Shown: positions 1 through 64,000 of the stretch, piece after piece
How positions within the stretch are numbered: position 1 is the first letter of the stretch
Layout: each line of letters begins with the position of its first letter
Source of the DNA: Pseudoxanthomonas suwonensis
GTDB lineage: Bacteria > Pseudomonadota > Gammaproteobacteria > Xanthomonadales > Xanthomonadaceae
Assembly: GCA_003240695.1 (NCBI GenBank)
Contig: QFNC01000009.1
Span: 31,471 to 95,470 of the forward strand
Length of the DNA: 64,000 nt
Direction: 5' to 3'
Made by a program: the position numbers and the translations under genes
The notes under the pieces: model-generated
What the model saw: only the letters and a program-made list of their open reading frames with translations
What the model was told of the DNA's origin: nothing
The model's database searches: none

Positions 1-257
1 GCCAGGCTTCGCCGCCATCGGCCAGGCGACTGTTTTCGGCCTCGTAGATCTGCGGCCCGTAGGTGCGGCCGTCGGCGTCGATGAACGGGCGGAACCAGTG
101 CTGGTTGGCTTCGCAAGCCACCGCGGCGATGCGCTGCGCGGTGACTGCCGAGCGGGTCTGCGTGCGCAGCAGCGGGCACGGATCGGCTGCAAACACGGGC
201 AATGCCATCAGCAGCAGCAGGACGGACGACAGCAGACGGCGCATCGGCGGATTCCTC

Positions 258-1406
258 TCAAGCATTCGGAGCCGCGCAGACTGCGGCAAGGTCGGTGTAG
301 CCGGGATGACTGCGCCCGGGCGCGCACACGATGCAATCCGGATCGGGTGGCAGGCGTAATTCGGAAAACCGCATCGCCAGGGCTTCCACTTGCAGCAGCC
401 GGCCGATCAGCGGTGTACCGATGCCCAGCATCAGCTTGATGGCCTCCGTGGCCTGCAGCAGGCCGATGATGCCCGGCAGCACGCCCAGCACGCCGGCCTC
501 GGCGCAGTTGGGGGCATCCTCCGGCGCGGGCGGCTCGGGAAACAGGCAGCGATAGCACGGCGCCACGCCGCGCTGCCGTCCGGCATCGAACACGCTGACC
601 TGGCCGGAAAAGCGCTGCACCGCGCCGTACACCAGCGGCTTGCCGAGCGCGACGCAGGCATCGTTCAACAGATAGCGCGCCGCGAAGTTGTCGGCGCCGT
701 CGATTACCACGTCGCTGCCATCCAGCAGGCGTTCCACGTTGTCGGCGTTCAGGCGTTCGCGGATCGGTTGCACCTCGCAGCGCGGATTCAGCGCCTGCAG
801 CCGTTGCTGTGCCGAAGCCACCTTGGCCATGCCGATGGCGGCATCCACGTGCAGGATCTGTCGCTGCAGGTTGCTGCGATCGACCACGTCGTCATCCACC
901 AGCCGCAGCATGCCCACGCCGGCCGCGGTCAGGTAGAACGCCACCGGCGACCCCAACCCGCCGGCCCCCAGCAGCAGCACGCGGGCGGACTGCAGGCGCC
1001 GCTGTCCGGCCAGTCCCACGTCCGGCAGGCGCATCTGCCGCGAATAGCGTTCGGCGAAGTCGGCATCCACATCGGCATCGCGCTGCACCGGCAGGCCGTC
1101 GGTGATCCAGCGAGTGGTGCCGCCGTCCACCGACGCCAATTGCGAATACCCCGCTGCCTGCAAGGCCTGTGCGACCTGCAGCGAACGCGCGCCGCGCTGG
1201 CAGATCAGCAGCAGGGCTTGGTCGCGCTGCGGCAGATGGGCAGCCGGATCGGCCAGCAGGTCGGCCATGTCGATGCCGCGGGCGCCATCGGCCATGCCGG
1301 CGGCGCGCTCACCGGATTCGCGCACATCCACCAGCACCGCACCGGCCTGCTGCCGCTGACGTGCCTGCGCCGGAGAGAGTTGTTCGATGGCCATGTGCGA
1401 ATTCAT
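258..1406 (-). CDS. moeB: Molybdopterin-synthase adenylyltransferase MoeB/ThiF with N-terminal rhodanese domain
   Basis: ThiF/MoeB Rossmann motif RYSRQ...LLLGAGGLGSP and C-terminal CxxC pairs. The N-terminal ~105 aa are a rhodanese domain (catalytic Cys in LICQRGARS). Start chosen at MNSHMAIEQ; the upstream extension in the track overlaps moeA. Homology only. Confidence 0.8.
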   Translation of the reverse strand: MNSHMAIEQLSPAQARQRQQAGAVLVDVRESGERAAGMADGARGIDMADLLADPAAHLPQRDQALLLICQRGARSLQVAQALQAAGYSQLASVDGGTTRWITDGLPVQRDADVDADFAERYSRQMRLPDVGLAGQRRLQSARVLLLGAGGLGSPVAFYLTAAGVGMLRLVDDDVVDRSNLQRQILHVDAAIGMAKVASAQQRLQALNPRCEVQPIRERLNADNVERLLDGSDVVIDGADNFAARYLLNDACVALGKPLVYGAVQRFSGQVSVFDAGRQRGVAPCYRCLFPEPPAPEDAPNCAEAGVLGVLPGIIGLLQATEAIKLMLGIGTPLIGRLLQVEALAMRFSELRLPPDPDCIVCAPGRSHPGYTDLAAVCAAPNA

Positions 1407-1450
1407 CCCGGGATTATGGCCCGCGCCGGGGGCAGCCGGGTGAGCGGCGA

Positions 1451-2668
1451 TCACAGCCGCAGCACGCGCACCGGAGTTCCGGCCGGATAATCGCGCGGGC
1501 CTTCGTCCAACACGATCAGTGCATTGCTGTCGGCGGCGGCACGCATGCGGTGCGAGCCGTCGGCCGGATCGGGCTGCACATGCAACACACCTTGGGCATC
1601 GCACTGCAGCCGGCCGCGCAGGAATTCCAGCCGTTCGTGGCGCTTGTGCCACGGCGTGGCCAGGCGCGCACTGAGAGGCGGTTCGCCGTCGCGGCAGTCC
1701 TGCAAGCCGTCCAGCAGGCGCCGCCCCAGCGTGGCCGCCGTGGCCAGTACCGAGACCGGATTGCCCGGCAGCCCCAGCACGCAGGCGCGACCCAGCGTGG
1801 CCAGCAGCACCGGCATGCCGGGCTTCATCCGCACCTTCCAGAAGTGCAGCCTGCCGTGCCGTTGCAGGATGGCCGGAATGTGATCCTTCTCACCTGCCGA
1901 TACCGCTCCGCAGGTGATGACCACATCGAAGCTGTCCGCTGCATCGCGCAGCGCGACAGCGGTGCGTTCGGCATCGTCGGGCAGGTTCGGCCAGGCCACC
2001 GGTTCGAGCCCTTGCGTGCGCAGCCAGCCCATCAGCTGCTCGCGATTGCTGTTGTAGATGCCGCCCGGCGGCAGCGTCAGGCCGGGCTCGATCAATTCAT
2101 CGCCGGTGGTGAACACCGCCACCGTGGGCCGTATCCGCACCGGCAAGGCCGGTAGGCCCAGCGCTGAAGCCAGTCCGATGCGCGCGGGCGTAAGACGGAT
2201 GCCGGCAGCCAGCACCGCATCGCCGGGCTGCACATCCTCGCCAGCGCGGCGAATGTTGGCGCCCAGCAATGGCGCTTGCAGCACCTGCACGCGGCCGCCT
2301 TCGACGCGCGTGTGTTCCTTCATCACCACCGTATCGGCACCGGTCGGGACGGACGCGCCAGTGGTGATGCGGAGGCACTGCCCCGCCTGTATGGATGCTT
2401 CGGCATCCACCACACCGGCAAAACGCTCGCCGGCCAAGGTCAGCACCGTCTCGCCATCGCCCAGATCGGCGTGCCGCAGCGCGAAACCGTCCATCGCGCT
2501 GTTGTCGAACGGCGGCAGCGCCAATCCAGCGATGACGGGCTCGGCCAGGACGCGGCCATGCGCACGTGCCAGGGTGACCGACTCGCTGCCCAAACGGTGT
2601 TGCGCTGCCACCCTGTCGATGATCGCTTCAGCTTCGGCGACAGCAATCCGGGTCGGGATGTCGGTCAT
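1451..2668 (-). CDS. moeA: Molybdopterin molybdotransferase MoeA
   Basis: 405 aa with characteristic MoeA motifs (PPFDNSAMDGFA, GGVSAGEKD). Overlaps mobA by 4 bp. Confidence 0.9.
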   Translation of the reverse strand: MTDIPTRIAVAEAEAIIDRVAAQHRLGSESVTLARAHGRVLAEPVIAGLALPPFDNSAMDGFALRHADLGDGETVLTLAGERFAGVVDAEASIQAGQCLRITTGASVPTGADTVVMKEHTRVEGGRVQVLQAPLLGANIRRAGEDVQPGDAVLAAGIRLTPARIGLASALGLPALPVRIRPTVAVFTTGDELIEPGLTLPPGGIYNSNREQLMGWLRTQGLEPVAWPNLPDDAERTAVALRDAADSFDVVITCGAVSAGEKDHIPAILQRHGRLHFWKVRMKPGMPVLLATLGRACVLGLPGNPVSVLATAATLGRRLLDGLQDCRDGEPPLSARLATPWHKRHERLEFLRGRLQCDAQGVLHVQPDPADGSHRMRAAADSNALIVLDEGPRDYPAGTPVRVLRL

Positions 2669-3246
2669 GGCAACTGCACTCCCGCGCCCCGCAAGTCCTG
2701 CGGCGTATTGAGATTGCCCAGCCGGAAGCCAGGAAACACAACCGCCTGCATGCCCATGTGCTGCTGCAGCGCCTGCACGGCCAAGCGGCGTTCAGCGATG
2801 GCCTGCGCCGCCGCAATGCGCAGCTCAGGTACCGGCCACAACGCCAGCAACGGCTGCGTGCCGTCGGCATCCACGACGAAGGCACCGGTACCGCCTGCGG
2901 CTGCCAGCGAGCGCAGCAGGCAATCGTTCACGTCCACCACATCCACCGGCACGGTCAGCAGCCACGGCGTGCGGGCAGCATCGGCGAGGGCATCCAGACC
3001 ACCCAGCGGGCCGAGCTGCGCATGCCGATCGGGCACGGCAGTCAGTCCGTGGGCCAGATAACGCTGCAGGTCGCGATTGGCGCTGACCAGCACCGCGTCC
3101 ACCTCCGGGCGCAATCGCCGCTGCAGGCGCAGCACCTGCGCCTCGCCATCGCGCTGCAGCCAAGCCTTGTCGATGCCACCCAGCCGCATGCCCTGCCCGC
3201 CTGCCAGGATACCCAGTGTCACTTGATCGGCAGGCAAATGCATCAA
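2665..3246 (-). CDS. mobA: Molybdenum cofactor guanylyltransferase MobA
   Basis: 193 aa with N-terminal [20 protein letters not shown] nucleotidyltransferase motif. Overlaps the der stop. Confidence 0.8.
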
Positions 3247-4646
3247 CGCTTCACGTGCCGCAGCAGGCGTCGCTTACGCGCCACCTGGCGGTCGGTCAAT
3301 TCGTTCTTCTTGTCCTTGTAGGGATTCTCGCCTTCCTTGAAGATGAAGCGCACCGGCGTGCCCACCAGCTTGAAGCGCTTGCGGAAGAAGTTTTCCAGAT
3401 AGCGGTGGTAGGTGTGGTTGAGCGTGCGCAGGCGGTTGCCGTGTACGATGAAAGTCGGCGGATTCTCGCCGCCGGGATGGGCGAAGCGCAGCTTGGCCAC
3501 GTGACCGCGCACGGTTGGCGGCGGGTTGGCGGCGTAGGCAGCTTCCAGCGCGCGGGTCACTTCCGCGGTGCCGAATTCGCGCGTGGCCGAGGCATGCGCC
3601 CTGTGGATCGCGCGGAACAACTCGCGCAGACCGGACCCGTGCTTGGCGCTGATGCGCACCGCCTGGGCCCAGTCCACGAACGCCAGCTTGCGGCCCAGCA
3701 GCGCCTCAGTCTGCTGGCGCTGGTAATCGCTCAGGCCATCCCACTTGTTCACCGCCACCACCAGCGCCCGGCCTGCATCCAACACCGCGCCCAGCACGCT
3801 GGCATCCTGCTCGGTCACGCCTTCGCCGGCGTCGATCAGGATCACCGCCACCTGGCACTGCTCGATCGCCTGCAGGGTCTTGACGATGGAGAACTTTTCC
3901 ACCGCCTCGTCCACTTTCGACTTGCGCCGCAGCCCGGCGGTGTCCACCAGCCGGTACTTGCGGCCGTCGCGCTCCAGGTCGGCGGCGATCGAATCGCGGG
4001 TCGTACCCGGCACCTCCGAGGCGATCATCCGTTCCTCGCCCAGCAGCCGGTTCACCAGTGTCGACTTGCCCACGTTCGGCCGACCGACGAAGGCGATGCG
4101 GATGCGCTCCGGATCGTCGTCCAGCGCTTCGCCCTGACCGATTTCCGGCAGCTGGTCCAGCACCTGCCGCAGCAGATCGTCGATGCCGCGGCGATGCGAT
4201 GCCGCCACGGCCACCGGATCGGCCAATCCGTAACGGCTGAATTCCGCCAATGCCGCCTGCGCATCGATGCCATCGGTCTTGTTCACCACCAGCAGGGTCG
4301 GCGCGGCCTTGCGCCGCAGCCAGGCGACGATGTCGTCGTCCAGTGCCGACGGGCCCTCGCGGCCATCCACCACCAGCAGCACCAGATCGGCCTCCTCGGC
4401 GGCAGCACGGGCCTGGCGTGCGGTGGCGCCGGGCAGGCCCTCGTCCTCGCCGGCGATGCCGCCGGTGTCGATCAGCACGAACGGTCGTTCCTCGTCCAGC
4501 CGGCACACGCCGTAATGCCGATCGCGGGTCACGCCGGGCTGGTCGTGCACCAGCGCGTCGCGGCTGCGGGTCAGCGCGTTGAATAAGGTGGATTTGCCCA
4601 CGTTGGGGCGGCCAACCAATGCGACGACGGGAAGCATTCCGAACAT
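3243..4646 (-). CDS. der: Ribosome-biogenesis GTPase Der (EngA), two GTPase domains
   Basis: Two G-domains (GRPNVGKST...DTGG; second [10 protein letters not shown]...DTAG) and a KH-like C-terminus. True start probably MLPVVALVG at 4637. Confidence 0.95.
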
Positions 4647-4719
4647 CCAGGACAGCCGACGACACAGCGCACGGCAAGGGCGCCAGCTTACCGCACTCGC
4701 CGCCTGAACCGGTCGTCGC

Positions 4720-5180
4720 TCAACTCCTCACGGGTCCTACAGCAGCATTGGTATCGAACAGGAACAACGTGACCGCTTGCGCACTGCCGCCGATTGTGCG
4801 GTAGAAATCCAGCGCATCCGTGTCGTCGTTGTCCGCAGGGACGAATGCGGCCAGCAGGCCGGATCGTGTTGCCGCATCCAGTGCTGCCTGGATCAGGCGA
4901 CGGCCGATGCCTTTGCGCTGGTGCACCGGATGCACCGCGATGTCGTAGATGAACAATTCGAAGCCATCCTGAGCAGTGACCGGCAACACAGAGCGCTCAG
5001 GCCGCCCGCTGGTTCGTCATCGGCGAATGCGCCGAACAGCCAGAACCGGTCATCGGCCAGCAATCGTGCCATCCGATCCGGTGTGCTGCCTTCGCCGTGT
5101 TCAAACGTTTCTGCCATCACGCGGGTGACGGCTGATGCCACTTCGGCATCCTGCATGCTCAGCCTGCGGACGTCGCGCAT
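4720..5180 (-). pseudogene. Frameshifted GNAT-family N-acetyltransferase (N-part 4893-5180, C-part 4720-4989)
   Basis: Two overlapping minus-strand ORFs in different frames together give a ~165-aa GNAT. The acetyl-CoA motif HQRKGIGRRL is in the C-fragment. Frame switches near 4975-4990 with no homopolymer. Confidence 0.5.
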
Positions 5181-5207
5181 CTTCCGGCTGAGCCTGCCAT
5201 GGCGTGC

Positions 5208-6395
5208 TTACTGCCCCACCCGCCAGGCGCTGAGGTCGCCGCCCGTGCTCTGCACCAGCAGGATGCCATCGGCCACCACCGGTGCGGCACGGATGGCGTC
5301 CTTGGCGGCACGGGTGCGCGCGGCGAACTGGCCGTCGGACAGGTTCAGCCAGTGCAGGTAGCCGTCGTAGTCGCCGACCACGGCATAGTCGCCCTGCACC
5401 GCCACGCCGGACAGGTTGCGCCGGGCCAGCGCCGGCTGCTGCCAGGAACCGCTGCCGCTGGTCTTGTCGATGCCCCACACCGTACCGTTGCGGTCGCTGG
5501 TGATGACCCGATCGGCCGACACACCCACGCGGCCCGGACCCCCATTGCCGCTCTCCCACAGCACCCGGCCGCTGGGGGCCTCGATGGCGACGGTGCTGTT
5601 CTTGTAGCTGCTCGCAAACAGCACCGGACCGTCCAGCGCCGGGGTGCCATCCACATCGGCCATGCGGTCCAGCTCGCTGCGGCCATCGGGCTGCGCCACG
5701 GCCTGTTCCCACAACGGACGACCATCGGCGATGGCGAATGCCTTCACCATGCCGTCGTCGCCACCGGAAAACACGTAACCCGGCCCCAGCACCACGCCAT
5801 CGTTGCCGCGCACGGTCAGTGCGGGCGGCGTCGAGTCGTTGAACCAGCGCCGCTCGCCGGAGTTGGCATCGAAGGCGCTGACGCGGCCGTCGTTGCTGCG
5901 CACGAACACCATGCCTTGGCCGATCACCGGCGCGGCGATCACTTCGTTGGGAACCTTGGCCGTCCATTTTTCCGTGCCTGTGGCCGCATCCAGCGCGATC
6001 ACGTCGCCTTCAAGACTGCCCACCACCACCAGACCATCGCCGGCTCCGGGCCCGCCGGACAGCGGCAGGTCGGAGCGGTACTGCCACAGGCGGGCACCGC
6101 TGTTCAGATCCAGCGCCTGCAACCCGCCGTGAACGGCGGCCGCATACACCTTGCCATCGGCCACCACCGGACCCTGCCGGGCGCCCAGCAGATCCTCGCC
6201 CTTGCCCACGCTGGTGCTCCACAGCCGGGTTGGGGTGGTGCTGGCGGCGAAATCGGTCAGCTCGGCCGGATCGGTCAGGCGCTCACCCTTGTCCTTGCCG
6301 CCGAACCAGCCCTTCACCGTGCCGCAGCCGGACATCGCCAAGCCACAGGCCAGCACCAGTGCCACGCGCGTGGCGGAAACGTTTGCAATGGACAT
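5208..6395 (-). CDS. bamB: Outer-membrane protein assembly factor BamB (PQQ-repeat lipoprotein)
   Basis: Lipobox LAMSGC and repeated PQQ/beta-propeller motifs (ALDxxTGxxxW). Conserved position between yfgM and der. Confidence 0.9.
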   Translation of the reverse strand: MSIANVSATRVALVLACGLAMSGCGTVKGWFGGKDKGERLTDPAELTDFAASTTPTRLWSTSVGKGEDLLGARQGPVVADGKVYAAAVHGGLQALDLNSGARLWQYRSDLPLSGGPGAGDGLVVVGSLEGDVIALDAATGTEKWTAKVPNEVIAAPVIGQGMVFVRSNDGRVSAFDANSGERRWFNDSTPPALTVRGNDGVVLGPGYVFSGGDDGMVKAFAIADGRPLWEQAVAQPDGRSELDRMADVDGTPALDGPVLFASSYKNSTVAIEAPSGRVLWESGNGGPGRVGVSADRVITSDRNGTVWGIDKTSGSGSWQQPALARRNLSGVAVQGDYAVVGDYDGYLHWLNLSDGQFAARTRAAKDAIRAAPVVADGILLVQSTGGDLSAWRVGQ

Positions 6396-6397
6396 CG

Positions 6398-7033
6398 TCA
6401 GCTCGCGGAATCGGGGGTGGCGGGCTTGCCGCCCGCTTCGGAAAGTTTCAATTCGACCAGGCGCCGCTGCGGCGCACCGACATCCAGCCGGGTCAGCGCT
6501 TTCGCATAGCTCTCGCGGGCCGCATCACGCTGGCCCAGTGCCAGCTGCGCATCGCCACGCACTTCCAGCGCTGCGGCATCGTCACCGGCGTTCTGCAGCA
6601 GGGTCAGGGCTTCCTGCGACTTGCCGGCATCGATCAGCAATCGGGCCAGCCGTTCGTCGATCACCCGCTGCAGGTCGCGCTGCTCGGCCGTGCGCGCCGT
6701 GCGCAGGGTGTCGATGGCGGCATCGCGCTGGCCGGCATCCAGCTGTGCCTTGGCCAGCTGCAACGCCCCCATCTGCGTATAGATGCCCTGCAGCTGCTGC
6801 AGCTGCGTCTTGGCCTTGACCAGATCCTTGGCCTGCAGGGCGGCATCGAGCGCATGGTATGCCTCGTTGGCCTGGAACTGCTTCTTCAGCCGATCGGCCT
6901 GCCACCACTGCCAGCCGGCGATCAGGCCCAGGCCGATCGCCACGCCGCCGATCAGGCCTGCACCGTTGGCACGCAACCAGCGGCGGACGCGTTCGCCCTG
7001 CTCGTGTTCGTCCAGCAAATCGTCGATCGCCAT
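6398..7033 (-). CDS. yfgM: YfgM-family membrane-anchored TPR-like protein (ancillary SecYEG/PpiD partner)
   Basis: N-terminal RRWLRANGAGLIGGVAIGLGLIAGWQWW anchor resembles E. coli YfgM. C-terminal TPR-like region. Sits directly upstream of bamB. Confidence 0.8.
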   Translation of the reverse strand: MAIDDLLDEHEQGERVRRWLRANGAGLIGGVAIGLGLIAGWQWWQADRLKKQFQANEAYHALDAALQAKDLVKAKTQLQQLQGIYTQMGALQLAKAQLDAGQRDAAIDTLRTARTAEQRDLQRVIDERLARLLIDAGKSQEALTLLQNAGDDAAALEVRGDAQLALGQRDAARESYAKALTRLDVGAPQRRLVELKLSEAGGKPATPDSAS

Positions 7034-7118
7034 ACTGTCTCGCGACCGGCGGCCGGTGCCGCCGGGATCAAGTGGTTGGGAATGCCGGAATCACGCCTGG
7101 CCTCAGGGCCCGGCGGAT

Positions 7119-7931
7119 TCACTGGGTCGCCGCGGCGACCGATCCGTCAGAGGATACCGTAAAGCGGGCCACGTTCGCGCGCAGGTATCGGTCCAGGTTC
7201 ACGGGCTGGCCGGCCCGCTCGACCGTGGCAGCGGCTGCATTGCCGATCACCACGCGTCCACCCTGCTGCAGAGCGAATGCGCGATCGGTGCCTGCCGGCA
7301 TCAGCTCCGAGGCAAGCACCTTGCCGTCGCTGGCGGTGATCTCCACCCAGCTGTCGCTGCTCAGTCGCAGACGCAGTCCATCGTCGGTTGCGGCCTGTGC
7401 GGGCGCACGCGTCGGGACTGGCGTGATCGATGCCACAAGCGGCGACGGCGGCTGGTGCGTCGATGGCGGCAGACCATGGCCGAGCGGTGCAGGCTCCAGC
7501 GGCACGGTCTGGCTCGACGCACCGGACTGCACGGCCTGGCGCTGCATCTGCACCCACACCGGCAACACGATCGCAACAGTGATCACGATGTAGATGAGAC
7601 GTCGCGACGCGCTTTCGGCAAAGCGCCGCATCGGCGGCGTGTAGGTGCGCGGTTGGAGTTCGGCCGGCTGCACGGGTGGCACGCCGGAGGCGTTCAGCAC
7701 CGGTTCCGTCAACAGGCCCAGCAGGCGCGCATAGCTGCGCAGCTGGCCGCGCACGTAGACCGGGGCGCCCAGTCGCGACCAGTCGTCGGCTTCCAGCGAC
7801 TGCACCACGCACAATGGCATTTTCAGCCGTTCGGCCACGTCGGACTGGCTCATCCCGGCGGCCTCGCGCGCCGTGCGCAGGCGCTTGCCGGCACCGACGA
7901 ATGCTTCGGGAATGGCGGATGGGTCGGTCAT
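7119..7931 (-). CDS. rodZ: Cytoskeleton protein RodZ (HTH/XRE N-terminus, single TM, Pro-rich periplasmic region)
   Basis: HTH (LRTAREAAGMSQSDVAERLKM), a TM segment (LIYIVITVAIVLPVWV), Pro/Ala-rich linker and a C-terminal DUF4115-like domain. Position after rlmN/pilF matches. Confidence 0.8.
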   Translation of the reverse strand: MTDPSAIPEAFVGAGKRLRTAREAAGMSQSDVAERLKMPLCVVQSLEADDWSRLGAPVYVRGQLRSYARLLGLLTEPVLNASGVPPVQPAELQPRTYTPPMRRFAESASRRLIYIVITVAIVLPVWVQMQRQAVQSGASSQTVPLEPAPLGHGLPPSTHQPPSPLVASITPVPTRAPAQAATDDGLRLRLSSDSWVEITASDGKVLASELMPAGTDRAFALQQGGRVVIGNAAAATVERAGQPVNLDRYLRANVARFTVSSDGSVAAATQ

Positions 7932-8729
7932 GGCGATGGCGAGTCCCCGGGGCGGCTTTCCCGTTGCGGAAAGCGGCTTTGCTTCATTTGAACATATTTC
8001 GCGGCCGCAGCGTGATCGCCCAGGCGGCGTTCGATTTCGGCGGCCTGGCTCAGCACGGCCGGCGTGGGTGGTGCAGCCGCCAGGCGGCGTTCGGAAAATG
8101 CGCGGGCGCCCAGGAAGTCGCCCTGCTTGAAGTGCAGTTCCGCCATCGCCTCCAGAGCGGACGGATGCTTCGGTGCCGCGTCCAGTGCCATGCGCAGATC
8201 GCGCTCGGCCCGTTCCAGCTGGCCGGCGGCGAGCGCGCAGGAACCGGCATTGGCCCGGGCATCGATGGGGGTGGCGTACAGCGGGTCACGCAATGCGGCA
8301 TCGAACTGCGCCAGCGACTCGGTTTCGCGGCCGTTGGAGCACAGCCACACGCCGTAGTTGTTCAACATCGCACCACGCTGCGGCGCCAGTTCCACTGCCT
8401 TGGCGTAGTGGCCACCGGCAACGGCGTCGTTCCCCAGCCGTGCATTGGCGAAGGCCAGCACCGTGTAGGCCTCGGCGGAATTGGGATCGGTTTTCAGCGC
8501 AACATTGGCTTGGTGGATGGCCTCGTCGAATTGCCCGGCACGCAGCCGCTGTTCGGCAACCACGGCCTGTTGACGTGCCGCGTAACGCTTTTCCGCAGCC
8601 TTGTCAGTCTTGAAATCGTAATCGCGCTGCGGGATGTCGTCACCCTTGCGGGTGTAGTCGGGACGGATGAAGGTCAGGCGCGAGCAGGCCGTGGTGGCCA
8701 TGGCCACCAGCAGCAGCGCGACGATGGCG

Positions 8730-8743
<14 letters not shown>
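7928..8743 (-). CDS. pilF: Type IV pilus biogenesis/stability TPR lipoprotein PilF (PilW)
   Basis: Lipobox TTAC with multiple TPR repeats. Located between rlmN and rodZ, as in Xanthomonadaceae and Pseudomonas. Confidence 0.8.
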
Positions 8744-9959
<1,216 letters not shown>

Positions 9960-9962
9960 GGG

Positions 9963-10388
9963 TCAGCGGTTGTACACGTCGGTAGCGGGGAAGAAATAGG
10001 CCACTTCGATGGCGGCGTTTTCCAGCGAATCCGAACCGTGCACGGCGTTGGCGTCGATGCTGTCGGCAAAGTCGGCGCGGATGGTGCCGGCGGCGGCCTC
10101 CTTCGGATTGGTGGCGCCCATCAGCTCGCGGTTCTTGGCCACGGCGCCCTCGCCTTCCAGCACCTGGATCATCACCGGGCCGGAAATCATGAAGTTGACC
10201 AGCGCGCCGAAGAACGGACGCTCGCGGTGCACGGCGTAGAAGCCTTCGGCTTCTGACTTGGACAGCTGCTTCAGCTTCGCGGCTACGACCTTCAGGCCGG
10301 CCTTTTCGAAACGCGAGTAGATGTCGCCGATGACGTTCTTGGCAACGGCATCGGGCTTGATGATCGACAGGGTGCGCTCCAGCGCCAT
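9963..10388 (-). CDS. ndk: Nucleoside diphosphate kinase
   Basis: 141 aa with canonical NDK motifs ([20 protein letters not shown]). Confidence 0.95.
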
Positions 10389-10534
10389 GGATGAGGTCTC
10401 CGGGAAGGCGGGCGACCCGACAAGGGGGCAGCCCGATGGTAACAGAAAACCCGTGCAAGAAACACGGGCTTAGCCGACATGGCTGCAGTGATTCTAGCGG
10501 ATCGCACACGCGATCTACACATGCCGCAGCAGGT

Positions 10535-10563
10535 TTGACAGCACCATGGCAGGCGCCTAGAAT
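10535..10563 (+). promoter_or_regulatory. Near-consensus sigma70 promoter for tetR: TTGACA-N17-TAGAAT
   Basis: TTGACA at 10535-10540, a 17-nt spacer, then TAGAAT at 10558-10563. Predicted TSS ~10570, 26 nt upstream of the ATG at 10596. Confidence 0.6.
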
Positions 10564-10595
10564 CAAACGGTTGCTTGATACGGGCGCTTGATCCC

Positions 10596-11228
10596 ATGAC
10601 GATCGCTCAATTCTCCACCAAGGACCGCATTCTCGGAGCGGCGGAAGAGTTGTTCGCGTTGAAGGGCTTCGCTGGCGCTTCGCTGCGCGAGGTGACCAGC
10701 CGTGCCGACGTGAACATCGCCGCGGTCAATTACCATTTCGGCAGTAAGGAAAACCTGATCAACGAGGTGTTCCGGCGGCGCATGGACGGCATGAGCCGGC
10801 AACGGCTGGCGCTGCTGGCCCAGGCATTGCAGCAGGCCCCGGGCGATCTGGAACCGATCATCGCCGCCTTCGTGCAACCGGCGCTGGACATTGCCCAGGA
10901 CCGCAACGGCGGAGCCGCGTTCGTGCGGGTCATCGCGCGTGCGTATGCCGAAAACAACGACAGCCTGCGCCGCTTCTTGTCCGAGCAGTACGGGCATGTG
11001 CAGCGCGAATTCGCCAAGGCCATCCAGACCTGCCTGCCGCAGCTGGGCAAGGAACAGCTGTACTGGCGCTTGGACTTCCTGTCCGGCGCATTGACCTATG
11101 CCATGGCCGATTTCGGCATGATCAAGCGTCCCGCCGACGTCAGCGAGGACGTGCATCGGATCAAGGCCGGGCGCGAGCTGATCCGCTTCACACTGGCCGG
11201 GTTTCTGGCCACCGAGCCGCAGGGATGA
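10596..11228 (+). CDS. TetR-family transcriptional regulator (PsrA-like, probable regulator of the downstream fad operon)
   Basis: N-terminal TetR HTH (RILGAAEELFALKGFAGASLREVTSRADVNIAAVNYHFGSKE). The track start at 10575 is a TTG; the ATG at 10596 fits the promoter. Confidence 0.85.
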   Translation: MTIAQFSTKDRILGAAEELFALKGFAGASLREVTSRADVNIAAVNYHFGSKENLINEVFRRRMDGMSRQRLALLAQALQQAPGDLEPIIAAFVQPALDIAQDRNGGAAFVRVIARAYAENNDSLRRFLSEQYGHVQREFAKAIQTCLPQLGKEQLYWRLDFLSGALTYAMADFGMIKRPADVSEDVHRIKAGRELIRFTLAGFLATEPQG

Positions 11229-11286
11229 GCCAGGACGGTGTCCGAACGATTTCATCATTTATCTGTAAAACAGGAACTTGTAGAAC

Positions 11287-13659
11287 ATGTCGAATGCAGT
11301 ACTTGTAAGACGTGCCGCCGTGCTCGGTGCTGGCGTGATGGGCGCGCAGATCGCGGCGCACCTGACCAATGCCGGCGTGGACACCGTGCTCTTTGACCTG
11401 CCGGCGAAGGACGGCGACCCCAACGGCGTGGTGAACAAGGCCATCGCCAACCTAAGCAAGCTGTCCCCCGCGCCGCTGGCCAGCAAGTCGCTGGCGGCCG
11501 CCATCACCCCGGCCAACTACGACACCGGCCTGGAGCAGCTGCGCCACTGCGACCTGATCATCGAGGCGATCGCCGAACGGATGGACTGGAAGCAGGATCT
11601 GTACCGCAAAATCGCCGACTTCGTGCCCGAGCATGCAATTCTGGCCAGCAACACATCCGGCTTGGGAATCAACAAGTTGTCGGATGTTCTTCCTGAGAAA
11701 CTTCAACCCCGATTCTGCGGGGTTCACTTCTTCAATCCGCCGCGCTACATGCATCTGGCGGAACTGATTCCTGCCCGTCGCACCGACCCGGCAGTGCTGG
11801 AAGGGCTGGAGACCTTCCTGACCAGCACCCTCGGCAAGGGCGTGGTGTACGCGCGCGACACGCCAAATTTCATCGGCAACCGCATCGGCGTGTTCTCGAT
11901 CCTGGCCACAATGCACCACACCGATGCGTTCGGACTGGGCTTCGATACGGTGGATGCGCTGACCGGCCCGGCGATCGGCCGGCCCAAATCCGCCACTTAC
12001 CGCACCGCCGACGTGGTCGGGCTGGACACCATGGCCCATGTCATCAAGACCATGGCCGACACCCTGCCCAACGACCCCTGGCACCGCTATTTCCAGGCGC
12101 CGAAATGGCTGACCGCGCTGATCGAGAAGGGCGCACTGGGCCAGAAGACCGGCGCCGGCATCTACAGCAAGCGCGGCAAGGACATCGGGGTGCTGGACCT
12201 GCAGGCGCAGGATTACCGGCCCAGCCAGCAGGACGTCGATCCGGAAGTCGGCGCGATCCTGAAGGAAAAGGATCCGGCCAAGAAGTTCGCCGCGCTGCGC
12301 GCCAGCCAGCACCCACAGGCGCAGTTCCTGTGGGCGGTGTTCCGCGACCTGTTCCACTACAGCGCCTACCACCTGGCCGACATCGCCGAAACCGCCCGCG
12401 ACGTGGATCTGGCCATCCGCTGGGGTTACGGCTGGTCGCTGGGGCCGTTCGAGACTTGGCAGGCCGCCGGCTGGAAGCAGGTGGCCGACTGGATCGCCGA
12501 GGACATCGTGGCCGGCAAGGCCATGAGCAGCGAACCCCTGCCCGACTGGGTGTTCGATGGCCGTGACGGCGTGCACGCGGCCGATGGCAGCTACAGCCCC
12601 GGCAAGAATGCCAAGCTGCCCCGCTCCGCCCTGCCGGTGTACAAGCGCCAGCGCTTTCCCGATCCGCTGCTGGGCGAACGCGCCGATCCGGGCGAAACGG
12701 TGTTCGAGAACGACGGCCTGCGCATGTGGCACGACGGCGACGACGTGGCCGTGGTCAGCTTCAAGACCAAGATGCACACCGTGAACGACGCGGTCATCGA
12801 CGGCCTGCAGGACGCCGTGGCCCGTGCCGAGCGCGGTTTCAAGGGTCTGGTGGTGTGGCAGCACAAGGAACCGTTCTCGGCCGGCGCCGACCTGTCCGGT
12901 GCGCTGGGCCTGCTGCAGGCCGGAAAAATGGATGCCTTCGAAGCCATGGTGGCCAATTTCCAGAATGCCAGCCAGGCGATCAAGTACGCGCTGGTGCCGG
13001 TGGTGACCGCGGTGCGCGGCCTGGCGTTGGGCGGCGGCTGCGAATTCCAGATGCACAGCGCCAGGACCGTGGCCGGACTGGAAAGCTACATCGGACTGGT
13101 GGAAGCCGGCGTGGGCCTGCTTCCGGCCGGTGGCGGCCTGAAGGAACTGGCGGTACGTGCTTCCGAGGCCGCCGGCGCCAATGGTCCGGTGTTCGACGAA
13201 CTGAAGAAGGTGTTCGAGACCGTGGCGATGGCCAAGGTGTCCACCTCGGCGGTGGAAGCGAAGGAGCTGGGCCTGCTGCGTCCGCAGGACACGGTGGTGT
13301 TCAACGCCTACGAACTGCTGCACATCGCCAAGGGCCAGGCCACGATGCTGGCCGACGCCGGCTACCGGCCGCCGCGGCCGGCGCGCCAGATCCGTGTGGC
13401 AGGCGACGTGGGCATCGCCACCTTCAAGATGCTGCTGGTCAACATGCGCGAAGGCCGTTTCATCAGTCCTTATGACGAGGAAATCGCCACCCGGATCGCA
13501 ACCGTGCTGTGCGGCGGCAATGTCGACCGCAACAGCATCGTCGACGAGGACTGGCTGCTGGCACTGGAGCGCAAGCACTTCGTGGAACTGGCGCAGCAGC
13601 CGAAAACCCAGGAACGCGTGGCGCACATGCTGAAGACCGGCAAGCCGCTGCGCAACTGA
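11287..13659 (+). CDS. fadB: Multifunctional fatty-acid oxidation protein (3-hydroxyacyl-CoA dehydrogenase N-terminal + enoyl-CoA hydratase C-terminal; FadN/FadB-like)
   Basis: 790 aa. N-terminal NAD-binding motif (AAVLGAGVMGAQIA) with the 3HCDH signature. C-terminal crotonase fold. Confidence 0.9.
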   Translation: MSNAVLVRRAAVLGAGVMGAQIAAHLTNAGVDTVLFDLPAKDGDPNGVVNKAIANLSKLSPAPLASKSLAAAITPANYDTGLEQLRHCDLIIEAIAERMDWKQDLYRKIADFVPEHAILASNTSGLGINKLSDVLPEKLQPRFCGVHFFNPPRYMHLAELIPARRTDPAVLEGLETFLTSTLGKGVVYARDTPNFIGNRIGVFSILATMHHTDAFGLGFDTVDALTGPAIGRPKSATYRTADVVGLDTMAHVIKTMADTLPNDPWHRYFQAPKWLTALIEKGALGQKTGAGIYSKRGKDIGVLDLQAQDYRPSQQDVDPEVGAILKEKDPAKKFAALRASQHPQAQFLWAVFRDLFHYSAYHLADIAETARDVDLAIRWGYGWSLGPFETWQAAGWKQVADWIAEDIVAGKAMSSEPLPDWVFDGRDGVHAADGSYSPGKNAKLPRSALPVYKRQRFPDPLLGERADPGETVFENDGLRMWHDGDDVAVVSFKTKMHTVNDAVIDGLQDAVARAERGFKGLVVWQHKEPFSAGADLSGALGLLQAGKMDAFEAMVANFQNASQAIKYALVPVVTAVRGLALGGGCEFQMHSARTVAGLESYIGLVEAGVGLLPAGGGLKELAVRASEAAGANGPVFDELKKVFETVAMAKVSTSAVEAKELGLLRPQDTVVFNAYELLHIAKGQATMLADAGYRPPRPARQIRVAGDVGIATFKMLLVNMREGRFISPYDEEIATRIATVLCGGNVDRNSIVDEDWLLALERKHFVELAQQPKTQERVAHMLKTGKPLRN

Positions 13660-13679
13660 TCGACGACGAGGACATCATC

Positions 13680-14885
13680 ATGAACAAGCAAATCCAAGAC
13701 GCCTACATCGTCGCCGCTACCCGCACCCCGGTCGGCAAGGCACCCAAGGGCGTGTTCCGCAACACCCGTCCCGACGACCTGCTGGCCCACGTGCTGAAGG
13801 CCGTCGTGGCACAGGCCCCGGGCATCGACGTGAACCGCATCGAGGACGCGGTGATCGGCTGCGCCATGCCCGAAGGCGAGCAAGGCATGAACGTGGCCCG
13901 CATCGGCGTGCTGCTGGCCGGGCTGCCGCACACCGTGGCCGCGCAGACCATCAACCGCTTCTGCTCGTCCGGGCTGCAGGCCGTGGCCTTGGCCGCGGAC
14001 CAGATCCGGCTGGGCACGGCCGACCTGGTGCTGGCCGGCGGCACCGAAAGCATGAGCATGGTGCCGATGATGGGCCATCACCCATCGCTGTCGCCGGAGG
14101 TGTTCAACGCCGGCCACGACGCCATCGCGCTGGGCATGGGCATCACCGCCGAAAACGTGGCCGAACAGTGGAAGGTGACCCGCGAGGAGCAGGATGCCTT
14201 CGCGCTGGCCTCGCACCAGAAGGCACTGAAGGCGATCGCCGATGGCGCGTTCCGCAGCGAAATCAGCCCGTACGAAGTGGTCTCGCACCAACCCGATCTG
14301 GCCGGCAACGTGGTGCGCCTGCGCCAGCTGCTGGTGGAAAACGACGAAGGCCCGCGTGCCGACACCACCCTGGAAGGCCTGGCCAAACTGCGGCCGGTGT
14401 TCCGCAACGGCCAGTTCGGCGGTACCGTCACCGCCGGCAATTCGTCGCAGATGAGCGACGGCGCCGCAGCCGTTCTGCTCGCCTCCGAGCAGGCGATCAA
14501 GGACTACGGCCTGACCCCGCTGGCGCGCTTCGTCAGCTTCTCGGTGGCGGGCGTGAAGCCGGAGATCATGGGCATCGGTCCGATCGAGGCCATCCCCAAG
14601 GCTCTGAAGCACGCCGGACTGAGCAAGGACCAGATCGACTGGATCGAACTCAATGAAGCCTTCGCCGCGCAGGCGCTGGCGGTGATCAAGGACAGCCAGC
14701 TGGATCCGGCCAAGGTGAACCCGCTGGGTGGCGCGATTGCCTTGGGCCATCCGCTGGGCGCCACCGGCGCGGTGCGCACCGCGACCATCGTGCACGGCCT
14801 GCGCAACCGCCAGCAGAAGTACGGAATGGTGACCATGTGCATCGGCACCGGCATGGGCGCGGCGGGGATTTTCGAAGCACTGTGA
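13680..14885 (+). CDS. fadA: 3-ketoacyl-CoA thiolase (acetyl-CoA C-acyltransferase)
   Basis: Thiolase motifs (NRFCSSGLQAV, C-terminal CIGTGMGAA). ATG at 13680 lies 21 nt after the fadB stop. The upstream extension in the track is out of context. Confidence 0.9.
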   Translation: MNKQIQDAYIVAATRTPVGKAPKGVFRNTRPDDLLAHVLKAVVAQAPGIDVNRIEDAVIGCAMPEGEQGMNVARIGVLLAGLPHTVAAQTINRFCSSGLQAVALAADQIRLGTADLVLAGGTESMSMVPMMGHHPSLSPEVFNAGHDAIALGMGITAENVAEQWKVTREEQDAFALASHQKALKAIADGAFRSEISPYEVVSHQPDLAGNVVRLRQLLVENDEGPRADTTLEGLAKLRPVFRNGQFGGTVTAGNSSQMSDGAAAVLLASEQAIKDYGLTPLARFVSFSVAGVKPEIMGIGPIEAIPKALKHAGLSKDQIDWIELNEAFAAQALAVIKDSQLDPAKVNPLGGAIALGHPLGATGAVRTATIVHGLRNRQQKYGMVTMCIGTGMGAAGIFEAL

Positions 14886-14911
14886 GCGGTACCGATACTG
14901 CATGACGAGAG

Positions 14912-14938
14912 AAACGGCCCGCATGGGCCGTTTTTTTT
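14912..14938. terminator. Rho-independent terminator (ACGGCCC-GCAT-GGGCCGT + T8) between fadA and the convergent feo operon
   Basis: Perfect 7-bp stem with a 4-nt loop followed by TTTTTTTT on the plus strand. Confidence 0.8.
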
Positions 14939-14973
14939 CCGTATCGGATCGCCGAAATCCGGCCAGTCCGGAT

Positions 14974-15207
14974 TCAGCCGCAACCGTTGCAGCCGCCGCA
15001 CCCTGCGCTTGCTGCGGCTGCTGGAGCCAGGCGACGCCCCATCTGCTGCAGCCAGCCGGGGCGGTTCGGCCGCAGCAACCATGCCGCCACGCGCAGCCTC
15101 AACGCACGTGCGGCGCGCGGAAAACGGCTTCGAAACACGAATGCCGCACTGGCGATGACCGCCACCGCGATCACCATGTATTGCAGGAACAGGGACGTGT
15201 CCATCAT
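14974..15207 (-). CDS. FeoB-associated Cys-rich small membrane protein (77 aa), hidden inside a long spurious ORF
   Basis: C-terminal 77 codons of track ORF 14974-16833: MMDTSLFLQYMVIAVAVIASAAFVF...AAASAGCGGCNGCG. One N-terminal TM helix and a C-terminal CGGCxGC motif are typical of the FeoB-associated Cys-rich family. ATG overlaps the feoB stop (ATGATGG/TGA). Confidence 0.6.
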   Translation of the reverse strand: MMDTSLFLQYMVIAVAVIASAAFVFRSRFPRAARALRLRVAAWLLRPNRPGWLQQMGRRLAPAAAASAGCGGCNGCG

Positions 15208-17078
15208 CCGGCGCCCAGTGCCATGGCCACGCGGTAGGTGATGAACGCGGCGAGATAGGCCATGCCAAACAGATAACCGGTGGCGATGGCCACCTGCTTC
15301 CACGAATGCGTTTCGCGCCGGATGGTGGCCAGGGTGGAAATGCACTGCGGCGCGTAGATGAACCACACCAGCAGCGACAAGGCGGTGGCCAGCGACCAGT
15401 CGGCGGCCAGGATCGGTTTCAGCGCCTCGGTGGCGGCGGCCTCGTCGGTCACCGACAGGGCATACACCGTGGCCAGCGATGACACTGCCACTTCGCGCGC
15501 GGCCATGCCCGGCACCAGCGCGATGCTGATCTGCCAGTTGAATCCCAGTGGTGCAAAGACTGCAGCCAGTACGTGACCGATGCGGCCGGCGAAGCTGTAA
15601 TCGATGGCCGGTCCGGTGAAATCCGGCGGCGGCGCGGGGAATGTCAGCAGAAACCACAGCAGCACGGTCAGCGCCAGAATGATGCCACCCACGCGCTTGA
15701 GGAAGATCATCGCCCGCTCCCACAGGCCGATCAGCAGATCGCGCGGATGCGGCACGCGGTACGAGGGCAATTCCAGCAGCAGCAAGTGCTCGCTCCGGTC
15801 GCGCCGCCACAGTTTCATCATCCACGACACCAGCAGGGCGCTGACGATGCCGGCCATGTACAGCCCGAACAGCACCAGGCCCTGCAGATTCAAGATTCCG
15901 GCGACCTGTCGCTGCGGGATGAAGGCGCCGATCAGCAGTGCGTACACCGGCAGCCGCGCCGAGCAGGTCATCAGCGGCGCCACCAGGATGGTGGCCAGGC
16001 GGTCGCGGGGATCGTGGATGGAGCGTGTGGCCATGATGCCGGGCACCGCGCACGCGAAACTGGACAGCAGCGGAATGAACGACCGTCCGGACAATCCCGC
16101 ACTGGCCATCAACCGGTCCAGCAGGAATGCAGCACGCGGCAGATAACCGCTTTCCTCCAACGCCAGAATGAAGGCGAACAGGATCAGGATCTGCGGCAGG
16201 AAGATCACCACCCCGCCCAACCCTGCGATCACCCCATCCACCAGCAGGCTTTGCAAAGGCCCCTCGGGCAGCCAACTGCCCACCTGACCACCCAGCCAGC
16301 CGGTTCCGGCCTCGATCAGGTCCATCAGCGGCGTGGCCCAGGCGAACACCGCCTGGAAGATCAGGAACATCACCACAGCCAGCGCCAGAATGCCGACGAC
16401 CGGATGCAGCAGCCAGCGGTCCAGGGCATCGTCGATGCGCGACGCTTCGGCAGGCGTGGACACGGCCAATGCCATCAGCCGGCGTGTTTCGGCATGCAGA
16501 TCCATTGGCGATGCCGCTTCTCCGGGCTGCGGCAGCGGCAACGTGCGTGCCCGCTCCAGCTGCTGTTCGATGCACTCGATCAGCGCCTGCGCGCCGCCGC
16601 TGCGCACGGCCACGGTCTCCACCACCGGCATGCCCAGTTCGCGCTGCAGCAATGCGGCATCGATGCGGATGCCGCGGCGTTCGGCCACGTCGGCCTGGTT
16701 CAGCGCCACCACCATCGGCCGGCCGAGCGCGCGCAACTCCAGCACGAAACGCAGGTGCAGGCGCAGGTTGGTGGCATCCACCACGCACACCAGCAGGTCC
16801 GGGACCGGTTCGCCGGGATAGAAGCCGCGGCACACGTCGCGTGCGATGGCTTCCTCCAGGCTGGCCGGCTGCAGGCTGTACGCACCGGGCAGATCCAGCA
16901 CCGCATAACTGCGGCCGGACGCTGTCTGCAGGCGGCCTTCCTTGCGCTCCACGGTCACGCCGGTGTAGTTGGCCACCTTCTGCCGGCTGCCGGTCAACTG
17001 GTTGAACAGCGCCGTCTTGCCGCTGTTGGGATTGCCGATCAGGGCCAGCCTGGGCACGGGTGAGACATCCGCCGTCAC
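15204..17078 (-). CDS. feoB: Ferrous iron transporter FeoB (N-terminal G-protein + membrane permease)
   Basis: G-domain GNPNSGKTALFNQLTG...DLPG, then a polytopic membrane domain, 624 aa. Confidence 0.95.
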   Translation of the reverse strand: MTADVSPVPRLALIGNPNSGKTALFNQLTGSRQKVANYTGVTVERKEGRLQTASGRSYAVLDLPGAYSLQPASLEEAIARDVCRGFYPGEPVPDLLVCVVDATNLRLHLRFVLELRALGRPMVVALNQADVAERRGIRIDAALLQRELGMPVVETVAVRSGGAQALIECIEQQLERARTLPLPQPGEAASPMDLHAETRRLMALAVSTPAEASRIDDALDRWLLHPVVGILALAVVMFLIFQAVFAWATPLMDLIEAGTGWLGGQVGSWLPEGPLQSLLVDGVIAGLGGVVIFLPQILILFAFILALEESGYLPRAAFLLDRLMASAGLSGRSFIPLLSSFACAVPGIMATRSIHDPRDRLATILVAPLMTCSARLPVYALLIGAFIPQRQVAGILNLQGLVLFGLYMAGIVSALLVSWMMKLWRRDRSEHLLLLELPSYRVPHPRDLLIGLWERAMIFLKRVGGIILALTVLLWFLLTFPAPPPDFTGPAIDYSFAGRIGHVLAAVFAPLGFNWQISIALVPGMAAREVAVSSLATVYALSVTDEAAATEALKPILAADWSLATALSLLVWFIYAPQCISTLATIRRETHSWKQVAIATGYLFGMAYLAAFITYRVAMALGAG

Positions 17079-17327
17079 GACCCGTCTCCGATGTCCAGCG
17101 TCACCTGCACGCGCGCCGCTTCGCTGCGCCGCAACGCGAACCGCGTGTTGCCGATCTGCACCAGCAAGGGTTCCGCCCCGAACGGTCCGGCGGCGGTCAC
17201 CTTCACGGATTCGCCGGCAACGAACCCCAGTTCGCCCAGACGGCGGGCGATGCCGTCGTTGTCGCCGGTGGCGGTCACCTCATCCACGATGGCCGGACGG
17301 TGGCGAGGAAGCTCGGTCAGGTTCACG
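17075..17327 (-). CDS. feoA: Ferrous iron transport protein FeoA (GTG start)
   Basis: C-terminal ~84 codons of the over-extended track ORF 17075-18655 have a FeoA SH3-like sequence (LTELPRHRPAIVDEV...IGNTRFALRRSEAARVQV). GTG at 17325-17327. Overlaps the feoB start. Confidence 0.75.
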
Positions 17328-17365
17328 TCGCGCGGAAAATAGGAATGGTTCTCAATTGTAGCACC
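17328..17365 (-). promoter_or_regulatory. AT-rich island upstream of feoA: candidate promoter / degenerate Fur box
   Basis: GCTACAATTGAGAACCATTCCTATTTTCC (minus-strand sense) is the only AT-rich patch in a ~70% GC context, directly 5' of feoA. The hexamer pattern GAGAAC/CATTCC/TATTTT is loosely Fur-box-like. fur is encoded in the window. Confidence 0.35.
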
Positions 17366-17414
17366 ACCGTGCCCTGCATGAGTTGCGGGTGCCACGGCGT
17401 TTATGATGGGTCGA

Positions 17415-18220
17415 TGACCGATCGCATCCTGCCCTCCGCCCTGCGCGACAGCCTGCAACTGGACCTTGCCGACCAGGTCGCCACGTTGCGGCTGAATCGC
17501 CCGCAGCTGCACAACGCCTTCGACGATGGACTGATCGATGCCCTGACCGGCTGCCTGCAACGTCTGGGCGCGGATGCCGACATCAGGGCGGTGGTGCTGG
17601 CCGGCAACGGCGCGTCGTTTTCCGCTGGCGCCGATCTGCACTGGATGCAGCGCATGGCCGCGGCAGACGAAGCCGAAAACCGTCGCGATGCGCTTGCGCT
17701 GGCCCGGTTGATGCGGGTGCTGGATGAACTGCCCAAACCCACCGTTGCCCGCGTGCATGGTGCAGCGTTCGGCGGCGGCGTGGGCCTGATCGCCTGCTGC
17801 GACATCGCCATCGGCGTGCCCGAAGCCCGGTTCGGCCTGACCGAAGCCCGACTGGGCCTGCTGCCGGCGGTGATTTCGCCCTACGTGATCCGCGCCATCG
17901 GCAGCCGCAGCGCGCGCCGCTACTTCGCCACGGCAGAGCGCTTCGACGCATCCGAAGCCCTGCGCATCGGCCTGCTGCATCAGGTGGTGGATGCCGCACA
18001 GCTGGATGCCGCCGTGCAGCGACAGCTCGATCTGCTGCGCAAGGCCGGGCCGCTGGCCACTGCAAGTGCCAAGCAACTCGTGCGCGATGTGCTCGCCCAT
18101 GCTGACACCGATCGCCATGATGCCGACAACGCTGCGTTGATCGCGCGCCTGCGCGTTTCGCCTGAGGGACAGGAAGGCATCGGCGCGTTCCTTGAGAAGC
18201 GGCCCGCGGCGTGGCAATAG
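17415..18220 (+). CDS. liuC: Enoyl-CoA hydratase family, probable methylglutaconyl-CoA hydratase
   Basis: Crotonase fold (AGNGASFSAGADL...FGGGVGL). Context: followed by MCCase alpha and HMG-CoA lyase. Confidence 0.7.
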
Positions 18221-18256
18221 AATGAATCCGACCCAATCCCTCGCATCGCCATCGCC

Positions 18257-18793
18257 ATGACCACCGAAACCTACCGCATCGACATCAACCGCACCAAGAT
18301 CGTCCTGTCCGTCATCGTCCTGTTCGCGCTGGCAATAGGCTCGATATGGATGTGGATGCGCGGCCCTTCTCCGGATGCCGTGTTTCCGTTGCACCGCAGC
18401 CCCACAGCGCATCTGATCACGAGCATCTGCGGTGTCGTGTTCGGGATCGGCTTCGGTGCCCTCGGGCTGCGCAGGCTGATGACCAGCGAACCACCCTTGA
18501 TGCTCAACCCGCAGGCCTTGTACATGAACATCGACGGCTTCCGAATCCCCTGGACCGACATCGAGGCGATCGAGTCGGTCGAGCACGACGCCGGGCCGGG
18601 CTATGTCGTGCGGCTGAAGAATCCGCAGAAGTTCCTGGACGAGCATGCCGATCATCGCAACGCCCGTGCGCTGAAGGAAGCCAACTGGACGCTCGGTACG
18701 CCCATCGTGTTCTACATTTCCGGATTGAACATGGACCGGGAGAAGTTCGAGCGCGTGGCTACCGGATACATGGCTCGCGCCGCCAACGAGTGA
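18257..18793 (+). CDS. Hypothetical small membrane protein (2 predicted TM) inserted between liuC and liuD
   Basis: 178 aa. TM1 is IVLSVIVLFALAIGSIWMW and TM2 is LITSICGVVFGIGFGALGL. No recognisable family. Somewhat lower GC than its neighbours. Confidence 0.5.
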   Translation: MTTETYRIDINRTKIVLSVIVLFALAIGSIWMWMRGPSPDAVFPLHRSPTAHLITSICGVVFGIGFGALGLRRLMTSEPPLMLNPQALYMNIDGFRIPWTDIEAIESVEHDAGPGYVVRLKNPQKFLDEHADHRNARALKEANWTLGTPIVFYISGLNMDREKFERVATGYMARAANE

Positions 18794-18795
18794 AC

Positions 18796-20820
18796 ATGTT
18801 CGCCTCCATCCTCATCGCCAACCGCGGCGAAATCGCCTGCCGCATCATCCGCACCTGTCGCCGGCTGGGCATCCGCACCATCGCGGTGTACTCGCAGGCC
18901 GATGCCGATGCACAGCACGTGCGCCTGGCCGATGCGGCCTACCCCATCGGTGGGCCACGCCCGCAGGACAGCTACCTGCGCGGCGATGCGATCCTGCAGG
19001 CCGCCCGGGACAGCGGCGCGCAGGCCATCCATCCCGGTTACGGATTCCTCAGCGAAAACGCCGACTTTGCCGAGGCGGTCGAAGCCGCCGGCCTGGTGTT
19101 CATCGGACCAAGCTCCGCCAGCATGCGCGCGATGGGCAGCAAGGCCGGCGCCAAGGAACTGATGGCCGCCGCCGGCGTGCCGGTGGTGCCGGGCTACACC
19201 GGCCAGGACCAGTCGCTGGCCACGCTGCAGCGCGAGGCCGACCGCATCGGCTACCCGTTGATGATCAAGGCCGCGCACGGTGGAGGCGGCAAGGGCATGC
19301 GCATCGTGCGCGAGGCAGCCGAATTCGCGGCGAACCTGGAAAGCTGCCAGCGCGAGGCCGCCAACGCCTTCGGCCGCGACCGGGTGCTGCTGGAACGCTA
19401 CATCGAGCAGCCGCGCCACATCGAGATCCAGATCTTCGGCGACCATCACGGCGGCCTAATCCATCTGAACGAGCGCGAATGCTCGGCGCAACGGCGCTAC
19501 CAGAAGGTGCTGGAGGAATCCCCTTCCCCGTTCCTCACCCCCGAACTGCGCCAGGCCATGGGCGCGGCCGGCGTGCTGGCGGGCCAGGCGATCGACTACG
19601 CCAATGCCGGTACGGTGGAATTCATCGTCGGCCAGGACGGCCGGTTCTATTTGATGGAAATCAACACCCGCTTGCAGGTGGAACATCCGGTCACCGAGCT
19701 GGTGTCCGGCCTGGATCTGGTGGAATGGCAGCTGCGCGTGGCCGCGGGGGAACCACTGCCGCTGCGGCAGGAGCAGATCGCGCAGCACGGCCATGCCATC
19801 GAAGTGCGCCTGTATGCCGAAGACCCGGAAGCCGGCTTCCTGCCCGGTTCGGGCGTGCTGACCCGGCTGCGGCTGCCGCAGCCGTCCGCACACGTACGCG
19901 TGGATGCCGGCGTGATGGAAGGCGACACGGTCAGCATCTTCTACGATCCGATGATCGCCAAGCTCATCGTGCACGACGCTGACCGGCCACGCGCCCTGGC
20001 ACGCCTGCGCGAGGCGCTGATGCACACCGAGGTGCAGGGGCCGAAATCGAACATCGCCTTCCTGGAACGCCTGGTGCGGCACCCGGCAGTCGTGGAAGGC
20101 CGCATCGACACCGGGTTTCTCGACCGCCATCCGGACCTGGGCGCAGCCGATGCCGCGGAAGCCGGTATCGATGCACGCGTTGCCGCAGCGGCCGTGGTGC
20201 AGCTGCTGCGCCAGGAAGCCATGCAGGCTGCCACCGCTGCACAGTCGGACGATCCGATCTCGCCGTGGCGCCTGGCCGATGGCTGGCGCCTGAGCGGTGA
20301 AGGCCGGCGGCAGCTGGCTTTCGAGATCGGCAGGCGCGTGGTGAACCTGCAGGCAGCGGGCAGCAACGGACGCTATCGGCTGCACGCGGACGGCCGCGAC
20401 GTCCAGGTGGATGGCGCACATCTGGCCGACGGCTGGCTTGGCCTGCGCATGGATGGCGTGGCCCGACGGTTTCGCGTGGGTGGCGACGACGATACCCTGA
20501 TCGTGCACGATGGCGAGCGGCGTCTGCTGCTGCATCCGCGCCCGGTGTACAAGCCTGCGGCACAGGCCGTGGCTGGAGGCGATGATCGGATCACCGCACC
20601 GATGCCCGGACGAGTGGTGGTGGTGAAGGTCCAGCCGGGTGATACTGTCGGCATTGGCCAGGAACTGCTGGTGCTGGAGGCGATGAAGATGGAATTGAGC
20701 CTGAAATCCCCACGCGACGGCATCGTGGCCGAGGTGCGTGCAGCCGAGGGCGATTTCGCGGATGCGGATGCGGCGCTGGTGCTGCTGGAACAGCCGAATC
20801 ACGCAGGAGACGCCCCATGA
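18796..20820 (+). CDS. liuD: Methylcrotonyl-CoA carboxylase alpha subunit (biotin carboxylase + biotinyl domain)
   Basis: ATP-grasp biotin-carboxylase domain (MFASILIANRGEIACRIIRT...), C-terminal biotinyl motif EAMKME. ATG at 18796 is in frame within track ORF 18346-20820. Confidence 0.85.
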   Translation: MFASILIANRGEIACRIIRTCRRLGIRTIAVYSQADADAQHVRLADAAYPIGGPRPQDSYLRGDAILQAARDSGAQAIHPGYGFLSENADFAEAVEAAGLVFIGPSSASMRAMGSKAGAKELMAAAGVPVVPGYTGQDQSLATLQREADRIGYPLMIKAAHGGGGKGMRIVREAAEFAANLESCQREAANAFGRDRVLLERYIEQPRHIEIQIFGDHHGGLIHLNERECSAQRRYQKVLEESPSPFLTPELRQAMGAAGVLAGQAIDYANAGTVEFIVGQDGRFYLMEINTRLQVEHPVTELVSGLDLVEWQLRVAAGEPLPLRQEQIAQHGHAIEVRLYAEDPEAGFLPGSGVLTRLRLPQPSAHVRVDAGVMEGDTVSIFYDPMIAKLIVHDADRPRALARLREALMHTEVQGPKSNIAFLERLVRHPAVVEGRIDTGFLDRHPDLGAADAAEAGIDARVAAAAVVQLLRQEAMQAATAAQSDDPISPWRLADGWRLSGEGRRQLAFEIGRRVVNLQAAGSNGRYRLHADGRDVQVDGAHLADGWLGLRMDGVARRFRVGGDDDTLIVHDGERRLLLHPRPVYKPAAQAVAGGDDRITAPMPGRVVVVKVQPGDTVGIGQELLVLEAMKMELSLKSPRDGIVAEVRAAEGDFADADAALVLLEQPNHAGDAP

Positions 20821-21710
20821 TCGACCACGTCCACATCGTCGAAGTCGCCCCGCGCGACGGCCTGCAGAACGTGTCGGCCACGGTTCCGGCGGCGGTGAAG
20901 GTCGAACTGATCGACCGCCTCGGTGCCTGCGGTCTTCGGACTATCGAGGCGACCAGTTTCGTCAGCCCGAAGTGGGTGCCGCAACTGGCCGATGCCGCCG
21001 AGGTGTATGCCGGCATCCGCAAGCTGCGCGACGTGCGCTATCCGGTGCTGGTCCCCAATCTGCAGGGCTATCAGCGTGCTCGTGCGGCCGGCGCGTCCGA
21101 CGTCGCCGTGTTCACCGCCGCCTCGGAAACCTTCAACCAGCGCAACACCAATGCCGGCATCGACGAATCGATCAGTCGTTTCCGGCCGGTGCTGGATGCC
21201 GCCAAGGCCGACGGCGTGTCGGTGCGCGGTTACGTGTCCACCGTGCTGGGCTGTCCTTACCAGGGCGCGGTGGCGGTCGGCGACGTGGTGCGCGTGGCGA
21301 AGGCCCTGTTCGATCTGGGTTGCAGCGACATCTCGCTGGGCGACACCATCGGCGTCGGCACCCCGCGCCAGGCAGCCGCGATGTTGCGCGCCGTGGCGAC
21401 CGAAGTGCCGATGCGAGCCTTGGCCGTGCATTTCCACGACACCTGGGGCCAGGCACTGGCCAACATCCTGGCCTGTCTGGACGAGGGCGTGCGCGCCGTG
21501 GACTGCAGCGTGGCCGGCACCGGTGGTTGCCCGTATGCGAAGGGTGCATCGGGCAATGTCGCCACCGAGGACGTGGTGTACATGCTGCATGGCATGGGCA
21601 TGGGCACCGGCGTCGATCTGTCGGCACTGGCACAGACCGGGCAATGGCTCAGCGAAACACTGGGGCGTGCCAATGGCAGTCGCACCGGTATGGCCATGGC
21701 TGCCGCATGA
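20817..21710 (+). CDS. liuE: Hydroxymethylglutaryl-CoA lyase
   Basis: HMGL-like TIM-barrel motifs (VEVAPRDGLQN, HFHDTWGQALAN). Overlaps the liuD stop. Confidence 0.9.
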   Translation: MIDHVHIVEVAPRDGLQNVSATVPAAVKVELIDRLGACGLRTIEATSFVSPKWVPQLADAAEVYAGIRKLRDVRYPVLVPNLQGYQRARAAGASDVAVFTAASETFNQRNTNAGIDESISRFRPVLDAAKADGVSVRGYVSTVLGCPYQGAVAVGDVVRVAKALFDLGCSDISLGDTIGVGTPRQAAAMLRAVATEVPMRALAVHFHDTWGQALANILACLDEGVRAVDCSVAGTGGCPYAKGASGNVATEDVVYMLHGMGMGTGVDLSALAQTGQWLSETLGRANGSRTGMAMAAA

Positions 21711-24280
21711 GCAAGGCGCCGATCGATGCGGCTGCGGCGCGCCGGCAATTGCTGCTGTCGCTGCGCCAAGGCGCACGCGATCCGTCCCTGCCCGGCGCCC
21801 TCCGCCAGCAGCTGCGCGCAGCTGCCCGCCAGTTGCGCCGCGAACGTCTGGCCGTGCGGGACGAACGGCGGCGCTATGCCGCCCTGTTCCATGCGGTGCC
21901 TGACCCGATCAGCATCATCGCTGCCGATGGCACGCTGCTGGACGTGAATGCCGCCACCATGCAGGCCTACCAGCGTCCGCGCAGCGAACTGGTGGGACAG
22001 CATCTGCACGTGCTCAACCCTGACCTTCCGCGCGACCACATGCGTCCGGTACTCGATCGTCTCCGCCAGGGCGGCAGCCACGTGGTTGAAACCACCAACC
22101 TGCGTGCCGACGGCAACCGGTTTCCGGTCGAAGTGCATTCCGCATGGCTCGATTGGCATGGGCAGCGGGCGGTGATTGCCGTGGCCCGCGACCTGAGCAT
22201 GCGACAGCAGGCCGACCTGCGCTTCCGGCAGGTGTTCGAAGCCATCGACAAGGGCATGGTGGCACGGGGAATCGACGGGTCCGCCTCGTACGCCAACGCG
22301 GCTGCCTTGCGTATCCTCGGCGCGCCCGCAGACCAGGATCTGACTGCGTATCTCTCCCAGTCCGACTGGAGTTTTCTGGACGAACGCGGCAAGCCCATCG
22401 CCGAGGAGAATTCGCCGCCCGTGCGCGCCCTGCGCACCGGCCAGATCATTCCGAGCACCGTGTACGGCCTGGTCCATCGTCCCAGCAAGCGTCTGCGGTG
22501 GCTGTCGACCACCACGGTGCCAGTCTTCACTCCGGGCAGCCACAAGCCGCACCAGGTGATCTGGATGTTCAGCGACGTGACCGCGCTGAAGCGCGACAGC
22601 GCGCTGTTCGACCGTGCCCAGGCGCTGGCCCACATCGGCGGCTGGGAATGGGAGCCGGGCAGCGATGCGCTGTATCTGACCGAGGAATCGGGCCGCATCC
22701 TCGGCCAGCCGCAGCGACCGGCCAGCATGCAGGCGTTCCTGGCGTGCCTGCGCAAACCCGATGCGGAGCGCCTGCACGAGGCGTTGCAGGTGGCCGCCAG
22801 CCATGGCGTGGGCATTGATCTGGAACTGCAGGGCCTGCGCGGCGATGGCCGATCGTTCTGGATCCGCATCCTCGGCCAGCCCGACGCGACCGACGCCGGC
22901 ATGCACCGCATCGCCGGCACCCTGCAGGACATCCTCGAAGGCAAGCAGGCCGAACAGACCCTGCGCATCCAGGCCCGCACCGATCCGCTGACCGGGTTGC
23001 TGAACCGCGATGCCATCCTGCGCGAACTGCACGTGCGCCTGCAGGACAGTGCCAGCTGCCGGCTGGCGGTGCTGTACATCGATCTGGACCGGTTCAAGAC
23101 CGTCAACGACGTGCTCGGCCACGGGGCCGGCGACACCTTGCTGTACAGCGCGGCGCAGCGCATCGTCGATGCCGTGGGCAACGAGGGACTGGTGGCGCGG
23201 CTGGGCGGCGACGAATTCTTGGTGGTCTGCAACCACGGCGACGATGCCGCCCGCCCGGAACGTCTGGCCGACGCGGTGCTGAACGGCTTCCGCGACAGCT
23301 TCCGTTTCGGCAGGGAGGAGTTTCCGGTCACCGCCAGCATCGGCATCGCCAGGGCACCCGAGCACGCCATGCAGGCGCAAACGCTGATCCAGAATGCCGA
23401 TGCCGCGATGTACGCCAGCAAGCGCCGCATGCGCAATGGCTGGATGGTCTACCAGCCTGACATGGCCCATGACCAGCACCAGTCGCTGCAGATGGAAACG
23501 CATCTGCGGCACGCCGTGGAAAACGACGAATTCCATCTGGTGTACCAGCCGCAGGTCGATCTGCGCAGCGGCCGCACCAACGGTGCCGAGGCGCTGATCC
23601 GCTGGCGCAATCGCAAGCTGGGCGAGATGCGCCCCGACCACTTCATCGCCCTCGCCGAAAGCAACGGTGACATCGTGCACATCGGCAACTGGGTGCTGCG
23701 CGCCGCCTGCAGGCAGATCGCTGCCTGGCGCGCAGCCGGTCTGGGCCAGGTGCGGATTGCGGTCAACGTGTCGTATCGTCAGTTCCTGGCGGCCGATTTG
23801 CCGGCCATCGTGCAGGAGCTGCTGCACCAGTTCGATCTGCCAGGCGAAGCACTGGAACTCGAATTCACCGAACGCACGCTGATCGAGGATGCACCGGAAA
23901 CCCTGCAGGCGTTCAAGCGGTTGCGGGCGATGGGCATCGCGCTGGCCATCGACGATTTCGGCGAAGGCTACAGTGCCCTGAACTATTTGCGCCGACTGCC
24001 GATCCAGGGGCTGAAACTGAGCAGCCTGTTCGTGCAGGGCATCCCGGCGAACCGGTCGGACATGGCGGTGTGCAAGGCTGTGGCCAGCATCGCGGACAGC
24101 CTGGAATTGGATCTGGTTGCCGAAGGCATCGAAACCGAGGAGCAGCGGCAGCATCTTCTGGATCTCGGTGTTCGCAAGGGTCAGGGCTTCCTGTTCTCGC
24201 CAGGTTTGCTGGCCGACGACTTCGCGCAGCGCCTGCTGGACGAGGCCGTTGCCGTCGCGGCACAGGCGCAGGCCGGCTGA
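21707..24280 (+). CDS. Cytoplasmic PAS-PAS-GGDEF-EAL c-di-GMP turnover protein
   Basis: 857 aa. Two or three PAS/PAC regions are followed by a GGDEF domain with intact RLGGDEF and an EAL domain with intact EALIRW, DDFGEGYS and EGIETEE. ATG at 21707 overlaps the liuE stop (ATGA). The upstream part of track ORF 20738-24280 is the same frame read through liuE. Confidence 0.9.
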   Translation: MSKAPIDAAAARRQLLLSLRQGARDPSLPGALRQQLRAAARQLRRERLAVRDERRRYAALFHAVPDPISIIAADGTLLDVNAATMQAYQRPRSELVGQHLHVLNPDLPRDHMRPVLDRLRQGGSHVVETTNLRADGNRFPVEVHSAWLDWHGQRAVIAVARDLSMRQQADLRFRQVFEAIDKGMVARGIDGSASYANAAALRILGAPADQDLTAYLSQSDWSFLDERGKPIAEENSPPVRALRTGQIIPSTVYGLVHRPSKRLRWLSTTTVPVFTPGSHKPHQVIWMFSDVTALKRDSALFDRAQALAHIGGWEWEPGSDALYLTEESGRILGQPQRPASMQAFLACLRKPDAERLHEALQVAASHGVGIDLELQGLRGDGRSFWIRILGQPDATDAGMHRIAGTLQDILEGKQAEQTLRIQARTDPLTGLLNRDAILRELHVRLQDSASCRLAVLYIDLDRFKTVNDVLGHGAGDTLLYSAAQRIVDAVGNEGLVARLGGDEFLVVCNHGDDAARPERLADAVLNGFRDSFRFGREEFPVTASIGIARAPEHAMQAQTLIQNADAAMYASKRRMRNGWMVYQPDMAHDQHQSLQMETHLRHAVENDEFHLVYQPQVDLRSGRTNGAEALIRWRNRKLGEMRPDHFIALAESNGDIVHIGNWVLRAACRQIAAWRAAGLGQVRIAVNVSYRQFLAADLPAIVQELLHQFDLPGEALELEFTERTLIEDAPETLQAFKRLRAMGIALAIDDFGEGYSALNYLRRLPIQGLKLSSLFVQGIPANRSDMAVCKAVASIADSLELDLVAEGIETEEQRQHLLDLGVRKGQGFLFSPGLLADDFAQRLLDEAVAVAAQAQAG

Positions 24281-24777
24281 TGGCCGATCCGGCGACGCCA
24301 TGGCGGATCCGCCCCATCCGCAGCGACGACGATGCCGCCATCGCCGCGATCATTCGCACGGTGATGCCCGAATTCGGTGCCGGTGGCTGCGGATTCGCCA
24401 TACACGATGCCGAAGTGGACGGCATGGCTGCCGCCTATGCGCAGCCGCGCCATGCCTACTTCGTCCTGGAACGCGACAGCCGCGTGCTGGGTGGCGGCGG
24501 CATCGCACCGCTGGCGGGCGGCGATGCGGACATTTGCGAGCTGCGCAAGATGTACTTCCTGCCCGAGGCGCGCGGACTGGGTGCCGGCAGCGCGATGATG
24601 CAGCACTGCCTGCAGGCGGCGCGCGCAACCGGCTTCGTCCGCTGTTACCTGGAAACGCTGAGCGGCATGGATGCGGCGATGCGCCTGTACGAACGCAGCG
24701 GCTTCCTGCGCATCGATGGTCCGATGGGTGCGACCGGGCACGGTGGCTGCAACACCTTCTACCTGCGCGCGCTGTAG
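24280..24777 (+). CDS. GNAT-family N-acetyltransferase
   Basis: 165 aa with acetyl-CoA motif (ARGLGAGSAMMQHCLQAA). ATG overlaps the upstream stop (TGATGG). Confidence 0.8.
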   Translation: MADPATPWRIRPIRSDDDAAIAAIIRTVMPEFGAGGCGFAIHDAEVDGMAAAYAQPRHAYFVLERDSRVLGGGGIAPLAGGDADICELRKMYFLPEARGLGAGSAMMQHCLQAARATGFVRCYLETLSGMDAAMRLYERSGFLRIDGPMGATGHGGCNTFYLRAL

Positions 24778-24829
24778 CGCTGGACAGCACAGCCGTACGC
24801 TAGAATCCCGCTTTTCCGCGGAGAATTCC

Positions 24830-25600
24830 ATGCAACTGCGCGATGTGCGAGCGGTGATCACCGGTGGCGTGTCCGGACTGGGCCTGGCAGTGGCCCGGCA
24901 TCTGGTGGCCCATGGCGGCCGGGTGGCGCTGTTCGACATCAATGCCGACAAGGGCGCCGCGGCGGTAGCCGAACTGGGCGAGGCGCATGCGCACTTCTTC
25001 GCCACCGATGTCACCAGCGAGGCCGACGTGGCCGCCAACGCCCAGGCCGCCCGCGACGTGATGGGCAGCATAACCGTGTGCGTGAACTGCGCCGGCATCC
25101 TCGGCGCCGGACGCGTGCTGGGCAAGACCGGCCCGATGGCGCTGATGCAGTTCCAGACCACGGTGCTGGTGAATCTGGTCGGCAGTTTCAACGTGGCCAA
25201 GGCCTGTGCCGATGCGATGCAACACAATCCGCCCGGCATCGATGGCGAGCGCGGCGTGATCGTCAACACCGCCTCGATCGCCGGTTACGAAGGCCAGATC
25301 GGACAGGCCGCCTATTCCGCCAGCAAGGCCGGCATCATCGGCATGACCCTGCCGATGGCCCGGGAACTGGCCCGCTTCGGCATCCGCGTCAACACCATCG
25401 CGCCGGGCATCTTCCTGACCCCGATGGCCGAAGGCATGCCCGAGGACGTGCAGGCGGCGCTGGCGGCATCGATTCCTTTCCCGTCGCGGCTGGGTGACCC
25501 GGCGCAGTTCGCCGACCTGGTCGGCTACATCGCGCAGAACACCTACATCAACGGCGAAACCATCCGCCTGGACGGTGCCACGCGCCTGTCGCCGAAGTAA
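24830..25600 (+). CDS. Short-chain dehydrogenase, 3-hydroxyacyl-CoA dehydrogenase type-2 (HSD17B10/FadB2x-like)
   Basis: TGGVSGLG Rossmann motif and catalytic YSASK. High similarity to 3-hydroxy-2-methylbutyryl-CoA dehydrogenases. Confidence 0.85.
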   Translation: MQLRDVRAVITGGVSGLGLAVARHLVAHGGRVALFDINADKGAAAVAELGEAHAHFFATDVTSEADVAANAQAARDVMGSITVCVNCAGILGAGRVLGKTGPMALMQFQTTVLVNLVGSFNVAKACADAMQHNPPGIDGERGVIVNTASIAGYEGQIGQAAYSASKAGIIGMTLPMARELARFGIRVNTIAPGIFLTPMAEGMPEDVQAALAASIPFPSRLGDPAQFADLVGYIAQNTYINGETIRLDGATRLSPK

Positions 25601-25633
25601 CCCGACACTCCATTCCCGCATCCGGATTCCGCA

Positions 25634-26200
25634 ATGAAGGCTTACGATATCAAGAAAGGCAACGTGGTCGAACACGCCGCCGGCGTGTACCAGATCCGCG
25701 ACATCGAGCGCAGTTCGCCGCAAGGCCGCGGCGGCAACGTCCGTTACCGCTTCACCATGTACTCGGTGCCCGGCGGCAACAAGCTGGATGCCAGTTTCGA
25801 CGGCGACGACGACCTGAAGGAAGTCGACATGGCCCGCCGTCAGGCCAGTTTTTCATACAAGGACGGCGAGGCCTTCGTGTTCATGGACGACGAGGATTTC
25901 ACCCCCTACACGCTCGATGCTGACACCATCGGCGATGCGGCCGGCTACATCACCGACGGCTTGGGCGGCTGCTATGTGCAGCTGATCGACGACGCCCCGG
26001 TGGCCCTGCAGCTGCCGCAGTCGGTGGTGCTGGAAATCGTCGACACCCCACCGGAGCTGAAGGGCGGCACCGCCACCAAGCGCCCGAAGCCGGCGCGGCT
26101 GAATACCGGCATCGAAATCCAGGTGCCGGAATACATCGCCAACGGCGAACGGGTATGGGTGAACACCACCACCGGCGAGTTCGGCGGGCGCGCGGATTGA
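25634..26200 (+). CDS. efpL: Elongation factor P-like protein EfpL (YeiP)
   Basis: 188 aa. Strong similarity to E. coli YeiP across the whole length, including the C-terminal [11 protein letters not shown]...GRAD. Confidence 0.9.
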
Positions 26201-26249
26201 GTCGAATCGGCGGGTCCGGGGGCGATGAATCTCATCGGCCGATCCGGAT

Positions 26250-27635
26250 TCAATCGAACAGCTTGCCTGGATTCATCACGCCGTTCGGATCGAAGACCCC
26301 CTTCACCTCACGCATCAACGCGATTTCCGCAGCGCTGCGGGTGCCCTGCAGGTAAGGCTTCTTCACCAAGCCGATGCCGTGCTCGGCGGAAATGCTGCCG
26401 CCGTGGCGCTGCAGGGCCTCGCTGAGCAGTTCGGTCACGCGTTCGCAGTCGCGCACGAAATCGGCCTGCGGCAGTTCCGCCGGTTTCAGCACGTTGATGT
26501 GCAGGTTGCCGTCGCCGATGTGGCCGAACCACACCACCTCGAACTGCGGGTATTCGCGCGCAAGCAGTGCCTGCGCGTCCTCCAGCAGCGCCGGCATCGC
26601 CGACAGGCGAACCGACACGTCGTTCTTGTATGGCAGGTGCGGCGCCAATGCTTCGGTGATGCCTTCGCGCAGCCGCCACAGCTGCGCCGCCTGCGCATCG
26701 CTCTGGCTGATCGCGCCATCCAGCACGAGACCCTGCTCCACGCAGGCTTCGAATGCCGACAACGCGGCGGCTTCGTCGCTATCCACAGCTGCGTCAAAAT
26801 CGGCAATCGCGTAGAAGGGATAGTCCTCGGCGAACGGCGCCTGCCCGCCATGCGCCAGCACGTGCCGCAGCGCGCGGTCGGTGAAGAATTCGAAGGCCTG
26901 CAGCGACAGCCGCGTGCGCAACTGCGCGAACACCTGCAAGACCGAGACGAAATCCGGCAAGGCCAGCAGCAGCGTGCGTGCCGGCGGTGCCGGATCGGTC
27001 AGGCGCACGCTAGCCGCGACCACGATACCCAGTGTCCCTTCGGAGGCGATGGCCAGATGGCGGAAGTCGTAGCCGCTGGAGTTCTTGATCAAACCCCGAT
27101 TCAATTCCAGCACCTCGCCGGAACCGGTGACCAGGGTCAGTCCGGCGATCCATTCGCGGGTGTTTCCGTAGCGCAGCACGCGGATGCCGCCGGCGTTGGT
27201 GGCGATGTTGCCGCCGAGGGTGCAGGACCCGCGCGAGGCGAAATCGACCGGGTACTGCAGGCCATGTTCGCGCGCCGCCTGCTGCAACGCTTCCAGGGTG
27301 ATGCCGGCCTGCACGGTCAGGGTGCGATCGACGGGATCAAACTCCAGCACGCGGTTCAGTTTCTGCAGACTCACGACCAGTTCGCCATTCGCAGCCACGG
27401 CACCGCCGGACAATCCGGTACGTCCACCGGACGGCACCAAGCCGACATGGTGTTCATTGGCCCAATGCACGATGCCGACCACCTCCTCCACGCTGGCCGG
27501 AAAGGCCACTGCCAGCGGTGCCGGCGCCCAGCGACGGGTCCAGTCGCGCCCGTGGAATTCGAGATCGCCCGGATCCGTCGACACCCGCAGCGATGGCAGG
27601 CGATGGCGCAGGTCGTCCAGGCGGGGATCGGTCAT
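26250..27635 (-). CDS. FAD-linked oxidase (GlcD/D-lactate dehydrogenase family); probable D-2-hydroxyglutarate dehydrogenase
   Basis: N-terminal FAD-binding PCMH domain (VVGIVHWANEHHVGLVPSGGRTGLSGGAV) and a C-terminal FAD-oxidase_C domain. Start MTDPRLD at 27635. The 917-aa track ORF is this gene fused to the antisense of serA. Divergent from serA. Confidence 0.85.
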   Translation of the reverse strand: MTDPRLDDLRHRLPSLRVSTDPGDLEFHGRDWTRRWAPAPLAVAFPASVEEVVGIVHWANEHHVGLVPSGGRTGLSGGAVAANGELVVSLQKLNRVLEFDPVDRTLTVQAGITLEALQQAAREHGLQYPVDFASRGSCTLGGNIATNAGGIRVLRYGNTREWIAGLTLVTGSGEVLELNRGLIKNSSGYDFRHLAIASEGTLGIVVAASVRLTDPAPPARTLLLALPDFVSVLQVFAQLRTRLSLQAFEFFTDRALRHVLAHGGQAPFAEDYPFYAIADFDAAVDSDEAAALSAFEACVEQGLVLDGAISQSDAQAAQLWRLREGITEALAPHLPYKNDVSVRLSAMPALLEDAQALLAREYPQFEVVWFGHIGDGNLHINVLKPAELPQADFVRDCERVTELLSEALQRHGGSISAEHGIGLVKKPYLQGTRSAAEIALMREVKGVFDPNGVMNPGKLFD

Positions 27636-27737
27636 CGGGATGTCGGCGTGCGGGGGCGAGCCACAGCCTACCCCACCCTGCCACCGCGCACACCGGCGAG
27701 AGGGCACAATGCATGTCCCCGCGTTCCGGAGCCGGCA

Positions 27738-28976
27738 TTGGCCCCCGTCACCTCGTTCCCCAAATCCGACATCCGCGTGCTGCTGCTGGAAGGCATCAGC
27801 ACCAGCGCGGTCGATGCCTTCCGCGCCACCGGTTACAGCCAGATCCGCACCTTCGACAAGTCGCCGCCGCCGGAGCAGCTGCGCCAGGAACTGGCCGAGG
27901 CGCATCTGCTCGGCATCCGCTCGCGCACGCAATTGACCGCCGAGCTGCTGGACGAGGCCCGCAAGCTGATCGCGGTGGGCTGCTTCTGCATCGGCACCAA
28001 CCAGGTCGATCTGGAAGCGGCACGGCTGCGCGGCGTGCCTGTGTTCAATGCACCGTATTCCAACACCCGCAGCGTGGCCGAACTGGTCATCGCCGAGGCC
28101 GTCCTGCTGATGCGCGGCATCCCGGCGAAATCGATGCAATGCCATCGCGGTGGCTGGTCGAAGTCGGCTGCCGGCAGCCACGAGGTGCGCGGCAAGACCA
28201 TCGGCATCGTCGGCTACGGCCACATCGGCACCCAGGTCGGCGTGCTGGCCGAAGCCTTGGGCATGCAGGTGTTGTTCCACGACGTGGAAACCAAGCTGTC
28301 GCTGGGCAACGCGCGATCCGCGGCCGACCTGGGCGAGCTGCTGGCCCGCAGCGACATCGTGACCCTGCACGTGCCGGAAACCCCGGCCACGCGGATGATG
28401 ATCGGCGCGGCGCAGTTCGCGGCGATGAAACCCGGGGTGCAGTTCATCAATGCCTCGCGCGGCACCGTGGTCGACATCGATGCGCTCACGGCCGCGCTGC
28501 AGTCTGGACACGTGGCGGGCGCGGCCGTCGACGTGTTCCCGGTGGAGCCGCAGGGCAATGCCGATGCGTTCGTCTCGCCGTTGTGCGGCATGGACAACGT
28601 GATCCTGACCCCGCACGTCGGCGGCAGCACGCTGGAAGCGCAGGACAACATCGGCCTGGAAGTGGCCACCAAGCTGATCCGCTATTCGGACAACGGCAGC
28701 ACCCTGTCGGCGGTCAATTTCCCCGAGGTCACCCTGCCCGAGCACCGCGGCAGCCACCGCTTCCTGCACATCCACCGCAACGTGCCCGGCGTGCTGTCGC
28801 GGATCAACGACATCTTTTCCAGCGCCGGCATCAACATCGACGGCCAGTACCTGCGCACCGACGCGCAGGTCGGTTACGTGGTGATCGATGCCGCTTCCGA
28901 CCACGCCCAGGCCACCCGGCTGCGGGAGCGGCTGGCGGCGATCGAGGGAACCCTGCGCACGCGGGTGCTGTACTGA
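27738..28976 (+). CDS. serA: D-3-phosphoglycerate dehydrogenase SerA (with C-terminal ACT domain), TTG start
   Basis: Aligns end-to-end with E. coli SerA (MAPVTSFPKSDIRVLLLEGIS vs MAKVSLEKDKIKFLLVEGVHQ) and has a C-terminal ACT domain. No in-frame ATG exists; the TTG at 27738 fits the alignment. Confidence 0.9.
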   Translation: MAPVTSFPKSDIRVLLLEGISTSAVDAFRATGYSQIRTFDKSPPPEQLRQELAEAHLLGIRSRTQLTAELLDEARKLIAVGCFCIGTNQVDLEAARLRGVPVFNAPYSNTRSVAELVIAEAVLLMRGIPAKSMQCHRGGWSKSAAGSHEVRGKTIGIVGYGHIGTQVGVLAEALGMQVLFHDVETKLSLGNARSAADLGELLARSDIVTLHVPETPATRMMIGAAQFAAMKPGVQFINASRGTVVDIDALTAALQSGHVAGAAVDVFPVEPQGNADAFVSPLCGMDNVILTPHVGGSTLEAQDNIGLEVATKLIRYSDNGSTLSAVNFPEVTLPEHRGSHRFLHIHRNVPGVLSRINDIFSSAGINIDGQYLRTDAQVGYVVIDAASDHAQATRLRERLAAIEGTLRTRVLY

Positions 28977-29008
28977 CCGCCCCGGTTTCCGACGAACGGC
29001 CACTCCAT

Positions 29009-29044
29009 CCTTTCATGTAAGCGTTAGCATGCTTACATGAAAGG
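29009..29044. promoter_or_regulatory. Perfect 14-bp inverted repeat (CCTTTCATGTAAGC-N8-GCTTACATGAAAGG) enclosing the start codon of the first gene of the psp/flotillin cluster
   Basis: Read directly from the sequence. The right arm contains the ATG at 29037-29039. There is no flanking T-run, so it is not a canonical terminator. Confidence 0.6.
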
Positions 29045-29681
29045 CGATCACCCACTCAGCCCCTCCACCCTGCACCAGCGCGCCTACCGCGAACGCATGC
29101 GCGAGGCCGGCCTGGTGAAGAAGGATGTGTGGATCCTGCCCGAATACGCCGAGGAGCTGGCCGGCATCGAAAAGGCGATGCGAGAATCCGGGCATGCGCT
29201 GTCCGTCTCGCATGCCCACACCGGTCCGCAGACGGCCTGGACCCTGGCCGCCATCGCCGACGCCATTGCCGCCACCGGCGCGGCGCGCAGCGGCTCGATC
29301 ACGCCGGAATGGATCGAAGGGGCCGATCCCAGCCTGCGGCTGCAGATGCACGACCACGGCGATCTGTCGGTGTTCGTGGCGGTCGGCCACCAGCAGATCG
29401 TGGTCGAGGCCTACCTGTGGCCAGTCAGCCATGTGGCCGACCCGGCCGCGTTCGATGCGCACGTGCTGACCACCCACAAGCTGTTGCCGCTGTCCACGGT
29501 CGGCATCGAGAACATCGGTGGCGTGCCCGGCTACACCATGTTCGGTTCGCTGGATGCGCAGTCCAGCCTGGCCAGCGTGCTGTTCGAGGTCCAAACCCTG
29601 GCCGACAACGTGCTGGATGCCAGCGAAGCCTGGCTGGACTACCTGAAACCCGAACATCGCCTCGCGGAGACAGCGGCATGA
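29037..29681 (+). CDS. Hypothetical protein, possibly YjfI/DUF2170-like (PspA-associated), with ~55-aa charged N-terminal extension
   Basis: 214 aa. The C-terminal 150 aa loosely resemble the YjfI family that precedes yjfJ (a PspA homologue) in enterobacteria. The assignment is tentative and rests partly on context, since a PspA-like gene follows and is translationally coupled. Confidence 0.5.
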   Translation: MKGDHPLSPSTLHQRAYRERMREAGLVKKDVWILPEYAEELAGIEKAMRESGHALSVSHAHTGPQTAWTLAAIADAIAATGAARSGSITPEWIEGADPSLRLQMHDHGDLSVFVAVGHQQIVVEAYLWPVSHVADPAAFDAHVLTTHKLLPLSTVGIENIGGVPGYTMFGSLDAQSSLASVLFEVQTLADNVLDASEAWLDYLKPEHRLAETAA

Positions 29682-30364
29682 GCCCGTTCAAGGATCTGCT
29701 CAAGCGCATGCAGGAGAGCATGGACGAGCTGGGCGACACCCTGTCGGGCACCAGCACGGCCGAACGCCTGCTGGATGCCGACATCCGGCAGCTGGATGCC
29801 CAGCTGCACGGCTGGCGTGGCGAAGCCGCCAGTCTCAAGGCGCGGCGCATCACCAGCGGCGAACGGCTGCGCGAACACGGCGCGCGTATCCGCCAACTCG
29901 AAGCCGATGCGCTGGATGCCCTGCGTGCGCGTCGCAAGACGGCCGCACGCGAACTGGCCGAAGGGATCGCCGCTGCGCAGGCGGCGAAGGCCGGGGAAAA
30001 GACCCGTCTGGACGATCTGCAAGCACACGAGAAGGCACTGCTGCATGTGATCGAACAGGGCGAATCGAAGCTGCGCCGGCTCAAGCACCAACTGGACACG
30101 TTGCGGGCCAGCGAAAGCCTGCAGCGGGCACAGGCCGCGGTAGCCAAACGCCAGCCCGATGCCGCACCGCATCCCGAATCGGCGGTGGCATCGGCGCAGC
30201 GGGTGCGGCAGCGCCGCACCCCGGGTAGCACCTCCTCCCCACGCACGGTGGCCAGCGCGAAGCCTCCGGCAGAGGCGATACTGGACAGGCTGGCAGCGCG
30301 TTTGGGCGCCGCCGATTCCGCCGCATCGCCACCCGCTCGCAAGCTCGCCAGGAGACGTTCATGA
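29678..30364 (+). CDS. PspA/IM30/Vipp1-family (ESCRT-III-like) coiled-coil protein, YjfJ-like
   Basis: 228 aa. N-terminal ~150 aa predicted as continuous amphipathic coiled coil with PspA-like heptads (LLDADIRQLDAQL...LKARR...). C-terminal low-complexity tail. ATG overlaps the upstream stop (ATGA). RBS GGAGA. Confidence 0.55.
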   Translation: MSPFKDLLKRMQESMDELGDTLSGTSTAERLLDADIRQLDAQLHGWRGEAASLKARRITSGERLREHGARIRQLEADALDALRARRKTAARELAEGIAAAQAAKAGEKTRLDDLQAHEKALLHVIEQGESKLRRLKHQLDTLRASESLQRAQAAVAKRQPDAAPHPESAVASAQRVRQRRTPGSTSSPRTVASAKPPAEAILDRLAARLGAADSAASPPARKLARRRS

Positions 30365-30999
30365 CCGAATTCCTGACCACCGCCCTCACCTTCCCCACCC
30401 TGGTCTGGAGCGTGCTGTTCGCGTTCTGCCTGTTCTACTGGATGCTGGCGGCCACCGGCCTGGTGGACATCGACCTCGACGTGGCCGATGCCAGCCTGTC
30501 GTTCGACACCGACGTGGGCGAAACCGGTGCCTCGGCGGGCATGCTGGCACGATTCGGGCTGGGTGGCGTGCCACTGATGCTGGCGCTTGTCATCCTCGCG
30601 TTCGTCAGCTGGGTCATCACCTATTTCGTGCATCTGCTGGTGCTGGCGGCACTGCCGGACATGCTGCGCTGGATCCTGGGCGCAGTCACGGCCGTCGGTG
30701 CCGTGATCCCCGGGGTGCTGGTGGCATCGCTGGTGCTGCGGCCGTTGCGCAAGCTGATCGCGAAACTGCGTCCACCGGTGCAGCCCTCGCTGCTCGGTCG
30801 GGTCGGCACCGTCACCACGCCAACGGTCGACGACACCCATGGCATGGCCGCATTCGACGACGGCGGCGCGGGACTCATCCTGCAGGTCCGCGCCCGCCCA
30901 CCGGACACCTTCAACCGCGGCGACCGGGTCGTGCTGCTGGAATACCAGACCGGCGACAATAGCTACCGCGTGATGTCCGAAGACCGCTTCAACCGCTGA
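30361..30999 (+). CDS. YqiJ/NfeD-like inner-membrane protein (3 TM + C-terminal OB-fold)
   Basis: Three N-terminal TM helices, then a C-terminal beta-rich segment (GRVGTVTTPTVDDTHGMAAFDDGGAGLILQVRARPP...RVVLLEY) typical of NfeD/YqiJ OB domains. Precedes a flotillin, as in the yqiJ-yqiK pair. ATGA overlap with the upstream gene. Confidence 0.65.
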   Translation: MTEFLTTALTFPTLVWSVLFAFCLFYWMLAATGLVDIDLDVADASLSFDTDVGETGASAGMLARFGLGGVPLMLALVILAFVSWVITYFVHLLVLAALPDMLRWILGAVTAVGAVIPGVLVASLVLRPLRKLIAKLRPPVQPSLLGRVGTVTTPTVDDTHGMAAFDDGGAGLILQVRARPPDTFNRGDRVVLLEYQTGDNSYRVMSEDRFNR

Positions 31000-31031
31000 A
31001 CCACCACACGTCAGTACAGGAGTCCTCCGAA

Positions 31032-32969
31032 ATGTCGCTTTCCATGCTTATTCCGGGCCTGATCGGCCTCGCGGCCCTGGTGGTCGTGGTGTTCGGTCTG
31101 ATCGGCCTGTTCAAGGCGTTCTACGTCAAGGTCGAACAGGGCACGGCCCTGATCGTGAACGACCTGAGCGCCACGCCGAAGGTGCATTTCACCGGCGCGC
31201 TGATCATCCCGGTGCTGTACAAGGCCGAAGTGATGCGCATCAGCCTGATCACGCTGCAGGTGGACCGCCGCGGCAAGGAAGGGCTGATCTGCAAGGACAA
31301 CATGCGTGCCGACATCACCGTGGCCTACTACCTGCGGGTGAACGAAACCCCGGCCGACGTGCTGAAGGTGGCCAAGGCGGTGGGCGTGGACCGCGCCTCC
31401 GACAAGGACGCGGTGGACGAGCTCTTCAACGCCAAGTTCTCCGAAGCGCTGAAGACGGTGGGCAAGAAGTTCGAGTTCATCGAGCTGTTCGAGCAGCGCG
31501 AGCAGTTCCGCGACGAGATCGTCAAGGTGATCGGCAAGGATCTGAACGGTTACGTGCTGGAGGACGTGGCCATCGACTACCTGGAGCAGACCCCGAAGTC
31601 GCTGCTGGATCCGAGCAACATCCTCGACTCCGAGGGCATCCGAAAGATCACCCAGCTCACCGCAGCGCAGAACATCATTACCAACGAGCTGGAACAGAAC
31701 GAGCGCCTGGCCATCACCAAGAAGAACGTGGAAACCCGCGAGGCGACGCTGGCGCTGGAACGCCAGCAGGCCGAGGCCGAGGCGCGGCAGAAGCGCGAGA
31801 TCGAGAGCATCCAGGCACGCGAAGGCGCCGAAACCGAGAAGGTGCGCGAGGAACAGCGCTTGCTGGCAGAAAGCGCGCGACTGGAAACCGAGGAGAAGGT
31901 GCAGATCCGCGACCAGGAACGCCAGCGCCAGGTGGAAATCGCCGAGAAGAACCGCCTGCGTGCGGTCAGCATCGAGGCCGAACGGGTGAACCGCGCGGCG
32001 AAGATGGAAGCGGTGACCACCGACCGCGAGGTGAAGCTGCAGGAGGTCGAACGCGACAAGGCTGTGGAACAGGGCGTGATGGACGTGGCCAACATCACCC
32101 GCGAGCGCGTGGCGATCGACAAGACCGTGGCGATGGAAGAGGAGCGCATCAACGAGGTGCGCGAGGTGTCCGCCGCCGACCGCGCCAAGCAGGTGCGGGT
32201 GCTGGAAGCCGAAGCCGCCGCGCAGGAAACGCTGGTGAAGGAAATCAAGTCGGCCGAGGCCGGCGAGGCCGCCGCCAAGCACCGTGCGGTGGAAATGACC
32301 ACGCTGGCGCAGGCCGAGCTGGAAGCCGCCGGTCGCCAGGCCGATGCCAAGAAGGTGTTGGCCGAAGGCATCAAGGCCGAAAAGGCGGCCATCGGACTGG
32401 CCGAAGCGCGGGTGATCGAGGCCAAGGCCGACGCCAATTACAAGCAGGGCAATGCCGACGCGCGCGTTCTGGCCGAGCGCTTGGCCGCCGAGGCCGAGGG
32501 CGAAGCCAAGCTGGGCCAGGCACGCGCCAGCGCCGCCGAGGCGATGGGCAGCGCCGAAGCCTCCGCAGTGGGCAAGCGCATGGCCGCCGAAGCGGAGGGC
32601 CTGAACGCCAAGTTCGATGCCATGGACAAGATGAGCGACTCTGCACGCAGCCACGAGGAATTCCGCATGGCGCTGGACACCAGCCTGGAGCAGGCACTGG
32701 CCACCATCGAAGCGGGCAAGGTGGTGTCGAAGGAGAATGCCGAGGTCATCGCCACCGCGCTGCGCAATGCGCGCATCGATCTGGTGGGCGGCGAAGGCGG
32801 CATGTTCGACGCGCTCAGCCGCGCGATCGCGTTGGGCCGCTCGGTGGAAGGCTTTGCCGGCAAGAGCCCGATCGTGCAGGAGCTGCTGGACAAGTACCTG
32901 GGCGTGAAGCAGCCCTCCACCGATGCCACGCTGGCGCTGGGTCGGGATGCGGCGGATGCGAACGGCTGA
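31032..32969 (+). CDS. Flotillin-family SPFH/band-7 protein (YqiK/FloT-like)
   Basis: 645 aa. N-terminal TM, SPFH domain, then a long EA-rich coiled coil (EAEARQKREIESIQAREGAETEK...) typical of flotillins. Confidence 0.9.
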   Translation: MSLSMLIPGLIGLAALVVVVFGLIGLFKAFYVKVEQGTALIVNDLSATPKVHFTGALIIPVLYKAEVMRISLITLQVDRRGKEGLICKDNMRADITVAYYLRVNETPADVLKVAKAVGVDRASDKDAVDELFNAKFSEALKTVGKKFEFIELFEQREQFRDEIVKVIGKDLNGYVLEDVAIDYLEQTPKSLLDPSNILDSEGIRKITQLTAAQNIITNELEQNERLAITKKNVETREATLALERQQAEAEARQKREIESIQAREGAETEKVREEQRLLAESARLETEEKVQIRDQERQRQVEIAEKNRLRAVSIEAERVNRAAKMEAVTTDREVKLQEVERDKAVEQGVMDVANITRERVAIDKTVAMEEERINEVREVSAADRAKQVRVLEAEAAAQETLVKEIKSAEAGEAAAKHRAVEMTTLAQAELEAAGRQADAKKVLAEGIKAEKAAIGLAEARVIEAKADANYKQGNADARVLAERLAAEAEGEAKLGQARASAAEAMGSAEASAVGKRMAAEAEGLNAKFDAMDKMSDSARSHEEFRMALDTSLEQALATIEAGKVVSKENAEVIATALRNARIDLVGGEGGMFDALSRAIALGRSVEGFAGKSPIVQELLDKYLGVKQPSTDATLALGRDAADANG

Positions 32970-32983
32970 CAATGCCGCTGCGT

Positions 32984-33009
32984 GGCCGGCGATGACCGCA
33001 TCGCCGGCC
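32984..33009. promoter_or_regulatory. Perfect 10-bp stem hairpin (GGCCGGCGAT-GACCGC-ATCGCCGGCC) between the flotillin and giant-ATPase genes
   Basis: Lies 15 nt after the flotillin stop and 42 nt before the next ATG. No T-run. Possible attenuator or RNA-processing site. Confidence 0.45.
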
Positions 33010-33050
33010 GTGTCCGTTGCACGATCCGCCCTGCGCTGGAGTGATTCCCG

Positions 33051-36000
33051 ATGACCGATGCCACCGACACCACTGCCGTCGCCGCAGCACCTGCATCAAA
33101 CACAGTCAATCAGGCCGTGGCCGAGGGCGGTGCCTACGAGGTGCTGCGCAAGCGGCTCACCGGTTTCGGCGGGCAGCTGCAGGCCATCGCGGATGATCTG
33201 AACGCGCGCCGCCTGCAGGAGTTCGGCGACAGCCGCATGGCGCTGGCCGGCCGCTTCCGCATCCGCACCGAGCACAACTGCGTGGGCCGCGACATCGTGC
33301 AGGTCGGCGATCTGCTGGTGTTCGGCTTCAACGTGTTCATGGGCCTGAAGAAGACCACCACGATTGCGGACGTGTTCGGCCTGTACCGCATGGTTGAGGT
33401 GAGCGACGGCTACGACGTGGAACCGGTGGACATCGCCGGCAGCTTCCTGTCCGATCCCGGTTTCGTGCGTGATTTCGACGAGCTGTACGCCTACTACAAG
33501 CATGCGCGCCTGCTGCAGCTGATCGTGCTGGACAGCAAGTTGATGGCCGCCTTCCAGATCGGCGAGCGTAGCACCGACGTGCGCGTGTTCCGCTGGTCGC
33601 TGGCCAGCAGCGGCGAGATCAGCTACATCGATGCCCGCGGCGAACGCGACATCGCCCTGCCCCCGCCGTTCGATTTCGAGTGGCAGCGCGCCACCCGCGA
33701 GATGGAAGTCAGCGGCCGCCATCCGCATCTCAACATCCTCGACACCCTGTTCGTGGAAACCCTGGGCGGCGATCTCACCGTCAAGGTCGAGAACAACACC
33801 GAGACCGGCAGGGGCATCTACAGCGAACCGGTGGAGGACAGCACCCAGTCCATCGACGATGCGCGCTTCGAATTCGCGCAGGTCGGTTCGCTGATCCTGT
33901 TGAAGATCCTGCCCTACCGCGAAAGCCAGTGGCGCGGGCTGGTGTACAACACCATCACCCGCAAGGTGCAGCGCATCGATGCCATCGTGCAGGCCTGCGT
34001 GCAGTTGCCGGAAGACCACGGCATCATCTTCCCGGGCGGCTACTACCTGCAGAACGGCGACCACAAGGCCTTCGACGCGGCCATGGCCGGCATGCAGTTC
34101 AAGCGCGCGATCCGCTCGCCCAACGGCGAGGACGTGCTGTACATCTTCTACGACCGCGACTCCGGGCTGGCCGCGCTGTTCGTGTACAACATGATCCAGC
34201 GCCAGCTGCAGAACCCGGTGTTCGCGCACGGCTATGCGCGGCTGGCCGACGGCCGCATGGTGCTGTTTCACGACGAAACCGGCGACCCCACCCGCGTGCA
34301 CCAGATGCAGGTGTGGATCACCCCGTTCGCCAGTGACGAATTCGCCGCGGCGCGGCCGCCCAGTGGCAGTTTCATGGGCAGGCTGGGCAATGCCGAACTG
34401 GTGCGTGGCATCTCCAACGTGTACGACCTGGTCCGCCAGATCGGCAACACCGACGTCTCCGCCAGGCGCTACGAACTGCTGACCCATCAGACCCGGCAGC
34501 TGTTCGACCAGCACCACTGGATCGACGACGACCATTGCAGCGGCCTGCGCAGCCTGCTGCACGAGGTGGCCGCCACCGGCGAATCGGTGCTGGACGAATT
34601 CGAGAAGGTGCAGAGCATCCGCGCGCAGTCGGACGCGGCCATGCAATCGGCACAGATCGAACAGCGCAAACTGCTCGGCCGTCTGCAGCCGGATTCGTGG
34701 AGCCGCATCCAGGAATACGTGGAAGCGCTGAATGCGCTCTCCCGCCAGCGTGGGCATCTGCTCACCATCCGCGATTACCGCTACATCGACACCGCTGCCA
34801 TCGATGCCATGGCCGAGGCGCTGCAGGAAGCGCACACGCGCATCGGCTCGGCCACCGGTGCCTTCCTGGCCGGCGACAAGGCCCTGCTGCCGTTCAACGA
34901 ACAGCTCCAGCAACTGGACCAGACCGCGCAGAAGGCGGAGACGGCCAGACAACTGAGCGAGCAACTGCAGGCGATGCAGACGATGTCCAGCGACTTGGAC
35001 ATGCTGTCGGAATTGATGGCCTCGCTGCCGGTGGACGATGCTACCCAGCGCACCCGCGTGGTGGATGCCATCTCCAATCTGTACGCACGCCTGAACCAGG
35101 CGCGCGCACGTGCCGACCAGCGCCGCAAGTCGCTCGGCTCCAGCGAGGCGGTGGCGCAGTTCGGTGCGCAGTTCGGCCTGTTTTCCCAGTCCATCACCAG
35201 TGCGCTGGGCATGGCGACCACGCCGGAGCGCGCCGACGAGCAGCTGGCACGGCTGCTGGTGCAGCTGGAGGAGCTGGAGGGACAGTTCGGCGAACACGAG
35301 CAGTTCCTCGTCGACATCCTCGGCAAGCGCGAGGAACTGCTGGAAACCTTCGAGGCGCACAAGCAGGCGCTGCTCGACGATCGTCAGCGCAAGGCGCAGT
35401 CGGTGCTGGATGCCGCCAACCGCATTCTCGACGGCCTGGGCAAGCGCACCGAACGTTTCGATCAGCCCGACGAGCTGAATGCCTTCTTCGCCGGCGACCC
35501 GCTGATCCTGAAACTGCGCGAGCTGGCCACGCGGCTGCGGGAACTGAAGGATCCGGTGAAAGCCGACGCGGTCGAAGCGCGCCTGAAAGGCGTGCGCGAC
35601 CAGTCCGTGCGCGTGCTGCGCGACCGCAGCGAGCTGTTCGAGGACGGTGGCAGCGTGATCCGCATGGGTCGGCATCGCTTCAGCGTGAACACGCAGCCGC
35701 TGGACCTCACCCTGCTGCCGCGCGAAGACCACCTGGCCGTGCATCTCACCGGCACCGATTACCTGCAGCCGCTGCGCGATGCCACGCTGGACGAATTGCG
35801 CGCCTTCTGGCAAGTGACGCTGGATTCGGAATCGCCCCAGGTGTACCGCGGCGAATACCTGGCCTGGCAGGTGTTGCGGGCCGCCGAACACGGCAACGAT
35901 GGCTGGAGCCGCGATGCGTTGCTGCATCTGCTGGCCGACCCCGAACAGCTGGCGGCGCGGGTGCGCGAGTTCGCCGCGCCGCGCTATCGGGAAGGTTACG

Positions 36001-38408
36001 AAAAAGGCATCCACGACCACGATGCCGTGCTGATCCTGCAGGCGGCCGTGCCGCTGCAGCAGGTCGCGGGCGCACTGGTGCACCCAGCGGCTGCGCGTGC
36101 GCTGGCATTGCTCGCGTGGTCGGCGCATCCGCGGCTGCAGGCGACCTGGCGCGAACGGATCCGCAACGCGCATGCCCTGCGCACGCTGTTCGGCAGCAGC
36201 GACGCCCTTCAGGCCGCGCAAGCCGACATCGCCCATGCCATCGCCGCATTCGGCGAACGCGAAGCGCTGGCCGACGGCGTGGCATCGGCGCAACAGGCCA
36301 CCGAGTACCTGTCCGACGCGCTGCAGCAGGCCGATGGCCGCTTCGCATTCACCCGACAAGCCGGGCAGTTGCTGGAGACACTGCGGCAGCAGCTGCAGCA
36401 GGCCGGACTGGGCGAAAGCATGTCGCTGGCGCTGCAGCCGGACCTGCCGCTGGTCGAACGCTGGCAGTGGCTGCTGCACTGGCTGACGGCATTGACCAGG
36501 CAACCCGCGCATGCGGCGCTGGCGCGTTTCGTGCCTGAAGCCGCCGCATTGGCATTGCTGGGCGACACCCTACCCCACGACCTGCGCGACATCACGCTGG
36601 ATGCCACGGTCACCGGCCTGCTGGGCGAGCATCCGCGCATCGCCGGCGGCAGCCTGCCGTTGGCCATCGACGACTTCCTGCCGCGCCTGCATGACCACGC
36701 ACATCGCTTCGTGCCGGCCTTCCACCGTTACCAGCAGCAACGCCAGCAGGTGATCGCCCAGCAACGCGATGCCCTGCGACTGGGCGAGTATCAGGCCAGG
36801 CCACTGACTTCGTTCGTGCGCAACCGGCTGATCAACGACGTTTACCTGCCCATCATCGGCGACAACCTGGCCAAGCAGATGGGCACGGTGGGCGAATCCA
36901 AGCGCAGCGACCTGATGGGCATGCTGATGCTCATTTCGCCGCCCGGTTACGGCAAGACCACGTTGATGGAATACGTGGCCAACCGGCTGGGTCTGGTCTT
37001 CATGAAAATCAACGGTCCGGCACTGGGCCACGACGTGCGCTCGCTGGACCCGGCCCAGGCACCGGACGCCACCTCGCGGCAGGAGCTGGAAAAACTGAAT
37101 CTGGCGCTGGAGATGGGCAACAACGTGATGCTGTACGTGGACGACATCCAGCACACCCATCCGGAATTCCTGCAGAAATTCATCTCGCTCACCGACGGCA
37201 CCCGCCGCATCGAAGGCGTGTGGCAGGGGCGCACGAAAACCTACGACCTGCGCGGGCGCAAGTTCGCGGTGGTGATGGCCGGCAACCCGTATACCGAGTC
37301 GGGCGAGGTGTTCAAGATTCCCGACATGCTGGCCAACCGCGCCGACATCTACAACCTCGGCGACGTGCTGGGCGGCATGGAGGACGCCTTCCTGCTCAGC
37401 TACATCGAGAACAGCCTGACCGCCAACCCGGTGCTGGCGCCTCTGGCCACCCGCGACCTGGCCGACCTGTACCTGCTGGTGGACAGGGCGCTGGGCAAGG
37501 AGGTCTCCACCAATGCGCTGAAACATGCCTACAGTGCCGCGGAAATCAACGAGATCACCGCCGTTCTGCAACGCATGATCGCGGTGCGCGAGGTGGTGTA
37601 CCGGGTCAACCAGCAGTACATCGCCAGTGCCGCGCAGGCTGACAAGTACCGCACCGAGCCGGCCTTCAAGCTGCAGGGCAGCTACCGCAACATGAACAAG
37701 CTGGCCGAGAAGATCTCGCCGGTGATGAACGATGCCGAGCTGCAACAGCTGATCAACGACCACTACCAGGGCGAATCGCAGCTGCTGACCACCGGCGCGG
37801 AGGAAAACCTCCTGAAACTGGGGGAATTGCGCGGCACCCTGACCGAAGCGCAGCGCGCCCGCTGGCAGCAGATCAAGGCCGACTTCCTGCGCAACAAGGC
37901 GATGGGAGCGGACGATGCGGACGTGGGGGGCCGCGTGATCGCACAGCTGGCCGACATCGCCGGTGGTCTGCAATCGCTGCGTGCCGAACCGAAAACCACC
38001 GTGACCGCGCCGGAGCCAGTTGCGCCGCCGCCGTGGCAGGATCTGCTGCAGGCGTTGCAGGCACTGCGCGTTCCGCAGGCGGCGCCCGCTCCCGCCGTGC
38101 CGCCGGCGCCGTCTCCCGAACCGCGCGAGTGGACCGTGACCGCCCCCGGCCTGACCGACGCCCTGCGCGAGGGCCTGTCGCCGTTGCTGGACACGCTGGC
38201 CAGCAGCGGCCAACAACAGCAGCAAGTGCAACTGGCTTTGGGGCGTCTTGCCGACGCCCTGCGCGACTCCGCGCAGCAGCAGCCGACCGTCATCGTGCAC
38301 GAAGACGCCGGCACGACGCCGCGCAAGCGCCGACCCAAGCCGGAAAAGCTGAAAAAACTGGACGAACAACTGGACATGATCGATTTCCACCGGAAACCGG
38401 CGGAATGA
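33051..38408 (+). CDS. Giant (1785 aa) protein: ~1290-aa N-terminal helical/coiled-coil region + MoxR/AAA_5-like AAA+ ATPase core + Pro-rich linker and basic tail
   Basis: Uninterrupted ORF with normal codon bias and RBS GGAG. Walker A SPPGYGKTTL (~aa 1299), Walker B VMLYVDDIQ, sensor-1-like VVMAGNPYTESG and ANRADIYNL (the MoxR NP...LDRF pattern). C-terminal APEPVAPPPW...PAPSPEP linker and RKRRPKPEKLKKL tail. No match to a characterised protein recalled. Confidence 0.8.
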   Translation: MTDATDTTAVAAAPASNTVNQAVAEGGAYEVLRKRLTGFGGQLQAIADDLNARRLQEFGDSRMALAGRFRIRTEHNCVGRDIVQVGDLLVFGFNVFMGLKKTTTIADVFGLYRMVEVSDGYDVEPVDIAGSFLSDPGFVRDFDELYAYYKHARLLQLIVLDSKLMAAFQIGERSTDVRVFRWSLASSGEISYIDARGERDIALPPPFDFEWQRATREMEVSGRHPHLNILDTLFVETLGGDLTVKVENNTETGRGIYSEPVEDSTQSIDDARFEFAQVGSLILLKILPYRESQWRGLVYNTITRKVQRIDAIVQACVQLPEDHGIIFPGGYYLQNGDHKAFDAAMAGMQFKRAIRSPNGEDVLYIFYDRDSGLAALFVYNMIQRQLQNPVFAHGYARLADGRMVLFHDETGDPTRVHQMQVWITPFASDEFAAARPPSGSFMGRLGNAELVRGISNVYDLVRQIGNTDVSARRYELLTHQTRQLFDQHHWIDDDHCSGLRSLLHEVAATGESVLDEFEKVQSIRAQSDAAMQSAQIEQRKLLGRLQPDSWSRIQEYVEALNALSRQRGHLLTIRDYRYIDTAAIDAMAEALQEAHTRIGSATGAFLAGDKALLPFNEQLQQLDQTAQKAETARQLSEQLQAMQTMSSDLDMLSELMASLPVDDATQRTRVVDAISNLYARLNQARARADQRRKSLGSSEAVAQFGAQFGLFSQSITSALGMATTPERADEQLARLLVQLEELEGQFGEHEQFLVDILGKREELLETFEAHKQALLDDRQRKAQSVLDAANRILDGLGKRTERFDQPDELNAFFAGDPLILKLRELATRLRELKDPVKADAVEARLKGVRDQSVRVLRDRSELFEDGGSVIRMGRHRFSVNTQPLDLTLLPREDHLAVHLTGTDYLQPLRDATLDELRAFWQVTLDSESPQVYRGEYLAWQVLRAAEHGNDGWSRDALLHLLADPEQLAARVREFAAPRYREGYEKGIHDHDAVLILQAAVPLQQVAGALVHPAAARALALLAWSAHPRLQATWRERIRNAHALRTLFGSSDALQAAQADIAHAIAAFGEREALADGVASAQQATEYLSDALQQADGRFAFTRQAGQLLETLRQQLQQAGLGESMSLALQPDLPLVERWQWLLHWLTALTRQPAHAALARFVPEAAALALLGDTLPHDLRDITLDATVTGLLGEHPRIAGGSLPLAIDDFLPRLHDHAHRFVPAFHRYQQQRQQVIAQQRDALRLGEYQARPLTSFVRNRLINDVYLPIIGDNLAKQMGTVGESKRSDLMGMLMLISPPGYGKTTLMEYVANRLGLVFMKINGPALGHDVRSLDPAQAPDATSRQELEKLNLALEMGNNVMLYVDDIQHTHPEFLQKFISLTDGTRRIEGVWQGRTKTYDLRGRKFAVVMAGNPYTESGEVFKIPDMLANRADIYNLGDVLGGMEDAFLLSYIENSLTANPVLAPLATRDLADLYLLVDRALGKEVSTNALKHAYSAAEINEITAVLQRMIAVREVVYRVNQQYIASAAQADKYRTEPAFKLQGSYRNMNKLAEKISPVMNDAELQQLINDHYQGESQLLTTGAEENLLKLGELRGTLTEAQRARWQQIKADFLRNKAMGADDADVGGRVIAQLADIAGGLQSLRAEPKTTVTAPEPVAPPPWQDLLQALQALRVPQAAPAPAVPPAPSPEPREWTVTAPGLTDALREGLSPLLDTLASSGQQQQQVQLALGRLADALRDSAQQQPTVIVHEDAGTTPRKRRPKPEKLKKLDEQLDMIDFHRKPAE

Positions 38409-38427
38409 CGCGTGGCCATCGCCAGCC

Positions 38428-39120
38428 ATGCCGGACAGCGCGCGCATGACCGATGCACGGACCGATGCGGATGCCGGAACACTCGCCGACCAGGCGGTGC
38501 TGGCAGCCACCACCGCCCAGGCCGATGTTCTACAACTGCACGCGCCCACCGAGCGCATGCTGGCACTGCTGCGCGACATCCGCACGGTGCTGCTGTCCAC
38601 CGACCCGGCCGCATTGCGGCGCAGCGTGGGTCTGTTCGGACGGCTGCTGGGCAACGACATCGACCTTGCCGCCGAAGCCGGCCAGCTGCGCGAGCAGGCT
38701 GGCGTGCTGGTGCAACAGGCCCGCGGCATCCTGCAGCAGTCGCAGCAGTATCTGGATTCCATGCATCGGCACATCGTCAGCATGGAGCAGGCGCAGACCC
38801 GACTGCAGCACGCGCATGCCGCACTGGCGCAGGCGGTGCCATCCGATGGCCACGCGCCGCCCTCGCGACGCGCCGATCACCTGCTGCAGTTGCTGGCCAC
38901 CACCGACCTCAGCGCCCGGCAGTTGCGGATCTCGGCCGACCATCACGCGCGACTGCACGCGCGATTCGGCATGATGGCCGATACGCTGCTGCCCTTGCTG
39001 ACGCAAACGGCCATCATCGAGAAGGCGCAGCACGGCGCGCCGGTCCATCGCCAGACGCTGGGCGAGCTGGATGCGCTGGAAAGCCTCATCATCACCGAAT
39101 CCACCCAGGAGCCGCCATGA
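38428..39120 (+). CDS. Hypothetical 230-aa soluble helical protein, translationally coupled to telA
   Basis: Sensible amino-acid composition. The alternative frame (track 38412-40205 N-part) is Arg/Ala garbage. Stop overlaps the telA ATG (ATGA). Confidence 0.5.
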   Translation: MPDSARMTDARTDADAGTLADQAVLAATTAQADVLQLHAPTERMLALLRDIRTVLLSTDPAALRRSVGLFGRLLGNDIDLAAEAGQLREQAGVLVQQARGILQQSQQYLDSMHRHIVSMEQAQTRLQHAHAALAQAVPSDGHAPPSRRADHLLQLLATTDLSARQLRISADHHARLHARFGMMADTLLPLLTQTAIIEKAQHGAPVHRQTLGELDALESLIITESTQEPP

Positions 39121-40205
39121 CCACACCGAGCGACGGACCACTGATCACCGCACAGGCCCTGCCCGATGCCACCGCGCTGGTGCAGCTGGGCCTGACCAAT
39201 GCCGACATGCCGGCCATCGTGCAGGCCGGCAAGGGACTGCAGGATCTCTCGCCCACCGCACTGCAGGGCTATGGCCGCGATGCCGCCGCCAGGACCAACA
39301 GTTTCTCGACCCAGCTGCTGGACAAGGTGCGCAACAGCGATCTGGATGCCTCCGGCGACAAGCTGGGCGAGGTGGTGAAGATCGCCCGCAGCCTGAATCT
39401 GCAGAGCTTCGCCGAGCGTTCGAAGGTGCCGCTGCTGGGCCCGTTGATCGACCGGATGAAGGCCACCCGCGACGACCTGATCCAGAAGTACAGCAGCACC
39501 AACAGCCAGATCGACCAGCTGATGCGCGAGGTCGGCCAGACCCAAGCCACCCAGGCGCAGCGAGTGAAGGAATACGACCAGATGCACGGCATCGTGCGCG
39601 AGGAACACCGCGATCTGGGCATCCACGTGGCTGCCGGGCGCATGCGCCTGGCCGAACTGCAACAGGAAATCGCCACGCTGGACGGCCGCGACGATCCGGC
39701 ATCGCGGCTGCGCCGGTCCGAACTGGACACCGCGATCCGCCTGCTGGACAAGCGCGTGTCGGACCTGCACGTGCTGCAGCACGCCACCGAACAGACCCTG
39801 CCGATGATCCGCCTGATCCAGGCCAACGCGATCCAGCTGATCGAAAAATTCAGTGCCGTGCGCGACGTGACCCTGCCGATGTGGCGGCACCAGTTCGCCA
39901 TCCAACTGTCGCTGGCGGACCAGAAGAATGCGGTGCAACTGGCCAATGCCATCGACGATGCCAGCAACGCGCTGATGCGCCGCAATGCCGAACTGATGCA
40001 CCAGACGTCGGTGGAGACGGCCAAGGCCAACCAGCGCTCGGTGCTCGACATCGACACGCTGCGCACGGTCAACGACACATTGATCCGCACGGTCGAGGAA
40101 GTGCGGACCATCCACCGCGATGGCATGCAGCAGCGGCAGCAGACTGAACGCGACATCCAGCAGATGCGCGAACAGCTGCAGCAGCAGCTCGATACCCGCA
40201 CCTGA
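39117..40205 (+). CDS. telA: TelA/KlaA-family toxic-anion-resistance-like protein
   Basis: 362 aa. TelA-like motifs (DQLMREVGQTQATQAQRVKEYDQM, TLPMIRLIQANAIQLIEKFSAV...WRHQFAIQLSLADQ). ATG at 39117 within the longer track frame. Confidence 0.75.
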   Translation: MTTPSDGPLITAQALPDATALVQLGLTNADMPAIVQAGKGLQDLSPTALQGYGRDAAARTNSFSTQLLDKVRNSDLDASGDKLGEVVKIARSLNLQSFAERSKVPLLGPLIDRMKATRDDLIQKYSSTNSQIDQLMREVGQTQATQAQRVKEYDQMHGIVREEHRDLGIHVAAGRMRLAELQQEIATLDGRDDPASRLRRSELDTAIRLLDKRVSDLHVLQHATEQTLPMIRLIQANAIQLIEKFSAVRDVTLPMWRHQFAIQLSLADQKNAVQLANAIDDASNALMRRNAELMHQTSVETAKANQRSVLDIDTLRTVNDTLIRTVEEVRTIHRDGMQQRQQTERDIQQMREQLQQQLDTRT

Positions 40206-40233
40206 AGCCACCGCCCTGTCAGCCCGACGCGCT

Positions 40234-40775
40234 TCAGCCGCTGCGGGCCAGCCAACGCCGGGCCATGCGCCGCAGCGAGACATCGGCCGTGGCATCGTCC
40301 GCCAGCTCGGCGATGTCGCACCAAGCCAGCGCATGCGATTCGGCGCTGACCGCGAATGCCTCGCTGCCGGTGGCCTGCACCACGAAGCGCACATCGTGAT
40401 GCCAATGCCCGGGCACATCGCCACGCTCGGGAATCCAGTGCCGGTCCAGATCGAAGATGGCCGGCTCCACCTGCAGGTCGGACAGTCCGGATTCCTCCAG
40501 CGCCTCGCGCAGCGCCACTGCGGCCAGGTCCATGTCGCCATCGGCATGACCGCCGGGCTGCAGCCAGCGATCCAGCTTGCGATGGTGGGTGAGCAGCGTG
40601 CGCCGGCCATCGCCACTGACCAGCCAAGCCGAACCGGTGAAGTGGCCGCGCAGGCGCTCGCGGGTGAAGGCATGGTGGCCTTCGTCCAGCAATGCCAGGT
40701 AGTCGTTCGCCAGTTCAGCCTGATCCGGCAGGGCGCTGGCATGGATGTGCAAAGCGCATTCGAGCGTGGTCGGCA
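40234..40775 (-). CDS. NUDIX hydrolase
   Basis: Nudix box (GGHADGDMDLAAVALREALEESG). Start MPTTLECALH at 40775. The upstream part of the track ORF is read-through. Confidence 0.7.
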
Positions 40776-40933
40776 TGGGATCGGTCTTCCTGGCAACGGC
40801 ATGGATGGTGCAAAGCAGCAACCCCGTGGCGACTGTCACATGTGCGCCATCGTCTTGTGCTGGGGCATGCGGACAGTTTAAGGTCACGCGGTTGCGGCCA
40901 ACGGACCGCCTGTTCCGTTCCGGGGAGACCTTC

Positions 40934-42478
40934 ATGCTGTTCCAGCGCGTCAAATCACTCGACAAGATTCTCGAAACCGCCGAAAGGAAGTCGCTCAAGC
41001 GGCAACTGGGCGCATTCCAGCTGACCATGCTGGGCATCGGCGCGGTGATCGGCACCGGCATCTTTGTGCTGACCGCCGAAGCCGGCCAGAAAGCCGGCCC
41101 GGCCATGATGGTGGCGTTCATCATCGCGGCGGTCGTGTGCGCACTGGCGGCGCTGGCCTACTCCGAACTGGCCTCGATGGTCCCGGTGTCCGGGTCGGCC
41201 TATACCTACACCTACGGGGTGATGGGCGAGTCGCTGGCCTGGGTGGTGGGCTGGGCGCTGGTACTGGAGTACGCGGTGGCTGCCGGTGCGGTGTCGGTGG
41301 GCTGGTCCGGATACATGAATGGCCTTCTGACGAGCGCCGGAATCGGATTGCCCGCGGCGCTGAAAACCGGTCCCCTGGATGGCGGCGCCTTCAACCTGCT
41401 GGCCTTCCTGATCGCGCTTGTCGTCACCGGACTGCTGGTGATCGGAACGTCGAAGTCGGCCAAGGTGAATGCCGTGCTGGTGTTGATCAAGGTGATTGCC
41501 CTGACGGTTTTCATCGCCATTGCGGTTCCGGCCGCGCAGGACAGCAACTTCGAACCCTTCTTCCCCACCGGTTGGGGCAGCCCGATGGGCGGCGTCGGCG
41601 TGCTGGGTGCCGCCGCTTCCATCTTCTTCGCGTACGTCGGCTTCGACGCGGTGTCCACCGCTGCGGAGGAAACCAAGAACCCGAACCGCAACATCCCCAT
41701 CGGCCTGATCGGCTCGCTGGGCATCTGCTCGATCTTCTACCTGTTCGTCGGCTACGGCGCGGTCGGCGCCATCGGTGCACAGCCGATGATGGACGCGAAC
41801 GGCATGGCGTTGCATCCCGGCACCCCGGAACTGGCGGCGGCGTGTGCCGCCAACAATCCAAATGCGCTGGTCTGCAGCAAGGAGCCGCTGGCCCACGTGC
41901 TGCGCATGATGGGCTTCGCCGGCTGGGGCAATGCCATCGGCCTGGCGGCCGCACTGGCATTGCCGTCGGTGATCCTGATGATGCTGTACGGCCAGACCCG
42001 CATCTTCTTCACCATGTCGCGCGACGGGCTGCTGCCGGACGCCTTGTCGAAGGTGCACCCGAGGTGGCACACGCCGCATGTGGTGACGTTGCTCACGGGT
42101 GCATTCGTGTCGCTGTTCGCCGCTCTGTTCCCGGTGGGCATTCTCGCCGACATCTCCAACTCCGGCACGCTGTTCGCCTTCATCGCGGTGGCCATCGCGG
42201 TGCTGGTGCTGCGCAAGAAGGAACCGAACCGTCATCGCCCGTTCCGCACGCCGATGGCATGGCTGGTGTGTCCGTTGGCCATCGCCGGCTGTCTGCTGCT
42301 GTTCTTTAATCTGTCGATCTACACGCTGGCGATGTTCGTCGGTTGGACCGTGGTGGGGCTGATCATCTACGCCGCCTATGGTTACCGCAACAGCGAGCTG
42401 GCGCGCGGCCTCACCGGGCCGGAGGGTGGTCCGACGATTCCGCCGGAGCCGCCCTTTCATGAAGGACCCCAGGCCTGA
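40934..42478 (+). CDS. APC-family amino-acid permease (cationic amino-acid transporter-like)
   Basis: ~12 TM segments with APC N-terminal motif (LTMLGIGAVIGTGIFVLTAEA). ATG at 40934. Confidence 0.9.
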   Translation: MLFQRVKSLDKILETAERKSLKRQLGAFQLTMLGIGAVIGTGIFVLTAEAGQKAGPAMMVAFIIAAVVCALAALAYSELASMVPVSGSAYTYTYGVMGESLAWVVGWALVLEYAVAAGAVSVGWSGYMNGLLTSAGIGLPAALKTGPLDGGAFNLLAFLIALVVTGLLVIGTSKSAKVNAVLVLIKVIALTVFIAIAVPAAQDSNFEPFFPTGWGSPMGGVGVLGAAASIFFAYVGFDAVSTAAEETKNPNRNIPIGLIGSLGICSIFYLFVGYGAVGAIGAQPMMDANGMALHPGTPELAAACAANNPNALVCSKEPLAHVLRMMGFAGWGNAIGLAAALALPSVILMMLYGQTRIFFTMSRDGLLPDALSKVHPRWHTPHVVTLLTGAFVSLFAALFPVGILADISNSGTLFAFIAVAIAVLVLRKKEPNRHRPFRTPMAWLVCPLAIAGCLLLFFNLSIYTLAMFVGWTVVGLIIYAAYGYRNSELARGLTGPEGGPTIPPEPPFHEGPQA

Positions 42479-42613
42479 CCCCAGACCACCGGCCGGGTCA
42501 TTCCGTCACCAGCGGCAGTTCCGGTTTGCCGCTGGTGGCGGTGCAATCACCGCCGCAACGCTCTGACACACGGCGCTGTACCTTGCCGACACGCGCTGCC
42601 GTACACTCGCGGC

Positions 42614-43261
42614 ATGAGCACCGCACCATCCGTTTCGATACCAGACCTGGCCGCACTGGCCCACCGCGCCCGCGACCTGGTCGCCGCGGTCACCGAACTG
42701 TCCAACCGCGGCTGGACACCGGCCACCAGCAGCAATTTCTCGCTGCGCCTGGATGATCGCCACGCCGCCATCACCGTGTCCGGCAAGGACAAGGGCCGGC
42801 TGACCGAGGCGGACATCATGGTGGTCGATTTCGATGGCCATGCAGTCGGCAGCAATCATCGTCCTTCCGCGGAAACGCTGCTGCACACGCAGCTGTACCG
42901 GCGTTTTCCCGAGATCGGCTGCGTGCTGCACACCCATTCGGTCACGCAGACGGTGGCCTCGCGTCTGTTCGCCGCACAGGGGCATGTGCGCTTCGACGGC
43001 TACGAACTGCAGAAGGCGTTCGCCGGCAACAGCACCCATGAAGGCAGCATGGACGTGCCGGTGCTCCCCAATACCCAGGACATGCCCGAACTGGCGGCAC
43101 GGGTGGACGCCGTCCTGGATCGGCAGTGCCTGTGGGGTTATCTGATCGACGGTCACGGGCTGTATGCCTGGGGCCGCGACCTGGCCGAAGCCCGCCGCCA
43201 CCTGGAGGCCTTCGATTTCCTGCTGAATTGCGAACTGCAACTGAGGATGCTGCAACGATGA
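42614..43261 (+). CDS. mtnB: Methylthioribulose-1-phosphate dehydratase (class II aldolase family)
   Basis: Class-II aldolase/adducin fold with His cluster (LHTHS). Followed by mtnD and mtnC. Confidence 0.85.
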
Positions 43262-43815
43262 GCCGCCTGCGCCTGTTCAACGACACCGACCCCGGCACCG
43301 TGCTGCTGGATACCCGCGATCACGCCACGATGGCGCGCGAACTGGCCACGCTGGGCGTGCGCTTCGAGCAATGGCCCGTGAATCCGGCTGTGCAGGCGGG
43401 CGACGCCCCGGAGTCCATCCTGGACGCCTACCGCGGCGAGGTGGACCGGCTGGTGGCCGAAAACGGCTTCCGCAGCGTGGACGTGGTCAGCATCGCGCCG
43501 GACAACCCGAAGCGCGAGGACATGCGCGCGAAGTTCCTCGACGAACACGCGCACAAGGAAGATGAAGTGCGGTTTTTCGTGGCCGGTTCCGGCATGTTCA
43601 CCCTGCACGTGGGCGACAAGGTGTATGAAGTGCTGTGCGAGGCCGGCGACCTGATCTCGGTGCCCGACGGCACCACGCACTGGTTCGACATGGGTCCGCA
43701 GCCCAGTTTCGTGGCAATCCGTTTCTTCACCGAACCCGATGGCTGGGTCGGCCATTTCACCGGCACCGACATCGCCAAGCAATTCCCGCGCTACGAACCC
43801 GGATCGGCCGGCTGA
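43258..43815 (+). CDS. mtnD: Acireductone dioxygenase (ARD)
   Basis: Cupin ARD motifs ([23 protein letters not shown]). ATG overlaps the mtnB stop. Confidence 0.9.
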
Positions 43816-44531
43816 TGCTGCCCGTCATCCTGACCGACATCGAGGGCACCACCAGCAGCATTTCCTTCGTCAAGGACGTGCTGTTCCCGTATGCGCGCCG
43901 CGCCCTGCCCGACTTCGTGCGTGAGCATGGCGACGAACCCGAGGTGCGCGCGCTGCTGGATGCCGTGGCCACGGAACACGGCGCGGTGTGCGACGACGAC
44001 ACCATCGTGGAGATCCTGCAGGGCTGGATCGACCAGGACCGCAAGCACACGGTGCTGAAGGCGCTGCAGGGGATGATCTGGGAAGCCGGCTATCGCGGCG
44101 GCGACTTCACCGCGCACGTGTATGCCGACGTGCCCGGTGCGCTGCGGACCTGGCGTGCCGCCGGCCATCGGTTGGCGGTGTATTCCTCCGGCTCGGTGCC
44201 GGCGCAACGGCTGTTCTTCGGAAAGTCGGACGCGGGCGATCTGCTGCCGCTGTTTTCGGCCTTCTTCGACACCGAAACCGGCCCCAAGCGCGAGGCCGAC
44301 AGCTACCGGCGCATCGCCGCTGCACTGGGCGTGGATGCCGGCGACGTGCTGTTCCTGTCGGACGTCGTGGCCGAACTGGACGCCGCGCGCGAGGCCGGCA
44401 TGCACACCGTGCTGCTGGACCGGCTCGACGACTACCCACAGCCGCGTCTGGACGATGACGCCACCCACGGGCATGCACGCGTGGAATCCTTCGCGCAGAT
44501 CGACCTGGCGACAGGCACTCCCACGGACTGA
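43815..44531 (+). CDS. mtnC: Enolase-phosphatase E1 (HAD family)
   Basis: N-terminal [23 protein letters not shown] signature and HAD motifs. ATG overlaps the mtnD stop. Confidence 0.9.
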
Positions 44532-44533
44532 TC

Positions 44534-45589
44534 ATGCTTCTGTCCCGCGCCAGCCTCCGGGTCGTCATCGCAGGATGGGTCGGGCTGATGCTGATCGCCG
44601 GGTGGGCGATGGCCAACGAGGAGTCGTCGGTGCATGACTGGATGCCCGACTGGCTGCAGCTGGCCGACGACACGCCGGAACTGATCCAGTTCCAGCACGG
44701 CGGCACCGATGCGCTGTTCGGCATTCCATTGGCCGAAGTGGCGGACGATCTGCTGTTGGAGCAGATCGATGCCTTGCAGCTGCAGCGCCCCGGGCATGTC
44801 GATCTGTATGCCATCGGCGTGGCCGGCGATGCCAACGAAGCGGTGTTCGCCAACGAGGTGCATCATTTCGCTGCCCTGATGACGCATCGTTTCGGCGCCC
44901 ACGGCCGCACCCTGACGCTGATGAACCGCAGCCGCGACCGCCAGCGCCGCGAACAGCTGCCGATGCCGCAGGCACACCTGACCAATCTGCGTGCCGCACT
45001 GCAAGGCGTGGGCCAGCGGATGGATCCAGCCGAGGATCTGCTTCTGCTGTACCTGACCATGCACGGCACCGACGATCCCCTGCTGCATCTGCAACTGGCC
45101 GACGGCAGCCGCCAGACCTGGTCGCCGCAGGAGTTGCGCGATGCGCTGGACGATGCCGGCATCCGCAACCGCATTGTGGTGCTGTCGGCCTGCTATTCGG
45201 GCGGATTCGAGCCGGAACTGGCGAACGACCACACCTTGCTGATCACCGCGGCGCGTGCCGATCGCCCGTCGTTCGGCTGCGGCGTGGAATCGACCATCAC
45301 CTGGTTCGGGCGCGGCTGGCTGCTGGAAGGGCTGTCGCGGCATGTCGATCCGGTGCAGGCCTTCCGCCATGCCGATCGCCGCATCCGTCACTGGGAAACG
45401 CTGCACAACGAGGAACGCTCGCATCCGCAGCTGTGGCTGGGCAAGGCGATCAAGGCGACACTGGCGGCCTGGCAGGCACGCTTGCAACCCGGCCCCGCGC
45501 CGCTGTACTGGTATCCGCTGGACGATCCGGACACGCCGGATGCAGCCGAGGTACTTCCGGCTGCCGCACCGAAATTGCCGAAACGCTGA
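44534..45589 (+). CDS. Peptidase C13 (legumain/caspase-fold) family protein with N-terminal signal/TM
   Basis: Catalytic His-Gly (LTMHGTDD) and Cys (VLSACYSGGF) dyad in C13 spacing, plus an N-terminal hydrophobic segment. Starts 3 nt after the mtnC stop. Confidence 0.7.
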   Translation: MLLSRASLRVVIAGWVGLMLIAGWAMANEESSVHDWMPDWLQLADDTPELIQFQHGGTDALFGIPLAEVADDLLLEQIDALQLQRPGHVDLYAIGVAGDANEAVFANEVHHFAALMTHRFGAHGRTLTLMNRSRDRQRREQLPMPQAHLTNLRAALQGVGQRMDPAEDLLLLYLTMHGTDDPLLHLQLADGSRQTWSPQELRDALDDAGIRNRIVVLSACYSGGFEPELANDHTLLITAARADRPSFGCGVESTITWFGRGWLLEGLSRHVDPVQAFRHADRRIRHWETLHNEERSHPQLWLGKAIKATLAAWQARLQPGPAPLYWYPLDDPDTPDAAEVLPAAAPKLPKR

Positions 45590-45598
45590 TCGCCCCGG

Positions 45599-47638
45599 TC
45601 AGGGCTTTGCGGGCAGCGCGTAATCGATCTGGTAGGCAGGCGGCTCGCCCCCCGGTCCCGTCAGGTAATGCGTCATCCACTGCATCATCCGCAGCGAGTA
45701 GTCGTAGCGGGAGGCGGCGCGGGCATTGCCGTGGCCTTCGCCCGGATACAGCACCAGCCGCACCGGCGCCTTGCCGGCCAGTTTCAGGTAGCGGTACAGC
45801 ATGTACGACTGCATCACCGGCACCCGCGGGTCGGCTTCGCCATGCAGGATCAGGGTGGGCGTGCGCGACTTGTGCGCATGGGTGATCGGGCTTTGCTGGC
45901 GGAACAGCTCCGGGTTTTCCCAGGGCCAGCTGCCCATGTGGACCAGATGCTGCTCCCAGGGAATGTCGCCGGTGGTGACCAGACTGGCCTGGTCCGAGAT
46001 GCCCACGAACATCACCGAGGCGGCGAACCGCTCGCTGTAGTACGTAGCACCCCAGGCACTGGCATAGCCGCCGTAGGAACCGCCGGTGATGCCGACCCTG
46101 GCCTTGTCTACCAGCCCGCGCTCGACCAGGTGATCAACGCCATCCACCACGTCATCGAATTCGCCCATCCCCGGCTTGCCGAAACCGAGTTTGGAAAAGG
46201 CCACCCCACGCCCGGTGCTGCTGCGGTAATTGGGCAGGAAGGCGGCGAATCCGCGTGCCGCGGCCACTTGCACCGGCTGCGAATAGGCGGTGAGCCAGCC
46301 GTTGGAAAAATGCGATTCCGGACCGCCGTGCACCACGGTGACCAACGGCACCCGCGCACTGCCTTTGTGATCCAGCGGCAGCAGCAACAGGCCTTCGATC
46401 TGCAGGCCGTCGCGCGCGGCGTAGCGCACCACCTCCTGACGCGCCAGACCCACATCGCGCAACCACGGGTTGCTGTCGGTCAGCTTGCGCGGCGCGCTGC
46501 CGCCGGCAGGCAGCACGAAGGCCTCGTTCGGATGCGATGGCGTGTTGCCGAGCAGGGCGACATCGCCCTGATTCGACAGACTCAGCCCGGTCCAGATCGC
46601 GCTGCCCGCTGCCACCAGCGTGCGCTCGCCGCTGCCGTCCACGCCCACTTCGCCCAGTCGCGCTTCCACGCCCTCATGGCTGATGAACAGCAGATGCCGC
46701 GGATCGCGCCACTGCAGTGCCACCACATGGCCTTCCAGTCCCGGCAGCAGATCGCGCTGCACGCCACCGGCCTTGCCGACCACGACCAGTCGGCCCTGCT
46801 GCGCATCGTGTTCGTCTTCGGCGGAGATGTAGGCCAGCTGCGCGCCGTCGCTGCTCCAGGTCAGCGAACCCAGCTTGCCCGGATTGTCGACCTGCCCCAG
46901 CGTTTTGCCGTCCAGCCCGACGATGCGCACGCGGGTGAACACCAGCATGTCGTCGGTCAGTTGTCGCGGTGCCACCGCCAGTGCCAGGCGATCCCCGGCC
47001 GGGCTCCAGGCCAGCGCCTGCACGCTGCCCGCCACGGCTAGCTTGCGAGGCTCCGACGGCGCATCGCCCACATCCCGCACATCGGCGATCCACGGCTGCA
47101 CGGCGCGCCAGTCCTCCTCGTACACCTTCTGCGTAAAGCCCTGTTTCCTCAGTGCCTTGAACTCGTCGCTGTCCGGCTCCTGCGCCAGCAATGCCACACG
47201 CCGGCCATCCGGCGACAGGCTGAACGCGGTGATGTCGCTTTTCAGCTTCGCCAGCACCCGCGATTCGCCGCCATGCAGCGGAATGCGGTACAGGGCGCGC
47301 GTGTCGTCGCCCTGGCGCTTGGCCAGATAGGCGATGCCCTGCCCGTCCGGCAGCCAGGCCAGCGCGTTCACGTTGACCTTGCCGGTCACGAAGGCGCGGC
47401 TGTTGCCGCCATTGGCATCGATCACGTGCAACTCCGTCCATGCAGGGCCGTCGTCGTCGCTGCCGATGCTGCGCGGAACCGACAGCACGTAGGCCACCTG
47501 CCGCCCGTCCGGGCTGATTTCCGCCTGCGACACGGTGCGCAGTGTTGCCAGCTGCTCCAGCGTCATGCCCTTCTGCGCATGCAGCACACCGGACAGGGCA
47601 AGCAGCAGCATGATCAGCAACGCGCGCAGCATCGGCAT
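45599..47638 (-). CDS. S9 prolyl-oligopeptidase-family serine peptidase (beta-propeller + alpha/beta-hydrolase), secreted
   Basis: Signal peptide, propeller repeats, catalytic GGSYGGY with downstream Asp/His. Start MPMLRAL at 47638. Confidence 0.9.
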   Translation of the reverse strand: MPMLRALLIMLLLALSGVLHAQKGMTLEQLATLRTVSQAEISPDGRQVAYVLSVPRSIGSDDDGPAWTELHVIDANGGNSRAFVTGKVNVNALAWLPDGQGIAYLAKRQGDDTRALYRIPLHGGESRVLAKLKSDITAFSLSPDGRRVALLAQEPDSDEFKALRKQGFTQKVYEEDWRAVQPWIADVRDVGDAPSEPRKLAVAGSVQALAWSPAGDRLALAVAPRQLTDDMLVFTRVRIVGLDGKTLGQVDNPGKLGSLTWSSDGAQLAYISAEDEHDAQQGRLVVVGKAGGVQRDLLPGLEGHVVALQWRDPRHLLFISHEGVEARLGEVGVDGSGERTLVAAGSAIWTGLSLSNQGDVALLGNTPSHPNEAFVLPAGGSAPRKLTDSNPWLRDVGLARQEVVRYAARDGLQIEGLLLLPLDHKGSARVPLVTVVHGGPESHFSNGWLTAYSQPVQVAAARGFAAFLPNYRSSTGRGVAFSKLGFGKPGMGEFDDVVDGVDHLVERGLVDKARVGITGGSYGGYASAWGATYYSERFAASVMFVGISDQASLVTTGDIPWEQHLVHMGSWPWENPELFRQQSPITHAHKSRTPTLILHGEADPRVPVMQSYMLYRYLKLAGKAPVRLVLYPGEGHGNARAASRYDYSLRMMQWMTHYLTGPGGEPPAYQIDYALPAKP

Positions 47639-47781
47639 CGGTTTTCCCCTGTTTGCGGACCAAGATCGCGTCACTGTGCCGGCGAATGCCGCGCATCGCA
47701 AGCGCGGCTGACCTGCGGCATGCACACGACACCGTCACCGGCCGCTGCGTAGAAAGGACGCATTTCCCCAAGGAGTGAACC

Positions 47782-48297
47782 ATGAGTATCGACAAGAACG
47801 AACTGAAGCAGGGTTTCTGGAAGGCGCTGGACAGCGACCGCACCGTGATGCTGGGTACCACCCGCGTGCACGCGCGGCCGATGACCGGACTGATCGAAAA
47901 CGGCAATGGCCCGGTGTGGTTCTTCACTGCCGACGACAATGCGATCGTGCAGTCGTTCAAGCGCGGCGGCAAGCCCGAAGTGGCGGTGTTCACCTTCGCT
48001 TCGAAGGACCACCAGCTGTTTGCCACCGTCGGCGGCACGCTGGTCGTCGACAACGACCCGGCCGTCATCGATCGGCTGTGGAATCCGTTCGTCGCGGCTT
48101 GGTACGAAGGCGGCAAGGACGACCCCAAGCTGCGCCTGCTGCGTTTCGACGCCGATGCCGCCGAGATCTGGATGAATGCCAACAGCCTGTTCGCCGGCAT
48201 CAAGATGCTGGTCGGCATCGACCCGAAATCGGATTACCGCGACCACACCGCGATGGTGAAATTGGGATCGGCGCGGCGGAAGAAGACGTCCGGCTGA
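47782..48297 (+). CDS. Pyridoxamine 5'-phosphate oxidase-like FMN-binding protein (general stress protein 26 family)
   Basis: 171 aa with PNPOx-like split-barrel motifs (DRTVMLGT...VWFFT). Confidence 0.8.
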   Translation: MSIDKNELKQGFWKALDSDRTVMLGTTRVHARPMTGLIENGNGPVWFFTADDNAIVQSFKRGGKPEVAVFTFASKDHQLFATVGGTLVVDNDPAVIDRLWNPFVAAWYEGGKDDPKLRLLRFDADAAEIWMNANSLFAGIKMLVGIDPKSDYRDHTAMVKLGSARRKKTSG

Positions 48298-48375
48298 GCC
48301 AGTCCGGCCGAATGCGTTCCAGAACACGAAGCGGAGCACCCGGCTCCGCTTCACATCCTCCACGATGACATCGCC

Positions 48376-51174
48376 TCAGAAGGCGACCTGCCAGCTGACC
48401 TGACCCTGCAACCCGTTGCGGCCGGCTTCGTTGCGGCTGTCGATGCCGAAGCGCAGCAGGCCCTTGCGATGGAAATCGGCATCCACCCCGAAGCCGAACA
48501 CCGTCGCATCGCGCGCCAGTGGCTGGCCCATGATCGGCGACCACAGGTCCAGTGCATTGAAGCGGGCATTGATGTCGGCGCCGGATTGCGACAACGTGCG
48601 CTGCCATTCGACACGGCCGTACCAGCGCAGATCGGAACTGTTCCAGGTCCAGTCACGATTGAAGCGCATGCCCAGCAGCGCCTGCGTGGCCCGCATGGTC
48701 GATGCATCGGCGGTCAGGCCGAAGCCGATCAGGTCGTTCTCGGAAAAACCGCCGCGATCCAGCTGCAGCGCATGCATGCCGACGTACGGGGTGATGCCGG
48801 CCTGCCCGACCGTCCAGCGCCGCCCGGCCTGCAGATCGACGGCCGTGTACTGGTCGGCGTAGTCCGAACCGGCCCGGAAGCTCTCCGCACCCAGCAGCAG
48901 ATCGCGCTGCGCATGCCGCTCGATGCGGCCCTGCGCGATGCGACCCAGCAGGTAGTTCGACCCGACATTCCAACTGGCATACAGCTGCGCGTCGGTCTGG
49001 CGGGTCTGCTCGCGGTCGAAGCGGCTGGTCAACCAGGTGTCGGTCCGCGTCTGGCCGAACGCGGCACCGACGGTGAGCGCATCGCCCAGGCGCACGTCCT
49101 GGCCCATGGTCCAGCCACTGGCATTCACGTCGAAGCCGCCGCGGCTCTGGCGCTGGCTATCGATGTGATCGGCCCAGGCACCGGCCAGTCGCGGATCGTC
49201 CTTGCGTTCGTCCAGGCGGTTCTCCAGCGCATGACGGCTGCTTTCGGCGGCCATGCTGGCGTACAGCGTGTCGTGGCCGTGCAACTGCCCCGACAGGCTG
49301 TCCAGCGTCTGTTCCGCAACCGATGCCGATGCCGAGCGCTGGATCGCGCCCGCACCCTGCAGGAAACCGCTGCCGACTGCCGTGCCGGCGTCGATCGCGC
49401 CGAATGCGCCTTCCACCCGCTGCGCAGCGGACATCGCCGCCGGGGTGAACCCGAAGGACGCCGCGGTGGCCGTCACGTCCAGTCGGGTGATGTCCATGAA
49501 CACGCTGGTGGGATCGTAGCCCAGCGTGGCGGTGAGGAACACGCCCGGCGCTTGGGTCAGGCTTCCGAATTGTCCGTTGCGGCCGCCGGCGGCGGTCAGC
49601 ACGGTTTCGCGATTCGATCGCGTATAGCCTTGCGCGATGCCGGTCACCTGCAATTCGCCGGCCAGCGTGGCCGTGCCGGTGATGGCCAGCGGCGAACCGA
49701 CCTGGAAGGCCAGCCGCCCGCTGCCGTTCTGGATGAAGTTGCCCTGGATGGCCTTGTTCCCGGGCGCGCCACCCACCTGGAAGGTGCCCGAATTGGTGAC
49801 CGATCCACCTGCCCCGCCGCCTGTCTGCAGGACCGCGCCGGAACTGATCGTTGCCGCGCCCGGCACGCTGCCCGCAAACGCCAGCGTGCCGCCCTGCACC
49901 GAGGTGGCGCCGGTGTACGTGGCTGCACCGGTCAGGCTGAGCTTGCCCGCGCCGGATTTGGTCAAGCCGCCCGCGCCAGCGATGTCGTTGCCCCAGACCG
50001 AGTCGGCGCCGCGCGTGTCCACCGACACGTTGCCCCAATCGAACCTGGCCGGGCCGTTGATCGCCCTGCCGATGTCCAGCAGGCCGTAGCCGAACACCGC
50101 ATCCGGGCCGGGGTCTCCCAGATCCTTGGCCGTGCCCAGCAGCGTCTGCCGCACCAGGTCGTTGTTGAAATAGGGATACTTCTGCCACACCAGCGCCGCC
50201 GCGCCGGACACCAGTGGCGCCGCCAGCGAGGTGCCCTGGTACTGCCAGTAGCTGGGGCTCTGACTGGTGTCGTCGGTGCCGGTCACGATCACCTTGCCCG
50301 GCGCCACCAGGCAGTAGCGCATGGCATAGCCGCAGCGGTTGGAGTAGCCGGCGATCTGGGTGGGATTGTCGGTGTCCAGTGCCGCGACGGTCAGCCAGCC
50401 GCGCTCCAGATCGGCCGCCGGCATCGAGCCGCCGGTGCCGGGCTGGCTGGGCAATGCCGCCATGTCGGTGGGATTGGGACGCGATTCGTTGCCGGTGGCG
50501 AACACCACCAGCCCGTCGTTGTTGAAGATGAAACGCCGGTATTCGCCTGCGATCGGCGCAGTGGCGGCCGGATTGTTCCAGTACAGGCCGCCCCACGAAT
50601 TGTTCATGATGCGCACGCCGCGACTGATCAGGTCGTTGTGCACCGGCTCCAGGCCCAGCGCTCCATCCACCTCGTTGCCGTCGCCGCTGCCGTCGTCTTC
50701 CGGCGGCTTGTCGGAAATGATGCGGGCCGACACGATGCTGGCGCCCGGCGCCACTCCGCCCGGCCACGTGCCGAAGGCGGTACCGGCCGCGATCTGCGCC
50801 ACAGCAGTGCCATGGCCGACCACGTCATCCTTGTTCACGTTGTTCTTGGCCGGATCCACGTACACCAGATTGGCCTTTACCCGCGGCGACAGCGCCGGAT
50901 GGTTGCGCATCACCCCGCTGTCCACGAAGCCGATGGTCACGCCGGCACCGGTCAAGCCTGCGGCCTTGGCCGGCGCGGCATTGGTCAATTCCAGATGCTT
51001 GCTGTAGGCCGGATTGGGCGGCTGCACCAGCGGCGGCGGTGCCGAGGGCGGCGGATCGGGCGGACGCACGACATTGCCGCCACCACCGCCACCACCGCAG
51101 GCGGACAGGACAGCCATGGCCAGCAGGCTCAGGCCCCGTGTGGCGCCATCGGCGCGGGTGCAGGTACTACGCAT
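48376..51174 (-). CDS. Autotransporter subtilisin-like (S8) serine protease with C-terminal beta-barrel
   Basis: Signal/lipobox LLAMAVLSAC with Gly/Pro-rich linker. S8 catalytic D (GFVDSGV), H (HGTAVAQ) and S (GTSLAAP). A Gly-rich beta-helix passenger and a C-terminal autotransporter barrel ending ...QVSWQVAF. Confidence 0.9.
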   Translation of the reverse strand: MRSTCTRADGATRGLSLLAMAVLSACGGGGGGGNVVRPPDPPPSAPPPLVQPPNPAYSKHLELTNAAPAKAAGLTGAGVTIGFVDSGVMRNHPALSPRVKANLVYVDPAKNNVNKDDVVGHGTAVAQIAAGTAFGTWPGGVAPGASIVSARIISDKPPEDDGSGDGNEVDGALGLEPVHNDLISRGVRIMNNSWGGLYWNNPAATAPIAGEYRRFIFNNDGLVVFATGNESRPNPTDMAALPSQPGTGGSMPAADLERGWLTVAALDTDNPTQIAGYSNRCGYAMRYCLVAPGKVIVTGTDDTSQSPSYWQYQGTSLAAPLVSGAAALVWQKYPYFNNDLVRQTLLGTAKDLGDPGPDAVFGYGLLDIGRAINGPARFDWGNVSVDTRGADSVWGNDIAGAGGLTKSGAGKLSLTGAATYTGATSVQGGTLAFAGSVPGAATISSGAVLQTGGGAGGSVTNSGTFQVGGAPGNKAIQGNFIQNGSGRLAFQVGSPLAITGTATLAGELQVTGIAQGYTRSNRETVLTAAGGRNGQFGSLTQAPGVFLTATLGYDPTSVFMDITRLDVTATAASFGFTPAAMSAAQRVEGAFGAIDAGTAVGSGFLQGAGAIQRSASASVAEQTLDSLSGQLHGHDTLYASMAAESSRHALENRLDERKDDPRLAGAWADHIDSQRQSRGGFDVNASGWTMGQDVRLGDALTVGAAFGQTRTDTWLTSRFDREQTRQTDAQLYASWNVGSNYLLGRIAQGRIERHAQRDLLLGAESFRAGSDYADQYTAVDLQAGRRWTVGQAGITPYVGMHALQLDRGGFSENDLIGFGLTADASTMRATQALLGMRFNRDWTWNSSDLRWYGRVEWQRTLSQSGADINARFNALDLWSPIMGQPLARDATVFGFGVDADFHRKGLLRFGIDSRNEAGRNGLQGQVSWQVAF

Positions 51175-51365
51175 CGGATGTTCTCCCCGGGCCCCGACCA
51201 TCGGGCCGTGCACCGCAATGGGAGCACAAGCCGGTGACGGACACAATGCGCAATCCCGACCCGTTCAGCGCAGCGCGAACACCGTCACGAACCCTGCGCG
51301 GACTGCGCACTGGCCGGTCCGGGCGATAATGGCCTTCTGCCCCCTTCTCGATCCGGAGACACGTC

Positions 51366-52541
51366 ATGAGCGACATCGTCATCCTCGGTGCCAAGCGCAC
51401 CCCCATCGGCTCCATGCTGGGCCAGTTCACCGGCGTCGCCACACCCGTGCTCGGCACGGCGGCCATCGCCGGCGCCCTGGAACACGCCGGCATCGCCGCC
51501 GACCGGGTGGATGAAGTCATCATGGGCTGCGTGCTGCCGGCCGGCCTCGGCCAGGCTCCTGCCCGCCAGGCCGCGCGTGCGGCCGGCATTCCCGACGCCG
51601 CCGGTGCCACCACCATCAACAAGGTGTGCGGCTCGGGCATGAAGTCGATCATGCTGGCCCACGACATCATCCGGGCCGGCTCGGCCAAGGTGGTGGTGGC
51701 CGGCGGCATGGAATCGATGACCAATGCGCCGCATCTTCTCAACGGCTCTCGCACCGGCATCCGCTACGGCAGCGCGGAGTTCCTCGACCACATGGCGTTC
51801 GACGGCCTCACCGATCCCTACGAAGGCAAGGCCATGGGCGTGTTCGGCGATGCCGCCGTGGCCAAGTACGGCTTCACCCGCGAGCAGGTCGATGCCTACT
51901 CCACCGAAAGCGTGCGCCGGGCCCAGCAGGCGATTGCCGATGGCGCTTTCAAGGCGGAAATCGTCCCGGTCACGGTGAAGGGTCGCAAGGGCGAGGTGGT
52001 GGTCGACAGCGACGAGGAACCGGGCAAGATCGACATCGCGAAGATTCCCGGCCTGCGCGCCGCCTTCGGCAAGGATGGCGTGCTCACCGCCGCCTCGTCG
52101 TCGAAGATTTCCGATGGTGCCGCGGCGGTGGTGGTGATGTCGGCCGATGAGGCCTCGAAGATCGATGCCCTGCCGCTGGCCCGCATCGTCGCCCATGCCA
52201 CGCATTCGCAGGCACCGGAGTGGTTCACCACCGCGCCGGTCAGGGCGATCGTCAACGTGCTGGACAAGGCAGGATGGGCCGCCGGCGATGTGGACCTGTA
52301 CGAAATCAACGAAGCCTTTTCGTTAGTGGCGATGGCACCCATCCATGACCTCGGCATCCGTCACGACAAGGTCAATGTCAATGGCGGCGCCGTCGCGCTG
52401 GGACATCCCATCGGCGCCAGCGGTGCGCGTCTGGTGGTCACGCTGCTCCACGCCTTGCAGGCACGCGGCGGCAGGCGCGGCGTCGCATCGCTGTGCATCG
52501 GCGGTGGCGAAGCCACGGCAATCGCGTTAGAACTTTGCTAA
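51366..52541 (+). CDS. Acetyl-CoA C-acetyltransferase (thiolase II)
   Basis: Thiolase motifs (NKVCGSGMKS, GHPIGASGAR, CIGGGEA). Confidence 0.9.
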   Translation: MSDIVILGAKRTPIGSMLGQFTGVATPVLGTAAIAGALEHAGIAADRVDEVIMGCVLPAGLGQAPARQAARAAGIPDAAGATTINKVCGSGMKSIMLAHDIIRAGSAKVVVAGGMESMTNAPHLLNGSRTGIRYGSAEFLDHMAFDGLTDPYEGKAMGVFGDAAVAKYGFTREQVDAYSTESVRRAQQAIADGAFKAEIVPVTVKGRKGEVVVDSDEEPGKIDIAKIPGLRAAFGKDGVLTAASSSKISDGAAAVVVMSADEASKIDALPLARIVAHATHSQAPEWFTTAPVRAIVNVLDKAGWAAGDVDLYEINEAFSLVAMAPIHDLGIRHDKVNVNGGAVALGHPIGASGARLVVTLLHALQARGGRRGVASLCIGGGEATAIALELC

Positions 52542-52600
52542 ATCGCTAAACGGCAACGAAAGGTTGTCGCCGGCTTAACGGAAAATTTTCAAACACCCGC

Positions 52601-52652
52601 TTGACACGCGCAACCAGCTTGTCATCATGTTGTCGACGCGCATTCATGCGCG
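52601..52652 (+). promoter_or_regulatory. Candidate promoter (TTGACA-N16-CATCAT) followed by a perfect 16-bp palindrome CGCGCATTCATGCGCG upstream of the Ala-rich lipoprotein gene
   Basis: TTGACA at 52601-52606 and the palindrome at 52637-52652. Start codon at 52689 with RBS GAGGAA. Confidence 0.45.
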
Positions 52653-52688
52653 TTGTCCCAAAATCCAATTTCTGACGAGGAAACAACC

Positions 52689-53066
52689 ATGACCATCAAC
52701 AAGGCGCTGCTCGCCCTGGCTCTGGGCTTCGCCCTGACCGCGTGCACCAACCAGCAGCAGGCCGCCGACTCGGCCGCCGAAGCTGCCGAAGCTGCCGGCG
52801 AAGCGCAGGAAGCTGCGAACAACGCCGCGATGACCGGCGATGCCGCCGCTACCGAAGCTGCCCAGGCTGCTGCCGACACGGCCGCCATGGCTGCCGGTAC
52901 CGCCGCCACCTCGGCTGACGCCGCTGCCGCCGCTGGCGACGTGACCGCCGCCGACGACGCCGCCGATGCTGCCGAGCAGTCGGCCGACGCCGCCGAGCAG
53001 GCCCAGGACGCTGCCGAAGAAGCTGCTGCTTCGGCCGACGCTCCGACCAACAACAACGGCATGTAA
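52689..53066 (+). CDS. Alanine-rich low-complexity lipoprotein (125 aa)
   Basis: Signal peptide with lipobox LTAC. The mature part is ~55% Ala with AAEAA/AADxA repeats. RBS GAGGAA. Terminator downstream. Confidence 0.7.
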   Translation: MTINKALLALALGFALTACTNQQQAADSAAEAAEAAGEAQEAANNAAMTGDAAATEAAQAAADTAAMAAGTAATSADAAAAAGDVTAADDAADAAEQSADAAEQAQDAAEEAAASADAPTNNNGM

Positions 53067-53087
53067 TCCAGGCCTGTTGCTGTAACC

Positions 53088-53123
53088 AAGGCCGCCGGTA
53101 TTTCGATGCCGGCGGCCTTTTGC
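53088..53123 (+). terminator. Rho-independent terminator after the first Ala-rich lipoprotein gene
   Basis: AAGGCCGCCGG-loop-CCGGCGGCCTT followed by TTGC. Confidence 0.65.
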
Positions 53124-53184
53124 TAGCAGCACTGCCGGGCCAACGCAACCCGTTGTCGTTCTCCTATCCCATCTCCAGGAAATC

Positions 53185-53622
53185 ATGACGATGAACATCA
53201 AACTCGCCACGCTTGCCGCCACCAGCCTGCTGGCCCTGGCTGCCTGCAATTCGCCTACCGCCGAACAGAAGGCCGACGAAGCCGCTGCCGCCGCCGACCA
53301 GGCTGGCCAGGAAGCGGCCGTCGCCGCCGAAACCGCCGGTGACGCCGCTGCCTCGGCTGCCAACGCCGCCGGCGATGCCGCCGTTGCCGCCGGCGATGCT
53401 GCCGTGGCCGGTGCCGCCGCTGCTGCCGGCACCGCCGCCGCTGCCGTGGATGCCGCCGCCGATCCGGTTCAGGCCGCCTACGAGGAAGGCAAGGCCGGTG
53501 CCGCCGACGCCCTGAGCACTGCCGCCCAGAACGTGGGCAACGCTGCCCAGAACGCTGCCGGCGAACTGAAGCAGGAAGCCGCCGAAGCCAAGGCCACCGC
53601 CGACGCCGAGAAGAAGGACTGA
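53185..53622 (+). CDS. Alanine-rich low-complexity lipoprotein paralogue (145 aa)
   Basis: Lipobox LAAC. Same biased composition as the upstream gene. Terminator hairpin AAGGCCCGC-TTCG-GCGGGCCTT at 53653-53684. Confidence 0.7.
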   Translation: MTMNIKLATLAATSLLALAACNSPTAEQKADEAAAAADQAGQEAAVAAETAGDAAASAANAAGDAAVAAGDAAVAGAAAAAGTAAAAVDAAADPVQAAYEEGKAGAADALSTAAQNVGNAAQNAAGELKQEAAEAKATADAEKKD

Positions 53623-53751
53623 TCCTTCATCCGCATCGTGTGATGCTTCAGCTAAGGCCCGCTTCGGCGGGCCTTTGTCTTTGCCGATGTCCAGCGACCC
53701 GGCACCGCTTGGCGCTATGCTTGCGGACCGTCATCCAGTCCAACGGTCGTC

Positions 53752-55359
53752 ATGCCCGTTCTCCCCAGCCACGTCGACTCCCGCTCTGCCGAATTCGGCG
53801 CCAACCGCGACTGGCATCGCCGGTTGAGCGATCACCTGCACGACACATTGGCGCAAATCGCATTGGGCGGTGGCGATGCCGCGATGGCCAAGCACGTGCA
53901 ACGCGGCAAGCTGCCTGCCCGCGAGCGCATCACGGCGCTGCTGGATCCCGGCTCGCCGTTCCTGGAACTGAATGCGCTGGCCGCCCACGGCCTGTACGAC
54001 GATGCGGCCCCGGCAGCCGGCATCGTCACCGGCATCGGCCGCGTGCATGGCCAGGAAGTGTTGGTGGTGGCCAACGACGCCACCGTGAAGGGCGGCACCT
54101 ACTTCCCGATGACGGTGAAGAAGCACCTGCGCGCACAGGACGTGGCGATGGAGAACCGCTTGCCCTGCATCTACCTGGTGGATTCCGGCGGCGCGTTCCT
54201 GCCGCTGCAGGACGAGGTGTTTCCCGACCGCGAACACTTCGGCCGCATCTTCTACAACCAGGCGCGGATGAGCGCGGCCGGCATCCCGCAGGTGGCGGTG
54301 GTGATGGGCAGCTGCACCGCGGGCGGCGCCTATGTGCCGGCAATGTGCGACGAAAGCGTGATCGTGCGCGGACAGGGCACGATTTTCCTGGGCGGCCCGC
54401 CGCTGGTGAAGGCTGCCACCGGCGAGGTGGTGGATGCCGAAACCCTGGGCGGTGCCGACGTGCACACCCGCATTTCCGGAGTGGCCGACCATTTCGCCGA
54501 GGACGACCGCCACGCGCTGCAGATCGCCCGCGACATCGCCCGCCACTTCAATCGCGGCAAGCGATTGCCGGTCACCACGCAGCCGGTGCGCGAACCACTG
54601 TATCCGGCCGAGGAGCTGTACGGCATCGTGCCGCAGGACGCGCGCCGGCCGTTCGACATCCGCGAAGTCATCGCCCGCATCGTGGACGGCAGCGATTTCG
54701 CCGAATTCAAGGCCCGCTACGGCAAGACCCTGGTCTGCGGCTTCGCCCACATCCACGGCTATCCGGTCGGCATCGTCGCCAACAACGGCATCCTGTTTTC
54801 CGAGTCGGCGCTCAAGGGCGCGCATTTCATCGAACTGTGCAACCAACGCGGCATCCCGCTGGTGTTCCTGCAGAACATCACCGGGTTCATGGTCGGCAAG
54901 AAGTACGAGCAGGCCGGCATCGCGAAGGACGGGGCGAAGATGGTGACCGCGGTGGCCTGTTCGTCCGTGCCCAAGTTCACCGTGGTGATCGGCGGCAGTT
55001 TCGGCGCCGGCAACTACGCGATGTGCGGACGTGCCTACGGCGGCCGATTCCTGTGGATGTGGCCGAATGCCCGCATCAGCGTGATGGGCGGCGAACAGGC
55101 CGCCAGCGTGCTGGCCACGGTGCGCCGCGACGGCATCGAGGCCAAGGGCGGCCATTGGAGCGCCGAGGGCGAAGCAGCCTTCAAGCAGCCGATCCAGCAG
55201 CAGTACGAGGAGCAGGGGCATCCCTACTACGCATCGGCGCGGCTGTGGGACGACGGCATCATCGATCCGACCGACACCCGCCGCGTGCTGGGACTGGGCC
55301 TGTCGGCAGCGTTGAACGCGCCGATCGAACCGGCGCGCTTTGGCGTATTCCGGATGTAG
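53752..55359 (+). CDS. liuB: Methylcrotonyl-CoA carboxylase carboxyltransferase (beta) subunit
   Basis: 535 aa. AccD/PCCB-like N- and C-terminal carboxyltransferase halves with high similarity to MCCase beta ([26 protein letters not shown]). Confidence 0.9.
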
Positions 55360-55476
55360 CGGCACGCGTGGACCGCGGAATGTGACTGATTGCGCGCTTT
55401 CCGCCGCGATCGACCCAGCCATTCTGCGGCGTGATAGGCTCGGCGTTCCCCCGTCCGCGCAGCTCCCGGAGCGATC

Positions 55477-56055
55477 ATGGCCATCTTCAACAACCCGCAA
55501 CCTGCACCCCGCAAGGACAAGGATTCCCTGCCCTCGTTCGCCGCCGGCACCGAACCGGTCAATGACGCCCGCGACGTGCCCACGGCCGATTTCGCGCCGC
55601 TGACCTCGCCGCCGCTGGGCATGCGTCCCGGCCCAGCAACGTCATCGCAGCCGCAGCCCACCGGCAAACCCGTCGCCAAGGAATCGGTGATCGCCGCCGA
55701 TTTGACCATCGAGGGCAAGATCGAAGGCACCGGGCACGTGCGCATCGCCGGTCGCTTCAAGGGCGACGTGAACGTGCAGGGCGACCTGACCATCGAGAAA
55801 GGCGCCAAGCTGTCCGGCGGCGTGCGCGCCAGCAAGGTCAACGTGGGCGGCGAGCTGGAAGGCAACATCGAATCGGCCTCGCGCGTGGAACTGTTCGAAT
55901 CCGGTGCCATCAGCGGCGATCTGAAAGCCGACACGCTGATCGTGGCCGCCGGCTCGCGCATCCGCGGCCACGTGGAATGCGGCTGGGCCGATGCCGCATC
56001 CGGCAGCTCCGGCAAGAAGACCGACGATGCCACGCCGGAGAGCGACGCCGCGTGA
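55477..56055 (+). CDS. Bactofilin-family cytoskeletal protein
   Basis: Disordered Pro-rich N-terminus, then beta-helical bactofilin repeats (IEGKIEGTGHVRIAGRFKGDVNVQGDLTIEKGAKLSGGVRASKVNVGGELEGNIES). Confidence 0.85.
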   Translation: MAIFNNPQPAPRKDKDSLPSFAAGTEPVNDARDVPTADFAPLTSPPLGMRPGPATSSQPQPTGKPVAKESVIAADLTIEGKIEGTGHVRIAGRFKGDVNVQGDLTIEKGAKLSGGVRASKVNVGGELEGNIESASRVELFESGAISGDLKADTLIVAAGSRIRGHVECGWADAASGSSGKKTDDATPESDAA

Positions 56056-56414
56056 GCAGTGCCCGCGCGAGCACGGCCGGTTCCACCCGCGCCTGCCCGC
56101 ACTGCAAGGCCACGATCCTGCAAAGCGCCGCGGTCTGCCCCAACTGCCGCGGCCACCTGCGCTACGACTCGGCCGCCGTGGCTGGCCAGTCCACCGCCGC
56201 CTCCACGCCACTGCGCGTGGAAGGCACGGTGCGGCATCCCGGCGGCACCGGCGCGCTGGAATACACCATGCTGCTGACCATCCGCAACCAGCGTGGCGAG
56301 GAAGTGGCCCGCCAGCTGGTGGGCGTGGGCGCCATGCACGCCGGCGAGCAGCGCACCTTCACCCTGTCGGTGGAGCTGTTCGACGGCAAGCCGTCCACGC
56401 TGGCCCGCAAGTAA
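56052..56414 (+). CDS. Hypothetical zinc-ribbon protein (CPHC...CPNC) coupled to bactofilin, GTG start
   Basis: GTG overlaps the bactofilin stop. Two CxxC pairs near the N-terminus followed by a ~70-aa domain. Weak support. Confidence 0.45.
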   Translation: MSSARASTAGSTRACPHCKATILQSAAVCPNCRGHLRYDSAAVAGQSTAASTPLRVEGTVRHPGGTGALEYTMLLTIRNQRGEEVARQLVGVGAMHAGEQRTFTLSVELFDGKPSTLARK

Positions 56415-56425
56415 CGCAGCGCCTC

Positions 56426-56833
56426 TCAGCCCGGTCGCTTGCTGCGCCGCACGTACAGCACCAGCGCGTGTTCCTCGATCACGTAGCCGTGCTCGGCGGC
56501 GATCTGCTTCTGCAGCTCCTCGATCGCATCGCTGTGGAATTCGATCACCTTGCCGGTATCCAGATCGACCATGTGATCGTGATGATCCCCCCGGTCCAGC
56601 TCGTACACGGCCTGGCCGCCCTCGAAATTGTGCTTCAGCACCAGTCCCGCGCTTTCGAACTGGGTCAGCACCCGATACACCGTGGCCAGCCCGATCTCGT
56701 CGCCCGCATCCAGCAGGTTGCGATAGATATCTTCCGCGGTCAGGTGCTGGTCGGTGGTTTCCAGCAGCTGCAGCACGCGCATGCGCGGATGGGTGACTTT
56801 CAACCCGGCGTTGCGCAGGTCCTGCGATTCCAC
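56426..56833 (-). CDS. fur: Ferric uptake regulator Fur (GTG start)
   Basis: Aligns with E. coli Fur (LKVTHPRMRVLQLL...GLATVYRVLTQFESAGLV...HHDHMVDLDTGKVIEF). RBS GGAGG 7 nt before the GTG at 56831-56833. The track ORF is N-terminally over-extended. Confidence 0.9.
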   Translation of the reverse strand: MESQDLRNAGLKVTHPRMRVLQLLETTDQHLTAEDIYRNLLDAGDEIGLATVYRVLTQFESAGLVLKHNFEGGQAVYELDRGDHHDHMVDLDTGKVIEFHSDAIEELQKQIAAEHGYVIEEHALVLYVRRSKRPG

Positions 56834-56946
56834 GATGGATGCCTCCCGGACGGCGGTTGCGCAGACAATCGGCGATGAATCGCCATCACGGCCGCAAGCC
56901 GCGACCAGCGCCCGGAGTGTATCATTCACGCTTTGCACTGCCCTCC

Positions 56947-57354
56947 ATGCCCATGCGCCGCATCCTGCTCATTGCCCTCGTCGCCGCCTGCACCAGCGCC
57001 TGCGGGGTGCTGTACCGCCAGCCGATCTACCAGGGCAATCTGGTGGAAAAGACCGCCGTGGACCAGCTGCAGGCCGGCATGAGCAAGCGCCAGGTGATGG
57101 GTTTGATGGGTACGCCGTCGGTGGCCGACCCGTTCCACCAGAGCCGCTGGGACTACACCGCCACCCAACGCACTGGCCGGGTGGGTGCCACCGAAATGAA
57201 AACCTTTACCCTGTGGTTCGAAGGCGACGCGCTGAGCCGCTGGGAAGGCGACTACTTCCCCGAGCAGGACCAGGAACTGGCCCAGAACGCCAACCGCCAG
57301 TTCGGCCCCAATCTGGCCCGCGACAAGGACAAGAAGCGCCGTCGCAGCCGCTGA
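56947..57354 (+). CDS. bamE: Outer-membrane protein assembly factor BamE (SmpA/OmlA lipoprotein)
   Basis: Lipobox ACTSAC and BamE fold motifs (QGNLVEKTAVDQLQAGMSKRQVMGLMGTP). Divergent from fur (the classic fur-omlA pair). Confidence 0.85.
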   Translation: MPMRRILLIALVAACTSACGVLYRQPIYQGNLVEKTAVDQLQAGMSKRQVMGLMGTPSVADPFHQSRWDYTATQRTGRVGATEMKTFTLWFEGDALSRWEGDYFPEQDQELAQNANRQFGPNLARDKDKKRRRSR

Positions 57355-57361
57355 GCAGGAT

Positions 57362-57637
57362 TCACGCCTTCGGTGCGTTCTGCGCGGCACGTGCTGCCGC
57401 ACGCTCGCGCCGCGCCTGCTTCGGATCGATCCGCAGCGGCAGCAGCAGTTCCAGCCGGTCGCCATCCTGCAGCACGTGAGCCGGCGGCACCCGCTCGCCG
57501 AACACCGCGTGGCCCTGCACGCCGTCCAGCGGCAAGGTGCAGGCCTGCAGCGCATCGTGCACGCTGGCGCCCGCGGGAAGATCCAGCCACTGCTGCTCGA
57601 AACACCGCCGTTCGGCGCGGATCAGCAGCACGCGCAC
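57362..57637 (-). CDS. RnfH-family ubiquitin-like protein (RatB/YfjF-like)
   Basis: 91 aa. Located immediately downstream of ratA, as in E. coli yfjG-yfjF. Confidence 0.7.
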   Translation of the reverse strand: MRVLLIRAERRCFEQQWLDLPAGASVHDALQACTLPLDGVQGHAVFGERVPPAHVLQDGDRLELLLPLRIDPKQARRERAAARAAQNAPKA

Positions 57638-57640
57638 GGC

Positions 57641-58066
57641 TCAGCGTCCGTCGGCCACGCGGATGAAATCGTCCACCATGCGGTCGGCCAAGGTCTGCAT
57701 GCCCAGCAGCAGCGCCGGGGCCAGCAACCGGCTTTGCGGCTCGAACTCCAAGTGCAGCGACACCTTGCAGGCCGACTCGTCCAGCGCATGGAAGGTCCAG
57801 CGACCATCCAGGCGCCGGAACGGGCCGTCGCGCAGCTGCATGTCGATGTGGTGCGGCGGCGACAGGCGGTTTTCGGTGGTGAACCAGGTGCGCAGCCCGG
57901 CCACGCCCAGGTCCAGCCGGGCCAGTACGCGGTCCGCATCGCGCTGCAGCACCTGCGCGCCGTGGCACCAGTCGAAGCGGCGCGGGTAGGATTCGATGTC
58001 GTCGACCAGCGCGAACATGCGGCCTGCGGCGTGTTCGACCAGTGCGCTGCGTTGGATGGTGGGCAC
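57641..58066 (-). CDS. ratA: Ribosome-association toxin RatA (SRPBCC/polyketide-cyclase fold), GTG start
   Basis: Aligns with E. coli RatA ([28 protein letters not shown]...). Divergent from smpB. Confidence 0.85.
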
Positions 58067-58130
58067 GGCGGTAGCGGTTCCGATGGCCGCGGCCCTCGCG
58101 CCGGACGCGCGCATGCGGGACAATGGCCGG

Positions 58131-58625
58131 ATGAGCAAGAAGGCATCCAAGGATAAAGCAAACGGCGGCGGCACGATCGCGCTGAACAAGCGGGCCCGCC
58201 ACGATTACCATCTGGACGAACGGGTGGAAGCCGGCATCGCCCTGCAGGGCTGGGAACTGAAGGCGATCCGTGCCGGGCGCGCCAACATCGGCGAAAGCTA
58301 TGCGGTGGTACGCAACGGCGAACTGTTCCTGTTCGGCGCGCAGATCACCCCGCTGATTTCAGCTTCCACCCACGTGCTGGCCGACGAGCGCCGCACCCGC
58401 AAGCTGCTGCTGCACCGGCGCGAGATCGACCAGCTGATCGGCCGGGTGCAGCGCGACGGCTACACGCTGATCCCCACCGCGCTGTACTGGAAAGGCAACA
58501 AGGTGAAGGCCGAGCTGGCGCTGGCCCGCGGCAAGCAGTCCCACGACAAGCGCGAGGCCAGCAAGGAACGCGACTGGAACCGCGAGAAGCAGCGCCTGCT
58601 GCGACGTCACAACAAGGACGCCTGA
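58131..58625 (+). CDS. smpB: SsrA-binding protein SmpB
   Basis: Near-identical motifs to E. coli SmpB ([26 protein letters not shown]-terminal basic tail). Confidence 0.95.
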
Positions 58626-60898
58626 GCCGATTCCTCGCCCGTCGGCGGCGGATCGGGCAGCGAGAACACGAAGCGAGCGCCCTGCCCCGGTGCCGATTCG
58701 GCACGGATGCTGCCGCCATGCCGCTCCACGATGCGCCGCACCGACGCCAGACCGATGCCGTGCCCCTCGAACTGCGCCTGGTCGTGCAGGCGCTGGAATG
58801 GCCGGAACAGCTTGTTGGCGTAGGCCGGATCGAATCCGGTGCCATTGTCGGTCAGGGCGAAACTGGGTACTTCGGCATTGACCAGCGGCTGCAGGCTGAT
58901 CCGGGCCGGATCGGCATCGCGGGTGAATTTCCAGGCGTTGTCCAGCAGATTCTGCAGCAGATTGCGCAGCAGCGCGCGATCGGCGTAGACCTGCATGCCC
59001 GGAGCGATCGACACCAGCACCTGCCGCTGCGGGTCCTGTTCGCGCAGTTCAGCGACGATGTCCTGGGCAATCGCACTCAGGTCCACCCATTCGCGATGCA
59101 GATCGCCGCGCCCCAGCCGCGAGATGGTCAGCAGTGCATCGATCAGCTCGCTCATCCGCGCCGCAGCCGCACGGATGCGGGCCAGATAGCCGCGTCCGGT
59201 GGCATCCAGCTGGCCGGCGTGGCGACTGTCCAGGATCTGGCTGAAACCGTCGATCGCGCGCAACGGTGCCCGCAAGTCGTGCGAGATGGTGTAACTGAAG
59301 GATTCCAGTTCCTTGTTGGCCAGCAACAGTTCGCGGGTGCGCAGTTGCACGCGCGTCTCCAGCGACCGGTTCAGGGCGTGGATACGGGCTTCGGCGCGCA
59401 CCCGTTCGCTCACGTCCTCCACCTGCACCAGACTGGTCACTTCAGAAGCCGGATCGCCCGGCATCGGCGCGAAGGTCAGCTGCACGGTGCGCAGCGAGCC
59501 ATCGGCATGGCGCAAGTCGCAGGTCATCCGGTGCACGCCCTCGCCCAGCGCCTGGCGCTGACCGGTGGCGAGCAGGCCGGCCGGATCGTCATCCACCAGC
59601 AATCGCGCGAACGGCAGCCTGTGCAGCTGCCCGTCGTCCATGCCGGTGATCCGAGACAGCGCGGGATTGGAGTCCATCACCCGGCCTTCCTTGTCCAGCA
59701 GGGCCTTGCCGATCGCCGAATAATGCATCGAGTTGCGGAAGCGCTGCTCGCTGCGCCGGAAGGATTCGGTCATGCGGCTGGCCATGGCCTCCGCCTGCGC
59801 ACGCGTCCGTGCCAGACTGAGAATGACCAGGAATAGCAGCAACGATGCCAGCGATCCCACCAGGATCGTGGTCCCCAGCCCGGGAATGGCACTGCTCAAC
59901 ACCGCGCGCGAGGGCGACTGGAAGTCAACGCGCCATTCGCGGCCATACGCCTGCACGGGGATGCTATGGGTGAACGCCGGGGCATCCCGATCGCCATCCG
60001 CCAGCACGGATCGGAAGGCGGGATCGGCGTAGATCATCTGCTCGTGTGCCGGTCCGACATCCACCACGCGAAGGATCATCGGTTTCGGCAAGGATCGCTG
60101 CACGCGCTGCACGAAGACGTCGGCATGGAAGGGCACATACACCCAGCCGCGCAGGCGTGCGCGCCGGGCGGCCGTGTCGGGCGGCACGTGCGCGTCGGAA
60201 TACACCGGCGAATACAGCAGCATCCCGGCGCGGTGCGCAGCGCCTGCATCCTGCACCAGATCGACCACGCCTGACAGGGTGGGAAGGCCCGTGTCGCGTG
60301 CCGCCTGCATCGCCTGGCGACGCAGCGGCTCGCTGTACATGTCGTACCCCAGCGCGATGCGATTGGCCGGCGTCGCCGGGTCCAGGAACACGATGGGCCC
60401 GTAAGCTGCGCGCTCGCCGGCCGGAACCACGCGCCACAACGGCAGTTCGCCTGCGCGGGTCATGCTGGCATCCAGGCGACGCAGGGCGGACCCGGAGTCG
60501 GCATAGGCGGCATAGCCCAGGCCGATCATCGAGGGAAACTGGCTTTCGATCTGCAAGCCGTCCGCGTAAGCCGTCCATTGCGCGCGACTGGGCTGCTCGA
60601 CCGAGCTGAACAGTGCCACGCCACCGCGGGTGATCAGTTCGATGTGGAACAGGCGCTGGCGGACCTGCGCTGCCACGGCTTCCGCATTGACCACGAATTC
60701 GCGCTGGCGCTCGCGCAGCTCGCGATCGGTCACCGAGGTCACGTACAGCGCCAGGATCGCCAGGCACGCCAGCAGTGCGACCATCGCCAGCGCGTACACG
60801 CGCCAGCTGCTTCTGGGCAAGGCAGCACGCTGGAGCACGGAATCGGCGGGCGCGGGGGACAGCATGTCCGCAAGCATAGCGGGCAACCGCACCGGCAT
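58607..60898 (-). CDS. Sensor histidine kinase with periplasmic CHASE-like domain, PAS domain, HisKA and HATPase_c (orphan)
   Basis: Two TM segments flank a ~280-aa periplasmic domain. PAS region. H-box [18 protein letters not shown]1/G2 boxes ([24 protein letters not shown]). 3' end overlaps smpB by 19 bp, convergent. Confidence 0.85.
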
Positions 60899-60987
60899 GA
60901 ACTGCAGCCCACCGTGCTTGCACATGCACTTGCAATGCAACTGCCCGAACCTATACTTCGAACCATCAGCGCTGTTTCAGGCTTCCC

Positions 60988-61341
60988 GGGGGTGCACTGG
61001 CTTCGACGGGGGTTGCGAAATTGCCTGGTGCATGCCGAGGGGGCAGCTTTCCTCGTTAATCCAGCGGCAAACAATCAGACGCCAACGACGACGTCTACGC
61101 TCTGGCCGCTTAAGGCCTAGCCCCGAACCCACTTGTGCCTGTGCTCGTGGATGTAGGGTCATCATCACAGGATGGATGCTGGCGGCGACCCGTCAACCGG
61201 CATCGAGACCAAAGCGGGTATGGATGACGGTGTGCCTCGCACGTTGTGTTGCCGCCATCCGAGATCGAACAACGGGCTAAGCATGTAGGACCGGGGATGG
61301 AGTGCCTTCGGACGGCGGTTCGATTCCGCCCACCTCCACCA
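60988..61341 (+). ncRNA. ssrA: tmRNA (ssrA); predicted tag peptide ANDDVYALAA
   Basis: 5' GGGGGUGCACUGGCUUCGACGGGGGUUGCGAAA aligns with E. coli tmRNA. The 3' tRNA-like end is GGUUCGAUUCCGCCCACCUCCACCA. The tag ORF GCCAACGACGACGTCTACGCTCTGGCCGCTTAA is at 61081-61113. Not represented in the ORF track. Confidence 0.9.
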
Positions 61342-61348
61342 AAATTGA

Positions 61349-61379
61349 AACCCCAACCGTTCTCGGTTGGGGTTTTTTC
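61349..61379 (+). terminator. Rho-independent terminator of ssrA
   Basis: CCCCAACCG-TTCTC-GGTTGGGG followed by TTTTTT. Confidence 0.85.
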
Positions 61380-61769
61380 TTGCCTGATCGCGCCGGTTCC
61401 CGCGTGTTCTTGGGGGTTCCTGCGGAAGCCTGCGGACTTCGCCAGCCGGCTGAATTGGCCGATCCGAGCCACATTTCGCTCTCTCCTAGCCATTCCTCGC
61501 TCCGACCTCGCTCCCAGGAACTGGCCCGAAGTCCGCAAAGGCCACAAACTAGCTCCATATAGATCAACAAGTTACGCGCGGACGAATCAAGCGGTTGGAT
61601 TGCGGCATTGGTTGGCGGAGGGACAACCTGGCCGCCGCCCCTCCGTTCCAATACAAGAGCGGTCGCCTTACCTCGCCTGCCCATGAATCCGCGCGAACGG
61701 ATTCTGCGCGACATGCCTGGTAGTGACGTCTTGCACGGTGCCAGGTCACCTCCAGACCGATGCCCAAAA

Positions 61770-61823
61770 TTGCGTCACACCACCATTTTGGTATAATCTA
61801 TAACGCAATGTAGTATCTATAAC
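61770..61823 (+). promoter_or_regulatory. AT-rich chrB promoter: TTGCGT-N16-TATAAT with two 9-bp direct repeats ATCTATAAC (19-bp period)
   Basis: -35 at 61770-61775 and -10 TATAAT at 61792-61797. Repeats at 61796-61804 and 61815-61823. RBS AAGGAG at 61845-61850. Confidence 0.55.
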
Positions 61824-61856
61824 ATAATACGCCGCCAATCGACCAAGGAGCCTTCC

Positions 61857-62801
61857 GTGAGCCTTCTCGCTCTTTTCGTCAGCCTGCCCACCAAGGCATC
61901 GACCGGCCGCATGCGCGTCTGGCGCTCCGTCAAGGCGCTGGGCTGCGCGACGCTGCGGGATGGGGTTTATCTGCTGCCTGACTCGGCCGATAGCGCTACG
62001 GCGCTGGATGAAGTGGCGGCGCAGTCGGTCGAGGCCGGGGGCAGCGGCGAGGTCTATCGTCTGTCGGAGTGTGAGGAAGGCCAGGAGGCCACCCTGCGCG
62101 CCCTGTTCGACCGCGGCGAGGAGTACGCCGGCATCGCCGAGGAGATCAAAGAACTCGGGCGGAGCCTAGCATCCCTGGATGGCGCCGCCGCCGCGCGCAA
62201 GCTCCAGCCACTCGTGCGCCGCTTCGAGCACGTGGCGCGCATCGATTTCTTCCCCGGCGAGGCGCAGCGGCAGACCTTGAGCCTGCTCGACGACCTGCGC
62301 GATGCGCTCACCCGCCGGCTTTCTCCCGACGAGCCGACCCCTCGGCAGGCTGACATTCCGCGACTGGAGCGCGCCGACTATCGGGGCCGTGTCTGGGCCA
62401 CGCGGGCCCGTCCGTGGGTCGACCGGCTCGCCTCGGCCTGGCTGATCCGCCGGTTTATCGACCCGAAGGCCAGCATCGTCTGGCTGGCGAGTCCCGCCGA
62501 CTGCAAAGCCGATTGGCTTGGCTTCGATTTCGACGGTGCGACGTTCAGCCACGTCGGTACCAAGGTCACCTTCGAGACGCTGCTGGCGAGTTTTGGCCTG
62601 GAGGATGACCCAGCGCTGACGCGCCTGGGCGAACTGGTGCATTGCCTGGACGTGGGCGGGCTGCCGGTATGTGAAGCGCCGGGCATCGAGCAGCTGCTCG
62701 CGGGCCTGAGAGCATCCGAATCCGACGACGACGCGTTGCTCGTTCGCGCGTGCGAAGTTTTTGATTGGCTGTTGAAGAGTTACGAGGAAAAAACAACGTG
62801 A
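61857..62801 (+). CDS. chrB: Chromate resistance regulatory protein ChrB (GTG start)
   Basis: 314 aa. ChrB-family N- and C-terminal domains (VWRSVKALGCATLRDGVYLLPD; rhodanese-like C-terminus WLIRRFIDP). Immediately upstream of chrA. Confidence 0.85.
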   Translation: MSLLALFVSLPTKASTGRMRVWRSVKALGCATLRDGVYLLPDSADSATALDEVAAQSVEAGGSGEVYRLSECEEGQEATLRALFDRGEEYAGIAEEIKELGRSLASLDGAAAARKLQPLVRRFEHVARIDFFPGEAQRQTLSLLDDLRDALTRRLSPDEPTPRQADIPRLERADYRGRVWATRARPWVDRLASAWLIRRFIDPKASIVWLASPADCKADWLGFDFDGATFSHVGTKVTFETLLASFGLEDDPALTRLGELVHCLDVGGLPVCEAPGIEQLLAGLRASESDDDALLVRACEVFDWLLKSYEEKTT

Positions 62802-64000
62802 ACGACCTGATCAGTCCTCAGACGGATGCTACGACTGAAGCCGTCCCTCCAGCGATGAACTACCCGCAGCTCTTCGTGCGTTTTCTCAAGTTCGGCTTGC
62901 TCGCATGGGGCGGGCCTGTAGCTCAGATCGCCATGTTGCGCCGCGAGCTCGTGGACGAGGAACGCTGGATCTCCAGCAAACGCTTCAACAAGCTGCTTGC
63001 GGTAATGCAAGTGCTGCCCGGACCCGAAGCACACGAAATATGCGTTCATTTGGGTATCCGAGCGAAGGGGCGGCTGGGGGGCGTACTGGCGGGACTCGGG
63101 TTCATGCTTCCCGGATTCTTGCTGATGTTCGCGCTGTCTTGGTTGTACTTCCAGATTGAACTTGTGGGTACCTCGCTGGGCGCGGCATTCCTTGGCGTGC
63201 AGGCGGCCGTGATCGCCCTGATCGTGCGTGCCGTGCACCGCATCGGCGAGCACATCCTGCTCGATCGCTGGTTGTGGGCCATTGCCATCGTTTGCGCGCT
63301 GGCAGCCATGGGTCGTGTCGACTTCTGGATCACCCTGCCGGCGGGCGGCCTTGTGTACGCCCTGCTCGTGCTGAATCATCGGGCCTTGGCACTCCTGGTG
63401 ACACTGGCGGCGGTGGCGCTGGCCGCGGCCATAGCTTTGTGGGCTGCGCCGACAGCGAAGCTGGTGGAAACGGTCGTTCAGGGCCAGGCTTCGGTGCTGC
63501 TCATCTTCGTGTCGGGCCTGAAGGCGGGCTTGCTCACCTTCGGCGGCGCCTACACGGCGATTCCGTTCGTTCGCAACGACGCCGTCGGGCGCGGATGGAT
63601 GACGGATGGGCAGTTCCTGGACGGATTGGCGCTTTCAGGTGTGCTACCGGCCCCCCTCATCATCTTCGCCACGTTCGTCGGCTATGTGGCGGGAGGACCG
63701 GTCGGGGCGGTGGCCATGACGGTCGGTGTCTTTCTTCCGGCCTTTGCGTTCTCGTTGATTTTCTACGACCGGCTGGAGGCGGTTGTGGAGAACAAACGGC
63801 TGCACGCCTTTCTGGACGGTGTCGCTGCCGGCGTAGTCGGCCTGATCGGCGCAACCACCATCGACCTAGCGCAGGTCACTGCCAATCGTGTTCCATCGCT
63901 GACGGTGGGCATGTCGATCTTCGCCGCAGCCTTGGCATTCCTTTATGCCTGGAAGAACAAGCTCAACGTCGTCGTCGTGATCCTCGCGGCGGGATTGACC
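62797..64000 (+). CDS. chrA: Chromate ion transporter ChrA (CHR family), 3'-truncated by the window end; GTG start
   Basis: Hand translation from the GTG at 62797 gives VNDLISPQTDA...FLKFGLLAWGGPVAQIAMLRRELVDEERWISSKRFNKLL...VLPGPEAH... with continuous TM helices to position 64000 and no stop. Not in the ORF track because it has no stop codon within the window. Overlaps the chrB stop (GTGA). Confidence 0.9.

What the first reader, a model, noticed from the sequence alone, without database searches (positions are those of the whole stretch)
60988..64000. Chromate-resistance island (chrB-chrA) inserted directly downstream of tmRNA, with an AT-rich promoter carrying 9-bp direct repeats
The 3' end of ssrA is a classic integration hotspot. 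Immediately after the ssrA terminator comes a ~470-bp lower-GC non-coding stretch, then chrB and chrA, which runs off the window. The chrB promoter region (61770-61823) is strikingly AT-rich for this genome. It contains a good -35/-10 pair and two ATCTATAAC repeats spaced 19 bp apart, overlapping and following the -10. These are plausible ChrB operator sites. No integrase lies between ssrA and chrB, so the island border or its integrase may lie beyond the window. Alternatively the 61380-61850 spacer is a decayed att/integrase remnant.
Basis: partly seen in the sequence, partly recalled or inferred. Interest (0 to 1): 0.55.

Follow-up and report, generated by a model that had tools for sequence, protein, structure and literature searches.

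The report
Phage-borne chromate operon at tmRNA gene
A regulated chromate-resistance operon (chrB-chrA…) sits just after the tmRNA gene because it rides as cargo in the left end of a prophage remnant of the AcaML1 type, which uses a large serine recombinase to insert at the tmRNA gene's CCA end. The parts are known kinds, but this combination appears to be undescribed.

Summary
The window holds tmRNA (60988-61341), a hairpin (61348-61375), about 480 nt with no gene, chrB (61857-62801) and chrA (from 62798, running off the window). Two exact ATCTATAAC copies lie 19 bp apart at the -10.

1. **The spacer is not decayed.** Positions 61342 to about 61620 are a conserved roughly 275-nt attachment arm. 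It follows at least 46 different tmRNA genes in metagenomes and is homologous to the left end of the temperate phage AcaML1, which is published as integrating in the tmRNA gene.
2. **The integrase is a large serine recombinase.** It comes with a small subunit and a DUF2924 protein. Two near-identical sister islands exist in hosts whose tmRNA genes are only 55-61% identical; in the one whose downstream sequence is held (L014), this module lies just beyond chrBACF-MFS. In the window's own lineage it is replaced by IS3 and ISL3 elements, followed by a Fic gene and the phage's right-end arm. This copy is therefore a prophage remnant.
3. **The 9-mers belong to larger units.** Each is part of a 14-bp unit (GTAKWATCTATAAC) of the GTAG-N6-CTAC type. 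This unit is paired at 19-20 bp spacing in chrB promoters across the family, including the Ochrobactrum tritici promoter fragment shown to bind ChrB.

I rate this a new member of known kinds, of moderate interest.

The parts
60930..60957 (+). sigma-70-like promoter candidate for ssrA (TTGCAA, 16-nt spacer, TATACT)
   Evidence: Consensus scan. It lies 30 nt upstream of the tmRNA 5' end. Not tested further.
60988..61341 (+). tmRNA gene (ssrA), tag ANDDVYALAA; host-derived up to its CCA end
   Evidence: ARAGORN and Rfam RF00023, 189.5 bits. The whole gene, T-arm included, differs from the tmRNA genes of the other chr-island hosts (60% and 55% identity).
61336..61342 (+). Presumed crossover core CCACCA(A), shared by attL, attR and attP-like junctions
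   Evidence: It is the only block common to three junction types: tmRNA end plus arm (46 or more loci), right-end arm plus arm, and right-end arm plus native terminator. AcaML1 is reported with 10-bp direct repeats at srrA (PMC3826726). The exact crossover position is inferred.
61348..61375 (+). Phage-supplied hairpin AAACCCCAACCG-TTCT-CGGTTGGGGTTT followed by T6. It looks like an intrinsic terminator readable from both sides. Alternatively it is part of the recombination site.
   Evidence: It is conserved downstream of many different tmRNA genes. Pairing is kept by changes on both sides in AcaML1, Ralstonia and Massilia copies (alignment A4).
61342..61620 (+). Conserved left attachment arm (the attL/P' arm) of an AcaML1-like prophage family that carries a large serine recombinase
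   Evidence: It is 80-92% identical in most of the 115 metagenome loci that contain it. It is 78.6% identical to the copy in Ralstonia solanacearum, which lies directly beside the small-subunit and recombinase genes. It is homologous to the first roughly 300 nt of the AcaML1 genome record.
61431..61441 (+). TGCGGACTTCG, left arm of an inverted repeat that is nearly invariant within the attachment arm
   Evidence: the repeat finder pair I2. Conserved at 95% or more at most columns across 54 distinct arm copies, all above 60%. Function unknown; a protein-binding site is a guess.
61527..61537 (+). CGAAGTCCGCA, right arm of the same inverted repeat
61621..61756 (+). Distal arm extension and junction with the chr cargo
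   Evidence: Positions 61346-61734 also align at 78.7% with L135, a tmRNA-linked locus where no chr match was seen. Homology to chr modules elsewhere starts at about 61757-61798. The cargo junction therefore lies at about 61735-61760.
61770..61797 (+). chr promoter: -35 TTGCGT (61770-61775), TG (61789-61790), -10 TATAAT (61792-61797)
   Evidence: Read directly from the sequence. It aligns with TTGACG-N-TATTAG/TTTAAC in plasmid chr modules. In O. tritici the promoter lies within -90 to +1 of chrB (PMC3817168).
61791..61804 (+). Operator-like unit 1, GTATAATCTATAAC; it overlaps the -10
   Evidence: It is the upstream member of a conserved pair.
61810..61823 (+). Operator-like unit 2, GTAGTATCTATAAC (6 of 8 matches to GTAG-N6-CTAC)
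   Evidence: It is homologous to the GTAGTAACATCTAC unit in the O. tritici promoter fragment that binds ChrB.
61845..61850 (+). Shine-Dalgarno sequence AAGGAG, 6 nt before the GTG start of chrB
   Evidence: Sequence. AAGGAG is conserved in all aligned chr modules.
61857..62801 (+). chrB, the chromate-responsive regulator (314 aa); R18 and R23 are present
   Evidence: Pfam ChrB_C at 2e-42 and ChrB_N at 1.8e-07. R18 and R23 are present; they are the residues whose mutation made O. tritici ChrB constitutive.
62798..64000 (+). chrA, the chromate efflux transporter. The window holds 401 of 410 codons. In the same lineage it is followed by chrC (Fe-SOD), chrF (ChrB_C domain) and a truncated MFS gene.
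   Evidence: Pfam Chromate_transp, two stretches, 1.8e-71. Downstream genes come from L001, L003 and L004.

Best explanation
The region is the left (attL) end of a degenerate prophage of the AcaML1 type, carrying a complete chromate-resistance operon as cargo.

**How it got there.** Phages of this family carry an attP made of three parts: a right-end arm that mimics the ssrA 3' end, the core CCACCA(A), and a conserved left arm of about 275 nt that begins with a terminator hairpin. Their large serine recombinase works with a small subunit and a DUF2924 protein. It recombines attP with the CCA end of the host tmRNA gene. The host gene stays intact and now ends in the phage's hairpin. The arm and then the phage genome follow.

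**Where the cargo sits.** Between the arm and the small-subunit gene there is a variable cargo slot. Here it holds a chr module of about 4.7 kb: promoter, chrB, chrA, chrC, chrF and an MFS gene. The same module is about 89% identical on Pseudomonas and Stutzerimonas plasmids.

**State in this lineage.** IS3 and ISL3 elements truncate the MFS gene and stand where the recombinase and replication modules lie in L014, so those modules appear to have been lost. What is left is about 8.6 kb: arm, chrBACF, a truncated MFS gene, the IS elements, an HTH_17 gene, a Fic gene and the right-end arm. A second arm follows, so there is a tandem array. The element can no longer move by itself.

**Expression (inferred).** ChrB binds two dyad-like 14-bp units spaced 19 bp apart. 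One overlaps the extended-10 promoter and the other lies just downstream of it. Binding represses chrBACF until chromate is sensed.

**What is shown and what is inferred.** Shown: the anatomy, the homology, the horizontal distribution and the conservation of the paired units. Inferred: catalysis by the serine recombinase, the exact crossover point, ChrB binding to these particular units, and the resistance phenotype.
For: **1. Horizontal origin.**
- The tmRNA genes of the three chr-island hosts are 55-61% identical, while 2,653 nt of island are 98.2-99.9% identical.
- High identity between the window and L014 begins at the hairpin, 6 nt after the CCA.

**2. The arm belongs to a mobile element.**
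- An exact core-plus-hairpin pattern occurs in 115 metagenome stretches, and the following roughly 270 nt are 80-92% identical in most of them.
- 46 of these loci have a complete tmRNA gene ending at the core, with 11 different tag peptides. One lies at a tRNA-Met gene.
- Tandem arrays occur (L202, L101). True attR junctions lead into unrelated native terminators (L123, L200, L305, L307, L308, L310, L312).

**3. Backbone next to the arm.**
- The gene order is small subunit (143-149 aa), serine recombinase (451 aa; Resolvase, Recombinase and Zn_ribbon_recom domains), DUF2924, then M78 peptidase and HTH_3 genes (with a 404-aa gene before them in some copies), then a phage replication module.
- In R. 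solanacearum the arm starts 17 nt after the small-subunit gene, with no cargo. Massilia has other cargo in that slot. In L014 the slot holds chrBACF-MFS, followed by the full backbone.

**4. Link to a characterised phage.**
- The recombinase is 57% identical to AcaML1 Gp3. The small subunit matches Gp2 (E 2e-12) and the DUF2924 protein matches Gp4 (43% identity).
- The AcaML1 genome record starts with CCACCA, a hairpin and a homologous arm, and ends with a pseudo-ssrA 3' end.
- AcaML1 is published as an inducible phage integrated in the tmRNA gene, with 10-bp direct repeats (PMC3826726).
The best 80 are at 87% identity or more, and many come from contigs of 37-60 kb.

**5. State in this lineage.**
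- L004 is 100% identical to the window. L001 has the same chromosomal context. Both continue into L003, which reads chrA, chrC, chrF, truncated MFS, IS3, ISL3, HTH_17, Fic, right-end arm and a second arm.
- The Fic and HTH_17 genes next to a right-end arm and a true attR recur in a viral contig, L312, at 87.5% and 80% identity.

**6. Operator.**
- The pair of GTAG-N6-CTAC-like units is a family-wide feature. 27 of 64 distinct chrB upstream regions score 12 or more of 16, against a shuffle mean of 0.46 and maximum of 3.
- Spacing is 20 bp in 22 of these and 19 bp in the window's clade.
- The promoter is homologous to plasmid chr promoters.
- The O. tritici data fit: the fragment -90 to +1 binds ChrB, the promoter is constitutive without chrB, and R18 and R23 are needed for repression.
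Against: - No recombinase gene lies in the window or in any contig of this lineage. The link to the serine recombinase therefore rests on sister copies and on the shared arms.
- The window's own contig beyond 64000 could not be fetched. The downstream structure comes from metagenome contigs that are 99.5-100% identical over their overlap.
- No member of this 86-97% identical recombinase clade has been tested. A tyrosine integrase further inside the roughly 40-kb phage cannot be formally excluded, because only 10 kb either side of the recombinase gene was visible.
- Large serine recombinases normally need no long arm, so the conservation of 275 nt is unexplained.
- The window's operator pair scores only 11 of 16 against the dyad consensus.
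- In O. tritici a 3-nt mutation in the repeat region did not abolish ChrB binding in EMSA, so the exact operator is still undefined experimentally.
- Whether the chr-bearing sister prophages are complete and inducible is unknown.
Confidence: 0.8

Rival explanations
1. This is a classical tRNA/tmRNA genomic island moved by a tyrosine (P4-type) integrase. The integrase would lie beyond the window, or the spacer would be its decayed remnant.
For: ssrA is a well-known target of tyrosine-integrase islands (PMC4383910). Some left flanks in the metagenome set look like longer displaced ssrA 3' fragments, which shows that other island types also use this site.
Against: - No ORF in 61110-61796 hits any Pfam family.
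- The spacer is a conserved non-coding arm. Wherever enough sequence is held, it lies next to a serine-recombinase module, directly or across a cargo gap.
- No Phage_integrase domain appears among the called genes within 10 kb of the recombinase in Ralstonia, Massilia or Nitrosomonas.
- The block shared by all junction types is only about 7 bp plus phage-derived sequence. It is not a 20-50-nt ssrA fragment.
Confidence: 0.05
2. The chr genes arrived by transposition of a Tn3-family chr transposon, of the TnOtChr or pUM505 type, that happened to land beside ssrA.
For: The chrBACF-MFS module is 85-90% identical to modules on Pseudomonas and Stutzerimonas plasmids. There it sits next to Tn3 tnpA/tnpR or Tn402 tni genes.
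Against: - There is no tnpA, tnpR or recognisable terminal inverted repeat in the window or in L014.
- Homology to the plasmid modules stops at the promoter (about 61757-61798) on the left and near the MFS stop codon on the right.
- The module occupies the same slot that holds unrelated cargo in other members of the phage family.
- How the cargo entered the slot is unknown, so an old transposition followed by loss of the transposon ends cannot be excluded for the capture step itself.
Confidence: 0.07
3. The locus is ancestral. The arm would be a host-encoded element conserved downstream of ssrA, and chrBA a chromosomal gene pair inherited vertically.
For: Every Xanthomonadales-like relative recovered also has an arm after ssrA (L120, L172, L197, L224). 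That recovery was biased, because the search pattern required the arm.
Against: - The island is 98-99.9% identical across hosts whose tmRNA genes are 55-61% identical.
- The arm is also the first sequence of a phage genome record.
- It occurs in tandem copies, at a tRNA-Met gene, and in beta- and gammaproteobacterial organisms and MAGs.
- attR junctions show different native terminators.
Confidence: 0.02
4. The two ATCTATAAC copies are not ChrB operators. They would be a by-product of an AT-rich promoter, for example a duplicated -10-like sequence, or sites for another factor.
For: - Unit 1 contains the -10 itself.
- The window's units match the family dyad at only 5 and 6 of 8 positions.
- In O. 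tritici, mutating 3 nt of the repeat abolished expression but not ChrB binding. That fits the mutated bases being promoter elements.
Against: - The 9-mer is unexpected by chance (0 matches in 100 shuffles).
- The two-unit layout with fixed 19-20 bp spacing is kept from ChrB proteins 50% identical up to 99% identical, while the surrounding sequence is not alignable.
- In most relatives both units lie downstream of any -10 position, at -37 and -17 from the start codon. That does not suit a promoter element.
Confidence: 0.12

Closest known systems
Integration module of Acidithiobacillus phage AcaML1 (JX507079): Gp4 (DUF2924-like), Gp3 'site specific recombinase large subunit', Gp2 'small subunit'. 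The phage integrates in the tmRNA gene (srrA).
   Same: - The gene order next to the att site is the same. The proteins are homologous: recombinase 57% identical, DUF2924 protein 43%, small subunit 33% over 87 residues.
- The left end is the same: CCACCA, a hairpin and a homologous arm.
- The right end carries a pseudo-ssrA 3' end.
- The target is the same, with short direct repeats (PMC3826726).
   Different: - The clade here is a distinct, very tightly conserved group. Its recombinases are 86-97% identical to each other across Ralstonia, Massilia, Comamonas, Nitrosomonas and other genera.
- The window's host is annotated as a Pseudoxanthomonas suwonensis MAG.
- Most copies use a different right-end arm (GGTTTGGCGCAGGGTTCCACCCCACCACCA).
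- The slot next to the arm holds a metal-resistance operon.
- The window's copy has lost the recombinase.
chrBACF determinant of TnOtChr (Ochrobactrum tritici 5bvl1) and the chr genes of plasmid pUM505, with the ChrB-controlled promoter (Branco and Morais 2013, PMC3817168)
   Same: - The gene order is chrB, chrA, chrC, chrF, and chrB and chrA overlap, as in O. tritici.
- ChrB has the ChrB_N and ChrB_C domains and retains R18 and R23.
- The promoter is AT-rich, with repeated GTAG...CTAC-type units close to the start codon.
- The DNA is about 89% identical to the pUM505 and other Pseudomonas plasmid modules.
   Different: - The vehicle is a prophage arm at ssrA, not a Tn3-family transposon.
- The units lie at -66 and -47 with 19-bp spacing and overlap the -10. 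In O. tritici and most distant relatives they lie at -37 and -17 with 20-bp spacing.
- An MFS gene follows chrF.
- The published paper reads the motif as one 12-bp imperfect inverted repeat with a 9-bp linker. The comparison here favours two tandem 14-bp dyads.
ssrA-specific genomic islands of Dehalococcoides carrying vinyl-chloride reductase genes (McMurdie et al. 2011, PMC3146451)
   Same: [quoted passage not shown] My search terms for serine recombinase occur in that paper's text.
   Different: They occur in an unrelated phylum, and no sequence relationship was tested here. The comparison is an analogy in mechanism only. I read only the abstract and the term counts; the detailed look-up failed.
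Tyrosine-integrase islands and prophages at tmRNA genes (Islander/TIGER catalogues; Williams, 'Traffic at the tmRNA gene')
   Same: The target gene is the same, islands can stack in tandem, and the element restores the target gene (PMC4383910 and PMC7192596).
   Different: The recombinase family is different. The crossover lies at the very CCA end, and only about 7-10 bp are shared between the sites. These islands instead duplicate a longer 3' fragment of the gene.

Membership tests
chrBACF chromate-resistance determinant (CHR superfamily, TnOtChr type) | ChrB regulator with an N-terminal ChrB_N domain and a C-terminal ChrB_C domain | tested here: met
   Pfam PF20229 at 1.8e-07 and PF09828 at 2e-42, both above the curated cut-offs.
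chrBACF chromate-resistance determinant (CHR superfamily, TnOtChr type) | Long-chain ChrA with two Chromate_transp domains, translationally coupled to chrB | tested here: met
   PF02417 at 1.8e-71 with two stretches. The GTGA start/stop overlap lies at 62798-62801. The full length is 410 aa in L004.
chrBACF chromate-resistance determinant (CHR superfamily, TnOtChr type) | chrC (Fe/Mn superoxide dismutase) and chrF (a ChrB_C-only protein) lie downstream | tested here: met
   Sod_Fe_C (199 aa) and ChrB_C (151 aa) genes follow chrA in L001, L003, L004 and L005, which are 99.5-100% identical to the window over their overlap. They lie outside the window.
chrBACF chromate-resistance determinant (CHR superfamily, TnOtChr type) | Promoter that is induced by chromate and repressed by ChrB | not testable with these tools
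   Only comparative support is available: the promoter is homologous to others, the paired units are conserved, and experiments exist for O. tritici.
chrBACF chromate-resistance determinant (CHR superfamily, TnOtChr type) | Carried by a Tn3-family transposon (tnpA, tnpR and terminal inverted repeats), as in TnOtChr and pUM505 | tested here: not met
   No transposase or resolvase lies beside chrB in the window or in L014. Upstream are ssrA and the phage arm. This feature defines the vehicle, not the operon.
AcaML1-like temperate phages integrating at ssrA with a large serine recombinase | Insertion exactly at the 3' CCA end of the tmRNA gene, which stays intact | tested here: met
   The tmRNA gene is complete to its CCA at 61341. 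Similarity between the elements starts at 61342-61348.
AcaML1-like temperate phages integrating at ssrA with a large serine recombinase | Conserved left arm (hairpin plus about 270 nt) homologous to the left end of the phage genome | tested here: met
AcaML1-like temperate phages integrating at ssrA with a large serine recombinase | Operon of serine recombinase, small subunit and DUF2924 protein adjacent to the arm | tested here: not met
   It is absent from the window and from L001, L003 and L004, where IS3 and ISL3 take its place. It is present in the sister chr island L014 and in at least 18 other arm-linked loci counted. The window's copy is therefore a remnant, not a functional member.
AcaML1-like temperate phages integrating at ssrA with a large serine recombinase | Right end carrying a pseudo-ssrA 3' end that finishes in CCACCA | tested here: met
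   L003 8427-8455, from the same lineage. The same type of arm precedes true attR sites in viral contigs. AcaML1 has its own variant.
AcaML1-like temperate phages integrating at ssrA with a large serine recombinase | Phage replication and structural genes; inducibility | tested here: inconclusive
   A replication module (Sak4-like protein, helicase, Cas4 exonuclease, primase, RuvC) is present in full-length relatives. The backbone Sak4-like (AAA_24) protein matches hundreds of contigs of the IMG/VR viral collection. Structural genes were not reached within the 10-kb flanks. None of this is present in the window's 8.6-kb remnant.
Tyrosine-integrase tRNA/tmRNA genomic islands | A Phage_integrase-family gene next to one att site | tested here: not met

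The most novel reading that the evidence does not exclude
A very widespread and tightly conserved family of temperate phages in Beta- and Gammaproteobacteria integrates at the CCA end of ssrA through a large serine recombinase. Between its attachment arm and the recombinase operon it has a defined cargo slot. That slot can hold a complete, self-regulated heavy-metal resistance operon (chrBACF-MFS). If so, chromate resistance would spread by lysogeny, not only by plasmids and transposons. The same att arms also bracket tiny elements of about 1.8 kb that carry only a Fic gene and no recombinase. These presumably hitchhike on the phage recombinase and build tandem arrays at ssrA.
Probability: 0.45. 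Interest if true: 0.55.

Novelty: new member of a known kind. Interest (0 to 1): 0.4.

Why it matters
**Vehicle for chromate resistance.** Chromate-resistance operons of this type are described on plasmids and Tn3-family transposons. Here the same operon is cargo of a prophage family whose backbone Sak4-like (AAA_24) protein is found in hundreds of contigs of a viral-contig collection. Near-identical copies occur in three hosts with very different tmRNA genes. That points to lysogeny as a route for spreading metal resistance. My searches of the held literature found no report of it, but those searches were not exhaustive.

**Annotation.** The 275-nt arm after ssrA is a simple, searchable marker of these elements. 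It also explains why metagenome assemblies break there.

**ChrB biosensors and regulation.** The comparison gives a concrete, testable operator model: two GTAG-N6-CTAC dyads 19-20 bp apart. The only experimental paper left the operator undefined.

None of this changes a major concept. The parts are known kinds.

Tried and rejected
1. **A decayed second copy of the ssrA 3' end just upstream of the chr promoter.** The candidate was CACCTCCA at 61747 plus CCAAAATTG at 61764, collinear with 61331-61347. I rejected it. The 9-mer aligns with the -35 region of plasmid chr promoters (CCTTAAATTGAC). That leaves only an 8-mer, which is at chance level.

2. **L014 as the source genome of the window.** It is not. 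It matches only from 61276 onward and has a different tmRNA gene. This turned out to be the key comparison.

3. **My first reading that the island junction lies inside ssrA at 61276.** That was the BLAST boundary. The base-by-base alignment shows that the T-arms differ and that high identity starts at the hairpin.

4. **Fetching the window's own contig beyond 64000.**
   - The exact SmpB and histidine kinase proteins returned only short contigs.

5. **Rfam search of 60700-62000 at E<=1.** Nothing beyond the tmRNA reached a gathering score.

6. **Looking for a structured RNA in the arm.** Consensus folding of 54 arm copies on both strands gave only the hairpin and an invariant long-range inverted repeat. 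No covariation was evident from the conservation profile, so an RNA gene can be neither claimed nor excluded.

7. **Pfam search of all spacer ORFs** for an integrase remnant found none.

8. **Literature searches** for a described proteobacterial ssrA element with a serine recombinase and DUF2924 protein found only AcaML1 and the Dehalococcoides islands. A search for phage-borne chrA found no direct report.

9. **The Tapia et al. 2012 AcaML1 genome paper** is not held in the library.

Full report
**1. What is in the window**

ARAGORN and Rfam agree on a tmRNA gene at 60988-61341 (+), with tag ANDDVYALAA. Upstream lie smpB (58116-58625, +) and a CHASE-PAS histidine kinase gene (58607-60940, -). 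Six bases after the CCA end comes a perfect 12+4+12 hairpin (61348-61375) followed by a T run.

chrB is 61857-62801 and carries the ChrB_N and ChrB_C domains. chrA starts at GTG 62798, overlapping the chrB stop as GTGA, has two Chromate_transp stretches and leaves the window.

The 481 nt between the hairpin and chrB have GC 0.574, against 0.666 for the window. Positions 61770-61830 have GC 0.328. No ORF in this stretch hits any Pfam family.

ATCTATAAC occurs exactly twice in 64 kb, at 61796 and 61815, and none of 100 shuffles gave a match. The two copies sit inside a 19-nt tandem repeat.

The -10 is a perfect TATAAT with an upstream TG. The -35 (TTGCGT) matches only 3 of 6 positions, so "a good -35/-10 pair" is half right.

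Four contigs (L001, L002, L004, L006), assembled from four separate samples, span the kinase gene, ssrA, the spacer and chrB at 98.9-100% identity. The junction is therefore not an assembly artefact. Exact protein look-ups place the window in a MAG annotated as Pseudoxanthomonas suwonensis.

**2. What follows the window**

Contigs carrying the identical ChrB continue with chrA (410 aa), chrC (Fe-SOD), chrF (a ChrB_C-only protein of 151 aa) and an MFS gene. The MFS gene is cut short at 253 aa by an IS3-family element. Then come a split ISL3 transposase gene, a 70-aa HTH_17 gene and a 448-aa Fic gene (DUF4172 plus Fic domains).

L004 is 100% identical to the window and shares the IS3 junction. 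L001 has the window's chromosomal context and is 100% identical to L003 over 4.7 kb.

L003 ends with a 46-nt copy of window 61333-61378, with 3 mismatches. This copy covers CCACCA, six bases and the hairpin. It is preceded by GTCGTTTGATGCGGGGTACCATCCCA, which looks like a shortened T-arm and acceptor end.

**3. The island is acquired**

A scan of species-representative genomes with ChrB found a MAG contig, L014 (Gammaproteobacteria bacterium QR_Bin.12). It matches the window only from inside ssrA onward and has a different tmRNA gene, tag ANDETYALAA. The base-by-base alignment shows that the two tmRNA genes differ throughout, T-arm included. Near-identity begins at the hairpin.

A third host, L144 (tag ANDDSYALAA), has the same arrangement. 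Across the three hosts the tmRNA genes are 55-61% identical, while 2,653 nt of island are 98.2-99.9% identical.

Elsewhere the chr module appears in other contexts:
- ChrB proteins 95% identical occur in Pollutimonas, Luteimonas, Roseateles and Piscinibacter, with no tmRNA gene in the sequence fetched around chrB.
- The DNA is about 89% identical on Pseudomonas and Stutzerimonas plasmids, including pUM505. There it lies next to Tn3 or Tn402 transposition genes.

Homology to all of those starts only at about 61757-61798, in the promoter. The region 61342-61756 therefore belongs to something else.

**4. The spacer is a conserved attachment arm**

I scanned metagenome contigs with an exact pattern covering the core and hairpin (CCACCAAWAWYG followed by the hairpin). 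It found 115 stretches. In most of them the next 270 nt or so are 80-92% identical to window 61346-61615.

Forty-six of these loci have a complete tmRNA gene ending at the core, with 11 different tag peptides. One locus sits at a tRNA-Met gene.

Other loci have, to the left of the core, a conserved non-tmRNA sequence (...GGTTTGGCGCAGGGTTCCACCCCA|CCACCA). This is the type seen at the end of L003, and I call it the right-end arm. In L123 and L200, and in five viral contigs, this arm is followed by unrelated native terminators. Those are true attR junctions. In the remaining loci it is followed by the left arm again, which means tandem arrays or attP. L202 has three arms about 2.6 kb apart.

Metagenome contigs of the window's own lineage break at 61473-61620, within the arm or at its end. 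Breaks of this kind are expected for a repeat shared by several elements in one sample.

**5. What the arm belongs to**

Next to the arm, after a gap of variable length, a fixed gene set recurs:
- a 143-149-aa gene;
- a 451-aa large serine recombinase (Resolvase, Recombinase and Zn_ribbon_recom domains);
- a DUF2924 gene;
- in some copies a 404-aa gene;
- an M78 peptidase gene and an HTH_3 gene.

A divergent operon follows, encoding a Sak4-like annealing protein, a helicase, a Cas4-type exonuclease, a primase/helicase, a RuvC-like resolvase and a ParB-methyltransferase.

The recombinase is 86-97% identical across Ralstonia solanacearum, Massilia, Limnobacter, Comamonas, Polaromonas, Ramlibacter, Ferrovum and Nitrosomonas.

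The variable gap behaves as a cargo slot:
- In R. solanacearum the arm begins 17 nt after the small gene, with ssrA right behind it, so the slot is empty.
- In Massilia putida the slot holds three unrelated genes.
- In other loci it holds a GNAT toxin pair or several large ORFs that I did not annotate.
- In L014 it holds chrBACF-MFS, followed by the complete backbone.

The best 80 are at 87% identity or more, and many come from contigs of 37-60 kb.

**6. Link to a characterised phage**

The nearest sequenced phage is Acidithiobacillus phage AcaML1. Its Gp3 ("site specific recombinase large subunit") is 57% identical to the recombinase here. Gp2 ("small subunit") matches the 142-aa protein (E 2e-12), and Gp4 matches the DUF2924 protein at 43% identity.

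The AcaML1 genome record begins with CCACCA, a hairpin whose stem differs but still pairs, and TTTTTTCTTGCGCGTTCCCCGCGTGTT.... This aligns with the window's arm. The record ends with ...GGACGCGGGTTCGGTTCCGTGTTCCGCCACCA, a pseudo-ssrA 3' end that is also one of the left-flank classes in my metagenome set.

The best-supported reading is therefore as follows. Positions 61336-61620 form the attL of an AcaML1-like phage. The chr operon is cargo in the slot next to attL. The window's lineage keeps only a remnant of about 8.6 kb: arm, chr genes, IS elements, HTH_17, Fic and the right-end arm. Another arm follows it.

The pairing of Fic and HTH_17 genes with a right-end arm and a true attR recurs in a 34-kb viral contig, at 87.5% and 80% protein identity. 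I therefore take the right end of L003 to be a genuine phage end.

Three points remain inferred:
- that the serine recombinase is the integrase; no tyrosine integrase was seen within 10 kb of it, but whole elements were not visible;
- that the crossover lies within CCACCA(A);
- why 275 nt of arm are conserved. The arm holds an invariant inverted repeat (TGCGGACTTCG and CGAAGTCCGCA) and further GCGGAC copies, which may bind the small subunit.

**7. The promoter and the repeats**

The window's promoter aligns with those of the plasmid chr modules from about 61757. The -35 hexamer corresponds to TTGACG, and the two repeat units and the AAGGAG ribosome-binding site are conserved.

I extracted the 110 nt upstream of chrB from 77 loci, which gave 64 distinct sequences from ChrB proteins 50-99% identical. 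These show a recurring 14-bp unit, GTAG-N6-CTAC:
- With up to 2 mismatches allowed per unit, 21 of the 64 sequences have a pair at 18-22 bp. The spacing is 20 bp in 18 of the 24 pairs counted, and the units usually lie at -37 and -17 from the start codon.
- Scored as a pair, 27 of 64 reach 12 or more of 16 matches, against a shuffle mean of 0.46 and a maximum of 3.

The window's units are GTATAATCTATAAC (61791-61804, overlapping the -10) and GTAGTATCTATAAC (61810-61823). They score 11 of 16 and occupy the same aligned positions as higher-scoring pairs in its clade, with 19-bp spacing.

The sequence published for O. tritici (GTAGATCTTATCTC ATTATT GTAGTAACATCTAC, at -37 to -4) fits the -37/-17 layout. 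In that system:
- the -90 to +1 fragment binds ChrB in EMSA;
- the promoter is constitutive without chrB and chromate-inducible with it;
- R18A and R23A make expression constitutive (PMC3817168).

R18 and R23 are present in the window's ChrB. The operator idea is therefore well supported by comparison. It is not proven, because a 3-nt mutation in the O. tritici repeat did not abolish binding.

**8. Comparison with what is known, and novelty**

The operon is a member of the chrBACF family; every sequence-level defining feature is met. Its vehicle is not the Tn3-type transposon known for that family.

The integration system is related to AcaML1's, but the window's copy fails the membership test for a functional element because it lacks the recombinase.

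My literature searches found no description of this proteobacterial clade of ssrA elements with a serine recombinase, of its cargo slot, or of a phage-borne chrBACF. Absence from the held library is weak evidence.

I rate the finding as a new member of known kinds with moderate interest (0.4). The more novel reading is that chromate resistance spreads by lysogeny and that recombinase-less Fic mini-elements hitchhike on the same att sites. That reading is open at roughly even odds.

Noticed in passing
window 58607-60940 (-), compared with L172 1662-2840 and L197 9120-10922: The CHASE-PAS histidine kinase gene lies between smpB and ssrA and overlaps the smpB 3' end by 19 nt. In Xanthomonadales-like relatives with the same tmRNA tag, about 57 nt separate the end of the smpB match from the start of the ssrA match in L172. 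The kinase gene therefore looks like a lineage-specific insertion.
   Followed up: partly
L200 49-1920, L123, L202 2065-7700, L101 and L153: Some elements consist only of the left arm, one Fic gene (374-377 aa, minus strand) and the right-end arm. They are about 1.8-2.6 kb, have no recombinase, and are bounded by attL and a true attR or stacked in arrays of two or three. They may be non-autonomous elements mobilised in trans by the phage recombinase.
   Followed up: partly
window 61431-61441 and 61527-61537; also 61573-61605: An inverted repeat (TGCGGACTTCG and CGAAGTCCGCA) and a third GCGGAC copy (TTACGCGCGGACGAATCAAGCGGTTGGATTGC) are conserved at 95% or more at most columns (all above 60%) in 54 distinct arm copies. 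This is more conservation than a serine-recombinase att site should need. The function is unknown; they may be binding sites for the small subunit or part of an RNA.
   Followed up: partly
L150 9202-9320: One copy of the core and arm follows a tRNA-Met(CAT) gene instead of a tmRNA gene. This suggests the recombinase recognises a generic ...CCACCA acceptor end.
   Followed up: no
window 61473-61620 (starts of L003, L005, L007, L008, L010): Five of the ten contigs carrying the identical ChrB protein start inside the arm or at its end. This is the pattern expected when several related elements in one sample share the arm, and it is a practical warning for binning and assembly at ssrA loci.
   Followed up: partly
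chrB upstream regions of L066-L093, and O. tritici (PMC3817168): Across distant ChrB homologues the promoter carries two GTAG-N6-CTAC dyads at exactly -37 and -17 from the start codon. The published description is a single 12-bp imperfect inverted repeat with a 9-bp linker. The two-dyad reading fits the comparative data better.
   Followed up: yes
L003 3653-4414 versus L012 6311-7525 and L014 13221-14519: The MFS transporter gene that follows chrF is 404-432 aa on the plasmids and in L014. In the window's lineage an IS3-family insertion truncates it to 253 aa.
   Followed up: partly
L312 13-8071 and L305 20-5826 (left of right-end arms): Next to the Fic gene, the right ends of these prophages carry large genes that look like defence or restriction systems. 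One example is a 527-aa protein whose N-terminal sequence, by eye, resembles a histidine-kinase-type ATPase; I did not annotate them. Both phage ends may be cargo hot spots.
   Followed up: no
L098, L108, L137, L179, L182-L184, L199, L201, L204, L208, L222, L223 (left flank of the core): A second class of right-end arm, ...GGACGCGGGTTCGGTTCCGTGTTCC(A/G)|CCACCA, matches the right end of the AcaML1 record. Phages with the AcaML1-type end and phages with the GGTTTGGCGCAGGG-type end therefore stack next to the same left arms.
   Followed up: partly
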